From an uncultured Candidatus Saccharibacteria bacterium (GTDB lineage: Bacteria > Patescibacteriota > Saccharimonadia > Saccharimonadales > UBA4665): a stretch of 32,911 nucleotides of DNA. Under the pieces are notes generated by a model. That model worked only from the letters and a program-made list of their open reading frames with translations, was not told the origin of the DNA and searched no databases. The position numbers and the translations under genes were made by a program. Shown here piece by piece: positions 1 to 32,911 of this stretch. How positions within the stretch are numbered: position 1 is the stretch's first letter; each line of letters opens with the position of its first letter. The stretch is from positions 1 to 32,911 of the forward strand of contig CAYRVE010000001.1 in NCBI GenBank assembly GCA_964427685.1. Direction: 5' to 3'.

Positions 1-65
1 GAGACTTGTTGTTTATGAGATAGGCTGTTGAGTAATGATTCAATAGATTGGCGTAAGGTTTTCAT
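1..65 (-). CDS. Partial CDS, 5' end only (the body lies left of the window). Paralogue of the Ala/Ser/Tyr-repeat protein gene at 1566..2030.
   Basis: ATG at 65..63 overlaps the TGA of ORF 62..427 (ATGA coupling). It reads MKTLRQSIESLLNSLSHKQQVS. nt 1..55 are identical to nt 1960..2014. Confidence 0.6.
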   Translation of the reverse strand, partial: MKTLRQSIESLLNSLSHKQQV

Positions 66-427
66 GCAGTAGTTCGTCTTTTCAACAATAGTCTCTCTAA
101 TGGAGTCAACATCATTAAATACTTTTTTCTTAAATCGTAAACTTTTTGAACAAGTTCGCCTTTTTCCGACAAATTATTAAAAACCATGGCTTTGCCTATT
201 GCGTTTTTCGCTAACAAATAATCAACCGAAGATTTTTTATCATCGTCTAGTGCATTTTTGAAAACAAACTCAGAAAGCGCGTTTATCTCTAAAGCACTGG
301 CATCATTTATTGGATTAAAATCTTTTTTTCCGAACATAATCAACATTTCCTTATAGAACTCAACTTCCATATCGAGTTCCATTATAAAGGAAAAAAGATA
401 GTTTAGATCCTCCGATTCCATGTTCAT
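62..427 (-). CDS. Hypothetical 121-aa protein with an acidic N-terminus, translationally coupled to the MoxR-like ATPase
   Basis: ORF track. Its ATG overlaps the TGA of 424..1557 (ATGA) and its own stop overlaps the next ATG. No motif recognised. Confidence 0.6.
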   Translation of the reverse strand: MNMESEDLNYLFSFIMELDMEVEFYKEMLIMFGKKDFNPINDASALEINALSEFVFKNALDDDKKSSVDYLLAKNAIGKAMVFNNLSEKGELVQKVYDLRKKYLMMLTPLERLLLKRRTTA

Positions 428-1557
428 TTCTGTTCTTCTTTTTGAAGTCCTTTGGCGGTGCTTACGATTTCACGAACAGAAGCATCGTAGATAGGATCTA
501 AATAAAAATCACGAAAGACTTCATTTCGATTGCCATCTTTAAACAAAGCCAGAGAACTAATGAGTTTAAAGGCAATGTCCTTAGGAACAGTCTTTAGAAA
601 TCCCATTAAATTCGCTTTTTCTTTTTTAGAGAGATTTTCTTTTGTTTCATCTCGTTTCATGATTTCTTCTCTTACGTTATCACATGTCAAATTGAGACAA
701 CTAGCTATGATATCATTACCATCGCTCCATTTCTTGATGAGATCAACCTTTTTACCAGACAAAACTTCATTGGCTGTCAATGGTTTGTCCTGCTCTTTTA
801 AGAATTGTAAATAAGCCACGGTTCTTTCCAGCCCAATAATACCGTGCATTAATTGCTCAAGTAAATGTTGCGGAGTGTTTAGCTTAAATAGTTTATTGAG
901 TCGTGTATATGCCCTACGATCTGGTTTAACAGTCTCTCTGAGACTAAACTCGCTGTGTTTCTGCTCCAACAACTCTGGCTGGTTTTTGATGAACTCGATT
1001 AGAGTGTGATCTATGTTTGTTTCCTTGGCATAAGTAATCCATTCGTCAATAGTAGGCTCTAGTTTAATATGAACGAAACGCGCCATCAACGCCGTCTCAT
1101 TTACATCTGTGGTGAAGTACTCATCTGTAGGAGGATTACCAGCAGCTACTATGTGACAGTTCTTAGGCAATTTCACTGTGTGAAAGGTTTTGTCTAATGC
1201 CAAAGAGAACATTCCGTTCAAGATATCGCGTCTAGCCCTATTAAACTCATCTAAAAATATGACGGCTCCTGAATCTGGGTTTTCATTGCAATACTTAATT
1301 GTATTGTGTAGCCATTGTGGAATAGCGAAATTCGTGGATTTCGTACCATCTCCGTTGTCAACGAATTCTTGGAGTCCTAGGATATCCCCTAAATCTGATT
1401 GAGTACCGAGATAAAACGGGAAGAAATGATAGCCTTTTGCCTCGGCGTATTGTTTCACAATGGTAGATTTACCAATCCCGGCATGTCCCCAAATGAAAGG
1501 TGTGAGTTCTGCTTCGAATATGTACTCGAGACTTTCTTTTAGATCTTTGATATTCAT
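424..1557 (-). CDS. MoxR-like AAA+ ATPase (AAA_5 type)
   Basis: Walker A GHAGIGKST, Walker B IFLDEFNRA (MoxR-style DE-x-NRA). 377 aa. Strong RBS AGGAGGAAATATG that overlaps the stop of the upstream gene. Confidence 0.8.
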   Translation of the reverse strand: MNIKDLKESLEYIFEAELTPFIWGHAGIGKSTIVKQYAEAKGYHFFPFYLGTQSDLGDILGLQEFVDNGDGTKSTNFAIPQWLHNTIKYCNENPDSGAVIFLDEFNRARRDILNGMFSLALDKTFHTVKLPKNCHIVAAGNPPTDEYFTTDVNETALMARFVHIKLEPTIDEWITYAKETNIDHTLIEFIKNQPELLEQKHSEFSLRETVKPDRRAYTRLNKLFKLNTPQHLLEQLMHGIIGLERTVAYLQFLKEQDKPLTANEVLSGKKVDLIKKWSDGNDIIASCLNLTCDNVREEIMKRDETKENLSKKEKANLMGFLKTVPKDIAFKLISSLALFKDGNRNEVFRDFYLDPIYDASVREIVSTAKGLQKEEQK

Positions 1558-1565
1558 ATTTCCTC

Positions 1566-2030
1566 CTAATAGTTTATGTCTAACAATAACATCTCTAGCT
1601 TATCGAACTTCGCAATCTCTGTACAGAGATAGGCGTAATAATGTTTCATTTTGATATCATATTCTTCATTAGAGGCAGAGGCAGAGGCAGAGGAGACAGA
1701 GGAGACAGAGGAGGCAGCACGGGAGGCAGTATAAGAGGCAGAGGCAGAGGCAACATGGGCAGCATAAGAGGCAGCAGCAGAGGAGGTAGAGTAGGCAGCA
1801 TAAGAGCCAGCATGGGCAGCATAGGCAGCAACTAATTCCTCATTTGATACGTTTTCTCCGTTTAGCCATCTCTGAACTAAATCGATACAGAATTGGGCGT
1901 TTTTCCTATGCTTAGGATCTAGATATTGGAATGAGTCCTTAGCACAATACAATGCAAAAGAGACTTGTTGTTTATGAGATAGGCTGTTGAGTAATGATTC
2001 AATAGATTGGCGTAGGTTTTTTGTAGTCAT
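1566..2030 (-). CDS. Ala/Ser/Tyr low-complexity repeat protein with a conserved helical N-terminal domain (function unknown; possibly immunity-protein-like)
   Basis: Start moved to ATG 2030 (MTTKNLRQSIESLL...). The TTG-initiated extension to 2057 runs through a hairpin plus T-run. The N-terminal ~75 aa is helical (LYCAKDSFQYLDPKHRKNAQFCIDLVQRWLNGENVSNEEL), followed by AAYAAHAGSYAAYSTSSAAASYAAHVASASASYTASRAASSVSSVSSASASAS. Confidence 0.6.
   Translation of the reverse strand: MTTKNLRQSIESLLNSLSHKQQVSFALYCAKDSFQYLDPKHRKNAQFCIDLVQRWLNGENVSNEELVAAYAAHAGSYAAYSTSSAAASYAAHVASASASYTASRAASSVSSVSSASASASNEEYDIKMKHYYAYLCTEIAKFDKLEMLLLDINY
1671..1830. repeat. Degenerate hexamer/nonamer tandem repeat tract (GAGGCA, GAGGAGACA and GCAGCATAAGAG units) inside CDS 1566..2030
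   Basis: Read directly: agaggcagaggcagaggcagaggagacagaggagacagaggaggcagc..., then gcagcataagaggcagcagc / gcagcataagagccagca. Purine-rich on the plus strand. Several frames are open on both strands. Confidence 0.85.
1960..2020. repeat. Direct repeat copy B of window positions 1..61 (55/55 identical, then a 1-nt indel, then 6 more matching nt)
   Basis: Base-by-base comparison of 1..55 with 1960..2014. Both copies encode the first ~20 codons of paralogous minus-strand genes. Confidence 0.9.
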
Positions 2031-2055
2031 AACACACACCAGGGGGCATAAAAAC

Positions 2056-2078
2056 AAAAAAAGCCCGTGACTACGGCC
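2056..2078 (-). terminator. Weak intrinsic-terminator-like hairpin plus U7
   Basis: The minus strand reads GGCCGUAGUCACGGGC followed by UUUUUUU. The stem is 5 bp with one bulge. It lies ~25 nt upstream of ATG 2030. Confidence 0.35.
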
Positions 2079-2158
2079 AAACTGCCTATTATAAAAACTT
2101 CAGGATACAAGAGTATTAATATAATTATTGATTGTAATTCCACTATGTCTCCAAATAC

Positions 2159-2187
2159 ACAATAACTTATCGGAGGATTATTTTCAA
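2159..2187 (-). promoter_or_regulatory. Sigma70-like promoter candidate TTGAAA-N17-TATTGT carrying a conserved spacer box
   Basis: Minus strand: TTGAAAataatcctccgataagtTATTGT. The spacer box ATCCTCCGATAAGTTA is identical to the one at 4763..4778. Confidence 0.4.
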
Positions 2188-2220
2188 ACTTTAATTGATT
2201 TTTTGTATTATTTTGATACT

Positions 2221-2385
2221 TTAAAGTTTTTCTATCTTAGCCAAAGTCTTTTTGAGATCAATATATAGGAACTTGCGATACCCAGTTTCTCTATTCTTGT
2301 GCTTATCTGGAGTCTGAGACTGGAGTTTTTGTTTCAAGGACTCGACATATTTTACTAGACTGGCTTTTTTGTCTTGAGCGTTCAT
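2221..2385 (-). CDS. Hypothetical small basic protein (54 aa)
   Basis: Start moved to ATG 2385 (MNAQDKKASLV...), preceded by AGGAGA. The longer track ORF would overlap the stop of 2394..3617. Confidence 0.5.
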   Translation of the reverse strand: MNAQDKKASLVKYVESLKQKLQSQTPDKHKNRETGYRKFLYIDLKKTLAKIEKL

Positions 2386-2393
2386 TGTGTCTC

Positions 2394-3617
2394 CTAGGCA
2401 GACTTTCCCCATTTTTTGGGCTTTGCTTTAGTTCTTATTTTACCTTTAAGTTGTAAGTATTTACCGTAGGCTTCGGATTTTGGTTGGCTGAATCCAAGAC
2501 CCTTGCACCAATAGTCGTTTCTAAGTAAGGTTCTGGCTACTCTCCTCCAAGAAGGAGCAAAATGTAGGTTTTCTACGTCTCTATCGACTTCATCTGGAAT
2601 AACAGAATATCCTCTCTTAGTCCATCCACCAAAGAACCTTTTGATTCTCGCGGTGTAATGATCAGCAGTCTTGCGCGGTAAGCTTTTCAATAAAACTTTC
2701 GAGTATTGCTCCCAGGTCATGCCTTCTGGCTTGCTTATCTTTCCTTCGCCTGTCATATTACCACGTTCTTTGGCGTAAACTGCGTAAGAATTAGCTCCTA
2801 TCACCCTATTTATGAGCTTACTCCATGTATCCGCTTCTAAAATGCTATAAAGCCACAGCCCTCGTCGTTGAGTATCCCCATATGGCTGGCACAGGCGCTG
2901 CTCTTTCATAGGAACACCAGCCATTTGCATCTTATCGTATATCTTATTATGGGGTTTATCTAGATATAAGGAATGATATTTCCAAATATCTGAGGCTTTC
3001 CAGTCATATATAGGATAGGCATTATAGCTTGTCTTGCCTATTTTAGTAGTCCAAGATGTCCCGTCTATAGTACCTTCTTTTTTAAAGACAGCTACAGTTT
3101 TATACCGATTCAGACTCTCATCAGCCCTGATACCAACAATAGCACAGGATTTCTCATTCCCGCCGTACCACTCGCCAAATAAAGGTACGAATTCTTCGAA
3201 CTCCATTCCTGGAACATAGAAATCATATTGCGATAGATTACTAGCATACTTAGGTTTAGGTCTAACCCAGATATCTTCTTTAGTGGAATCCCAAGCTTTC
3301 CATTGTGGTTCATATACGGAAGTGGCATTGCGCAAGGAGATTTCAGCGCATACCCAATGTAAGTCAATGTTATCTTTATACATTTCAACTAACTGTTCAA
3401 GATTTGTTATCGTATCTTTATACTGGGCTTCTAAATCTATTATGAGAACGCCAATTCTCCTATTTCTTTTCATAGCTTCGTCCATCACTAAATGAAGTAA
3501 AACCGTGCTGTCTTTACCGCCAGACAGAGACACAAAGGGGTGCGGTACTTTATCTAAAATCAGGTTGATTCTATCTTTGGCGGCTTGTAAAACGTTGACA
3601 TTTAAGGGCTTAATCAT
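2394..3617 (-). CDS. PAPS-reductase / PP-loop ATP-pyrophosphatase family protein, IbrA/DndC-like with a long C-terminal extension
   Basis: PP-loop SLSGGKDSTVLLHL near the N-terminus. 407 aa with a C-terminal region of the DUF3440 type. RBS AGGAGA. Sits directly downstream of the ParB-like gene. Confidence 0.8.
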   Translation of the reverse strand: MIKPLNVNVLQAAKDRINLILDKVPHPFVSLSGGKDSTVLLHLVMDEAMKRNRRIGVLIIDLEAQYKDTITNLEQLVEMYKDNIDLHWVCAEISLRNATSVYEPQWKAWDSTKEDIWVRPKPKYASNLSQYDFYVPGMEFEEFVPLFGEWYGGNEKSCAIVGIRADESLNRYKTVAVFKKEGTIDGTSWTTKIGKTSYNAYPIYDWKASDIWKYHSLYLDKPHNKIYDKMQMAGVPMKEQRLCQPYGDTQRRGLWLYSILEADTWSKLINRVIGANSYAVYAKERGNMTGEGKISKPEGMTWEQYSKVLLKSLPRKTADHYTARIKRFFGGWTKRGYSVIPDEVDRDVENLHFAPSWRRVARTLLRNDYWCKGLGFSQPKSEAYGKYLQLKGKIRTKAKPKKWGKSA

Positions 3618-3624
3618 AAGTCTC

Positions 3625-4743
3625 CTAAAACAGGTCAGAGTCTCGGGCGCTAAAGGCTTCCTCTATAGTAACAGGTTTCATATTCCTACCTACTAACCAT
3701 TTGTTGAGATGCTCTAACGCCAGCATATTAGCTGCTGTCTGCGTCTCAGTAGGAAGTTTAGAGAAACCTCCTCTATAGGCGGATGGAAGTCCTAAGGCAG
3801 CACAGGCCGCAGCTTGTCCTATCCAGGCAATTCGGTTCATTGAGGAATTCGTAAGGTTATGCTCACACGAGCTAGGCCATTCTTTGAAAACCTTGGTTAT
3901 ACCAGCGGAGAATCTCTCTTTGTCCGCCAGAAACACTCCGTACTCTTGTTCACACTCTTCTTTGTCTCTACCTTTAATGCCAGGAGCAAAGAATCCTGCT
4001 GCTACGGCTTCCCACTTATCAAACGTGTGGAAAATCCTAGATTTATCAGATGTATTTTGGGTTATAGCTGAATAGTCAGCTTCGAACTCTAACTCTGAAT
4101 CGTTAGATGCTGTATCGCTCTCCCATGCTTGAGAGAACTCAGCGTCGCTGAACAATCCAGAGAGTCCGGAGATTTGACAAAGACGAAGGACTTCATCTTC
4201 TTCCATACCTAACTCTTTGCAGATCCTGGCAGTTTTCCAGTTTCTGGCCTTGAGTTCCAGCACGATTTCGCTCATGGCATCGACGGAATGAGTTCCTCGG
4301 GCTCGGTTATGGCGGATTGTGGAAGCCATTCGATTCGATTTATTGATTTGCCGGTCTCTCACCGTGGTAACTGGTACGTAGCCATGAAGAGTGTCGGCTA
4401 CTTTCTGAGATTCCCTAGCTATCTTGCTACGGTGGAAGCCGTCGATGATCTCTCTACTAGAGTCCGTAATCCAAGTCACGATGGGTTGGGTATACCCGTC
4501 CTCAGATATGGACGTCTCGAGGAGTTTTAACTCAGTTGGCGCTACAGAGTTAGGATTATATTCATTTTTCTTCACTGTGTCGATAGGCTCCCATAGGACG
4601 AGGTCGATAGGACGGTCTTTCATGGGACTATAGTTGTGAAGCAAAGTACGAATTTTGTTAATAGTTTCGATACGTTGAGATGTTGGTAGAGATTCGAGTT
4701 GTTGAAATATCTCACTGCAATGATCGATTAGTGTTGGTTTCAT
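3625..4743 (-). CDS. ParB/sulfiredoxin-fold nuclease-domain protein, IbrB-like, with an unassigned ~150-aa C-terminal domain
   Basis: Motifs KNEYNPNSVAP, SISEDGYTQPIV, IIDGFHRS and IRHNRARGTH. RBS AGGAGGA before ATG 4743. Confidence 0.8.
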   Translation of the reverse strand: MKPTLIDHCSEIFQQLESLPTSQRIETINKIRTLLHNYSPMKDRPIDLVLWEPIDTVKKNEYNPNSVAPTELKLLETSISEDGYTQPIVTWITDSSREIIDGFHRSKIARESQKVADTLHGYVPVTTVRDRQINKSNRMASTIRHNRARGTHSVDAMSEIVLELKARNWKTARICKELGMEEDEVLRLCQISGLSGLFSDAEFSQAWESDTASNDSELEFEADYSAITQNTSDKSRIFHTFDKWEAVAAGFFAPGIKGRDKEECEQEYGVFLADKERFSAGITKVFKEWPSSCEHNLTNSSMNRIAWIGQAAACAALGLPSAYRGGFSKLPTETQTAANMLALEHLNKWLVGRNMKPVTIEEAFSARDSDLF

Positions 4744-4758
4744 GTATCCTCCTATTTG

Positions 4759-4787
4759 AGACTAACTTATCGGAGGATGCCTGTCAA
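4759..4787 (-). promoter_or_regulatory. Sigma70-like promoter candidate TTGACA-N17-TAGTCT carrying the conserved spacer box
   Basis: Minus strand: TTGACAggcatcctccgataagtTAGTCT, immediately after the terminator at 4795..4819 and ~15 nt upstream of the ParB RBS. Confidence 0.4.
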
Positions 4788-4794
4788 ACTTTAG

Positions 4795-4819
4795 AAAAAA
4801 GCCCTCTTATTAAAGGGCT
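4795..4819 (-). terminator. Intrinsic terminator
   Basis: Minus strand: AGCCCU-UUAAUAAG-AGGGCU followed by UUUUUU. The 6-bp stem is 4 GC. It lies ~40 nt after the stop of CDS 4858..5163. Confidence 0.55.
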
Positions 4820-4857
4820 GATATGATACAATACTCAATAGATCTGGTTTATCTCAT

Positions 4858-5163
4858 TTAACCTTCTGGTTTTTCCCCAACAGTGACGTCAAGGAAACTA
4901 ATTATTCTCATTAATCCTAATTCTATAAGTTCTTCTTCGCTTTTGCCAAGTACTTTCAATAAAGTGTCTAATCCTGATATACATCGGCGGTTCTTAGTTT
5001 TGACTACACACACGAACCGTTCTGTTGAGAACGATCCTTGCGATTTACACCACGATCTTATCTCTTCTATTCTAGCGAGTAGAGGTCTGACCTCCTCACG
5101 AAGGTACAGATATTCCTCGATTATACTGTCTATAAGCGGTTCTTCCGCACGGGAAACTCTCAT
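4858..5163 (-). CDS. Hypothetical protein (101 aa)
   Basis: ORF track. Its ATG overlaps the TGA of 5160..5741 (ATGA). Confidence 0.55.
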   Translation of the reverse strand: MRVSRAEEPLIDSIIEEYLYLREEVRPLLARIEEIRSWCKSQGSFSTERFVCVVKTKNRRCISGLDTLLKVLGKSEEELIELGLMRIISFLDVTVGEKPEG

Positions 5164-5741
5164 TTTGTTCTCCTATTCACCAGGGTATTCAACACCTCGT
5201 ATAGTCGTTCCTCGGGAAAGTTCTCTATTGTGAAGGTCTTATCCCCGTGTTTTATAACTAGCGGCGAGTCGACCCGGGTTTTCTTAGGCGGCTCTACTAT
5301 AGCTACAACAGGTGCTTTGGGGAGTTGTTTTATTGTGCCGGCTGGTAGTTCTCTCAACCTAGTGAACGGTTTAGGTGGATTAAACCGTATCAAAGCTTTG
5401 TTCGATACAGAAGCCAGGCCAATACTTTGCAAAGTAACAGTAATGTCTTTCAGCCCTCGAATACGGCCCTTTGAATCTCGCTCTAGTCGTCCCAAACCTA
5501 CACTAGCCATGAATTCAAGGACCTTTGCGTATTCCTCTTTAGCGAAGTTATAGCCTTCGGCTGCCATGGCTACGACTAGTGTGCTGAGCATGACTTGGCG
5601 GCGTGTTCTTTCTCGCATAGACCATGCCAAACAGACGGCAGCGAATGCGGGATTGATTTCAGCCTCTCCTTTAAGTCTGATCGCAAGCTCTTCTGGGCTG
5701 AATCGTCGGGTCTGAATCTGTCTTTGTACTTCTGTTTCCAT
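5160..5741 (-). CDS. Hypothetical protein (193 aa), possible winged-helix regulator
   Basis: Start moved to ATG 5741 (METEVQRQ...), preceded by AGGAGTAAAC. It is the first gene left of the divergent intergenic region. The function is a guess. Confidence 0.55.
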   Translation of the reverse strand: METEVQRQIQTRRFSPEELAIRLKGEAEINPAFAAVCLAWSMRERTRRQVMLSTLVVAMAAEGYNFAKEEYAKVLEFMASVGLGRLERDSKGRIRGLKDITVTLQSIGLASVSNKALIRFNPPKPFTRLRELPAGTIKQLPKAPVVAIVEPPKKTRVDSPLVIKHGDKTFTIENFPEERLYEVLNTLVNRRTK

Positions 5742-5871
5742 GTTTACTCCTAGTTTAGTAGCATAATCGCTACATAATGCTCTATTACAATTACTGTGCC
5801 AAGTCATTAAGCACTATACAAGCTTTGACGCTACGCAACAGACCTTGACGGTGTATCAGAAACATACAATT

Positions 5872-6087
5872 ATGGCAAAAAAGGGAAACAACGTGGATGA
5901 TGCAGAGCAAACATATAAACTAGATAAGATAGATATTTCTATTAGAAACATTATAAAAGAGTTGAAGGCACTGGAGGAAATGCAAGTCGACTGGCAGAGA
6001 TTGGAGTTGATGATTAAATTGAGCTGGGCGTTGGTAGAGGTGCTCCAAGAAAAACAAGCCTTAACGCATATAGACTTGGAGCACTGA
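5872..6087 (+). CDS. Hypothetical coiled-coil protein (71 aa), on the opposite strand to its neighbours
   Basis: ORF track. ATG 5872 (MAKKGNN...) is preferred over TTG 5845. The start is uncertain and there is no clear SD. Confidence 0.4.
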   Translation: MAKKGNNVDDAEQTYKLDKIDISIRNIIKELKALEEMQVDWQRLELMIKLSWALVEVLQEKQALTHIDLEH

Positions 6088-6179
6088 TGTACGACTCAGT
6101 GTATTGGATATTCTACGGGTTTTGGATACTAATAATTATAGCTGTGCTATTTGCATTTCTAAATGGAGGAAGAGACTAG
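6087..6179 (+). CDS. Candidate 30-aa hydrophobic membrane peptide
   Basis: Its ATG overlaps the TGA of 5872..6087 (TGATG). Reads MYDSVYWIFYGFWILIIIAVLFAFLNGGRD. Below the ORF-track size cut-off. Confidence 0.3.
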   Translation: MYDSVYWIFYGFWILIIIAVLFAFLNGGRD

Positions 6180-6382
6180 CCTCTCATGAAACTCCAGTGT
6201 TTTTCTATCATGGAAGCGATTTCATCATAGCATTCCGCATGAAGATGCTTCTTGGCTTTGTGTTTTTCGGCGCGGCGAATGACGCAGTATTCTCTTAGAG
6301 AATATAAAAACTTTGAATTGGCGTCATTTGCTGATTTTTTGTAGTCTTCGTAAGATTGTTCGAGTGGATGTCCTGTATTCAT
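6176..6382 (-). CDS. Hypothetical basic protein (68 aa)
   Basis: ORF track. GAGG lies 5 nt before the ATG. Promoter candidate directly upstream. Confidence 0.55.
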   Translation of the reverse strand: MNTGHPLEQSYEDYKKSANDANSKFLYSLREYCVIRRAEKHKAKKHLHAECYDEIASMIEKHWSFMRG

Positions 6383-6397
6383 TTTGACCTCGGGCCG

Positions 6398-6426
6398 ACT
6401 ATATTTGAATTTAGCCCCCGTGTCAA
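6398..6426 (-). promoter_or_regulatory. Sigma70-like promoter TTGACA-N17-TATAGT
   Basis: Minus strand: TTGACAcgggggctaaattcaaaTATAGT. It abuts the U-tract of the capsid terminator. Confidence 0.5.
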
Positions 6427-6452
6427 ATAAAAAGCCTCCTTGGGAGGAGGCT
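6427..6452 (-). terminator. Strong intrinsic terminator downstream of the major capsid gene
   Basis: Minus strand: AGCCUCC-UCCCAA-GGAGGCU followed by UUUUUAUUU. 7-bp stem with 5 GC. Confidence 0.7.
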
Positions 6453-6465
6453 CTTAATTTAATGC

Positions 6466-7764
6466 TTAAGCTGACAGAGAAACTACACAGTTCCAGCCTG
6501 GAGCCGAGCAGATCAAGTTACCATAGTAGCCAATCCTGATCTCAAGAGCATCAGCATTGCCTACGCGCAAGCCTTCCAAGCCTTCCATCCCGTAAGTCAG
6601 AATATGTGGAACTTTGCCCAATGAGCGAAGTTTCCAAGTATTCATGGTGAGGAGGTAAGCAGTTTGCGGAGGACACGATCGGTCAGCCAGGATCGTTACA
6701 CGACCGTAAGCAGACTGGAACGTAATACCTTCGAAAGCGACTTCAACTTCGTCGTGATTTACCTGGACGTACTGGACCTTAGCGCCGAGAGCGTTAACCA
6801 ACGATGCATAGGACGAGAAGTCCATGATGCAAAGATCAGGTTTGCCGCCTTCACGGTTCAGGAATGCCAATGCGTTGGTGAGACCTTCTTCGATGGTGTA
6901 AGAAGCAGCATTGAATCTGCAACCAGCCAAGCGAGTCGGATCAGCCGAACGGTTAACGCCCCAAAACGAGTCAGTCGAACTAGGAGTGGTGACAGGAAGC
7001 CAAGCAGCCAAACCGCTCAAAGCCAAGAAGCTCGAAGTAGTAGAAGCGCCACCCGACGGAATATCGCCAGAGACCGAGAGAAAAGCCGAACCACTACCGA
7101 TTGCCCAGTTACCAGACAAGGAGCTAGCCGAAGCCGTACCGGTGACGATACCGTTGGCACGATCAACTGCAGTAATAAGCACTGTATCAGTTGACGGTGC
7201 GCCGCCAGCAGTAGCAGAAGCAACGAGAAGCATTCCAACTTCGAACTGAACGATCTGTTGAGCGTTAGTCAAAGGAAGGACTGTTCCGCCGACGACTGTA
7301 CTATTCTGAGTCGAAGCAGAGGTCGATGTTCCACGAGTCGCAGTACCGTCTCCGAACAATTCAAAAGCGATGTTGTTCGTAATGTTACGGAAACCGCCGT
7401 CCATTTGGAGTTTTGCAGCATCAACGAACGCTCCTGCGTTAGTCTTAGTCTGTTCCATAAGGAGGTTAGTGATCGTAACGAGTTGATAGTCTTCGATTAC
7501 ATACACGAAGTACGAAACGAGGCTCGTCGGTGTCTGTTGGTTCTGCGCATTAGAGAAGCTATGGCTTCGTCCTTGCGGAGCACCGTACTCGAGAGGAACA
7601 GGGATGTATTTTCCTGCGAATCCGTCCGGGCTTTCGTTCTTAGGGACGAGAGCAAGGAAGGGGTTTTCCTTATACACGAGATCTTTCATGTACTCTTTAT
7701 CATCTGTATAGAGTTCTTTTAGTGCCGCGATTTGGTTGGCACTGTTTGCATATGTAGCAGCCAT
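6466..7764 (-). CDS. Major capsid protein (presumed HK97 fold)
   Basis: 432 aa, directly after the scaffold-like gene in portal-scaffold-capsid order. Visibly higher GC. Strong terminator downstream. The family was not identified by motif. Confidence 0.75.
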   Translation of the reverse strand: MAATYANSANQIAALKELYTDDKEYMKDLVYKENPFLALVPKNESPDGFAGKYIPVPLEYGAPQGRSHSFSNAQNQQTPTSLVSYFVYVIEDYQLVTITNLLMEQTKTNAGAFVDAAKLQMDGGFRNITNNIAFELFGDGTATRGTSTSASTQNSTVVGGTVLPLTNAQQIVQFEVGMLLVASATAGGAPSTDTVLITAVDRANGIVTGTASASSLSGNWAIGSGSAFLSVSGDIPSGGASTTSSFLALSGLAAWLPVTTPSSTDSFWGVNRSADPTRLAGCRFNAASYTIEEGLTNALAFLNREGGKPDLCIMDFSSYASLVNALGAKVQYVQVNHDEVEVAFEGITFQSAYGRVTILADRSCPPQTAYLLTMNTWKLRSLGKVPHILTYGMEGLEGLRVGNADALEIRIGYYGNLICSAPGWNCVVSLSA

Positions 7765-7811
7765 TGCTGTTACCTTTCAAAGTAAGTTAAACTAGCGAAC
7801 TAGCACCATTG

Positions 7812-7825
7812 CTAGATGCATCTAG
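7812..7825. promoter_or_regulatory. Perfect 14-bp palindrome CTAGATGCATCTAG in the scaffold-capsid intergenic region
   Basis: Read directly. Flanked by CCA...TGG and preceded by the tandem AACTAGCG/AACTAGCA (7790..7805). Four CTAG sites fall in 34 nt. Confidence 0.6.
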
Positions 7826-7857
7826 TGGATTTCTCTGCCGATTTCTCGGACTCACGA

Positions 7858-8901
7858 TTAATCCTTGAGGCGTCCTTCCATTGCTGCTATGGCTCGTTCA
7901 CGATTAGTTAGCTTACGTGTACTGCTAATAGCGTTAGTAAGGGTTTTGGCTTGTCCTTGTTGGTGTGTCTGCTCTTTCGGTTTGGCTGTCTCAGTTGGTT
8001 TGGGCTGGCCGGCTTGTTCCAACTGCCGTTTAATTTTTCCAAGTCTAGTTAATTTCATGGCTTCCTCTACGAGGTAATTTTCTACTTCCTGACACGCCTC
8101 TTCTACTGGCATGACATAGCCATCTTGCTTATATGTTTCCTCGATAAGCTCTACGACGTCAGAGATAGACTTCGTGGCTTTAATCGTTTCGAACTGAGGG
8201 TCCATAGTCACGATTTGGCGAACATCAGTCTCGATTTGCTTTACAGCGGCTTTATAAGCATCCTGCTGTTGTTGGGACTGTTGTTGTTTGCCTTCATCAA
8301 TTGTGCTCTTTAAACTATTAATCTCTTGTTTCAAGGCATTAATCGTGGCTTCTAGCTGTGGGTTGATACTCGGCTGATTCAGGATTTGCTGTGTGAGTTC
8401 ATCATAAGAAACACCTGAGTCTGCTAGGATACGAAGGGTGTCTTGTTTGAGTTGGTCTCTAGAAATATAGCCTTCGGAGTATTTCTGTTCTGTAGCCTTA
8501 ATAGCCTGTTCTTTGGCTTCAAGGGCAGCTTCTCTAGCCTTTATCTGTTGCTCTTGTTGTTGGGCCTTGGCGCGGAGTTGTCGTTCTTGTCTGGCTAGCT
8601 GAGCGAATTGGCGCTGAAGTGCTGGATCTTTCTCAGGCTTTACTTCTTTTGGAGTATCTTCAGTTCTAGCTAAAGTGTCTTCAATGGGTTGTTTTTCCTG
8701 CGGTTTCACTGCCGAGAGTTCTTCTGGGCTTATATTATTTGGATCTACTGAGTGATTCTCGGGTTGTCTTTGTTGTTCCTTGGGAGCATCGAAGGAGCTT
8801 TGTCCTTTGTTGAAGGCTTCTATAGCGGCTGAACGCTTCTGGCCTGAGTTTGTGTTCGTTGGTTGAATGGCTGCTGGACTAGATACTGGTGTGAGTTTCA
8901 T
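7858..8901 (-). CDS. Scaffolding protein (coiled-coil, Gln/Glu/Lys-rich)
   Basis: 347 aa between portal and capsid. Long heptad-like stretches (QRQFAQLARQERQLRAKAQQQEQQIKAREAALEAKEQAIK). Confidence 0.7.
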   Translation of the reverse strand: MKLTPVSSPAAIQPTNTNSGQKRSAAIEAFNKGQSSFDAPKEQQRQPENHSVDPNNISPEELSAVKPQEKQPIEDTLARTEDTPKEVKPEKDPALQRQFAQLARQERQLRAKAQQQEQQIKAREAALEAKEQAIKATEQKYSEGYISRDQLKQDTLRILADSGVSYDELTQQILNQPSINPQLEATINALKQEINSLKSTIDEGKQQQSQQQQDAYKAAVKQIETDVRQIVTMDPQFETIKATKSISDVVELIEETYKQDGYVMPVEEACQEVENYLVEEAMKLTRLGKIKRQLEQAGQPKPTETAKPKEQTHQQGQAKTLTNAISSTRKLTNRERAIAAMEGRLKD

Positions 8902-8955
8902 ATTATCCTTTACGGGCTATCTCCGCGTAATTGTTAGGGTTTATTGTATTATCAA

Positions 8956-10860
8956 TTAAGAATTAGACGGGGTTGGAGCGGCTCCTGGAGTATTAGGTAC
9001 GAGAGGGCTTGTGGGTGTGGGTTGGGGATTAGCTTGCGGCATTCCTTGAGGCATTGGAGGCGGCATAGCGGCTTGTTTAATAGTTTGGACTTGAGAGAAA
9101 TACTGGCGAAGCATGTCCATTTTATGTTCTTCTAACTTCGCAGAAGAGTAGAGATTTATGTACTGTACTGTGAGCTGTGTAGCTAAGGTAAGATCAGTGA
9201 ATGGATCTGGTGGTACATATTTACCGTGCTCTATGATATCATCAAGAATTTGGAGGATGCGCTCCTCTCCTGCGTTGGCAAGCTTTTCGACTTGCTCAAG
9301 GTCTGGATAATCTAAGAGCCTGCGGCCTTCTTGTAGTGTAATCATTCCGGATTGGACCATCTCCGTGACCTTCGCTAAGCGGCCTGCAGGATCTTTAGGT
9401 AAGGAAGACTGGGTGAAGCATTGAACTACGAAATCATCTTCTGTCATCATAGCGGCTTTAGGAAGATCGATTTCCTTAGTGCCGTTTTTGTTAGGGTATA
9501 CTGTACTATACTTCCCTTGTACTAACGCGATGTCTTTAGCTAAGTCTATGATAAGATAGGTTAAATCAATGAAGAAATTGTCGTAACGTCGTGACAAGGC
9601 AGCGAACCTATCAGTTGAGATATCGTCATAGGTGCGAATAGCTTCACCAGAGTCCAACCCTTGTGGTTTCTGAGAGGACGCTTGCAGCGCGGACACACCT
9701 GATTGTTGGTATCCATACTGGATAAGTTTATCTCTTTCAGCATATAATTCGGGCGCGTTGCAAGGAGCCACGACATATTCCGGCTTAGTTCCTCTATACT
9801 TAATGATGGCGCCGATCTCGTTGTTATGGTGTGCGGAGACGACCTTGCTACCATCTTCTTGGAAGACACGAGGGACTCCTACGAGTTTAATGGCTCTAGA
9901 GATAGTGAATAAAATCTGATTTAATTCGATTTGAGTTCCCATGAGTTGCTCTGCTACACCTTGAGCCCAAAAGCCTAAGAGACGAGGAGAGTAATGTAGG
10001 AATGCAAAGGGGAATTTATCTTTGGTATAGGGTTCGTCTATGAGATAGCCTGAGGAGCAAGCCATCGTATGTCTGCCATCTGTAGCGTTTTTACCGCTTG
10101 GTAAATGCCAGCCCTCTACTACCATTACTAAATCAGACACCTTTTTAGCTGAATCTGATGAGTTATCTGGTGTAGATTCTGCTGCCATTTCAATTTTATC
10201 TCGTAATTTCGGGAAGTTAGCTACGAGGACGTCTCTATCTACGAGTTTAAGTCTGTACATCTGCCGAGGTTCGCCGTACATTGCTTCATTTGGATCTATG
10301 AGAAGCTCGGTGAGAAGGACACGCTCTAAACCGACCCTATTGTCTGGTGTCTCATATACATGAATTACACCTGTGCCTTCTACAAGGGCGTCTCTCAGAG
10401 CAATGGCGCCCTTTTCATAGGCTTTAGTTTGGTAGAATTCTCCAAGAATGAAGTTGTTGAGCTTCTTAGCTAGATTCCTCTGTTTATAATCTCCATTATC
10501 TGTAAGAAATACCGGCTGAGGACGACTCTGTGATAAACGGCTAACCAATGTGTCAGTAACTGATTGGATGAGGTTAAAGGTTGGTCTGTCTTGTGGTAGA
10601 CCGTGATCGTTATCGATTTTAGCGATGTTTGTTCCGGCGAAAGAATATAGACTCTGATTCCCGTATAATCTTGCATAGATAGCTGCTTGTCTGTAGCGGT
10701 AGGCCTGCGATTCCTTGAGGTAAGCTGCTGTAGTAAGCATCAATGCTGCGGCTTTATCTGGATTCTTATCTAACCACCATTGTGCAAGTACTGATTCCTG
10801 CATATCGGGCTTAGTCTTGAAAGTAACAGAAGATTTCTGTTTGACTTTAGTTACTTTCAT
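8956..10860 (-). CDS. Portal protein
   Basis: 634 aa, downstream of the terminase region and immediately upstream of the scaffold. Pro-rich C-terminal tail. Called from size and synteny. Confidence 0.7.
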   Translation of the reverse strand: MKVTKVKQKSSVTFKTKPDMQESVLAQWWLDKNPDKAAALMLTTAAYLKESQAYRYRQAAIYARLYGNQSLYSFAGTNIAKIDNDHGLPQDRPTFNLIQSVTDTLVSRLSQSRPQPVFLTDNGDYKQRNLAKKLNNFILGEFYQTKAYEKGAIALRDALVEGTGVIHVYETPDNRVGLERVLLTELLIDPNEAMYGEPRQMYRLKLVDRDVLVANFPKLRDKIEMAAESTPDNSSDSAKKVSDLVMVVEGWHLPSGKNATDGRHTMACSSGYLIDEPYTKDKFPFAFLHYSPRLLGFWAQGVAEQLMGTQIELNQILFTISRAIKLVGVPRVFQEDGSKVVSAHHNNEIGAIIKYRGTKPEYVVAPCNAPELYAERDKLIQYGYQQSGVSALQASSQKPQGLDSGEAIRTYDDISTDRFAALSRRYDNFFIDLTYLIIDLAKDIALVQGKYSTVYPNKNGTKEIDLPKAAMMTEDDFVVQCFTQSSLPKDPAGRLAKVTEMVQSGMITLQEGRRLLDYPDLEQVEKLANAGEERILQILDDIIEHGKYVPPDPFTDLTLATQLTVQYINLYSSAKLEEHKMDMLRQYFSQVQTIKQAAMPPPMPQGMPQANPQPTPTSPLVPNTPGAAPTPSNS

Positions 10861-11147
10861 TAAACTTCAGCCTTAGATGAGTAATAAAGCATCTGATCTT
10901 CGCTGAGTTCATCAGGCATGTCAATAGCCTCTATAACAGCATTAGCCGTATCCTGTACGCTTACCGGTGAATATTTAGGGACAGGTATGGAGGCCTCTGG
11001 GAATGCGTCATAATCAATCCTGGAGTGTTTAGCCGTGTGTTTAGGCTGTATATTAAACTCTATGCCATCGATCTTAATAGAGGAGACGCCATGCTTTTGG
11101 CATAGCTTCATGACTTTCTCGAGATCTTTAATATCATGTATTGTCAA
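10860..11147 (-). CDS. Hypothetical protein (95 aa)
   Basis: TTG start with AGGA 7 nt upstream. Its stop overlaps the portal ATG (TAATG). Confidence 0.5.
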   Translation of the reverse strand: MTIHDIKDLEKVMKLCQKHGVSSIKIDGIEFNIQPKHTAKHSRIDYDAFPEASIPVPKYSPVSVQDTANAVIEAIDMPDELSEDQMLYYSSKAEV

Positions 11148-11155
11148 AGGACGTC

Positions 11156-12301
11156 CTAGAACTGTCGTTTAGACTTCATTTTCTTTCGGATCGAAGACAC
11201 CATATCGTGTTTGTTCTCTTCTTGGTCTTCTCTCTCGTCGCCATGTTGGCCTGAGTCCATATTGCTATCTACATCGAGATCAGAATCGTTGTAATTCTCT
11301 TTGCGTAGGGCATTCCATGAAGCCTGATCTTCTTCATTGGCATCTTCATCGTGATTGCGAGACATATCGGCTTGGTCAGAGTTATCTGAATCCATTGAAC
11401 CATGAGATAATATATCACCTGAATCCTCAAGGATTTCGCCACCTTCTGCCATCATTGCTGCCGTATCGAGATCGTGGGCGCCGCTATCGATTTCTGCGTG
11501 GAGACGGTCTCTGCGAGACATAATAGCTGCTGCAATTGAGTTGTGATGCTCTTCGTCCATTTCATCTTTTGGAGAGACTTTACCGCCTCGAGCATAGGGC
11601 TTCATACCATTGGAGTGTTCGCGTTCCATATCAGAGACAGGAGGTCCTTGTCGGTCTTGGCCTTCCTCGTCGTCATCCATAGCCATAGACATACCTTCGT
11701 CTTCTGAAGGCGGTAGGTCTAAGAGGTCATCTTCATATTTGTTCTGAGCTTTATGATCGTAGTCTTGTTGCTCGACTTCACCACCTTTGGTATAAGGCTT
11801 GCGATGAGTTGAATGTTCGTCTTGCATATCACGGACTTTTGGTCCTTGACGCTTCGGACCTTCTTCATCGTCATGCATGGGAGGCTGTTCGCCGTAGGGA
11901 CCTGGTCTTGCTGATTCTTCTAATTGTCCTTCTTCGTTGTATAATCGTGTGCTGAAAGCGTCTGAAGGTACCATTCTAGGACGTTTAATGGGGAGTTTTT
12001 TACCTTTTACGTCATTAGCCATGGCTTGCTTCTCTGTTACTCTCGAAGTCCACTCATCGTTTAGTGGGACTTTATCGCCTTTATTGTGCCGGACTTCTTT
12101 GGAATCGTTATGTGTATCATCTGGCATTGGACGTTTCTCTGTTTTAGCAGAAATCGATCCGCCTTCAGCCATTTTCTTTTTAGCTTTACGTTGTACGGAA
12201 TAAGCAATAGCTAAGGCTTGAGGTTTGGGTTTGCCATGCTCCATCTCGGTAGCCATGTTTTTGCTAAATGCTTGTTTTGACTTAGATTTCATTAATGGCA
12301 T
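11156..12301 (-). CDS. Highly acidic repeat protein with basic termini (possible internal virion or assembly protein)
   Basis: 381 aa. Internal duplication of aa 142-176 and aa 207-242. Recurrent MAEGG[SE]I and EH-x-KP motifs. The N- and C-termini both carry MKSK(S/R). Confidence 0.65.
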   Translation of the reverse strand: MPLMKSKSKQAFSKNMATEMEHGKPKPQALAIAYSVQRKAKKKMAEGGSISAKTEKRPMPDDTHNDSKEVRHNKGDKVPLNDEWTSRVTEKQAMANDVKGKKLPIKRPRMVPSDAFSTRLYNEEGQLEESARPGPYGEQPPMHDDEEGPKRQGPKVRDMQDEHSTHRKPYTKGGEVEQQDYDHKAQNKYEDDLLDLPPSEDEGMSMAMDDDEEGQDRQGPPVSDMEREHSNGMKPYARGGKVSPKDEMDEEHHNSIAAAIMSRRDRLHAEIDSGAHDLDTAAMMAEGGEILEDSGDILSHGSMDSDNSDQADMSRNHDEDANEEDQASWNALRKENYNDSDLDVDSNMDSGQHGDEREDQEENKHDMVSSIRKKMKSKRQF

Positions 12302-12519
12302 TAGATTATCTCCGGAATAGAGGGAGGGGAGTTGTCGGTAAAAGTCACCATAATGTCAGGAACTTCAGAGACTTGACCGTTAGAAGAAAACTCAAACACC
12401 ATGATAAGTGACTGATTTCCTAAAGAATCTGTACGGATAAGCCATGCCAACACAAAACCTGATGTATAAGTAGGATTAGCAATAGTACCTGTATTGAAGT
12501 TAGCAGGACGACGTATCAT
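12301..12519 (-). CDS. Hypothetical beta-rich protein (72 aa)
   Basis: ORF track. TAAATG junction with the upstream gene and a 1-nt overlap with the downstream gene. Confidence 0.5.
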   Translation of the reverse strand: MIRRPANFNTGTIANPTYTSGFVLAWLIRTDSLGNQSLIMVFEFSSNGQVSEVPDIMVTFTDNSPPSIPEII

Positions 12520-12828
12520 TTAGAGATTCCCCATAGTAATAGCGACTGAGGTTTTTACTGCATTGGAAGCGTTGTCATCAGCGGACGTAGAACTCATAGT
12601 GATTTTAATGATGTCGCCAGCTATTGCCGCGACCTCTTGAGTAAAACCTTTATCACCAGCAGCTGAAGTATATTTAGTTGTGCTATTAACTTTCAGAAGT
12701 GTAATAAGTGCTGATCGACCAAAGAGTGGAGTAGTCTGTGACACCTGCACAACATAGGTGCCAGTAGTCGGAGCGACTACATCTAACTCTGATAGACCTA
12801 CAGCTGTAAACGTCTGCCGGTAAAGCAT
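12520..12828 (-). CDS. Hypothetical beta-rich protein (102 aa), tandem paralogue of 12828..13208
   Basis: Shared blocks: VAPTTGTY/VPTTDTY, KVNSTTKYTS-AGD-GF and AGD-IK-T-SS. Confidence 0.6.
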   Translation of the reverse strand: MLYRQTFTAVGLSELDVVAPTTGTYVVQVSQTTPLFGRSALITLLKVNSTTKYTSAAGDKGFTQEVAAIAGDIIKITMSSTSADDNASNAVKTSVAITMGNL

Positions 12829-13208
12829 TAGTAAGCACCTTCAGAGATGCTAATCGTACATTGTGTGGCATTGAGCTGTTCATCTTGTGCAAGGCTAGAA
12901 CTCAATGTTACTTTAATAGTATCGCCAGCTGTGGCCTGAACACCGATAAAGAATCCTCTGTCACCTGCATTAGATGTGTATTTAGTAGTGCTGTTGACTT
13001 TCACTACAACAACGACTTGACTTGGAATAGGCAGACCTGGTACCGAGCCTGTTCCAATACCGCCGCCGCCAGAACCTGATGCTGCCGTAGGGACTAAATT
13101 AGTTGGAAGTTGAAGTGTTCCAGCTACATTGTAGGTATCTGTAGTAGGAACAATAAAATCGAATTCTTGAAGCCCTGTAACAGTGATATTTGATACGTAG
13201 TTAGCCAA
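12828..13208 (-). CDS. Hypothetical beta-rich protein (126 aa) with a Gly-rich insert, tandem paralogue of 12520..12828
   Basis: As for its paralogue. Has an additional SGSGGGGIGTGSVPGLP loop. Confidence 0.6.
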   Translation of the reverse strand: MANYVSNITVTGLQEFDFIVPTTDTYNVAGTLQLPTNLVPTAASGSGGGGIGTGSVPGLPIPSQVVVVVKVNSTTKYTSNAGDRGFFIGVQATAGDTIKVTLSSSLAQDEQLNATQCTISISEGAY

Positions 13209-13475
13209 TTAATCCTCCTGGGATTCATATGAATGCGGTTCGATGTGTGGACCTTCTTCATGAGGCTCTTCATCGATTTGTTTCACTGCTTCTTTAAAGC
13301 ACTCTGCTGCAGCTTTATAGTCTTTAGCTGAGAGATGTTCTGCTAGTCTCTCCATGGAGGACTCTAGGTCTGTAATGTCTTGATTTTCTTGAGGATTTTC
13401 ATCTGGCTGGCGTTTCTTGATAATAACGCCTACAGCCATACCTTTTTTTGGTTTTAGAAAGGGAAGCACATACAC
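13209..13475 (-). CDS. Hypothetical acidic protein (up to 88 aa; start uncertain, GTG 13475 or ATG 13439)
   Basis: ORF track. No convincing SD for either start. Confidence 0.45.
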   Translation of the reverse strand: MYVLPFLKPKKGMAVGVIIKKRQPDENPQENQDITDLESSMERLAEHLSAKDYKAAAECFKEAVKQIDEEPHEEGPHIEPHSYESQED

Positions 13476-13503
13476 CTCAGCTATTCAGCTAAAATGTATA
13501 TAA

Positions 13504-13770
13504 TTAGGGCTTTTCTTTGTAATCTATAAGAACTGGGATGTAATTTCCTTGGAATTCATCTCCTTTTCGTATCATTTTAAGAAAAGGATTGTCTTTATAA
13601 ATTAGGTTTGTAAAAACGTTAGAATCCACGTCATTATAATACTTTTCTATATCTGTTTTATACAGCATTTCTTCTAGTTCAGACAAGTCATTGTTCTCTT
13701 TAGCTATTACGTATTCTGGTTTTGTAGGATTACCGTATAGTTCTTTTAACAAGTTTATCGCTGACTTCAT
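13504..13770 (-). CDS. 88-aa protein resembling the N-terminus of the major capsid protein
   Basis: INLLKELY and NLIYKDNPFLKMIRKGDEFQGNYIPVLIDY match IAALKELY and DLVYKENPFLALVPKNESPDGFAGKYIPVPLEY of CDS 6466..7764. Its ATG overlaps the terminase TGA (ATGA). Visibly AT-rich. Confidence 0.55.
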   Translation of the reverse strand: MKSAINLLKELYGNPTKPEYVIAKENNDLSELEEMLYKTDIEKYYNDVDSNVFTNLIYKDNPFLKMIRKGDEFQGNYIPVLIDYKEKP

Positions 13771-15200
13771 TCTCCACCGCTATACCACTTAGCATATTCT
13801 GTGGCTTGTTGTGCTCTTTCGAGTTCAGCCTCAAACATACTCTCTGTTTGTTGTTTCGCCCACTCTTCTGTGCCCCACCTAGGCTTATCAGATTCAGGAG
13901 GTTTGTAACTAAAAGCATAACTAACTTTAAAGGCGTATAATACTGCATCGATAATATCTGAATGGAATCGGTTACTTACTTTGATTCTCTCTGGAGTTGT
14001 TTTATCTCTATCGATCTCTACTAGGAATGTCTCTCTAGCGAAACGAGAGTCTTTTTTGGCTTTAAACATACCTGTGCGAAGGGCATCATCTAATAAAGCA
14101 TAATTCTCCATTTTACGAGTCTTATCTGCTGCCTCTACTGGAATAAGGAATCTTCGGATCAGTTCCTCTCCAATCTTTTTACCGAGTCCGCCCATATCCA
14201 TTATCATCTTATTGATCTTGAATTGTTTGTCTATCTCTTTGATTTGATTAGCTAATGTGGTAATATCAGATTTAGCTGTAATTACTTCGTGTACTAGATA
14301 TGTAGCAGGATCTTGTTCAGACCAAGCCAAGACACTCAATGCATCTGAATCTTCAAAACCTACGTCAATACCCAGTATATAATTATAAGTTACATTAGGC
14401 TTTAACATTTGGAAATCATTGAGAGATTCTGTATAATGGAGTAACAAACTATCGCTATCTAATACCCATTCTCCGAAATATTCTCTACGAATACTTGGGC
14501 TGTCTGCTGTAACACCTCTACGCTTAAGCTCTCGTTCTAATAGTGTCTGCTGATTTACACCCGACTTAAGAGGCAAATGAGGGTTGTCCCAAAGAGTCCA
14601 GCCGTGCTTGCTCCAAGTATCAAGTTCCACCGCGCACTCGTGAAAGAAACCAGCAGGAATAGGCCCTGGAGTACCAATAAGGCAAAGGCTGCCAGCATAA
14701 TCAATAAGTGCAGGTGCAATAATGTCATCGATGAGTTCTCTAATATATTCCCGAAAAGATTGACATTCATCAATATAACAAAGATTAAGAGCAAGTCCAC
14801 GAAACTTCTCGATTTCTGAAGCATTCAAACATCCTGATAGGTAAATAGTTGATTCATTTGGAAATATAATGGAGAGTTCTGTTTCATTTTCTTTACCGCC
14901 AAGGTCATGCTCGCGGTTAATCCTGCGAAGTTCTTTCCACACGAGTTTTTTAGCAGTATCTCTAGTTAGAGTGATGTAAAGGCTGTTACTACCAGTCTTA
15001 TTGAGTGCCATATGGATGAGATGAGCAGCACATGCCGTAGTTTTGCCGGACCTTCGGCTACACACGGCTACTTTATACGGTGCAGGATCTTCTACGAAAG
15101 CTAATTGTTTGTCGAATAAGAAAGCCGTGACATTAAATTTACGAGAATAGAACCTGTCTAATTCTTTTTTATCTGTCTGCGGCTTAATTATTCGCTTCAC
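13767..15200 (-). CDS. terL: Terminase large subunit
   Basis: Walker A VCSRRSGKTTA, Walker B LCYIDECQ, and a C-terminal nuclease-like region containing GIDVGFEDSDA. 477 aa. GTG start overlapping the upstream TGA. Confidence 0.85.
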   Translation of the reverse strand: MKRIIKPQTDKKELDRFYSRKFNVTAFLFDKQLAFVEDPAPYKVAVCSRRSGKTTACAAHLIHMALNKTGSNSLYITLTRDTAKKLVWKELRRINREHDLGGKENETELSIIFPNESTIYLSGCLNASEIEKFRGLALNLCYIDECQSFREYIRELIDDIIAPALIDYAGSLCLIGTPGPIPAGFFHECAVELDTWSKHGWTLWDNPHLPLKSGVNQQTLLERELKRRGVTADSPSIRREYFGEWVLDSDSLLLHYTESLNDFQMLKPNVTYNYILGIDVGFEDSDALSVLAWSEQDPATYLVHEVITAKSDITTLANQIKEIDKQFKINKMIMDMGGLGKKIGEELIRRFLIPVEAADKTRKMENYALLDDALRTGMFKAKKDSRFARETFLVEIDRDKTTPERIKVSNRFHSDIIDAVLYAFKVSYAFSYKPPESDKPRWGTEEWAKQQTESMFEAELERAQQATEYAKWYSGGE

Positions 15201-15439
15201 TCAGCAAGCACCGTATGTATAAAACCTGTTACTGGTACTAGGAACTGAATGATCTTCTTAGGATTCTTTTGTGCCGGCACTTCTACTAATACCCACGGCT
15301 CACAAAGAGTCATTTTAGTGGCCTTTCGAGCCGTATCAGACCAGTTTTGTAGCGTAGGACCGAACTGACCTGTCTCTGGATGATGAATATGCCCATGCAT
15401 AGTAGCGTAAGAGATTTCTTTACTATCGTATTTAGACAT
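15197..15439 (-). CDS. Hypothetical protein (80 aa)
   Basis: ORF track. Coupled at both ends (TAATG, GTGA). Confidence 0.5.
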   Translation of the reverse strand: MSKYDSKEISYATMHGHIHHPETGQFGPTLQNWSDTARKATKMTLCEPWVLVEVPAQKNPKKIIQFLVPVTGFIHTVLAE

Positions 15440-15705
15440 TATGCACTTTCCTGCGGCGTCTCAGTTTTAGTCTCTTCTGTAGCCTTGTTTTTAGCTTCTA
15501 AATCGAGTTTAGAGCGTTCCGAAGCCTCGACTTCGACTTCTTGGATACGAGACAAGAAAGAGCGTATATCAGCATCGATACGGTGAATTTGATATCGAGC
15601 CGAGCCTATTTTAGCGCAAAGCTGATTATATTCACCGTTGATTTCCGTCATTTCCCTCGGAGGAGTCTTGGTAGTTCCCGCCAACTTCTGCAACATTTTT
15701 TTCAT
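15439..15705 (-). CDS. Hypothetical coiled-coil protein (88 aa). A small terminase role cannot be excluded.
   Basis: ORF track. GGAG lies 7 nt before ATG 15705. Confidence 0.5.
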   Translation of the reverse strand: MKKMLQKLAGTTKTPPREMTEINGEYNQLCAKIGSARYQIHRIDADIRSFLSRIQEVEVEASERSKLDLEAKNKATEETKTETPQESA

Positions 15706-15802
15706 TAACAGCTCCTTTTTTAGCTAATTTAGTTAATTTTTTGAATTCTTTGTTTTTCATGATCTTACGTTGTCGTTCTTCATTAGTCTTAAATCTGCCC
15801 AT
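15632..15802 (-). CDS. Candidate 56-aa very basic protein that fills the 15706..15808 gap and overlaps the next gene out of frame
   Basis: ATG 15802 preceded by GAGGTTAT. Reads MGRFKTNEERQRKIMKNKEFKKLTKLAKKG... Below the ORF-track cut-off. Confidence 0.3.
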   Translation of the reverse strand: MGRFKTNEERQRKIMKNKEFKKLTKLAKKGAVNEKNVAEVGGNYQDSSEGNDGNQR

Positions 15803-15808
15803 ATAACC

Positions 15809-16225
15809 TCAGAATAGTGGATTGAATTTAGCGTTTGGTAACTTATATCGAAGCTCAGACCCTAATTTAGTAAGATGCGCAATGTACTTAGGGTTTTGAG
15901 CGATCAATGATTTAGCCACACCTTTACGGCGCCATGCGGCCTTTACAAACACCCAATACAGTGTTTCTTTGTTCTTAGATACAATGCTATAGCCTAGAAT
16001 TACGTCAGAATCTTCTGGTAGACAAGCTACTACAACCTCTGTATTAGGATCATTTATAAGTGCTTGCACGACATGCTTATATTTATTCATGAAGAGGTCT
16101 TTGGGCATTTCACTAAAAAGACTCTCACCATAATAAAGTCCTCTAAGGAATGTAGCTAACACGAAATTCTTATCAGTATCTTTAGCTAATCTCGTATTAA
16201 ATAAACCTATAAAATCATTTGTCAT
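15809..16225 (-). CDS. GNAT-family N-acetyltransferase
   Basis: Acetyl-CoA motif A, WRRKGVAKSL (R-x-x-G-x-A), after a beta-strand VFVKAA. 138 aa. Confidence 0.55.
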   Translation of the reverse strand: MTNDFIGLFNTRLAKDTDKNFVLATFLRGLYYGESLFSEMPKDLFMNKYKHVVQALINDPNTEVVVACLPEDSDVILGYSIVSKNKETLYWVFVKAAWRRKGVAKSLIAQNPKYIAHLTKLGSELRYKLPNAKFNPLF

Positions 16226-16644
16226 TTAATTAACTTCTGTTTCATCAGTTCTCTATAATGTACGACAATTCTCTGTATTAAATCCTTAGTATAAGGTCTG
16301 CTCTGCCCTGTATATCGGCCATGTTTCGAAGGCCTGTTCATTACTCCCGCATCTTTCAGAAGATTCACTATACTTCTAATACTGATTCCTTCTGAGTGAT
16401 ACGCCCAAATTACTTCATGGACTTTTGAAGGAAATTTATGCATATTCAAGAACTGCGTTGCCAGACTATAATAGTCCAATTTAGCCTGCTGAGGATAAGC
16501 TTTAGTCCATTCGCTGTTAAATTTCCAATTTAGACTGCCGCCGCTGAACTGTCTACTATTAGATTCTATGTCATGGAAACCAGAAGCTTTTAACTTATCA
16601 TACCAAAGCTTTTTGAGTTTCTTGAAATCAGCTTGGCTTGCCAT
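16222..16644 (-). CDS. Hypothetical protein (140 aa), possible HTH DNA-binding protein
   Basis: ORF track. ATGA coupling downstream. The function is a guess. Confidence 0.5.
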   Translation of the reverse strand: MASQADFKKLKKLWYDKLKASGFHDIESNSRQFSGGSLNWKFNSEWTKAYPQQAKLDYYSLATQFLNMHKFPSKVHEVIWAYHSEGISIRSIVNLLKDAGVMNRPSKHGRYTGQSRPYTKDLIQRIVVHYRELMKQKLIK

Positions 16645-16993
16645 CGGCTACTTTTTGTGCCGATGTATCTTCAACGGTTTTGGTTTGTGCGTCTTGTGCT
16701 GTTTTGATGTCCTGGAAAACCTGACTAGCTACTTGATTAGCAGCAGATTTTCGAAGACGTACTACGAAGTAATTCTTTGGAAGAGCGCCTCTATCTGCTG
16801 GCGCATGAATTATCATACTAGCAATGGCGAACTCCATTGAAGTCCTATTGGCATACTCTCCCGAGAGAGCAATGACGTCTGTCACAAACTTATCCATTTC
16901 GGTCTTGCCTACAGGCAATCGAGTTGGATAATAAGACAAGATTTTCAAAATGAGTCGTTTTATGGTACTTTTTGCAAATTCGAGTAGTTTCAA
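16628..16993 (-). CDS. Hypothetical protein (121 aa), TTG start
   Basis: AAGGGG lies 8 nt before TTG 16993. Promoter candidate directly upstream. Confidence 0.5.
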   Translation of the reverse strand: MKLLEFAKSTIKRLILKILSYYPTRLPVGKTEMDKFVTDVIALSGEYANRTSMEFAIASMIIHAPADRGALPKNYFVVRLRKSAANQVASQVFQDIKTAQDAQTKTVEDTSAQKVADGKPS

Positions 16994-17017
16994 ACTGTTT
17001 AACCCCTTGTTATCTCT

Positions 17018-17045
17018 ATAATAACAATTATTCTTTATTTGTCAA
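17018..17045 (-). promoter_or_regulatory. Sigma70-like promoter TTGACA-N16-TATTAT
   Basis: Minus strand: TTGACAaataaagaataattgtTATTAT, between the polymerase stop and gene 16628..16993. Confidence 0.45.
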
Positions 17046-17053
17046 GGATTATT

Positions 17054-19144
17054 TTATACTTCTGAAAGATTTTTACCAACTTTTGGAATGGCTTCTAGCT
17101 CTACGCCTTCTAAAACCACCGTGGATTCCATTGCGTCTCTTAATAAAACACTAATGATTTCAGCATCTTGCTCATTGCACTCGACAACAATGCTGTCATG
17201 TACTTGACAGACGATTTTAGCCTCTACTCCAGCAGACTTAGCATTATTATGAAATCTTATCATAGCTCTATTGACTATAGAAGCTGCCGTAGATTGAATT
17301 CGATGATTCACGGCTAAATTCAATAGTTTACGTGCTTCATACGGTAAATCAGCGTGTTTTTTATTACCATAAAGTTTAGTGATACGCTTGGCTTCTGGTA
17401 TACGACGAGGTCTGCCAAAGATATTGGTTACTTGTCCAGTTTCTTTAGCTGTCTTATGGCTTTCAAGCATCATTTCAGCTACAGTAGGGAACTTTTCGAA
17501 ATACGAATCTATATCCGATTGTGTATCTTCTGCTGATTTATTCATTAGAGGTGCTAGTTGGTGTCCAGTAGCTCCGTATGTGGATGCCAGTGCAAATACC
17601 TTAGAGTCTTGTCTTAGTTTGGGATGTTGAAGGCCAAAAGCCTTGGGATTTCCTTCTTTAAGCGGCAGACACTCGAGCTTATCGTAAACTTCTCTGCCTA
17701 CAACTGAATAGAAGTCTTGTCCTTCTTTAAAGCAAGCTAAAAGTCTTTCATCCTTACTAAAATAAGCAAATACTCGAGGTTCGAGTTGCGCATAATCTGC
17801 ACCGACGAATACTTTGCCTGGTCTCGATACCACACACGCCTTAATTCGTTTGTCATCCCTGGGAAGGTTTTGAAAGTTAGGGTTTCTACTACTGTACCGT
17901 CCGCTAGATGTTCCGTGCTGGAGGTAACTTGGTTGTATAGTTCCATATTGGATTCTCTCCTCTATTCCTTCTACGTATGTGTTTAGTAACTTCATTTTTC
18001 TTTGGTATTCTAAGAGTCTTTCTATCCATTTGTATTTAGGTGCTAATTTAGTAAGCGTCTTTTTATCGCATGCTATATATACCCAAGGATCGCGGACTTT
18101 CTTTCCTTTTATTAACTTGCCATTGACTTTTCCATCTAAAGTATACTTCTCGTCTTTACGTTGAAGGCATTCTGCTATAAATGCAGACTTAGCGGTTTTA
18201 TAATACGGAATCTGCATATTCATAGATTTACAAGCAGTTTTACCGGCTTTGGTTAGTGTATTGAATTCTAGTTTATACTGTCCAAATAGTAACCAAGAGA
18301 GTTGTTGACTAGCTCCTATATTAAATGTATTCTTTTTGTTTGTGCCTGGATATTTGTCTTTGATTTTATCGTGTATTTCTCGATAGATAAAGGCTTTGGC
18401 TTCAGCGCACTCGGCTTCCAACGTCTTTTTAAGTGTTGTTAAGGCATTAGTATCTATTTGAAGACCTGTCGTATTCAATTCATATGTAGGTCCTTTAAGC
18501 AACGGCATAGATTCATCATCATAAAAGAATGAATCGAGGCATTGTTCGAGGAGTTGTGGAATGAATTCATTGCAAAGTCGAAAGGTCATTAAAGCATCTT
18601 TAGCGCCATATTTACCCATTAGGTAAGAATCAGCCTTATACATTTCGTAGCAGTCTTTAGTTAGCTTACCTCCATTGGCTAATACGCTCTCTTTCATTTC
18701 CTTGGCTTCATTAGTCTGATCTTCCCCAAACAATGCAGAGGACAGTTCTTTAAGGCCTACACGACGGTTCTCATTGAGTAAATGTGCGAGTATCATTGAG
18801 TCTGTGTGAACAGAATCTATTAAATTCACCTTGAAGCAGGTTTCCACTATCATGCAATCGAATGTGGCGTTGTGCATCCAAAGTTTCTTAGTTTTAAGTA
18901 ATTGAAGCAATTCAATAACGTGCTGTATATATGGCATTTGTATAAGTTGCCCATTTTCCCACTTTTCTAAAATTATATAATAAGCTTTAGACTCTTCTAC
19001 ACACACAGAAACACCGATGATTCTGTCTCTTTTAGTCAAACCAGTAGTCTCTGAATCGAAAGCTACATATTCGAATTGTGCTATATACTGGTATAGTATA
19101 CTGAACATTTCAATTGTGTCTATAACGATTAGTTCAGGAGTCAT
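17054..19144 (-). CDS. Family A DNA polymerase with a 3'-5' exonuclease domain
   Basis: Exo I FDSETTGL, motif A GADYAQLEPRV, motif B RQDSKVFALASTYG, motif C CQVHDSIVVE. 696 aa. Confidence 0.9.
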   Translation of the reverse strand: MTPELIVIDTIEMFSILYQYIAQFEYVAFDSETTGLTKRDRIIGVSVCVEESKAYYIILEKWENGQLIQMPYIQHVIELLQLLKTKKLWMHNATFDCMIVETCFKVNLIDSVHTDSMILAHLLNENRRVGLKELSSALFGEDQTNEAKEMKESVLANGGKLTKDCYEMYKADSYLMGKYGAKDALMTFRLCNEFIPQLLEQCLDSFFYDDESMPLLKGPTYELNTTGLQIDTNALTTLKKTLEAECAEAKAFIYREIHDKIKDKYPGTNKKNTFNIGASQQLSWLLFGQYKLEFNTLTKAGKTACKSMNMQIPYYKTAKSAFIAECLQRKDEKYTLDGKVNGKLIKGKKVRDPWVYIACDKKTLTKLAPKYKWIERLLEYQRKMKLLNTYVEGIEERIQYGTIQPSYLQHGTSSGRYSSRNPNFQNLPRDDKRIKACVVSRPGKVFVGADYAQLEPRVFAYFSKDERLLACFKEGQDFYSVVGREVYDKLECLPLKEGNPKAFGLQHPKLRQDSKVFALASTYGATGHQLAPLMNKSAEDTQSDIDSYFEKFPTVAEMMLESHKTAKETGQVTNIFGRPRRIPEAKRITKLYGNKKHADLPYEARKLLNLAVNHRIQSTAASIVNRAMIRFHNNAKSAGVEAKIVCQVHDSIVVECNEQDAEIISVLLRDAMESTVVLEGVELEAIPKVGKNLSEV

Positions 19145-19347
19145 TTGATTCCATATAACAGTTTTTCTAGTTCTGATAAATCTGCTAGTGCTAGTAATAA
19201 ATCATTTTTACGTATAAAAAAAGGTCTAGGTAAATTTGGTTCACGACAACAATATAAATTTTCTTTTTGGTCCCATACATATTTGAACTCAACAATTTTT
19301 TGAAGTACTATACAAAATAGTAAGTCTCCTGCTTTAGGCTCTTTCAT
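19141..19347 (-). CDS. Hypothetical protein (68 aa from ATG 19347; GTG 19356 is also possible)
   Basis: ORF track. ATGA coupling to the polymerase gene. Confidence 0.45.
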   Translation of the reverse strand: MKEPKAGDLLFCIVLQKIVEFKYVWDQKENLYCCREPNLPRPFFIRKNDLLLALADLSELEKLLYGIK

Positions 19348-21151
19348 ACTGTACACTTTTGTATGATAGTAATTCTGTTTTTCGATCAGATTTTCTCTTG
19401 TTAGTGGCTTTTGGTAGAAAATAATTGAAAGATGTCTCTTGGTCTTGAGTCATGTCTTGCATTCTTTCCGTTATCGGATCAAAAGCCATATAATATGGCA
19501 CATCTTCTTGAATTACATCTAGTTTACCTTTTTTATGTCGGATTTTGCAATACTTAAAGGCTGTTACTGTAGGACACGCCTCTTCTGAATGACATCGTTT
19601 CAAAGGTTGCCAAAGTGTAATAAGATAATCACAATAGCTCTCGAAATACACCGTGCCGTAGGCGGCATCTTTGTTTAGTTCGAGATCTCCTATTCCAGCT
19701 TTCTCTCGACTAGATTGGGACTGCATTACTAGAAGCGTGTTAGTCTCAATAGCAAAGGCTTTCATTTCATGACAAATAGTCATGAGATCTTGATTCTCGC
19801 CGTCCTTACCTTTTTTCTTCAGTGCTCCAATATGATCTATTACGACACAACCAACTTTTATATTCTTGGCTTCTTGGAATTTCTTGATGTATTCACGTAT
19901 TTCGCCAAATGAGAGATGTCTAAAGCTGCCATCATCTGCGTAGTTGCTTATGACATGGACTTTTTCATGGAGACTAGTATCTTCTCCACACATAGTCTTC
20001 CAGCGTTCCGCTATCTCTCCTGCTGGTTGCTCCAGCGGTATAAAGAAGTGATGATACTCAGGATTATCTTGTACGAACCAGCGAAACATATTTAAAGCGA
20101 AGGCGGTCTTACCTACGCCGGAGCCTGCGACTAAACCTATCACCTGGCCTAGTCTAAAGCCATGAACTGTATTATCAATCCTGGGATGGCATCGGAAGGG
20201 CTGACCTTTCAAGGTATCAGAAGGTCTTGATAAGATATCTTTTACACTACGGCTTAGTGGTTCTAATTCCTTAGTTTCTGAGAGTTCGTACGTCCATATC
20301 TTATCTACTATGTTTTGTGCGTAATTACTACGATGAATAGGCGCTCTTTGGAGGGCTTTGGCTGAGTTCACCAACACGGACAAGGCCTCGTCTTTAGTAA
20401 AGCCGTTAGCAAACATGAGATGTCCTAGACGGTAATCAGACTTACTTCTATCGTCTGTTGTGCCAGCCCACAATTCTTTGACTTCCTGATTGCTGTGGAT
20501 TAGTTCTCCGAATTTCACCGGTATTGAATCGTCGATGTTTACATTTTCTTGATTGATTCCCCAAGTCCTATTATAATGATCTTTACAGTACTTCTCATCT
20601 TCTAGTGCAATAGGTGGTAATAGAGCATCTAATTCTTCGCAAGTGTATTGTATGGCATTCTCATACAATTGTATGCATTCAACATACGGTTTTTTCTTAG
20701 TATTCATAGTGCCAGGTAGACGCATCAATTGGAATAATTGTCCTACGGCTTCGTCTGTATTAAATAATCGCATTAACCGCCGCTGGAAACGGAGATAACT
20801 CATAGCATCTAGATTAGAGACTTTCCAATAGACATGGACACCGTTTCCAGAATCAACTATTCTGGAAGGCGATATTCCTGATACTCCTATGGCCTCAATG
20901 AACTCATCTTTGCTCGAATACATTCCAGCCTTGCAGTCATAATCGACAAAAACAGTGGTAAACACATCAATATGAGTGCCATTAAGAGTAACGCCTCTAT
21001 CGTAATCTTTAGGATGATTTGGCAGGTAATAAACGTTATAGCCTTTATTATTAAGACTGCTGATTTCAGCACCAGAGAATTCTCCCTCTAAGACTTTAGT
21101 AACGCCAAGCTCTTCTAACCACTTTGGAGCAATTAAACGGCATAGAGTCAT
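19334..21151 (-). CDS. Bifunctional primase-polymerase / DnaB-RecA-type replicative helicase
   Basis: N-terminal prim-pol motifs VFVDYD and NGVHVYWKV. C-terminal Walker A VAGSGVGKTA and Walker B CVVIDHIG. RBS GAGGAG. Confidence 0.85.
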   Translation of the reverse strand: MTLCRLIAPKWLEELGVTKVLEGEFSGAEISSLNNKGYNVYYLPNHPKDYDRGVTLNGTHIDVFTTVFVDYDCKAGMYSSKDEFIEAIGVSGISPSRIVDSGNGVHVYWKVSNLDAMSYLRFQRRLMRLFNTDEAVGQLFQLMRLPGTMNTKKKPYVECIQLYENAIQYTCEELDALLPPIALEDEKYCKDHYNRTWGINQENVNIDDSIPVKFGELIHSNQEVKELWAGTTDDRSKSDYRLGHLMFANGFTKDEALSVLVNSAKALQRAPIHRSNYAQNIVDKIWTYELSETKELEPLSRSVKDILSRPSDTLKGQPFRCHPRIDNTVHGFRLGQVIGLVAGSGVGKTAFALNMFRWFVQDNPEYHHFFIPLEQPAGEIAERWKTMCGEDTSLHEKVHVISNYADDGSFRHLSFGEIREYIKKFQEAKNIKVGCVVIDHIGALKKKGKDGENQDLMTICHEMKAFAIETNTLLVMQSQSSREKAGIGDLELNKDAAYGTVYFESYCDYLITLWQPLKRCHSEEACPTVTAFKYCKIRHKKGKLDVIQEDVPYYMAFDPITERMQDMTQDQETSFNYFLPKATNKRKSDRKTELLSYKSVQYERA

Positions 21152-21160
21152 ATTCTCCTC

Positions 21161-21187
21161 AAAAAGCAGGAGGGACGCTACTCCCTC
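21161..21187 (-). terminator. Terminator-like hairpin plus U5 located 3 nt upstream of the primase-helicase RBS
   Basis: Minus strand: GAGGGA-GUAGCG-UCCCUC CUG CUUUUU GAGGAG. A TATAAT hexamer (21189..21194) abuts its 5' arm. Confidence 0.4.
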
Positions 21188-21322
21188 TATTATAGTTATT
21201 CTTGCCCTTATTACCTATCGACACGTTTGACCTATGTCTGCGTGTTCCAGTAGCTACGAAATTCTGTATTGCTCTAGGAGCCAGACTCAATACTACAGCC
21301 TTCCACGCCTCTGCCCAAAAAA

Positions 21323-21841
21323 CTAAGCCTTTTTACTTCGTTTATTCAACATAGCTTGGACTTCTGCTGCGCGCGCAGCACGAGCCGAGGCTACTGCTCC
21401 GGCATCATAGTCCTGATTATCATCGTCTTCATCCGAATCACCAGAATCTTCGTAATCACCGCCAGAGTTATCGCCGTCTGCCTCAAGGGTAGTTCCAAGG
21501 CCGGACACATCAACAGTGTTATCACCATCAACTTCGACTTTATATGTATACATCTCGCCGTTGGGTGTAGGTTTAGTGCCGGTGCTAGTAATGCGAACCA
21601 TTACGCCTGGTGCAGCTTGTGCGAGTTTACGATCCAAATCCGTAGTTCCCCATACGCCGAGATTTCCCTTTGGTGTCTGAAGGAAATGGAGTGTACTATC
21701 TCCGCGCTTGCTTTTCACGGTGCGAGAGCCGAGGAAATAGCCTTCTGCTGACTTAGGATAAGGCTTTCCTGTTTCCTTATTTGTTTTACCGATTGCAATC
21801 GTTACTTCTGCATCCAAGGATGCCAGTTCTTTAAAGCCCAA
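21323..21841 (-). CDS. Putative ssDNA-binding protein with an acidic region near the C-terminus (the CDS is solid, the function tentative)
   Basis: TTG start with AAGGAGA 5 nt upstream. Beta-rich core followed by DYEDSGDSDEDDDNQDYD. Placed next to replication genes. Confidence 0.45.
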   Translation of the reverse strand: MGFKELASLDAEVTIAIGKTNKETGKPYPKSAEGYFLGSRTVKSKRGDSTLHFLQTPKGNLGVWGTTDLDRKLAQAAPGVMVRITSTGTKPTPNGEMYTYKVEVDGDNTVDVSGLGTTLEADGDNSGGDYEDSGDSDEDDDNQDYDAGAVASARAARAAEVQAMLNKRSKKA

Positions 21842-21862
21842 GATATTCTCCTTAGTTATTGG

Positions 21863-22072
21863 TTAGTTATCGAAACGTCGAACTTTCGTATTCAATTCTT
21901 CTGTGAGATCTTTCACAGCATTAGCTGCTATAGCAAACTCGTTTAGCTTCAGTACGGCATTGTCGTCAAGCACGTTATTATTGTGCTGAACGCACCATTT
22001 CACTGCCTCAGCAAGATCCGTGGCTGAGTTTACATATTTAGCTAGAGTCTTCTGAGTTTGTCTCGTACTCAT
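21863..22072 (-). CDS. Hypothetical protein (69 aa)
   Basis: Start moved to ATG 22072 (MSTRQTQ...), with AAGGA upstream, just after the stop of 22074..22445. Confidence 0.5.
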   Translation of the reverse strand: MSTRQTQKTLAKYVNSATDLAEAVKWCVQHNNNVLDDNAVLKLNEFAIAANAVKDLTEELNTKVRRFDN

Positions 22073-22073
22073 A

Positions 22074-22445
22074 TCATTCCTTATACTTTTCGTCGGGACC
22101 AATAAACACTCTGTCCTTCATCCAACCAGACACATCTGTATCGTCCAGATAAACTAACGGCTTACTCATAATCTGATGTACATACGGCACTAAGTCAAGT
22201 GCCTGGATTACATTCCTAGCCCATTCATAACCGCCCCTGCTCCATACGAGGATATAACTACCCCTGTGATGCTCCTCTTTTAGAAGTCTTACCATAGCTT
22301 TATTAATTCTCACACGAATGTTCTTACCTGTCAATGGGTCTACTACATCTATTCTCTCTGACGCTGTAATAGTATCGCGCGTATGAATAATCAAGGTCCC
22401 ATCAACATCCACTGGGCGAATATTTTCTACTTTAGTGACTATCAT
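22074..22445 (-). CDS. Small HAD-superfamily hydrolase-like protein
   Basis: HAD motif I VDVDGTL near the N-terminus. Only 123 aa. Confidence 0.5.
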   Translation of the reverse strand: MIVTKVENIRPVDVDGTLIIHTRDTITASERIDVVDPLTGKNIRVRINKAMVRLLKEEHHRGSYILVWSRGGYEWARNVIQALDLVPYVHQIMSKPLVYLDDTDVSGWMKDRVFIGPDEKYKE

Positions 22446-22840
22446 TTCTTCTCCTGTTTATAGCGGTCATCAAGATCAGGCCGAGTATCTTCAAACTCTA
22501 GGATGAAAAACAAACAGCAGCAAGCATGGGCTAAGTGGCTTAATCCAGTCTCTGGATCTTTGTCTTCCCCGCCTATATAAGCGTAGAGGTGTCGGGCCGC
22601 AGCAGCTAAGGGGCGGCTCCAAACGAAACCACCGCGCCAGTTATGTGCAGAGTACTTCTTCTTTCCAAATGTCATTACCTGAGCAACTTTTAGAAGTGCC
22701 GTATTTGATAGAAGAGACATATCAGGTTTATCCTGATCATGTTTAATTCCTGTCATAGGTTTAGATTCTTCTTTTCTAAACTCGCTGTCTAATTCATGCG
22801 CACGGGCCAAATCAGCAGCTGGATTTTTGTATATATTCAC
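22442..22840 (-). CDS. MazG-like all-alpha NTP pyrophosphohydrolase of the DUF5664 (dATP/dGTP diphosphohydrolase N-terminal) type
   Basis: KHDQDKPDMSLL, FGKKKYSAHNWRGG and GEDKDPETGLSHLAHA fit the pattern I recall for this phage family. Confidence 0.65.
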   Translation of the reverse strand: MNIYKNPAADLARAHELDSEFRKEESKPMTGIKHDQDKPDMSLLSNTALLKVAQVMTFGKKKYSAHNWRGGFVWSRPLAAAARHLYAYIGGEDKDPETGLSHLAHACCCLFFILEFEDTRPDLDDRYKQEKK

Positions 22841-23211
22841 TCTTTAAGCCTCCATTGTTTAAATACTCTATCTTGATATCTGCTAGAAGTTAATACTCCA
22901 GCATGACCAATATTATAAGCTATCACGCCTTTTGTCAAAGAATTGTAGCGAGTACGTTGATGGCTTAGATATTTACCAGCATAGTAGATGTTATTCTCTG
23001 GTCGCATCAAGTCCTCTTCATTACCTTTAAAGCCCATGCCTTTAGCAGTGTCGATTTTAATTTGGCAGATACCAACACTATTGCCTCTACCATCGTCTCT
23101 GTGGACGGCATAAATGTTATGATTTGATTCTACATAACACAGCGAACTAAGAAGACCGGGCGGAAGGTTGAGCTGCATAGACACTATTAGGAATAGAGTA
23201 TGTATGTTCAT
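22837..23211 (-). CDS. Lytic transglycosylase (SLT domain) with a hydrophobic N-terminus
   Basis: Catalytic YVESNHN, GICQI and IAYNIGHAG. Start taken at ATG 23211 (MNIHTLFLIVSM...); TTG 23247 is the alternative. Neither has a clear SD. Confidence 0.75.
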   Translation of the reverse strand: MNIHTLFLIVSMQLNLPPGLLSSLCYVESNHNIYAVHRDDGRGNSVGICQIKIDTAKGMGFKGNEEDLMRPENNIYYAGKYLSHQRTRYNSLTKGVIAYNIGHAGVLTSSRYQDRVFKQWRLKE

Positions 23212-23228
23212 TCTTATAATATAGCATA

Positions 23229-23927
23229 CTAGAGGCGTCCTGTCCAACGTCCCGACTTATTTAGAACCATCGGCACAATTTGAGGCACTCCATTTATAAT
23301 TACTGCTATACTTACTATAGGTCGTTTAGGATTGATTTTATTGTACTGCAACGCCAGAGACTTATCATTAGCCAAACATCCTGTATGGAGTCCAAACATT
23401 AGGCGTTCCGGAGTACTGATATAATGTATGTCTGCTCGTTCATGGAAATGTCCTTCGACTGTGCTCATACCGTATTGAGATGCCAGTTTACCAGGTGCTG
23501 CGGCCTTGCCGTGACAGAAATATACTGGGCCTAACTCTGTTTGTAGGATGAGATCGTCAACCCACTTCCAACCTTTAGGAGCGTCCAAAACCTCATTATA
23601 AGATCGAATAGCCTTAGTCGGAATACCGCCCGTCAGTGCTTTTCTAAGGACCATAGATCCGTGGTTCGACTCGATCACGATGCATTTAGGAAAGAGTTTA
23701 TAAATAGGTTTCAGTGCTTTAATGGCTTTTTCTAGCTCATCTCCTGCTGATTGTAGATCAGGGTTGGACTCATGATAAGACAAAGCATGGAAATCGGCCT
23801 CGTCTCCAATACACACTACAGTATCCGGTGTAAACTTAGCTTTACATGCCTTAAGGAAGATTACAGCATCTGGATGTTGATATGGGCAATGCATATCAGA
23901 AATTACAAGTATAGAATTAGCCTTCAT
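23229..23927 (-). CDS. Calcineurin-like metallophosphoesterase
   Basis: VISDMH, CIGDEADFH, ESNHG, FCHGK and EGHFH metal-ligand motifs in canonical order. Confidence 0.75.
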   Translation of the reverse strand: MKANSILVISDMHCPYQHPDAVIFLKACKAKFTPDTVVCIGDEADFHALSYHESNPDLQSAGDELEKAIKALKPIYKLFPKCIVIESNHGSMVLRKALTGGIPTKAIRSYNEVLDAPKGWKWVDDLILQTELGPVYFCHGKAAAPGKLASQYGMSTVEGHFHERADIHYISTPERLMFGLHTGCLANDKSLALQYNKINPKRPIVSIAVIINGVPQIVPMVLNKSGRWTGRL

Positions 23928-24196
23928 TTAGCCTCCGGTAAATCGTATTTCAATAAATAATCTAAAATCTTACGCGCGGTTTCGATAGTATGCCTTCCTA
24001 TGATACGTTTATTGCAATAAAAACACAACAAACCACGAATACGACCGGTTCTATGATTATGGTCACAGGCAAGTCTGTTTTTAAATGCAGACCTAGGTCG
24101 TTTACAAACTGCGCATTGGTCTCCATGTTTAGCTATGAGATCATTTCTGATAGCATCTATCTGCTTACGCGTGAAAAGTTTGCTTAGTTTTGGCAT
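23924..24196 (-). CDS. Recombination endonuclease VII family protein
   Basis: CAVCKRP...LACDHNHRTGRIRGLLCFYCNKRI matches the T4 endonuclease VII zinc/HNH-like signature. Confidence 0.85.
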   Translation of the reverse strand: MPKLSKLFTRKQIDAIRNDLIAKHGDQCAVCKRPRSAFKNRLACDHNHRTGRIRGLLCFYCNKRIIGRHTIETARKILDYLLKYDLPEAK

Positions 24197-25590
24197 ATCT
24201 GGCTGTTTCCCTTTACTAAGCTCACAGAGTGGCTCGACGGAAACATCGCCTTCAATCCCTCGCTATGCTCTACTACAAACACTGATTCGTGTGTAGTAGC
24301 TAAATTGTCCAGTAGTCTGTATGCCTTTGCTTTAAAATTTTCATCTAATCCGTCCAAAGCCTCGTCGTAGAAGATCTGGCTGAAATGTATGCCATTATGA
24401 TTCTCAACGGATTGCATAACTGCTGTTGCGAAACAGAGCTTAAGTAATTGTCGCTGACCTTTACTTAACTGTGTGAAAGTAGCTAGATTTCCATCTTTAT
24501 AAATAATTACCTCAAGTTTATCTGCTTCTGTTACTGAGAATTCTACCCTAATCTCTGCATCGAAGTAGTCATTAAGAAGCTTATTAGCTTGCGATTCTAG
24601 GTAAGACACGGTGTTAGTTATTAGCGATCCTCTAAATGACTCTATTACATCTTGAAGTACGTCTAGATCGGATAATTTTATTGCTAAATCTATTCTATTA
24701 GTTTCTAGAGTTTTCAGTTCTTCTTTTTGTTTAGATATAGCATGTGTATAATCTTTAGCTGCGTTTGTGTGAGGATTTACCTCTTTTAAAGCTTTTTCTA
24801 AACTAGCTAAATGCGGGTTTTCTTTATTGTTATGCACATGTTTGTCTTCTTTTAGCTGTGTGCCACATTCATTGCATTTCCCGGTAATTGTGTAGTCTCT
24901 AGTTGCTTCAAACTTATCGTAACATGCTTTTATATACTTAATAGTTTTTTCGTGCTCGTTTGTCCAGTTATTTGCTCTAGTACTCTCTTGTTTGTTTATA
25001 TTTTCAAGAGATTTCACGTTGTACTCAAGAGTAGTTTGTTGACTAACTATCTTATTTAATTCGTCTCTCAATGTTTTATACCGAGGCGAGACATTTAGCT
25101 GCAGTTTCTTAGCTAAAGATAGGTCCACTATCTGTTCGCATATCTGACGTCGATTTTTAGCTGTGGTAGTAAAAAACTGGGCTGTCTGCGAGAACTCATG
25201 GAAGTACGCCCCTGACAGATATAGCTCGCAGTCCAGCCCTAGGAGGGAATTTATTTGTTTTTGAGTGTCTCCCAAGTCTTTTCCCCTACGAACTTCAGCG
25301 TCATTAATACAGAAATAAAGATCATTAGGATTACGACTGCGGGAGATAGTATAACCATTAGCAAGCCTAATAGTGCCAGTAGTAGAGCCTTCGCTGTTCC
25401 AAGAACGTATTTCATCGACTTTTCCTCCTTTAGCCGTATGTCCGAATAAAATCCAAGGAATGATATCACATAATGTACTCTTACCGGAGCCTGTCGGACC
25501 TTGTATTAGTGTCAGCCCTTGATTCTGGAAATCAAAAGTGAGACCTTTGTAACTACCAAAATTTTGGACATGCGCTGAGATTATTCGCAT
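24184..25590 (-). CDS. SbcC/Rad50-like ATPase (short form)
   Basis: N-terminal Walker A LIQGPTGSGKST, a central coiled coil with CNECG, and C-terminal LSKGQRQ and FYDEALDGLD (signature and Walker B). Confidence 0.75.
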   Translation of the reverse strand: MRIISAHVQNFGSYKGLTFDFQNQGLTLIQGPTGSGKSTLCDIIPWILFGHTAKGGKVDEIRSWNSEGSTTGTIRLANGYTISRSRNPNDLYFCINDAEVRRGKDLGDTQKQINSLLGLDCELYLSGAYFHEFSQTAQFFTTTAKNRRQICEQIVDLSLAKKLQLNVSPRYKTLRDELNKIVSQQTTLEYNVKSLENINKQESTRANNWTNEHEKTIKYIKACYDKFEATRDYTITGKCNECGTQLKEDKHVHNNKENPHLASLEKALKEVNPHTNAAKDYTHAISKQKEELKTLETNRIDLAIKLSDLDVLQDVIESFRGSLITNTVSYLESQANKLLNDYFDAEIRVEFSVTEADKLEVIIYKDGNLATFTQLSKGQRQLLKLCFATAVMQSVENHNGIHFSQIFYDEALDGLDENFKAKAYRLLDNLATTHESVFVVEHSEGLKAMFPSSHSVSLVKGNSQICQN

Positions 25591-25826
25591 TCACACTTCT
25601 TTTCCCAACTGATGTAACCACCCACCTCTTTATCTGTACTGAACCAGTTTTTGGCGCGTTGGAAATCATAATTTCTAACTTCAAATCCTTTATTTTCTAA
25701 TTCTTTAATAATTATCTCAGGAAGTTTTTTATAGAAAAATATATAGGTAAAACCTTCTGATGCTCTGTCTTTAATTTCTTTGTAAATAGACTTTGCAACC
25801 AGTTTTTGTGCTAGTTTAGCTGTCAT
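25581..25826 (-). CDS. Hypothetical protein (81 aa) wedged between the Mre11-like and Rad50-like genes
   Basis: Start moved to ATG 25826 (ATGA overlap with the Mre11-like stop, GGAGAGG upstream). Its 3' end overlaps the Rad50-like start by 10 nt. Confidence 0.5.
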   Translation of the reverse strand: MTAKLAQKLVAKSIYKEIKDRASEGFTYIFFYKKLPEIIIKELENKGFEVRNYDFQRAKNWFSTDKEVGGYISWEKKCECE

Positions 25827-26836
25827 ACAAAGCCTCTCCATAACGATTTAAGTCTAAGTTTAGTCTCATCTGTAGTAGCTGTCAATGAGTCAATAGTGCT
25901 GTCCAGCAATTCTGATTGTGTCTGATTTTTGTGTTCAACTCTATTTACACTGTCTGTTGGTATAAGATCAAGTCTAATATTTCCGAAATAGTGATAGTGC
26001 TCTAATACGGCGGCTTTGTTGATAGTCGATAATTGTTCTTTGGTGCCTGAGATCTTAAGCCAGATTAAGTCTTCTTTGACGCCTACCAAGCAACCTTTCC
26101 AGTCATTGGCCTGCAGCTCATACACCCTGTGTCGTCGTAGGTTAGTAGGTATGAACTCTAAACTACCATCTGAATGTAGTATCTGAAAACCCTTTTCAGG
26201 ATCATCGGCTTCGGCGTAATTAAGGGTATAAGGATTGCCTATATAACTAGCCAGTCCTACGTGTCCTTTCCTAAGCCTGCCGCATTTTATGTCTTGACGA
26301 GTATGATAATGTCCGCTTATTATGCGGAGATTCTCTAGATATTCTCCGCTAATAGCTGACTTATCTTGGATGTATTCTCCTGATTTAGATCCTGAAATAC
26401 CTTGATGCATAATTATTGTGCTACCTTCAGGCAGCTTACTAATATAAACTATTAAGTTTTCTGGGCTGTGCTGATAAGGAATAGCATATAAAGTCAATTC
26501 TGAGATAAAAAAAGGCTCTTCTATAACTGCTGCCGGTACTTCTAGAAATTTAATAGCACTATCTTTTGATTTTTCGTTTAGCGAATCATGATTTCCTCGC
26601 AATACGTAACAAAATACACCTAACTTATCTGCATATTGAAATGTATCAATCATAGCATTTACACACTCGCCACGAAGGTTAGCCTTAGTATCGTGTAGGT
26701 CTCCTGCTACTATAAGCGGTATACTGAGACTATTAGCCTTGTCTATAGCCATTCGCATCGAAGCATCTGCCAAAGGCAATGTCTGTAGATTATAGTGTAC
26801 ATCTGAGATTAATACAGCAGTAGGTCTACAGCTCAT
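25823..26836 (-). CDS. SbcD/Mre11-like nuclease
   Basis: ISDVHYN, VAGDLHD, LRGNHD, IMHQG and ISGHYH phosphoesterase motifs. Start moved to ATG 26836 with GGAAGG upstream. Confidence 0.8.
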   Translation of the reverse strand: MSCRPTAVLISDVHYNLQTLPLADASMRMAIDKANSLSIPLIVAGDLHDTKANLRGECVNAMIDTFQYADKLGVFCYVLRGNHDSLNEKSKDSAIKFLEVPAAVIEEPFFISELTLYAIPYQHSPENLIVYISKLPEGSTIIMHQGISGSKSGEYIQDKSAISGEYLENLRIISGHYHTRQDIKCGRLRKGHVGLASYIGNPYTLNYAEADDPEKGFQILHSDGSLEFIPTNLRRHRVYELQANDWKGCLVGVKEDLIWLKISGTKEQLSTINKAAVLEHYHYFGNIRLDLIPTDSVNRVEHKNQTQSELLDSTIDSLTATTDETKLRLKSLWRGFV

Positions 26837-27029
26837 AGCCCTTCCAAACAAGTATTATATGATCAAACGGATTAGTAGGAAATCTTATAATGCAGTCTAA
26901 ATCATCTAATATATGATATTCAAACAATTCATTATCGAAATGCTTTGAAACGATATTTGTTGTATTAAACTTGTATAAGGAGTTTAGCGCAGAAACCGAT
27001 CCATATACTTTATAATGATCATTCGGCAT
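26826..27029 (-). CDS. Hypothetical protein (67 aa)
   Basis: Start moved to ATG 27029 (MPNDHYKVYG...). The longer track ORF would overlap 130 nt of the RecA-like gene. Confidence 0.4.
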   Translation of the reverse strand: MPNDHYKVYGSVSALNSLYKFNTTNIVSKHFDNELFEYHILDDLDCIIRFPTNPFDHIILVWKGYEL

Positions 27030-27921
27030 CAGACTGTTCGCTTGAGGGAACGGCTCCTGATGCTGTGATTTCAAAGTCAAGTTGATGCAATGAGGTTTCG
27101 GACTGGGAAAGATGGTTTTTGGATACAGTCGCCCTGGAAAGGATGCCATACTTAACCTTATTTCCTTTCACTACTTTTGTCAATGTCTTCAATCTCTTCA
27201 ACTGAATAATAAGAGAAGAGTGGAACTCGATCTTTTTACCGCCAGACTCTTTGTCGCCGTGCTGCATGAAGCCGATTTTAGCATACACCTGATTGGCCAA
27301 TACTACTGCTATAGAATCCGGGTATTTGTTGATAAGAGACACCAGCATTTTCATTACCTGCCCGTTCTCTTTGGCATCTTGTCCGGGCTGTCCGTGTTTC
27401 TCGCTGTCGAGTTCTCGTTCGGCGTGGCTTCTCGACTGACTACCACCTACACTGTCCCAGGCCAGTAGGATCTTTACGTCTGGATATTTATCTTTAGCTG
27501 CTATAATGAGTTTTCGGACTTTCTCGCCACCTTGGAGTATTTCATTCGTTTTCACCACGGCTAGATTTTTAGACTCGCCTTTGAAATGAGCGTCGTACCG
27601 TTTAGAATCGAATTTATCCTCTGAATCCCACAGAATAACGAAATGATTTGAGTTCTGTGCCGAAGCCATGATTTGGCCCGTCAGAGTTGACTTCCCGGTG
27701 TCGGGATTGCCAGACCATTGGACAATCTTATTGTAAGGAACGCAGGGGAGACCTACTAGCTCGGTGAGAGGGTGCCCGGGAGGGACAGGCACGCCGTCGG
27801 TCTCTGTAAAGGATTGGCGGATGGCATCTCCAGTAGTTATCATCCCCTGCGCTTTCTTATCTTTAGAATACAGCTTTTGGACTTCTTTTACAATACTATT
27901 CACATCGAATTTAATTGCCAC
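27019..27921 (-). CDS. RecA-superfamily recombinase-like ATPase (Sak4/UvsX-like)
   Basis: Walker A SGNPDTGKST, Walker B ILLAWDSVGG. 300 aa with an acidic C-terminus. GTG start. Confidence 0.6.
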   Translation of the reverse strand: MAIKFDVNSIVKEVQKLYSKDKKAQGMITTGDAIRQSFTETDGVPVPPGHPLTELVGLPCVPYNKIVQWSGNPDTGKSTLTGQIMASAQNSNHFVILWDSEDKFDSKRYDAHFKGESKNLAVVKTNEILQGGEKVRKLIIAAKDKYPDVKILLAWDSVGGSQSRSHAERELDSEKHGQPGQDAKENGQVMKMLVSLINKYPDSIAVVLANQVYAKIGFMQHGDKESGGKKIEFHSSLIIQLKRLKTLTKVVKGNKVKYGILSRATVSKNHLSQSETSLHQLDFEITASGAVPSSEQSDAE

Positions 27922-27925
27922 AATT

Positions 27926-28135
27926 CTACCATTTCCAAGAGAGTGGTATGAACCTAACTATGCTGTTTGTATACTCTTTTAGATTAATCATTCGTTCCAG
28001 GCTAGTCATACTAAGAATATACTCTCTATGCTCTAAAGTACAGAAATTACAAAATAGTTTACTTTCGGTTCTAGACATTCCCATTTCTTCTTGAAGAATT
28101 TTTCGTACTTTACGTTTATTCTTAGTAATACTCAC
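27926..28135 (-). CDS. Hypothetical protein (69 aa)
   Basis: ORF track. ATGA coupling with 28132..28533. Confidence 0.45.
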   Translation of the reverse strand: MSITKNKRKVRKILQEEMGMSRTESKLFCNFCTLEHREYILSMTSLERMINLKEYTNSIVRFIPLSWKW

Positions 28136-28533
28136 TCGAACCGACCTTTACTCACACCACGATAATGGATATGAGCATTTTGGAATATCTGATAATACCG
28201 TTCGAGCTCATTCCTGTCGACTTCAGCCCTATCAAAGGCTTCTTGTTCGTCTTGTACGATTTTGTCAGCATTGATCATCGACTCAATTTGAGTTTCTGTT
28301 GGCTTCTTATCGGCTTTCTGCACGATATCGAGATAGATGGCTGAGCGGACTGCTTTTACACCAGATTTGCGGAGACGAGAGTCGAGATCAGCTTTTTTCA
28401 ATTCTGTTGATACTTGGAGCTGAGCGTACAAGAACTCCCCTGCGAGTCTCTCGGCATCTTCAAGAGTTACGCCCTGCTCGTATGAGTTTTGGATCTTAGT
28501 TTCAAGTTGTTTACAGAGTTCTTGGAATTTCAT
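28132..28533 (-). CDS. Hypothetical coiled-coil protein (133 aa)
   Basis: ORF track. GGAGG lies 8 nt before the ATG. Confidence 0.55.
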   Translation of the reverse strand: MKFQELCKQLETKIQNSYEQGVTLEDAERLAGEFLYAQLQVSTELKKADLDSRLRKSGVKAVRSAIYLDIVQKADKKPTETQIESMINADKIVQDEQEAFDRAEVDRNELERYYQIFQNAHIHYRGVSKGRFE

Positions 28534-28610
28534 TTTAAAACCTCCGACATAATATAGCCTAAAATAAAAGCTGCAATAGGCGCTGCAAATATTGCTACAT
28601 ATATTTCCAT
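28530..28610 (-). CDS. Candidate 26-aa single-pass membrane peptide
   Basis: Reads MEIYVAIFAAPIAAFILGYIMSEVLK. Start overlaps the upstream stop (TAATG) and stop overlaps the downstream start (ATGA). Below the ORF-track cut-off. Confidence 0.3.
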   Translation of the reverse strand: MEIYVAIFAAPIAAFILGYIMSEVLK

Positions 28611-29074
28611 TAAAAGTCCAATCCTATACTAACACCTACAACGCCATTCATCAAGCCAAAAGCACCCACAGTAACAGGTCCGATAAATTCTTTACTCACA
28701 GACAATCCGTAAGTTGGCACCAGCAGGCCTCGAGAAAAGTCATTGGCTCCAAGCACTGAGATATTGATCTTAGATCCAGGTTTGGAAGTCGACTCTGTCA
28801 TCATTTTACTGTCCATGCTTTCCGTTGCTTTTTCATTCTGGACCTGATCAATAACCGTTGTCGTTGTGTCTGTCCCGTCGGGTTTCTTTGATTCTGTAAT
28901 TGTTGTCTTAGTGTGAGTATTTATTGTCTCTTGAGTCTTGCTTTCTGTAACAGATTTAGAGGTTGAGGAAGTATCCACATTATTACTGGAACTCCAACGA
29001 CCAACAGCAAAAGAAGTAACAACACAAAGTACTCCTATTAAGACTTTAGTTCTAGTAGTAATTTCGAAGTTCAT
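28610..29074 (-). CDS. Membrane protein with an N-terminal TM/signal anchor, a Ser/Thr-rich linker and a C-terminal beta-strand domain ending in Phe
   Basis: Start moved to ATG 29074 (MNFEITTRTKVLIGVLCVVTSFAVG...). The C-terminus VVGVSIGLDF resembles an outer-membrane beta-signal. Confidence 0.55.
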   Translation of the reverse strand: MNFEITTRTKVLIGVLCVVTSFAVGRWSSSNNVDTSSTSKSVTESKTQETINTHTKTTITESKKPDGTDTTTTVIDQVQNEKATESMDSKMMTESTSKPGSKINISVLGANDFSRGLLVPTYGLSVSKEFIGPVTVGAFGLMNGVVGVSIGLDF

Positions 29075-29187
29075 AAAGGTCCTAAATAAACGCAATCACT
29101 TCTACGGTTATAAGAATAAGTACCTAACCAATCACCATAGTCAGTAGGCTGATTGTGTGTGCTTTCAAAAATTCTATTCAATTTTCG

Positions 29188-29196
29188 ATTATACCA
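29188..29196 (-). promoter_or_regulatory. Extended -10 element TGGTATAAT
   Basis: Read on the minus strand just after the ClpP-like stop. No good -35. Confidence 0.3.
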
Positions 29197-29204
29197 TATA
29201 AAAA

Positions 29205-29708
29205 TCATTCCAACACCTTGTCGATAATACCTAGTTCAAGACATTCCTGGGCAGTTAAATACGTCTCATTCTTATGCAATGAAGCCCAAACAGATTCATT
29301 AGTTGTAGTTACGCTAGCCAAGAGTTTACACCACTGGTCCTCCATCCTCCGAGAATGGGCAGCATCTTTTTCGACTTGACTTACAGTCATATTCGTGTCT
29401 ACTGTCGTGGAATCCTCGTGAACCATAAGCCAAGACGACGAAGACATAACACGTGTGTCGCCAGCAGATAAGATCAGTACGGCAGCACTAGCCACATACC
29501 CATAAGCAGTGATACTAATCATACACGGAGAAGATCTAATCCTATCGAAAAAAGCCAATGCAGCATAAGCTTCTCCTCCTTCAGAGGTTAAATCAATGTA
29601 TATATGAGAATATGGGTCTTGCTCGAGCCGAGAGAGTCTCCTATTGAATTTGACGAAAGCCTCGTCATTTATCTCTCCAGTAATGTAAATCTTACGAGAT
29701 AGATCCAT
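29205..29708 (-). CDS. ClpP-family (S14) serine protease-like protein
   Basis: ITGEINDE, TSEGGEAYAALAFFD, GYVASAAVLILSAG (Ser) and WLMVHE (His), with C-terminal LTAQECLELGIIDKV. RBS GAGGAGG. Confidence 0.7.
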   Translation of the reverse strand: MDLSRKIYITGEINDEAFVKFNRRLSRLEQDPYSHIYIDLTSEGGEAYAALAFFDRIRSSPCMISITAYGYVASAAVLILSAGDTRVMSSSSWLMVHEDSTTVDTNMTVSQVEKDAAHSRRMEDQWCKLLASVTTTNESVWASLHKNETYLTAQECLELGIIDKVLE

Positions 29709-29789
29709 GTAACCTCCTCAAATAGATTATAATAAGAGTTACTAAAAATCAAGAGAAATCTTCGGTAAGCATAGTCTTAATTTTCTGGA

Positions 29790-29836
29790 TAAGCCATGGC
29801 TTAAGCCTTATACTTAAGACTAGGACTTAAGCTTAA
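29790..29836. promoter_or_regulatory. Palindrome array: the 14-bp palindrome TAAGCCATGGCTTA plus three CTTAAG sites phased at 13 bp
   Basis: CTTAAG at 29800, 29813 and 29826. Extra CTTAA at 29776 and 29832. The array lies in the predicted 5' leader of the leftward operon. Confidence 0.6.
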
Positions 29837-29886
29837 TACAATAGCTGTTAATATATTAGTTATTGTGACGCCCGAAGGTCAGCTAA

Positions 29887-29915
29887 ATTATAACATGAAA
29901 ATAGCTAAATGTCAA
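29887..29915 (-). promoter_or_regulatory. Consensus sigma70 promoter TTGACA-N17-TATAAT driving the leftward operon
   Basis: Minus strand: TTGACAtttagctattttcatgtTATAAT. Both hexamers are perfect. Confidence 0.6.
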
Positions 29916-29997
29916 TATAAATAATAATTGCAGCTAATAGGAGATTTTTATAGTAAACTATATTTAAATGCTATATCCTATTTTTATAGGAGGTTTT

Positions 29998-30174
29998 ATG
30001 AATAAAATTACTATAGGAGATAGAGTTTTGCTTAAACAGCCGCTTAAAAGCATGAAGCGAACAGAAGGAGTTGTGTTAAGCGCTCCTAATAAATCTGATG
30101 GCTTTTACTATGTAAAAATCAAACATCAGACTTGGTCTTTTCCAAAAGATGCACTTTTAAAGGTTTCTGCCTAA
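29998..30174 (+). CDS. Hypothetical small protein (58 aa), possibly an SH3/KOW-like beta fold
   Basis: Start moved to ATG 29998, preceded by TAGGAGGTTTT. Reads MNKITIGDRVLLKQP... Confidence 0.55.
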   Translation: MNKITIGDRVLLKQPLKSMKRTEGVVLSAPNKSDGFYYVKIKHQTWSFPKDALLKVSA

Positions 30175-30175
30175 T

Positions 30176-30265
30176 ATGGATAAAATCGTTATTATATCTA
30201 TTAGAATCGTTAATGAGCCTATAGAGGCTCTAGAATCAACGCAAATCAAGGAGGCCTTATCATGA
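30176..30265 (+). CDS. Candidate 29-aa peptide
   Basis: The ATG lies 1 nt after the upstream stop. Its stop overlaps the ATG of 30262 (ATGA). Reads MDKIVIISIRIVNEPIEALESTQIKEALS. Confidence 0.25.
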   Translation: MDKIVIISIRIVNEPIEALESTQIKEALS

Positions 30266-30795
30266 CACCCAAATTCAATAAAAACGAAATTTACATGGTT
30301 ATAGTGTTCTCAATAGTCACTATAATCTATCTAGCATTTTTCATGAGTTGTTTGGGTTGTAGTAGCAACCAGCCCAATCCTTACCAGCAAGTCATAATGC
30401 CAACTATTACACCGTTAATAGCCGGTTCTAGATCGGATTGTGTTTTTGGAGGCGTAGACATTAGTTGGAACGGGACTCATACTGAGATTTGTAATGGATC
30501 TAATGGTGCACAAGGACCCCAAGGCGAAACAGGTGCTGCGGGTCCGCAAGGACCTCAGGGAACGTCGGGAAATCCTGGAACAACAATAGCTATTATAACC
30601 TTTTGTCAGGGCGTAACTCCTCAATATCCTGGAATATTTCCAGAAGTAGGATTTTGTATTAATGGAAATATATACGCCGTATACTCTGCTAATGATGGAT
30701 TTTTAGCGGAAATAGAACCTGGAGTATATCAGTCTGACGCTATTAGTTCGGTGTGCACATTTAGAGTCTTACCTAATTGTCAGGTCACGCAGTGA
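30262..30795 (+). CDS. Membrane-anchored or lipoprotein-like protein with a collagen-like Gly-X-Y repeat
   Basis: RBS AAGGAGG. TM/signal VIVFSIVTIIYLAFFMSCLGCSS. Ten GXY triplets at nt 30496..30585 (GSNGAQGPQGETGAAGPQGPQGTSGNPGTT). Confidence 0.65.
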   Translation: MTPKFNKNEIYMVIVFSIVTIIYLAFFMSCLGCSSNQPNPYQQVIMPTITPLIAGSRSDCVFGGVDISWNGTHTEICNGSNGAQGPQGETGAAGPQGPQGTSGNPGTTIAIITFCQGVTPQYPGIFPEVGFCINGNIYAVYSANDGFLAEIEPGVYQSDAISSVCTFRVLPNCQVTQ

Positions 30796-32093
30796 TTAAA
30801 CTAGAAATAGGTAATAGTTATAGCAAGATAACAGGCCTCTCAGCCAAACAAGAAAAAGAGTTGAGAGAGGCCTTGAGTTACATAGTAGGCGGCTCTTCAG
30901 CTTACTATAGCGGGTTTGGAGTCCGCAAGAAGTCTTTGTTGAATAAAAAAGGTGAGTTTCCTTCAGGGTTATTGTGGCGTACAGAGGTTTGGCTTAAAAA
31001 TCAAAAAATTAATTGGTGCAGAATAGAAAAAAGGCAGAATAGACCTCTAACCATACCTAGAAGATTAGTAGGTTTAGAAGTAACTCCATACAAAGATCAG
31101 TTAGAGGCAGTTAAAAAAGCAGAATTATATGGGCATGGAACGATAAGCATGCCTACAGGCACCGGAAAGTCTCTTGTAATAGCGCTAATAGCTGCAAGGT
31201 TAAATGTAAAGACCTTAGTAATAGTACCCAGCATAGAGATCAAGAAGCAACTATCTGAAAGTATCTCAGACGCTTTAGGGCCTAGCCATAAAGTCACTGT
31301 AGAAAATATTGACTCTCGCCGCCTAAACAAACTAACAGACTTCGATTGTCTCATTATAGACGAAGCTCACCATTCTGCCGCAAAGACTTATCAAAAATTG
31401 AATAAGACAGCCTGGACAGGCATCTATTATCGATTTTTTATGACAGCCACTCCGTTTCGTAATGATACAGAAGAAACACTGCTATTTGAAGCCATAGCCG
31501 GACAAGTCATTTACAAACTAGACTACAAAACTGCCGTAAAAAACAAATACATAGTTCCTATAGAGGCGTTTTACATAGACTTACCTAAACATAAAAATGA
31601 TTATTACGCTTGGCAAGAAGTCTATAAGAATTTGATAGTAAATAATGTACATAGAAACTCCATTATTTTTAGTCTCTTATTTTCTCTTTACGAGGCCGAT
31701 AAGTCTACTCTTTGCCTCGTTAAAGAAGTCCAGCACGGCAAAAACATTAATTATCCAGTATTTGTACACGGAGAAGACGACGAAACTCGTTTCCTTATCA
31801 ATAAGTTTAATAATAGAGAAATCAAAGGGCTGGTAGCCACTTCAGGTATGATGGGGGAAGGTGTCGATACTAAACCATGTGAATACGTAATTATAGCTGG
31901 TTTAGGTAAAGCTAAAAGTCAGTTCATGCAGGCCGTCGGTAGAGCAGTTAGAAACTACCCAGGAAAAGAATCGGCTAAGATCATAATTTTTAGAGACACC
32001 AGTCATAAGTTCACTTTGAGACACTTCAACGCTCAAAAAAAGATTTTGAAAGAAGAATATGGTGTGGTAGTATCAAAACTGGAGATTATATGA
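30792..32093 (+). CDS. SF2 DEAH-box helicase (ResIII / Helicase_C type)
   Basis: Motif I MPTGTGKS, II LIIDEAHH, III MTATP, VI QAVGRAVR. Start is either GTG 30792 (GTGA overlap) or TTG 30777, in the same frame. Confidence 0.85.
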   Translation: MIKLEIGNSYSKITGLSAKQEKELREALSYIVGGSSAYYSGFGVRKKSLLNKKGEFPSGLLWRTEVWLKNQKINWCRIEKRQNRPLTIPRRLVGLEVTPYKDQLEAVKKAELYGHGTISMPTGTGKSLVIALIAARLNVKTLVIVPSIEIKKQLSESISDALGPSHKVTVENIDSRRLNKLTDFDCLIIDEAHHSAAKTYQKLNKTAWTGIYYRFFMTATPFRNDTEETLLFEAIAGQVIYKLDYKTAVKNKYIVPIEAFYIDLPKHKNDYYAWQEVYKNLIVNNVHRNSIIFSLLFSLYEADKSTLCLVKEVQHGKNINYPVFVHGEDDETRFLINKFNNREIKGLVATSGMMGEGVDTKPCEYVIIAGLGKAKSQFMQAVGRAVRNYPGKESAKIIIFRDTSHKFTLRHFNAQKKILKEEYGVVVSKLEII

Positions 32094-32395
32094 ATAAAAC
32101 AACACTCCCCGAGCGTTTGAAGCGGCTGATTGAGTTTAAAAAACCATTCAGATCTGGAGCTACTATAAAGGGAGATCCATTCCCTTTAGTTTCTGGTGCT
32201 GCCAGAGATGAAAACGCCCGCCTTCGCCCACTATTGCTGAAGCTGGTGGATTGTGTGGAGGCGTTGGAATGGACTACTCGACGGCTTGCTAAATATGAAT
32301 GCGTCCCTGACAACGATAGCTATCCAGTGATCGATGCGAAAAAAGCCCTCGCTTCACTAATGGCGGAGATTGCGAAAATGGAGAGTGGGGAATGA
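32090..32395 (+). CDS. Hypothetical protein (101 aa), first gene of a GC-richer block
   Basis: GGAG lies 5 nt before the ATG. ATGA overlap with the helicase stop. Confidence 0.6.
   Translation: MNKTTLPERLKRLIEFKKPFRSGATIKGDPFPLVSGAARDENARLRPLLLKLVDCVEALEWTTRRLAKYECVPDNDSYPVIDAKKALASLMAEIAKMESGE
32376..32395. repeat. 20-nt direct repeat, copy 1 (AAATGGAGAGTGGGGAATGA)
   Basis: Identical to 32548..32567. Encodes MESGE-stop and contains the next gene's ATG. Confidence 0.9.
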
Positions 32396-32538
32396 GACGA
32401 TTCTTCGTATTTCTTATATGCAATCCCATCACGGTCTTAGGGTTTGTCGGAATTCTTTGTTTCTGCGCATTGCTCGTAACTTGCACGGTTGAGACGGTTC
32501 ACGAAAGTTATGTCAAAATAACCAAGGACCCCAAATGA
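32392..32538 (+). CDS. Candidate 48-aa Cys-rich membrane peptide
   Basis: Reads MRRFFVFLICNPITVLGFVGILCFCALLVTCTVETVHESYVKITKDPK. ATGA coupling upstream. Confidence 0.4.
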   Translation: MRRFFVFLICNPITVLGFVGILCFCALLVTCTVETVHESYVKITKDPK

Positions 32539-32547
32539 CCAAAGATG

Positions 32548-32567
32548 AAATGGAGAGTGGGGAATGA
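32548..32567. repeat. 20-nt direct repeat, copy 2
   Basis: Identical to 32376..32395. Terminates a 10-codon remnant ORF (MTKDEMESGE) and contains ATG 32564. Confidence 0.9.
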
Positions 32568-32677
32568 CCTTGCCAGAAATATACAAAAGTTTGATCTGTT
32601 TTTTCCGTGGTCACAGATACTCCGACTGGGCTTATGATACTCAGAATTATTGCAAATGTTGCGGGAGACGCAAATGA
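32564..32677 (+). CDS. Candidate 37-aa zinc-ribbon-like mini-protein
   Basis: Reads MTLPEIYKSLICFFRGHRYSDWAYDTQNYCKCCGRRK (C-x4-H ... C-x-C-C). ATGA overlaps at both ends. Confidence 0.4.
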   Translation: MTLPEIYKSLICFFRGHRYSDWAYDTQNYCKCCGRRK

Positions 32678-32911
32678 CCGACGACACAAAGAAGCCGACA
32701 GTAACCATCTCACTGATTGAGTTAGCCCGAAAGACAAGTGTCTGGAGTGATTGCTATGATATTTGCTGTCAAATGCACTCCGCCTACCAAAAACTAGAGC
32801 AGGAACTCAAGGAGATGCACTTCGCCTATGCGAAAGCTAAAACAGAATTGTATGAAGCGAAGGCTGAGATTGAGCGGCTATCTGTCAAACTGCATGAAGC
32901 GAATATGTCAA
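32674..32911 (+). CDS. Partial CDS (3' end beyond the window), coiled-coil protein
   Basis: ATG 32674 overlaps the upstream TGA. The frame stays open to the end of the window (MTDDTKKPTVTISLIELARK...EIERLSVKLHEANMS). Confidence 0.5.
   Translation, partial: MTDDTKKPTVTISLIELARKTSVWSDCYDICCQMHSAYQKLEQELKEMHFAYAKAKTELYEAKAEIERLSVKLHEANMS

Follow-up and report, generated by a model that had tools for sequence, protein, structure and literature searches.

The module consists of two adjacent minus-strand genes in the window, i.e. the whole stretch of 32,911 nucleotides that was analysed. The features of the locus, in the direction of transcription, are as follows.

4794..4819, minus strand: intrinsic-terminator-like hairpin (4819-4800; 8-bp stem, 4-nt loop) followed by a U-run
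4749..4793, minus strand: box A, promoter-like, with TTGACA (4787-4782), the conserved spacer TCCTCCGATAAGTTA and a weak -10 (TAGTCT)
3625..4743, minus strand: IbrB-like ParB/sulfiredoxin (Srx) gene fused to a C-terminal domain (CTD), 372 aa
4294..4611, minus strand: ParB/sulfiredoxin-fold NTP-binding domain, aa 45-150, with invariant NPN, DGYTQP, DGFHR and RHNRARG.H
4129..4293, minus strand: HTH-like three-helix segment, aa 151-205, structurally resembling the ParB/KorB DNA-binding domain, pI 4.7
4042..4128, minus strand: acidic disordered linker, aa 206-234, pI 4.05, pLDDT <50
3628..4041, minus strand: CTD, aa 235-372 (138 aa), predicted all-alpha, E245 and N303 invariant
3622..3626, minus strand: Shine-Dalgarno sequence AGGAG preceding IbrA, in overlap with the stop codon of the ParB gene
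2394..3617, minus strand: IbrA-type enzyme gene, PAPS_reduct plus DUF3440, 407 aa
2931..3539, minus strand: PAPS-reductase-like adenine-nucleotide alpha-hydrolase domain (Pfam), aa 27-229
3507..3524, minus strand: PP-loop SGGKDS, aa 32-37, invariant in all aligned homologs
2433..2675, minus strand: basic C-terminal tail module, aa 315-395, W.KRGY..IPDE...APSWRR..LLRNDYWCKGLGF
2221..2412, minus strand: 63-aa ORF overlapping the IbrA stop, probably co-transcribed, not conserved in relatives
2149..2193, minus strand: box B, second promoter-like copy, TTGAAA-17-TATTGT with GGAG at its end

Both open reading frames lie as the sequence-only reading had placed them, and their junction is likewise as described there: the AGGAG (3626-3622) overlaps the ParB stop codon TAG (3627-3625) and the IbrA ATG follows at 3617, an arrangement indicative of translational coupling of the two genes. 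The hairpin upstream (dG -11.1 kcal/mol, z -2.89) probably closes the transcription unit on the capsid side, and box A continues into a ribosome binding site, AGGAGG (4753-4748). Boxes A and B, first noted as two 31-nt copies bracketing the module, extend over 45 nt with 78 % identity (4749-4793 versus 2149-2193); the TTGACA assigned to the upstream copy is present, but with the weak -10 listed above. Their exact 15-mer core occurs twice in the window, once in each box (chance expectation 0.06), and neither this core nor conservation of the promoter box was found in 180 related loci. Box B heads the next unit, which comprises a 38-aa hydrophobic ORF, an Imm5-like gene and an AAA_5 ATPase gene, and no terminator separates the module from box B. 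The transcriptional insulation proposed for the module thus holds on its upstream side but not downstream. Because the small ORFs that follow IbrA show no homology from one lineage to another, the 63-aa ORF is a doubtful member of the module and probably lies outside the system. Scans of the region for Rfam families, tRNAs and tandem repeats revealed nothing relevant to the module, and megablast with window positions 1-8000 retrieved no phage record. The two genes form a self-contained operon that belongs to the IbrAB/YbdNM family, has three components and is coupled at the level of translation.

Domains and family membership of the two proteins

The motifs reported beforehand for the ParB protein (KNEYNPNSV, DGYTQPIV, IIDGFHRS, RHNRARGTH) and for IbrA (SGGKDS) are all present, and they are invariant or nearly so among 36-38 homologs. 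The DGxHR-type motif presumably resembles that of DndB. The ParB protein matches phrog_2159 (7e-64), and its ParB domain also matches phrog_498 (6e-10), which holds ParB-DNA-methyltransferase fusions. In an AlphaFold model, residues 45-205 are best matched by KorB (8qa9, E 1.9e-6), ParB (7bm8) and Noc (7nfu) in Foldseek, all with probability 1.0. As in these clamp proteins, a predicted ParB-N fold is followed by an HTH; in contrast to them, the protein remains below the Pfam ParB_N threshold (19.3 bits, cut-off 26.3), its Box II reads DGFHR instead of GERR (equated by eye), and the C-terminal dimerisation domain is absent, the CTD having an unrelated fold. The HTH is degenerate, and its acidic segment may not bind DNA. 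No ParA partner is encoded among the scanned window ORFs. One homolog (P0272) carries an intein at the DG(Y/F)|TQP motif, which we take as a hint that this site is critical for function. The ParB/Srx fold is known to bind ATP, GTP or CTP and is often fused to methyltransferases in phages (PMC12704722).

The IbrA-type enzyme exceeds the Pfam cut-offs for PAPS_reduct (64.2 bits, cut-off 22.5; 2e-17) and DUF3440 (106.3 bits, cut-off 25; 2e-30) and matches phrog_2302 (4e-76). The profile searches suggested earlier as a check thus supported these two domains and the assignment of the ParB protein to phrog_2159, but not ParB_N. SGGKDS and R-x-x-ESL-x-R are invariant in homologs from phages and bacteria with as little as 31 % identity. 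By profile, the solved proteins nearest to IbrA are CysD, FAD synthase and PAPS reductase, with CysD closest for the catalytic domain, and a weak match to the TilS N-terminus was seen. The C-terminal part (aa 315-407) is strongly basic (pI 10.4, charge +15). Among the cysteines, C90 and C243 are each missing from entire lineages (C90 is absent from the E. coli phage protein), and C371, located in the WCKGLG sequence of the tail, is near-invariant, missing in one homolog and in all copies of the tail found on CTD proteins (see below). The family alignment contains no conserved set of cysteines able to form a DndC-type Fe-S site or Cys dyad.

The same two protein families are represented by IbrA and IbrB of E. 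coli (ECOR-9 island, prophages) and by YbdN and YbdM of strain K-12. The IbrA-type enzyme shares 40.9 % identity with IbrA of Escherichia phage PhiR5_2 (E 4e-92, 98 % of the length), and the ParB protein 47 % identity over aa 25-207 with IbrB of the same phage (E 9e-48), a ParB/Srx plus HTH protein; the identification of the pair made from the sequence is thereby supported. The pair is phage-borne, as stated there. Further features of the IbrAB/YbdNM family are the succession of PAPS_reduct and DUF3440 in one protein and the adjacent, co-oriented ParB/Srx gene, an arrangement shared with E. coli ibrAB. The locus departs from the family in that ibrA usually precedes an ibrB encoding a two-domain protein of ~170-215 aa, whereas here the ParB protein comes first and has 372 aa; E. 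coli IbrB and YbdM lack the CTD.

The C-terminal domain and the distribution of the module

The extra domain of the ParB protein had been noted as one that could not be assigned, and no library searched (Pfam, PHROG, PDB) assigns it: the CTD alone retrieved nothing from Pfam and PHROGs even at permissive E-values and nothing from the PDB by profile search or by Foldseek, PDB searches with single sequences found nothing either, and its single match among viral structures (BFVD) is an uncharacterised homolog. Structure prediction yielded a confident all-α model of its folded part (aa 235-366, pLDDT 95.5), and residues H239, W244, W289, S292, E294, N299 and Q310 are highly conserved. A relationship to the neighbouring Imm5-like ORF was ruled out (probability 0.3 %). 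The domain is no peculiarity of this ParB protein, as it had first seemed, but a separate and widespread component that can be encoded by its own gene. A word-indexed search with only 10 hits had suggested that it is rare; this was overturned by an exhaustive HMM search, which recovered 792 representatives, most of them stand-alone proteins of 120–145 aa. Fused or separate, the CTD is always found beside IbrA, and both IbrA and ParB are encoded at each of the 80 CTD-bearing viral loci sampled; no CTD was found in plasmids. In addition, some stand-alone CTD-family proteins carry an appended copy of the IbrA C-terminal tail (43 % identity, E 3e-15). This linkage and the tail copies suggest that the CTD is a third subunit. 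What is new in the module is the CTD, which is previously undescribed, while ParB and IbrA form a pair of a known family. We are highly confident of the assignment to the IbrAB family and of the three-part composition.

Both genes of the pair occur in ~224 cultured-phage records and in many bacteria. ParB was found beside IbrA in 79 of 80 bacterial loci, and in 75 of the 80 the order is ibrA followed by ibrB, the reverse of the order ParB(+CTD) to IbrA seen here. Four loci (L006-L009) seemed to lack ParB and to have a DnaA_C protein upstream instead, a view that was rejected as the 214-aa gene following IbrA encodes ParB. A location in an accessory island next to the capsid gene and away from the replication genes, as proposed for this locus, is common to the close relatives only; most other lineages carry the module in the replication/recombination region. 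Its neighbours in other phages include genes for primase, RecT/YqaJ, PolA, ThyX, exonuclease, RusA/NinG and helicases, and in 13 bacterial loci the gene immediately upstream encodes a SNF2 helicase. Temperate phages carry the pair near antirepressor or lysogeny-control genes, and the module is also present in apparently lytic phage genomes beside replication genes. One lineage has a gene of the Rv2179c-like 3'-5' exoribonuclease type inside the module.

Candidate functions

No functional study or biochemistry of the IbrAB/YbdNM pair was found in the searchable literature, in agreement with the earlier statement that no function is established for the phage-encoded pair. ParB-superfamily proteins are partners of PP-loop or other DNA-modifying enzymes in the Dnd, Ssp and Dpd systems (PMC10853773, PMC12707154, PMC12839542). 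It is probable that the parts of the module act together on nucleic acid. As its most likely function we tentatively propose an NTP-gated, ATP-dependent complex that modifies nucleic acid, probably DNA, and protects phage DNA. By ATP-dependent adenylylation IbrA would activate a chemical group of a nucleic acid, most probably of phage DNA, with its basic tail holding the enzyme on the polymer. The ParB/Srx domain could serve as an NTP-dependent switch or loader that licenses the reaction, comparable to DndB, SspB and DpdB or to CysN acting with CysD; a role of ParB-fold NTPases as accessory or loader proteins is seen in the DpdA/DpdB system for 7-deazaguanine and in phage ParB-DNA methyltransferase fusions (PMC12839542, PMC12704722). 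There the partner is a transglycosylase or methyltransferase, whereas here it is a PP-loop enzyme, and the window encodes neither a TGT of the DpdA family nor a methyltransferase. The CTD may share its docking partner or surface with the IbrA tail and supply specificity or the group that displaces AMP. The resulting mark would shield phage DNA from host nucleases, which is how we infer the DNA-modification and anti-restriction role also suggested by the sequence-only reading, and might in addition change transcription, which would account for the 'co-activator' phenotype in E. coli.

This proposal is supported by the domain identities, the invariant SGGKDS and R-x-x-ESL-x-R, the near-universal linkage of the genes, the constant position of the CTD beside IbrA, the copying of the tail onto CTD proteins and the tail charge, and further by the intein in one homolog and the overlap of ribosome binding site and stop codon. 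DNA is suggested as the target by the replication and recombination neighbours, the SNF2 helicase in bacterial loci and the phrog_498 match. Several observations count against it: the HTH-like segment of ParB is acidic, CysD and FAD synthase, the closest solved relatives of IbrA, adenylylate small molecules, and one lineage contains the Rv2179c-like gene. PP-loop enzymes also act more often on tRNA or small molecules. To our knowledge, the only experimental phenotype of the family is transcriptional, namely the activation of prophage eib genes in E. coli, reportedly described by Sandt and colleagues in 2002. Moreover, ybdNM of E. coli K-12 is a chromosomal pair under repression by a LysR regulator, and no DNA-modification phenotype is known for it (PMC9068703). 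In a more specific version, the CTD would be a so far unrecognised third subunit whose all-alpha fold is new, and the widespread IbrAB machine of phages and prophages, gated by the ParB-fold NTPase, would attach to DNA a new covalent mark that depends on adenylation but contains no sulfur, for example by amination or another substitution at a position of the base or backbone. Taken as a whole, this version is speculative and rather unlikely.

The transcriptional phenotype, together with the family name (co-activator of prophage gene expression, as in annotations), could also be taken at face value: the ParB protein would be an NTP-dependent DNA-bound regulator like KorB or VirB, acting as co-activator or anti-silencer with IbrA and the CTD as cofactors, and DNA would remain covalently unchanged. 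The best structural match to the transcriptional repressor KorB and the position near lysogeny-control genes in temperate phages are consistent with this. However, it leaves unexplained a catalytic PP-loop that is invariant across phyla and the obligatory enzyme partner, it fits poorly with an acidic HTH segment, and it has to accommodate apparently lytic phages with the module beside replication genes; we consider it distinctly unlikely.

Another explanation is a minimal phosphorothioation system, in which IbrA would correspond to DndC/SspD and IbrB to DndB/SspB, with sulfur from host IscS and a phosphorothioate in phage DNA. Dnd and Ssp likewise combine a ParB-superfamily protein with a DNA-acting PP-loop enzyme from the PAPS-reductase superfamily (PMC10853773, PMC12707154), the PP-loop is shared, and IscS is able to replace DndA (PMC10853773). 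Weak local matches of IbrA to the DndC and BrxP models and the near-invariant C371 point in the same direction. Nevertheless, the description of the enzyme as DndC-like is valid only at the superfamily level: scores lie ~10-fold below the cut-offs for the models of DndC, BrxP, CysH and CysD alike, with 25.9 bits for DndC (TIGR03183, cut-off 290.4), 27.9 bits for a local match to the PADLOC DndC model and 22.9 bits over 70 residues for the PADLOC model of BrxP from BREX type 4. DndC ligates a 4Fe-4S cluster by three cysteines and has an additional Cys dyad (PMC10853773), neither of which IbrA possesses given the losses of C90, C243 and C371. The partners DndA, DndD, DndE, SspA and SspC are absent here, no desulfurase, DndD/E or SspC-type ATPase is linked at 160 loci or in the window, no Dnd or BREX partners occur among the window ORFs or the recurrent neighbours of the 80 bacterial loci, and there are no BREX genes in the window or at related loci. 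With no conserved cysteine cluster, no desulfurase and scores far below the cut-offs, Dnd-like chemistry is unsupported and unlikely, and phosphorothioation by the module is accordingly very improbable.

Most characterised PP-loop enzymes that act on nucleic acids have tRNA as their target, and IbrA might thus modify or repair an RNA base in the manner of TilS, ThiI or TtcA, for example in evasion of host anticodon nucleases, with its basic tail binding RNA. The weak TilS match and the embedded exoribonuclease gene of one lineage would agree with this, but the obligatory ParB-fold partner, which points to DNA in all known partnerships, a context dominated by DNA replication and recombination genes and the lack of tRNA genes in the window leave it little likelihood. 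Similarly slight is the probability of a small-molecule adenylyltransferase for host takeover or counter-defence, which would transfer AMP to a small anion or nucleotide and thereby make or destroy a metabolite or signal. The model would be CysD, an adenylyltransferase whose unfavourable reaction is driven by its partner NTPase CysN, and the ParB/Srx fold includes the small-molecule and protein kinases SerK and Srx (PMC12704722). The pair differs from CysD/CysN in its partner protein, which has a ParB fold and is not a translational-type GTPase like CysN, in the score of the CysD model (28 bits, cut-off 195) and in the DUF3440 domain and basic tail of IbrA. Against this explanation, no transporter or metabolic partner is linked, and the strongly basic tail and the DNA-metabolism neighbourhoods favour a polymer substrate. 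An auxiliary metabolic role as a phage PAPS reductase (CysH) boosting assimilatory sulfate reduction of the host, the usual interpretation in databases and phage genome papers (PMC10434257, PMC11318856), is effectively refuted by low scores (TIGR02057, 25.9 versus 254; TIGR00434, 24.1 versus 165), the lack of the catalytic ECGLH cysteine tail (WCKGLG in IbrA, not strictly conserved), the full ATP-type PP-loop, the obligatory ParB linkage, and the DUF3440 domain and basic tail, which it does not explain.

IbrAB/YbdNM pairs are encoded by hundreds of cultured phages, including those of dairy Streptococcus and fish-pathogenic Flavobacterium as well as mycobacteriophages, and by many bacteria including E. 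coli K-12, and they are routinely mis-annotated as 'PAPS reductases' of sulfur metabolism or as 'partition proteins'. A dedicated third component, a shared mobile basic IbrA tail and the lack of support for Dnd-type sulfur chemistry reduce the number of hypotheses and change the design of reconstitution experiments. If DNA is modified by the module, this would represent a new chemistry for phage anti-restriction and a potential tool; a non-sulfur mark, if true, would establish a new class of DNA modification and anti-restriction chemistry in phages and account for the 'co-activator' phenotype of E. coli IbrAB, now 20 years old. Tractable models containing all parts are Pseudoalteromonas phage XCL1123, Microcystis phage Mwe-JY13 and Mycobacterium phage Gaia (gp103-106), in which gp105 was rejected as CTD homolog and gp106 represents it.

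The gene pair and its third component

The module under study is a pair of minus-strand genes, and both open reading frames were found where the sequence-only reading had placed them:

3625..4743, minus strand: ParB protein, 372 aa
2394..3617, minus strand: IbrA enzyme, 407 aa

All motifs quoted in that reading are present in the two proteins, and in alignments with 36 and 38 homologs they show little or no variation. In the ParB protein they are N63-P64-N65, D82-G83-Y84-T85-Q86-P87, D101-G102-F103-H104-R105 and R144-H145-N146-R147-A148-R149-G150; in IbrA, the motif is the catalytic PP-loop S32-G33-G34-K35-D36-S37. At the junction of the genes (CTG TTT TAG GAG ACT T ATG) AGGAG, the ribosome-binding site of the IbrA gene, overlaps the ParB-gene stop, as had been noted, which indicates translational coupling. 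An intein-like insertion (C...HN) is located exactly within the invariant DG(Y/F)|TQP motif of P0272, a 637-aa homolog with ParB domain and CTD encoded outside the window, and we take it to mark this motif as a critical site.

Profile searches for the proposed ParB fold gave a divided result, as Pfam ParB_N remained under its threshold (19.3 vs 26.3 bits) whereas phrog_2159 matched at 7e-64; the ParB domain also matches phrog_498, counted with the methyltransferase fusions. In the AlphaFold model (pLDDT 79 overall), residues ~45-205 match KorB, ParB and Noc (Foldseek E about 2e-6, probability 1.0). The model consists of five parts: a helical hairpin at the N-terminus, the ParB/Srx domain, a segment of three helices resembling an HTH, an acidic, disordered linker (206-234) and, at the C-terminus, a compact domain that is all-alpha (CTD, aa 235-372).

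The CTD had been left unassigned, and indeed no Pfam, PHROG or PDB sequence match was found. A highly confident CTD-only model (pLDDT 95.5, pTM 0.89) had no significant structural neighbour in the PDB (best E 3.1, TM at most 0.33), and its sole match in BFVD was one uncharacterised 116-aa protein, which, judged by size and identity, is most likely the homolog from Pseudoalteromonas phage XCL1123. Among 80 diverse family members E245 and N303 are invariant, and H239, W244, W289, S292, E294, N299 and Q310 are conserved to 84-97 %, a pattern more like that of a defined pocket than that of a simple spacer.

The CTD is a third component of the module that occurs both fused and free. In Microcystis phage Mwe-JY13, the closest cultured relative (59 % and 49 % identity), the counterpart of the ParB extension is a separate CDS, and stand-alone homologs start exactly at an R-I-(F/Y)-H motif, always with the IbrA gene adjacent. 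An exhaustive profile search yielded 792 representatives at 50 % clustering, most of them stand-alone proteins of 120-145 aa and some ParB fusions. Linkage within the module is obligatory: in the best-scoring 80 loci of each scan, samples that are biased to relatives of the query, IbrA and ParB are also encoded in all 80 IMG/VR loci with CTD (72 with a ParB-CTD fusion, 5 with separate genes in the same order), and in the 80 bacterial genome loci best by IbrA profile the ParB gene lies beside IbrA in 79 and the CTD is found in only 4. The bacterial loci without CTD show the reverse gene order, ibrA then ibrB. Cultured phages with CTD are Mwe-JY13, XCL1123 and the Mycobacterium phages Gaia (gp106; hhalign probability 99.8 %) and Nebkiss; none was found on plasmids.

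The IbrA enzyme and its tail

The second fold has profile support, with Pfam PAPS_reduct (2e-17) and DUF3440 (2e-30) both exceeding their curated cut-offs and phrog_2302 matching at 4e-76; the window enzyme is of IbrA architecture. The nearest solved relatives in profile searches are CysD, eukaryotic FAD synthase and PAPS reductase, which are adenylyl-transferring or adenylyl-binding enzymes.

The designation as DndC-like, in contrast, holds at the superfamily level but not beyond it. IbrA scores far below every curated equivalog threshold (DndC 25.9 vs 290 bits, CysH 25.9 vs 254, CysD 28 vs 195), and PADLOC returned short local matches to DndC and BrxP only. The PP-loop, D61/E63, R164-x-x-E167-S168-L169-x-R171 and Y-P-x-Y-D-W are invariant in an alignment of window-type, Microcystis, E. 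coli, Streptococcus, Mycobacterium and Pseudoalteromonas phage proteins (31-61 % identity). The cysteines are not kept: the IbrA of the E. coli phage has Ala in place of C90, the Gaia/XCL1123 and Streptococcus groups have lost C243 to other residues, and C371 is near-invariant, yet Ala in one homolog and missing where CTD proteins carry a copy of the tail. This pattern is incompatible with the three-Cys Fe-S site and Cys dyad of DndC (PMC10853773). Genes for desulfurase, DndD/E, SspC, PglZ, TGT and methyltransferase are absent both from the window and from the recurrent neighbours of related loci.

The C-terminal part of IbrA (aa 315-407) is very basic (charge +15, pI 10.4), and most of it recurs in some members of the CTD family. 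In CTD-family members of about 220 aa, Pfam recognises the C-terminal tail as the end of DUF3440, and this tail is 42-43 % identical to window IbrA residues 315-395 (E 3e-15 and 3e-12). One such protein is encoded in a four-gene block (CTD+tail, IbrA, EctC-like cupin, ParB) beside DNA polymerase and ThyX. From these sequence relationships we infer that the tail is a mobile module for nucleic-acid binding or docking and that the CTD protein and IbrA share a working partner. We could not find an earlier description of a third domain, fused or associated, together with a shared tail module, which would represent a new variant.

Further genes accompany the module in some lineages. An ectoine-synthase-like cupin (PF06339, 9e-42) is an optional fourth component (loci L003/L004, L013, L014, L012), placed between IbrA and ParB or fused to ParB in Gaia gp104, and DUF7768 genes lie 3' of the module in two lineages. 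A family of ~125 aa without Pfam match (L107, L132, L152-L175, mostly Clostridia MAGs) immediately adjoins IbrA in 20 bacterial loci, mostly between IbrA and ParB; one member shows a GNAT-like R-x-K-G-Y-A motif. A SNF2 helicase gene lies right beside IbrA in 13 loci from outside the enterobacteria.

Distribution and possible role

Megablast with window positions 1-8000 detected no nucleotide-level relatives among 50,697 phage records. At the protein level, tblastn located IbrA and ParB in essentially the same ~224 phage records (Flavobacterium 90, Mycobacterium 60, Streptococcus 21, Arthrobacter 12, Bacillus 8, and others), several of which bear the annotation 'IbrA/IbrB, co-activator of prophage gene expression'. 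The fused 372-aa ParB form is abundant in metagenomes, with >100 clusters at 52-100 % identity.

In the mechanism that we propose, IbrA would adenylylate a group on nucleic acid, probably DNA, bound by its basic tail, the ParB/Srx domain would serve as its NTP-dependent licensing partner, and the CTD would provide specificity or the incoming group. Which nucleotide the ParB/Srx fold binds (ATP, GTP or CTP) varies with the lineage (PMC12704722), and the fold partners DNA-modifying enzymes in Dnd, Ssp, Dpd and methyltransferase fusions (PMC10853773, PMC12707154, PMC12839542). We tentatively regard DNA modification combined with self-protection as a possible, rather than a probable, role of the module. 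Against it stand the acidic character of the HTH-like ParB segment, the use of small-molecule substrates by the nearest solved IbrA relatives, and the phenotype of E. coli IbrAB, which to our knowledge is purely transcriptional. The sequence-only reading was sound in its observations and family assignment and overstated the likeness to Dnd, with function still a matter of inference.

For a functional account of the pair, the literature searched offered annotations and auxiliary-metabolic-gene readings only: PAPS reductases of phages have been read as an 'auxiliary metabolic gene' (PMC10434257, PMC11318856), and recent overviews of Dnd, of BREX and of the ParB-CTPase fold do not cover the pair (PMC10853773, PMC12839542, PMC12704722). 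YbdO/CitR is described as repressing ybdNM (PMC9068703). Phage carriage of ParB and PAPS-reductase pairs will not surprise the specialist; the three-component view and tractable model phages make the long-standing question of the pair's function easier to test.

Genomic surroundings and flanking elements

From about 29.7 kb down to 62 all window genes are on the minus strand, and the module is preceded by:

RecA/UvsX-like and SbcCD genes
MazZ-like dATP/dGTP diphosphohydrolase
primase-helicase, PolA, terminase and portal genes
SU10-like capsid gene, then the module

The location by the capsid gene, noted earlier, is kept in a close relative, but elsewhere the neighbours are others, from DNA metabolism: the module follows a helicase or lies beside primase/RecT/YqaJ, exonuclease/helicase, PolA/ThyX or NinG, and one lineage has an Rv2179c-like exonuclease gene inside it. 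Across the lineages, then, nothing but the module stays the same, and the genes around it belong to DNA metabolism.

Three elements flank the module:

4819-4794, minus strand: hairpin with 8-bp stem and U-run (dG -11.1 kcal/mol, z -2.9), 5' of the module
4749-4793, after the hairpin and 5' of the ParB gene: box A, 45 nt with TTGACA, running into the RBS
2149-2193: second copy of the box, 78 % identical to the first

Exact matches to the 15-mer core, TCCTCCGATAAGTTA, occur at the two boxes only (0.06 expected by chance). The promoter proposed upstream of the module has its TTGACA but a poor -10 element. The proposed transcriptional insulation is borne out by the upstream hairpin, but no terminator separates the module from the second box. 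The latter heads the next unit, comprising a 38-aa hydrophobic ORF, an Imm5-like gene and an AAA_5 ATPase. As none of 180 related loci contains the box, we assign this regulatory element to the phage and not to the module.

Several minor observations concern this region. The strongly hydrophobic 38-aa ORF (2027-2143, minus strand; MELQSIIILILLYPEVFIIGSLAVVTGFFCFYAPWCVL) starts 5 nt past the GGAG of the second box and may be a small membrane peptide at the head of its transcription unit. In the Imm5-like ORF (1566-2057, minus strand; Pfam 1.6e-5), imperfect tandem repeats of 9, 12 and 57 nt (1677-1823) encode an Ala/Ser-rich region. A second paralog begins with an ATG at 66 (minus strand), where it overlaps the stop codon of ORF 62..427, and is cut off by the left window edge; window bases 1-62 and 1960-2021 are 97 % identical. 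Downstream of the module, 424-1557 (minus strand) encodes a MoxR/AAA_5 ATPase (phrog_1297, 4e-60); the same region of a related 58-kb contig (L015, 11018-12169) has a DUF2201 (VWA-type) protein along with an N_methyl pilin-like protein, suggestive of a MoxR-VWA pair among these phages. The capsid gene is immediately followed by a GC-rich, bidirectional hairpin terminator (6433-6452) and then by the region's best sigma-70-like promoter (6426-6398, minus strand; TTGACA-17-TATAGT, 11/12 matches).

Further away, the 132-aa ORF at 22442-22840 (minus strand) matches MazZ-type dATP/dGTP diphosphohydrolase (PF18909, 1e-32; phrog_801, 2e-43), a family known from 2-aminoadenine (Z-genome) phages. PurZ was not seen in the window, but the window probably covers no more than a part of a ~58-kb genome; the MazZ-type ORF is a hint that this phage also manipulates the nucleotide pool. 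On the opposite strand, the 177-aa ORF at 30262-30795 (plus strand) contains a short collagen-like Gly-X-Y repeat (PF01391, 1.7e-5, under the cut-off).

Follow-up and report, generated by a model that had tools for sequence, protein, structure and literature searches.

A family of small phage proteins homologous to the capsid N-arm, with a member overlapping the large terminase gene

Gene organization of the ORF88 locus

The DNA analyzed here, referred to as the window, is a stretch of 32,911 nucleotides (GCA_964427685.1, CAYRVE010000001.1:1-32911). It belongs to a phage genome of ordinary lytic type, some 55-59 kb in size, and carries genes for DNA polymerase A, a DnaB-like helicase, terminase, portal, scaffold and major capsid protein (MCP), together with SbcC-like and RecA-like proteins and a PAPS reductase. 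ORF88 is located directly downstream of the gene of the large terminase (TerL), at a distance of 6 kb from the MCP gene. The features of the locus are listed below.

13504..13770, minus strand: ORF88, 88 aa; free-standing paralogue of the capsid N-arm, subfamily a'
13767..13770, minus strand: overlap of the TerL stop and the ORF88 start (ATGA); probable translational coupling, judged from the sequence
13735..13761, minus strand: ORF88 aa 4-12, INLLKELY helix, equivalent to MCP aa 11-19 (IAALKELY); HHalign and AF2
13618..13734, minus strand: ORF88 aa 13-51, subfamily-specific helical insertion, PTKPEYVIAKE..LSELEEMLYKTDIEKYY; kept in P0021, P0022, P0033, P0051, P0079 and P0053
13519..13617, minus strand: ORF88 aa 52-84, FTNLIYKDNPFLKMIRKGDEFQGNYIPVLIDY, equivalent to MCP aa 26-60; BLASTP, HHalign and family consensus
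13767..15200, minus strand: TerL, 477 aa; Pfam Terminase_6N and Terminase_3
13209..13475, minus strand: ORF88b, conserved neighbour downstream of ORF88; directly after TerL in most relatives
6466..7764, minus strand: MCP, 432 aa, gene uninterrupted; Pfam SU10_MCP (borderline) and PHROG 'major head protein'
7582..7764, minus strand: MCP codons 1-61, N-arm region paralogous to ORF88; BLASTP and HHalign
7858..8901, minus strand: scaffolding-like protein, 347 aa, between portal and MCP; by analogy, a candidate partner of the N-arm and of ORF88

Read as its reverse complement, 13767..13770 is ATGA, in which the ATG of ORF88 shares bases with the TGA of TerL. This overlap had been pointed out in a sequence-only reading of the same DNA; it argues for expression of ORF88 within the operon, presumably coupled to that of TerL. 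No promoter-like site was found upstream of ORF88 on the minus strand, and promoter counts were near the shuffle expectation. A fusion of TerL and ORF88 by frameshifting was also considered and was ruled out, as the junction has no slippery site. ORF88 and ORF88b are separated by a 28-nt spacer, and an AT-rich hairpin with a weak T-run is located 3' of the ORF88 stop (13502..13467). GC content is 0.30 over 13470..13729 and 0.36-0.45 in the sequences flanking it, which agrees with the earlier remark that ORF88 is more AT-rich than its neighbours. By its sequence the protein is net acidic (16 acidic and 12 basic residues).

The window genotype was also assembled from three further samples, each of which differs by no more than one substitution over 3.9-15.3 kb; a single SNP is common to two of the three. 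The recovery of the window genotype from these further samples implies that ORF88 is real and carries no information on selection.

Homology to the capsid N-arm

BLASTP aligned ORF88 aa 23-84 with aa 6-60 of the window MCP (37 % identity, E 4e-10). Profile-profile alignment, the check that had been suggested for the proposed relationship, was significant: HHalign between 85 family members and 16 MCPs drawn from two capsid clades gave a probability of 99.1 % and an E-value of 7e-19. At the sequence level, the similarity of ORF88 to the MCP N-terminus is far beyond chance, and the alignment with the first ~65 aa of the MCP, previously made by eye, is the one that HHalign gives. HHalign pairs LKELY with ALKELY of the MCP, reproducing the match of INLLKELY to IAALKELY seen earlier, and pairs the C-terminal block with MCP aa 28-61. 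The two blocks are separated by an insertion of ~40 columns, or ~35-40 residues, at the place where ~35 residues had been estimated. BLASTP instead pairs ORF88 aa 29-47 with the MCP helix; this match of the middle helix to ALKELY raises the possibility that the insertion repeats the first helix within the protein.

The invariant residues of the MCP (L15, Y19, Y31, N34, P35, K42, G51, P55 and P57) are the positions conserved in the family. Residues of MCP codons 1-61 are invariant or nearly so across MCP relatives, and no other part of the protein is as conserved as this mimicked segment. ORF88 is at most 42 % identical to any MCP N-terminus; together with the divergence of the family, this indicates that ORF88 was not derived recently from the resident MCP. 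The separate ancestry that its composition had suggested is thus consistent with its place in an old, diverged family.

ORF88 aligns solely to MCP aa 6-61 and has no Pfam MCP match. It ends four residues past the end of MCP homology, so that the stop at the beginning of the capsid body, claimed previously, holds. With the N-arm of HK97-fold MCPs (P22 gp5; SU10-like, PF17236) it shares the helix, turn and strand motifs of ~60 residues. It differs from these proteins, which have ~400 aa or more, in its 35-40-residue helical insertion, in its position next to TerL and in having no P-domain, spine helix, A-domain or E-loop. Without a P-domain, A-domain and E-loop, ORF88 cannot form a capsid shell.

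The MCP itself scores 23.4 bits against Pfam SU10_MCP (PF17236; E 5e-5), just under the gathering cut-off of 24.1 bits, and its homologues form at least 2948 clusters. The MCP profile had no match among PDB sequences, and the AF2 model of the MCP, made from a shallow alignment, was too poor (pLDDT 46) to place the N-arm.

The small-protein family

A family profile was built from ORF88-like ORFs of IMG/VR relatives and scored against 1.84 billion representative proteins, among which 89 clusters matched at E <= 1e-3. Nearly all of them are proteins of 49-183 aa, and most matches extend almost to the C-terminus, stopping no more than a few residues short of it. Outside this pattern fall three exon-1 fragments from MCP genes with interruptions (P0060, P0073 and P0083), together with one long repeat protein. 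The pattern of the family is an L-K-E-L-Y helix, a variable middle and [LI]xYxxNPFLxLIxK..FxGxYxPVP, with a stop few residues later. In ORF88, LKELY occupies aa 8-12, in the AF2 helix at aa 4-12. The C-terminal block occupies aa 56-84 (LIYKDNPFLKMIRKGDEFQGNYIPVLIDY), followed by KEKP and the stop, that is, within ~10 residues; it reads PVL where the family and the MCP read PVP. With its 88 aa and no capsid body, ORF88 also agrees in size with the family (about 50-180 aa), and it lies beside TerL. It is very probably a member of a functional family of N-arm paralogues.

A Pfam scan of 11 members, including ORF88, gave nothing above threshold, and in a PHROG scan of 11 members the sole match was a weak one of ORF88 to phrog_1681 (E 3e-4), the other ten having none. 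GenBank phages showed no match to window DNA 6000-16000, nor in tblastn with ORF88, the window MCP, the second-clade MCP, P0009 and P0024; cultured phages in the GenBank collection have neither this family nor this capsid class. With ORF88 as the sole query, a word-indexed protein search retrieved no sequence other than ORF88, and a search of the literature for capsid N-arm paralogues or decoys found nothing relevant. By way of the MCP, 80 relatives were found in IMG/VR, where free-standing ORFs were detected (tblastn and HMM) in two lineages, L009 and L023. A scan of IMG/VR with the ORF88-subfamily alignment was swamped by MCP N-termini, and scans with b-type alignments returned almost nothing beyond the query contig. 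It was considered that ORF88 might be private to the window lineage, and this was overturned by orthologues in L167, L166 and ERZ1426829.

The family, which amounts to at least 85 clusters at 50 % identity, is so far without a name; naming it would annotate many genes now labelled 'hypothetical'. It is so far confined to uncultured phages, probably of soil or peat.

ORF88 subfamily and predicted structure

The middle of the ORF88 subfamily follows the pattern PTKPExVIAxExGxLSxlExxlYxxEIxxY. Identities of the subfamily members to ORF88 are as follows.

P0021: 53 % identity
P0022: 46 % identity
P0033, P0051, P0079 and P0053: 37-40 % identity

The AF2 model of ORF88, computed from an 85-sequence alignment, has a mean pLDDT of 84.6 and consists of five helices (aa 4-12, 19-25, 31-49, 52-58 and 62-66) and an extended tail (aa 67-88). 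ORF88 is thus confidently predicted to be a small helical domain with an extended tail. Foldseek found no significant match of the model in PDB or BFVD. P0021 and P0022, the closest orthologues, end just past NPF[LI]K and have no FxGxYxPVP tail; these early ends and the PVL of ORF88 suggest that the tail is the least constrained part in this subfamily. Subfamily (a) starts with MANQYANS, as the MCP does.

Genomic context and distribution

In nine of 13 independent contexts, covering three subfamilies, the family gene flanks TerL, either upstream or downstream. The contexts are listed below.

Directly downstream of TerL, overlapping: window; L167 (P0022); ERZ1426829 contig (P0021); L166 (P0051); L174 (P0048, b-type)
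Directly upstream of TerL, overlapping its start: L162 (P0027); L163 (P0009); L023 (P0002)
Upstream of TerL, one ORF between: L009/L084
Replication module (c-type, 'GYYRAxK..EEWA'): L165 (P0024); L173 (P0059, HNH gene next)
Other or unknown flanks: L090 (P0015, HNH-like ORF downstream); L177

The genes downstream of TerL precede an ORF88b homologue where the flank is on the contig, the downstream flank of the ERZ1426829 contig not being shown. Overlaps of 1-22 nt between the TerL stop and the start of the family gene recur in L167, L166, L174 and the ERZ1426829 contig. The TerL of L167 is 83 % identical to that of the window, and the position next to TerL is kept down to 40-53 % protein identity.

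In ~44 relatives TerL is followed after ~50 nt by ORF88b, with no family gene between them. Since ORF88b comes directly after TerL in most relatives, ORF88 is an accessory insertion. Among the 51 TerL-bearing IMG/VR relatives, only two have a family gene and 49 do not. Most close relatives therefore build heads without it, which argues that it is not a core assembly factor. Copy number also varies: L009 contains two tandem copies upstream of TerL, L084 contains one hybrid copy, and L087 contains a fusion without the tail. A role for ORF88 as an N-arm provided in trans to an MCP without one was considered and rejected, as the N-arm exons are retained in the MCP gene of every carrier whose MCP is known.

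Selection on ORF88 and its relatives

Between the window and L167, pS is saturated at 0.77, and pN is as follows.

ORF88: 0.34
TerL: 0.14
Scaffold: 0.31
ORF126: 0.38

Neutral sequence would be expected to have pN close to pS and to contain stop codons, so that the pN of ORF88 indicates purifying selection; its pace of change is that of other small head-module genes. The tandem paralogues of L009 show a dN/dS of 0.21 at dS ~1.7, and their middle segment is nearly identical. ORF88 is therefore not decaying, as had been held from its intact frame, since orthologues are intact and pN is well below saturated pS. Conservation in related phages, another check proposed earlier, gave a divided answer: syntenic orthologues under purifying selection were found, and the gene is absent from most close relatives.

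A different pattern is seen between the alleles of L009 and L084, in which 0 synonymous changes, 6 non-synonymous changes and 2 indels were counted, against 10 synonymous and 4 non-synonymous changes in neighbouring genes (one-sided Fisher p ~0.005). This hints at episodic diversification or relaxation. The pattern is also typical of arms-race genes.

Origin of the family

The family descends from the 5' end of the SU10-like HK97-fold capsid gene found in this group of phages, comprising the N-arm, the loop and the first strand into the capsid body. In relatives, the N-arm-coding region of the MCP gene is interrupted repeatedly, with intron-like insertions at aa 26/27, 36/37, 55/56 and 60-62. 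Peptides made from unspliced transcripts of the interrupted genes would be N-arm-only and would end near aa 55-62, as the free-standing proteins do, and a captured capsid 'exon 1' that later diverged would be a reasonable origin. Introns in capsid genes are reportedly known elsewhere, for example in Cluster J mycobacteriophages. Exon-1 peptides of split capsid genes, being N-arm-only and ending near aa 55-62, are a likely evolutionary source of the family. ORF88 differs from such a product in lying away from the capsid locus, in having no intron or endonuclease gene after it and in its identity to the MCP of only 37 %. The family may provide a concrete case of new genes arising through the traffic of introns and endonucleases in a structural gene.

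Proposed role as a soluble N-arm mimic

Both the binding of scaffold and the conversion of the procapsid into the mature head are under the control of capsid N-arms. In our opinion, the chances are about even that ORF88 is a functional accessory gene, derived from the capsid, whose product acts as a soluble N-arm mimic. The protein would be made late together with TerL, through termination-reinitiation at the ATGA overlap, and would then be a diffusible mimic of the capsid N-arm. Since the residues invariant in the N-arm of the MCP (the LKELY helix, the NPFL turn, K and G-x-Y-x-P) are retained in ORF88, the protein should occupy their binding partner. The likeliest partner would be the basic C-terminal domain of the scaffolding protein, and a neighbouring capsid subunit would be less likely. 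Binding may tune procapsid assembly or the release of scaffold around packaging, when the terminase appears.

The C-terminus of the scaffold-like protein is basic and conserved (TLTN..RKL..RERA..A..G). In P22, the basic C-terminal helix-loop-helix of the scaffold docks on the acidic helix of the coat-protein N-arm, with R293/K296 binding D14/E15/E18, and the N-arm refolds at maturation (PMC9965877). P22 is a podovirus with the same portal-scaffold-coat layout as the window phage. By this analogy, competition of ORF88 with the N-arm for the scaffold site or for the site on the neighbouring subunit is put forward tentatively as the specific mechanism. Several points are against the mimic: scaffold binding leaves the tight link to TerL unexplained, the FxGxYxPVP tail is missing from P0021 and P0022 and altered to PVL in ORF88, most close relatives build heads without the gene, and the allele pattern and variable copy number of the L009 lineage are also typical of arms-race genes.

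A more elaborate proposal, that of a widespread class of terminase-coupled N-arm mimics born from a captured capsid exon 1 and competing with the capsid N-arm to bind the scaffold or a capsid sensor of the host, is rather doubtful as a whole. If it were true, scaffold release or immune evasion would be linked to the moment of terminase synthesis; we know of no description of such a layer of head-assembly control. An N-arm-only copy made with the terminase would be a new kind of modulator of assembly or packaging, or a decoy against capsid-sensing immunity. Proteins of the ORF88 type could also serve as ready probes of N-arm interactions.

Capsid paralogues and assembly accessory proteins are known; ORF88 represents an N-arm-only form coupled to the terminase. 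In T4, gp24 and gp23 are full-length capsid paralogues in one phage, gp24 being a complete HK97-fold vertex protein. The capsid gene was duplicated within the phage there, as for ORF88, whereas ORF88 is an N-arm-only fragment that has given rise to a small-protein family of its own. Small proteins are also used by satellites to redirect capsid size: SaPI CpmB mimics the scaffold, P4 Sid forms an external cage and PICI Ccm is a full-length capsid homologue. The concept is alike, in that a small accessory protein copies an assembly part to bind its partner. However, those proteins are satellite-encoded, whereas ORF88 is phage-encoded and copies the capsid N-arm only; the window and the related 55-59-kb contigs hold full replication and structural modules. 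The satellite analogy is without support, and nothing that was found indicates redirection of capsid size.

Alternative explanations

ORF88 could also be a decoy or competition effector, which would bind a host sensor of the capsid N-arm without activating it or would poison the capsids of co-infecting relatives. A gene of this kind might well show the patchy presence among relatives, the tandem duplication, the hybrid and deleted alleles, the excess of non-synonymous change between alleles and the AT-rich composition that are seen here. The mimicked segment, as the most conserved part of the MCP, would be a good immune target, and co-infection is evidently frequent in this phage group, as indicated by many homing endonucleases and mosaic TerL genes. 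We nevertheless consider this role unlikely. A dominant-negative N-arm would strike the phage's own nearly identical N-arm too, and coupling to TerL on either side in nine of 13 contexts would be unexpected. ORF88 diverges no faster than the neighbouring small head-module genes, and no homology to known anti-defence proteins was found, the PADLOC and anti-defence libraries being uninformative or outside the search.

The adjacency to TerL would be best explained if ORF88 were a terminase accessory, that is, a regulator or adaptor linking TerL to the procapsid or portal vertex and docking through its N-arm-like surface. Phage genes whose products interact are often adjacent and coupled, and the family gene usually overlaps TerL where it flanks it, on either side and in three subfamilies. 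Small terminase subunits are likewise small, coupled and encoded beside TerL. Unlike them, ORF88 can be downstream of TerL and is homologous to the capsid and not to TerS: the 11 members scanned, ORF88 among them, have no small-terminase match in Pfam or PHROGs, and the ORF88 model has no PDB match. A conserved gene pair, ORF88c/ORF80, is already present at the usual small-terminase position. Moreover, the family gene is missing from most relatives with the same packaging module (the 49 of 51 mentioned above), and c-type members sit in the replication module, far from TerL. On this evidence an accessory of the terminase has a low probability.

Family members may alternatively be selfish by-products, namely copies of capsid 'exon 1' spread by intron and homing-endonuclease activity with no benefit to the phage. 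The N-arm region of relatives' MCP genes is full of intron-like HNH insertions, and the C-terminal boundary of the family (MCP aa ~60) is located there. The match of the exon-1 products P0060, P0073 and P0083 to the family profile, the MCP-like MANQYANS start of subfamily (a) and the HNH genes just downstream of members in L173 and L090 are also in its favour. Such spread accounts for the origin of the family better than for its persistence. The pN of ORF88 is well below saturated pS, subfamily-specific insertions are conserved, the TerL-adjacent position is kept through 40-53 % protein identity, and in the window neither an endonuclease gene nor a remnant of an intron adjoins ORF88. We therefore think it improbable that the proteins are by-products only.

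That ORF88 is what is left of a replaced capsid gene, a scar or pseudogene fragment, as the sequence-only reading had offered for an alternative, can hardly be correct: its truncation relative to the MCP and its AT-richness would fit, but the data contradict it, as 89 homologous clusters share the end point, four lineages have intact syntenic orthologues, purifying selection acts on ORF88 and the L009 paralogues have a dN/dS of 0.21, the predicted fold is confident, and no further capsid-like sequence follows the ORF88 stop in any frame.

Insertions in the capsid genes of relatives, and the host

The insertions in the MCP genes of relatives, none of which occur in the window, are of two kinds. 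Large insertions of 600-1000 nt usually contain an HNH or EndoVII-type ORF, and those at different sites have a conserved core in common. They start after an exon U, which could form a U.G wobble pair with a guide-like sequence 10-20 nt inside, and they end in G. As far as can be judged from sequence, this anatomy appears to be group I intron-like. Rfam gave no match to the large insertions, even at E <= 1.

Twelve mini-insertions of 35-59 nt were also observed at three sites (aa 22/23, 30/31 and 46/47). They break the frame and have a stop codon at or near the 5' end, and most of them end in G. In every case the last 6-9 exon nucleotides pair with the insertion as a stem, which varies by site and lineage (AGACGAU/GUCGUCU; AUCUCG/CGAGAU; CAUCGU/ACGAUG; CAUUG/CAAUG; AAAGCCCU/GGGGCUUU). 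Each mini-insertion examined has a large insertion downstream of it in the gene that carries it.

At 35-59 nt the mini-insertions are too short to be self-splicing introns, and three readings may be proposed. They may be spliced out with the aid of the intron nearby. A second reading is translational bypass as in T4 gene 60, against which matching take-off and landing codons were not seen. The third is reinitiation, against which only one site has an ATG or GTG ahead of K23. An archaeal host with bulge-helix-bulge introns was also considered and was rejected, as relatives encode lysozyme and ERF and a prophage remnant is present in an Acidobacteriaceae contig.

This degraded relative is located inside a 360-kb contig of an Acidobacteriaceae metagenome-assembled genome, and some sample names suggest bog or wood material. 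Both observations point to a soil or peat bacterium as the likely host.

Insertions in the capsid genes of related phages

The gene for the major capsid protein (MCP) is uninterrupted in the window, and in many related phages it is interrupted by insertions of 600-1000 nt. Most of these contain an ORF of the HNH or EndoVII endonuclease type. Their positions and carriers are as follows.

Large insertions in the MCP 5' regions of related phages
Phage contig L021, 810-1550
Phage contig L162, 13245-14119
Further carriers: L018, L020, L025, L027, L031, L036, L038, L043, L045, L048, L050, L053, L056, L059, L065, L074, L075, L078, L079 and L080
Insertion sites in the MCP: aa 26/27, 36/37, 52-56, 60-62, ~109, ~125 and 310

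Judged by sequence, the anatomy of these large insertions is that of group I introns. They possess a conserved common core, for example AAAACCAACCAAAAACGGTGAAGGCTGAAATGCTAATACCGTGCTAA ... GTAGAGGATAAAAAGCCTCTACGATAACA, the stems of which display compensatory changes. A P1-like pairing between exon and guide includes a U.G wobble, and the terminal nucleotide is G. No match to the large insertions was obtained in Rfam, even at E <= 1.

A second class of MCP insertions in the relatives is 150-200 nt long and lacks an ORF. These insertions are located at MCP aa ~54 and ~410, and share the sequence ...GATTGACTTGGAACTCC..GACAACAAGGGGCAAGCGAAAGC..CCTGAACGACTAAG...

Insertions without an ORF
L041/L042, 10196-10347
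L050, ~11072-11275
L074 and L075, as parts of insertions

Together with this insertion, L041/L042 carry a second copy of part of the region coding for the N-arm: the MCP runs from aa 1-54 and then from aa 32-432.

Mini-insertions of 35-59 nt, likewise found only in relatives and absent from the window, disrupt the MCP reading frame at three sites.

Mini-insertions in MCP genes
After MCP aa 22: L018, L036, L050, L074 and L162
After MCP aa 30: L043, L056, L075 and L078
After MCP aa 46: L021, L048, L065 and L060

A stop codon is located at or near the 5' end of the mini-insertions, and G is the last nucleotide in most of them. The final 6-9 exon nucleotides pair with the mini-insertion in all 12 of 12 cases, and this pairing covaries across sites and lineages. 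Each mini-insertion examined is also followed by a large intron-like insertion downstream in the same MCP gene. At 35-59 nt these elements are too short for self-splicing. They may be mini-introns that depend on a helper; bypass of the gene-60 kind or reinitiation of translation may also explain them.

Module exchange at the terminase and an N-arm-like fragment

In comparison with contigs L001-L080, the large terminase TerL (window 13767..15200, minus strand) has a mosaic pattern when set against the other parts of the head module. Relatives with 75-92 % identity to the window in the MCP and 65-80 % in the portal fall into TerL classes of ~29 %, ~42 % and ~60 % identity. This discordance indicates module exchange at TerL, which is also where the N-arm paralogues are located.

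In L177, a truncated C5-methyltransferase-like ORF terminates in ...LYEPNPSLALVKKES, an N-arm-like scrap, and a member of the b-type subfamily of N-arm paralogues lies directly downstream (loci 727-1044 and 1071-1502). Two other family members, P0050 and P0066, bear a Cys-rich, zinc-ribbon-like extension at the N-terminus, of a kind that also occurs in HNH ORFs encoded by this phage group.

Neighboring genes, sample variation and a decayed copy

The following features lie downstream of ORF88, the free-standing N-arm paralogue.

13467..13502, minus strand, long AT-rich hairpin of 16 pairs, directly 3' of the ORF88 stop codon
12520..13208, minus strand, a tandem pair of paralogues, ORF126 and ORF102 (38 % identity, BLASTP E 1e-21)
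11156..12301, minus strand, ORF381, acidic 381-aa protein

The hairpin was flagged as terminator-like, but has a weak T-run. It spans the Shine-Dalgarno sequence and GTG start of the next gene, ORF88b; alternatively to termination, it might regulate translation of ORF88b. ORF126 contains a Gly-rich insertion. These paralogues vary among relatives in copy number and location: one or two copies follow ORF88b, and L035 has three, downstream of the MCP.

Two other samples, L081 and L083, differ from the window by a single substitution, at 12160, where codon 48 of ORF381 changes from GGA in the window to TGA, leaving pieces of 47 and 323 aa. The shorter of these corresponds to the protein's conserved N-terminal domain, which matches phrog_2423.

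A decayed, frameshifted copy of the TerL-portal-scaffold-MCP module (L170) was found at 153-175 kb of the 360-kb contig CAVYVX010000006.1, from an Acidobacteriaceae metagenome-assembled genome, and is a possible clue to the host of this otherwise uncultured phage group.
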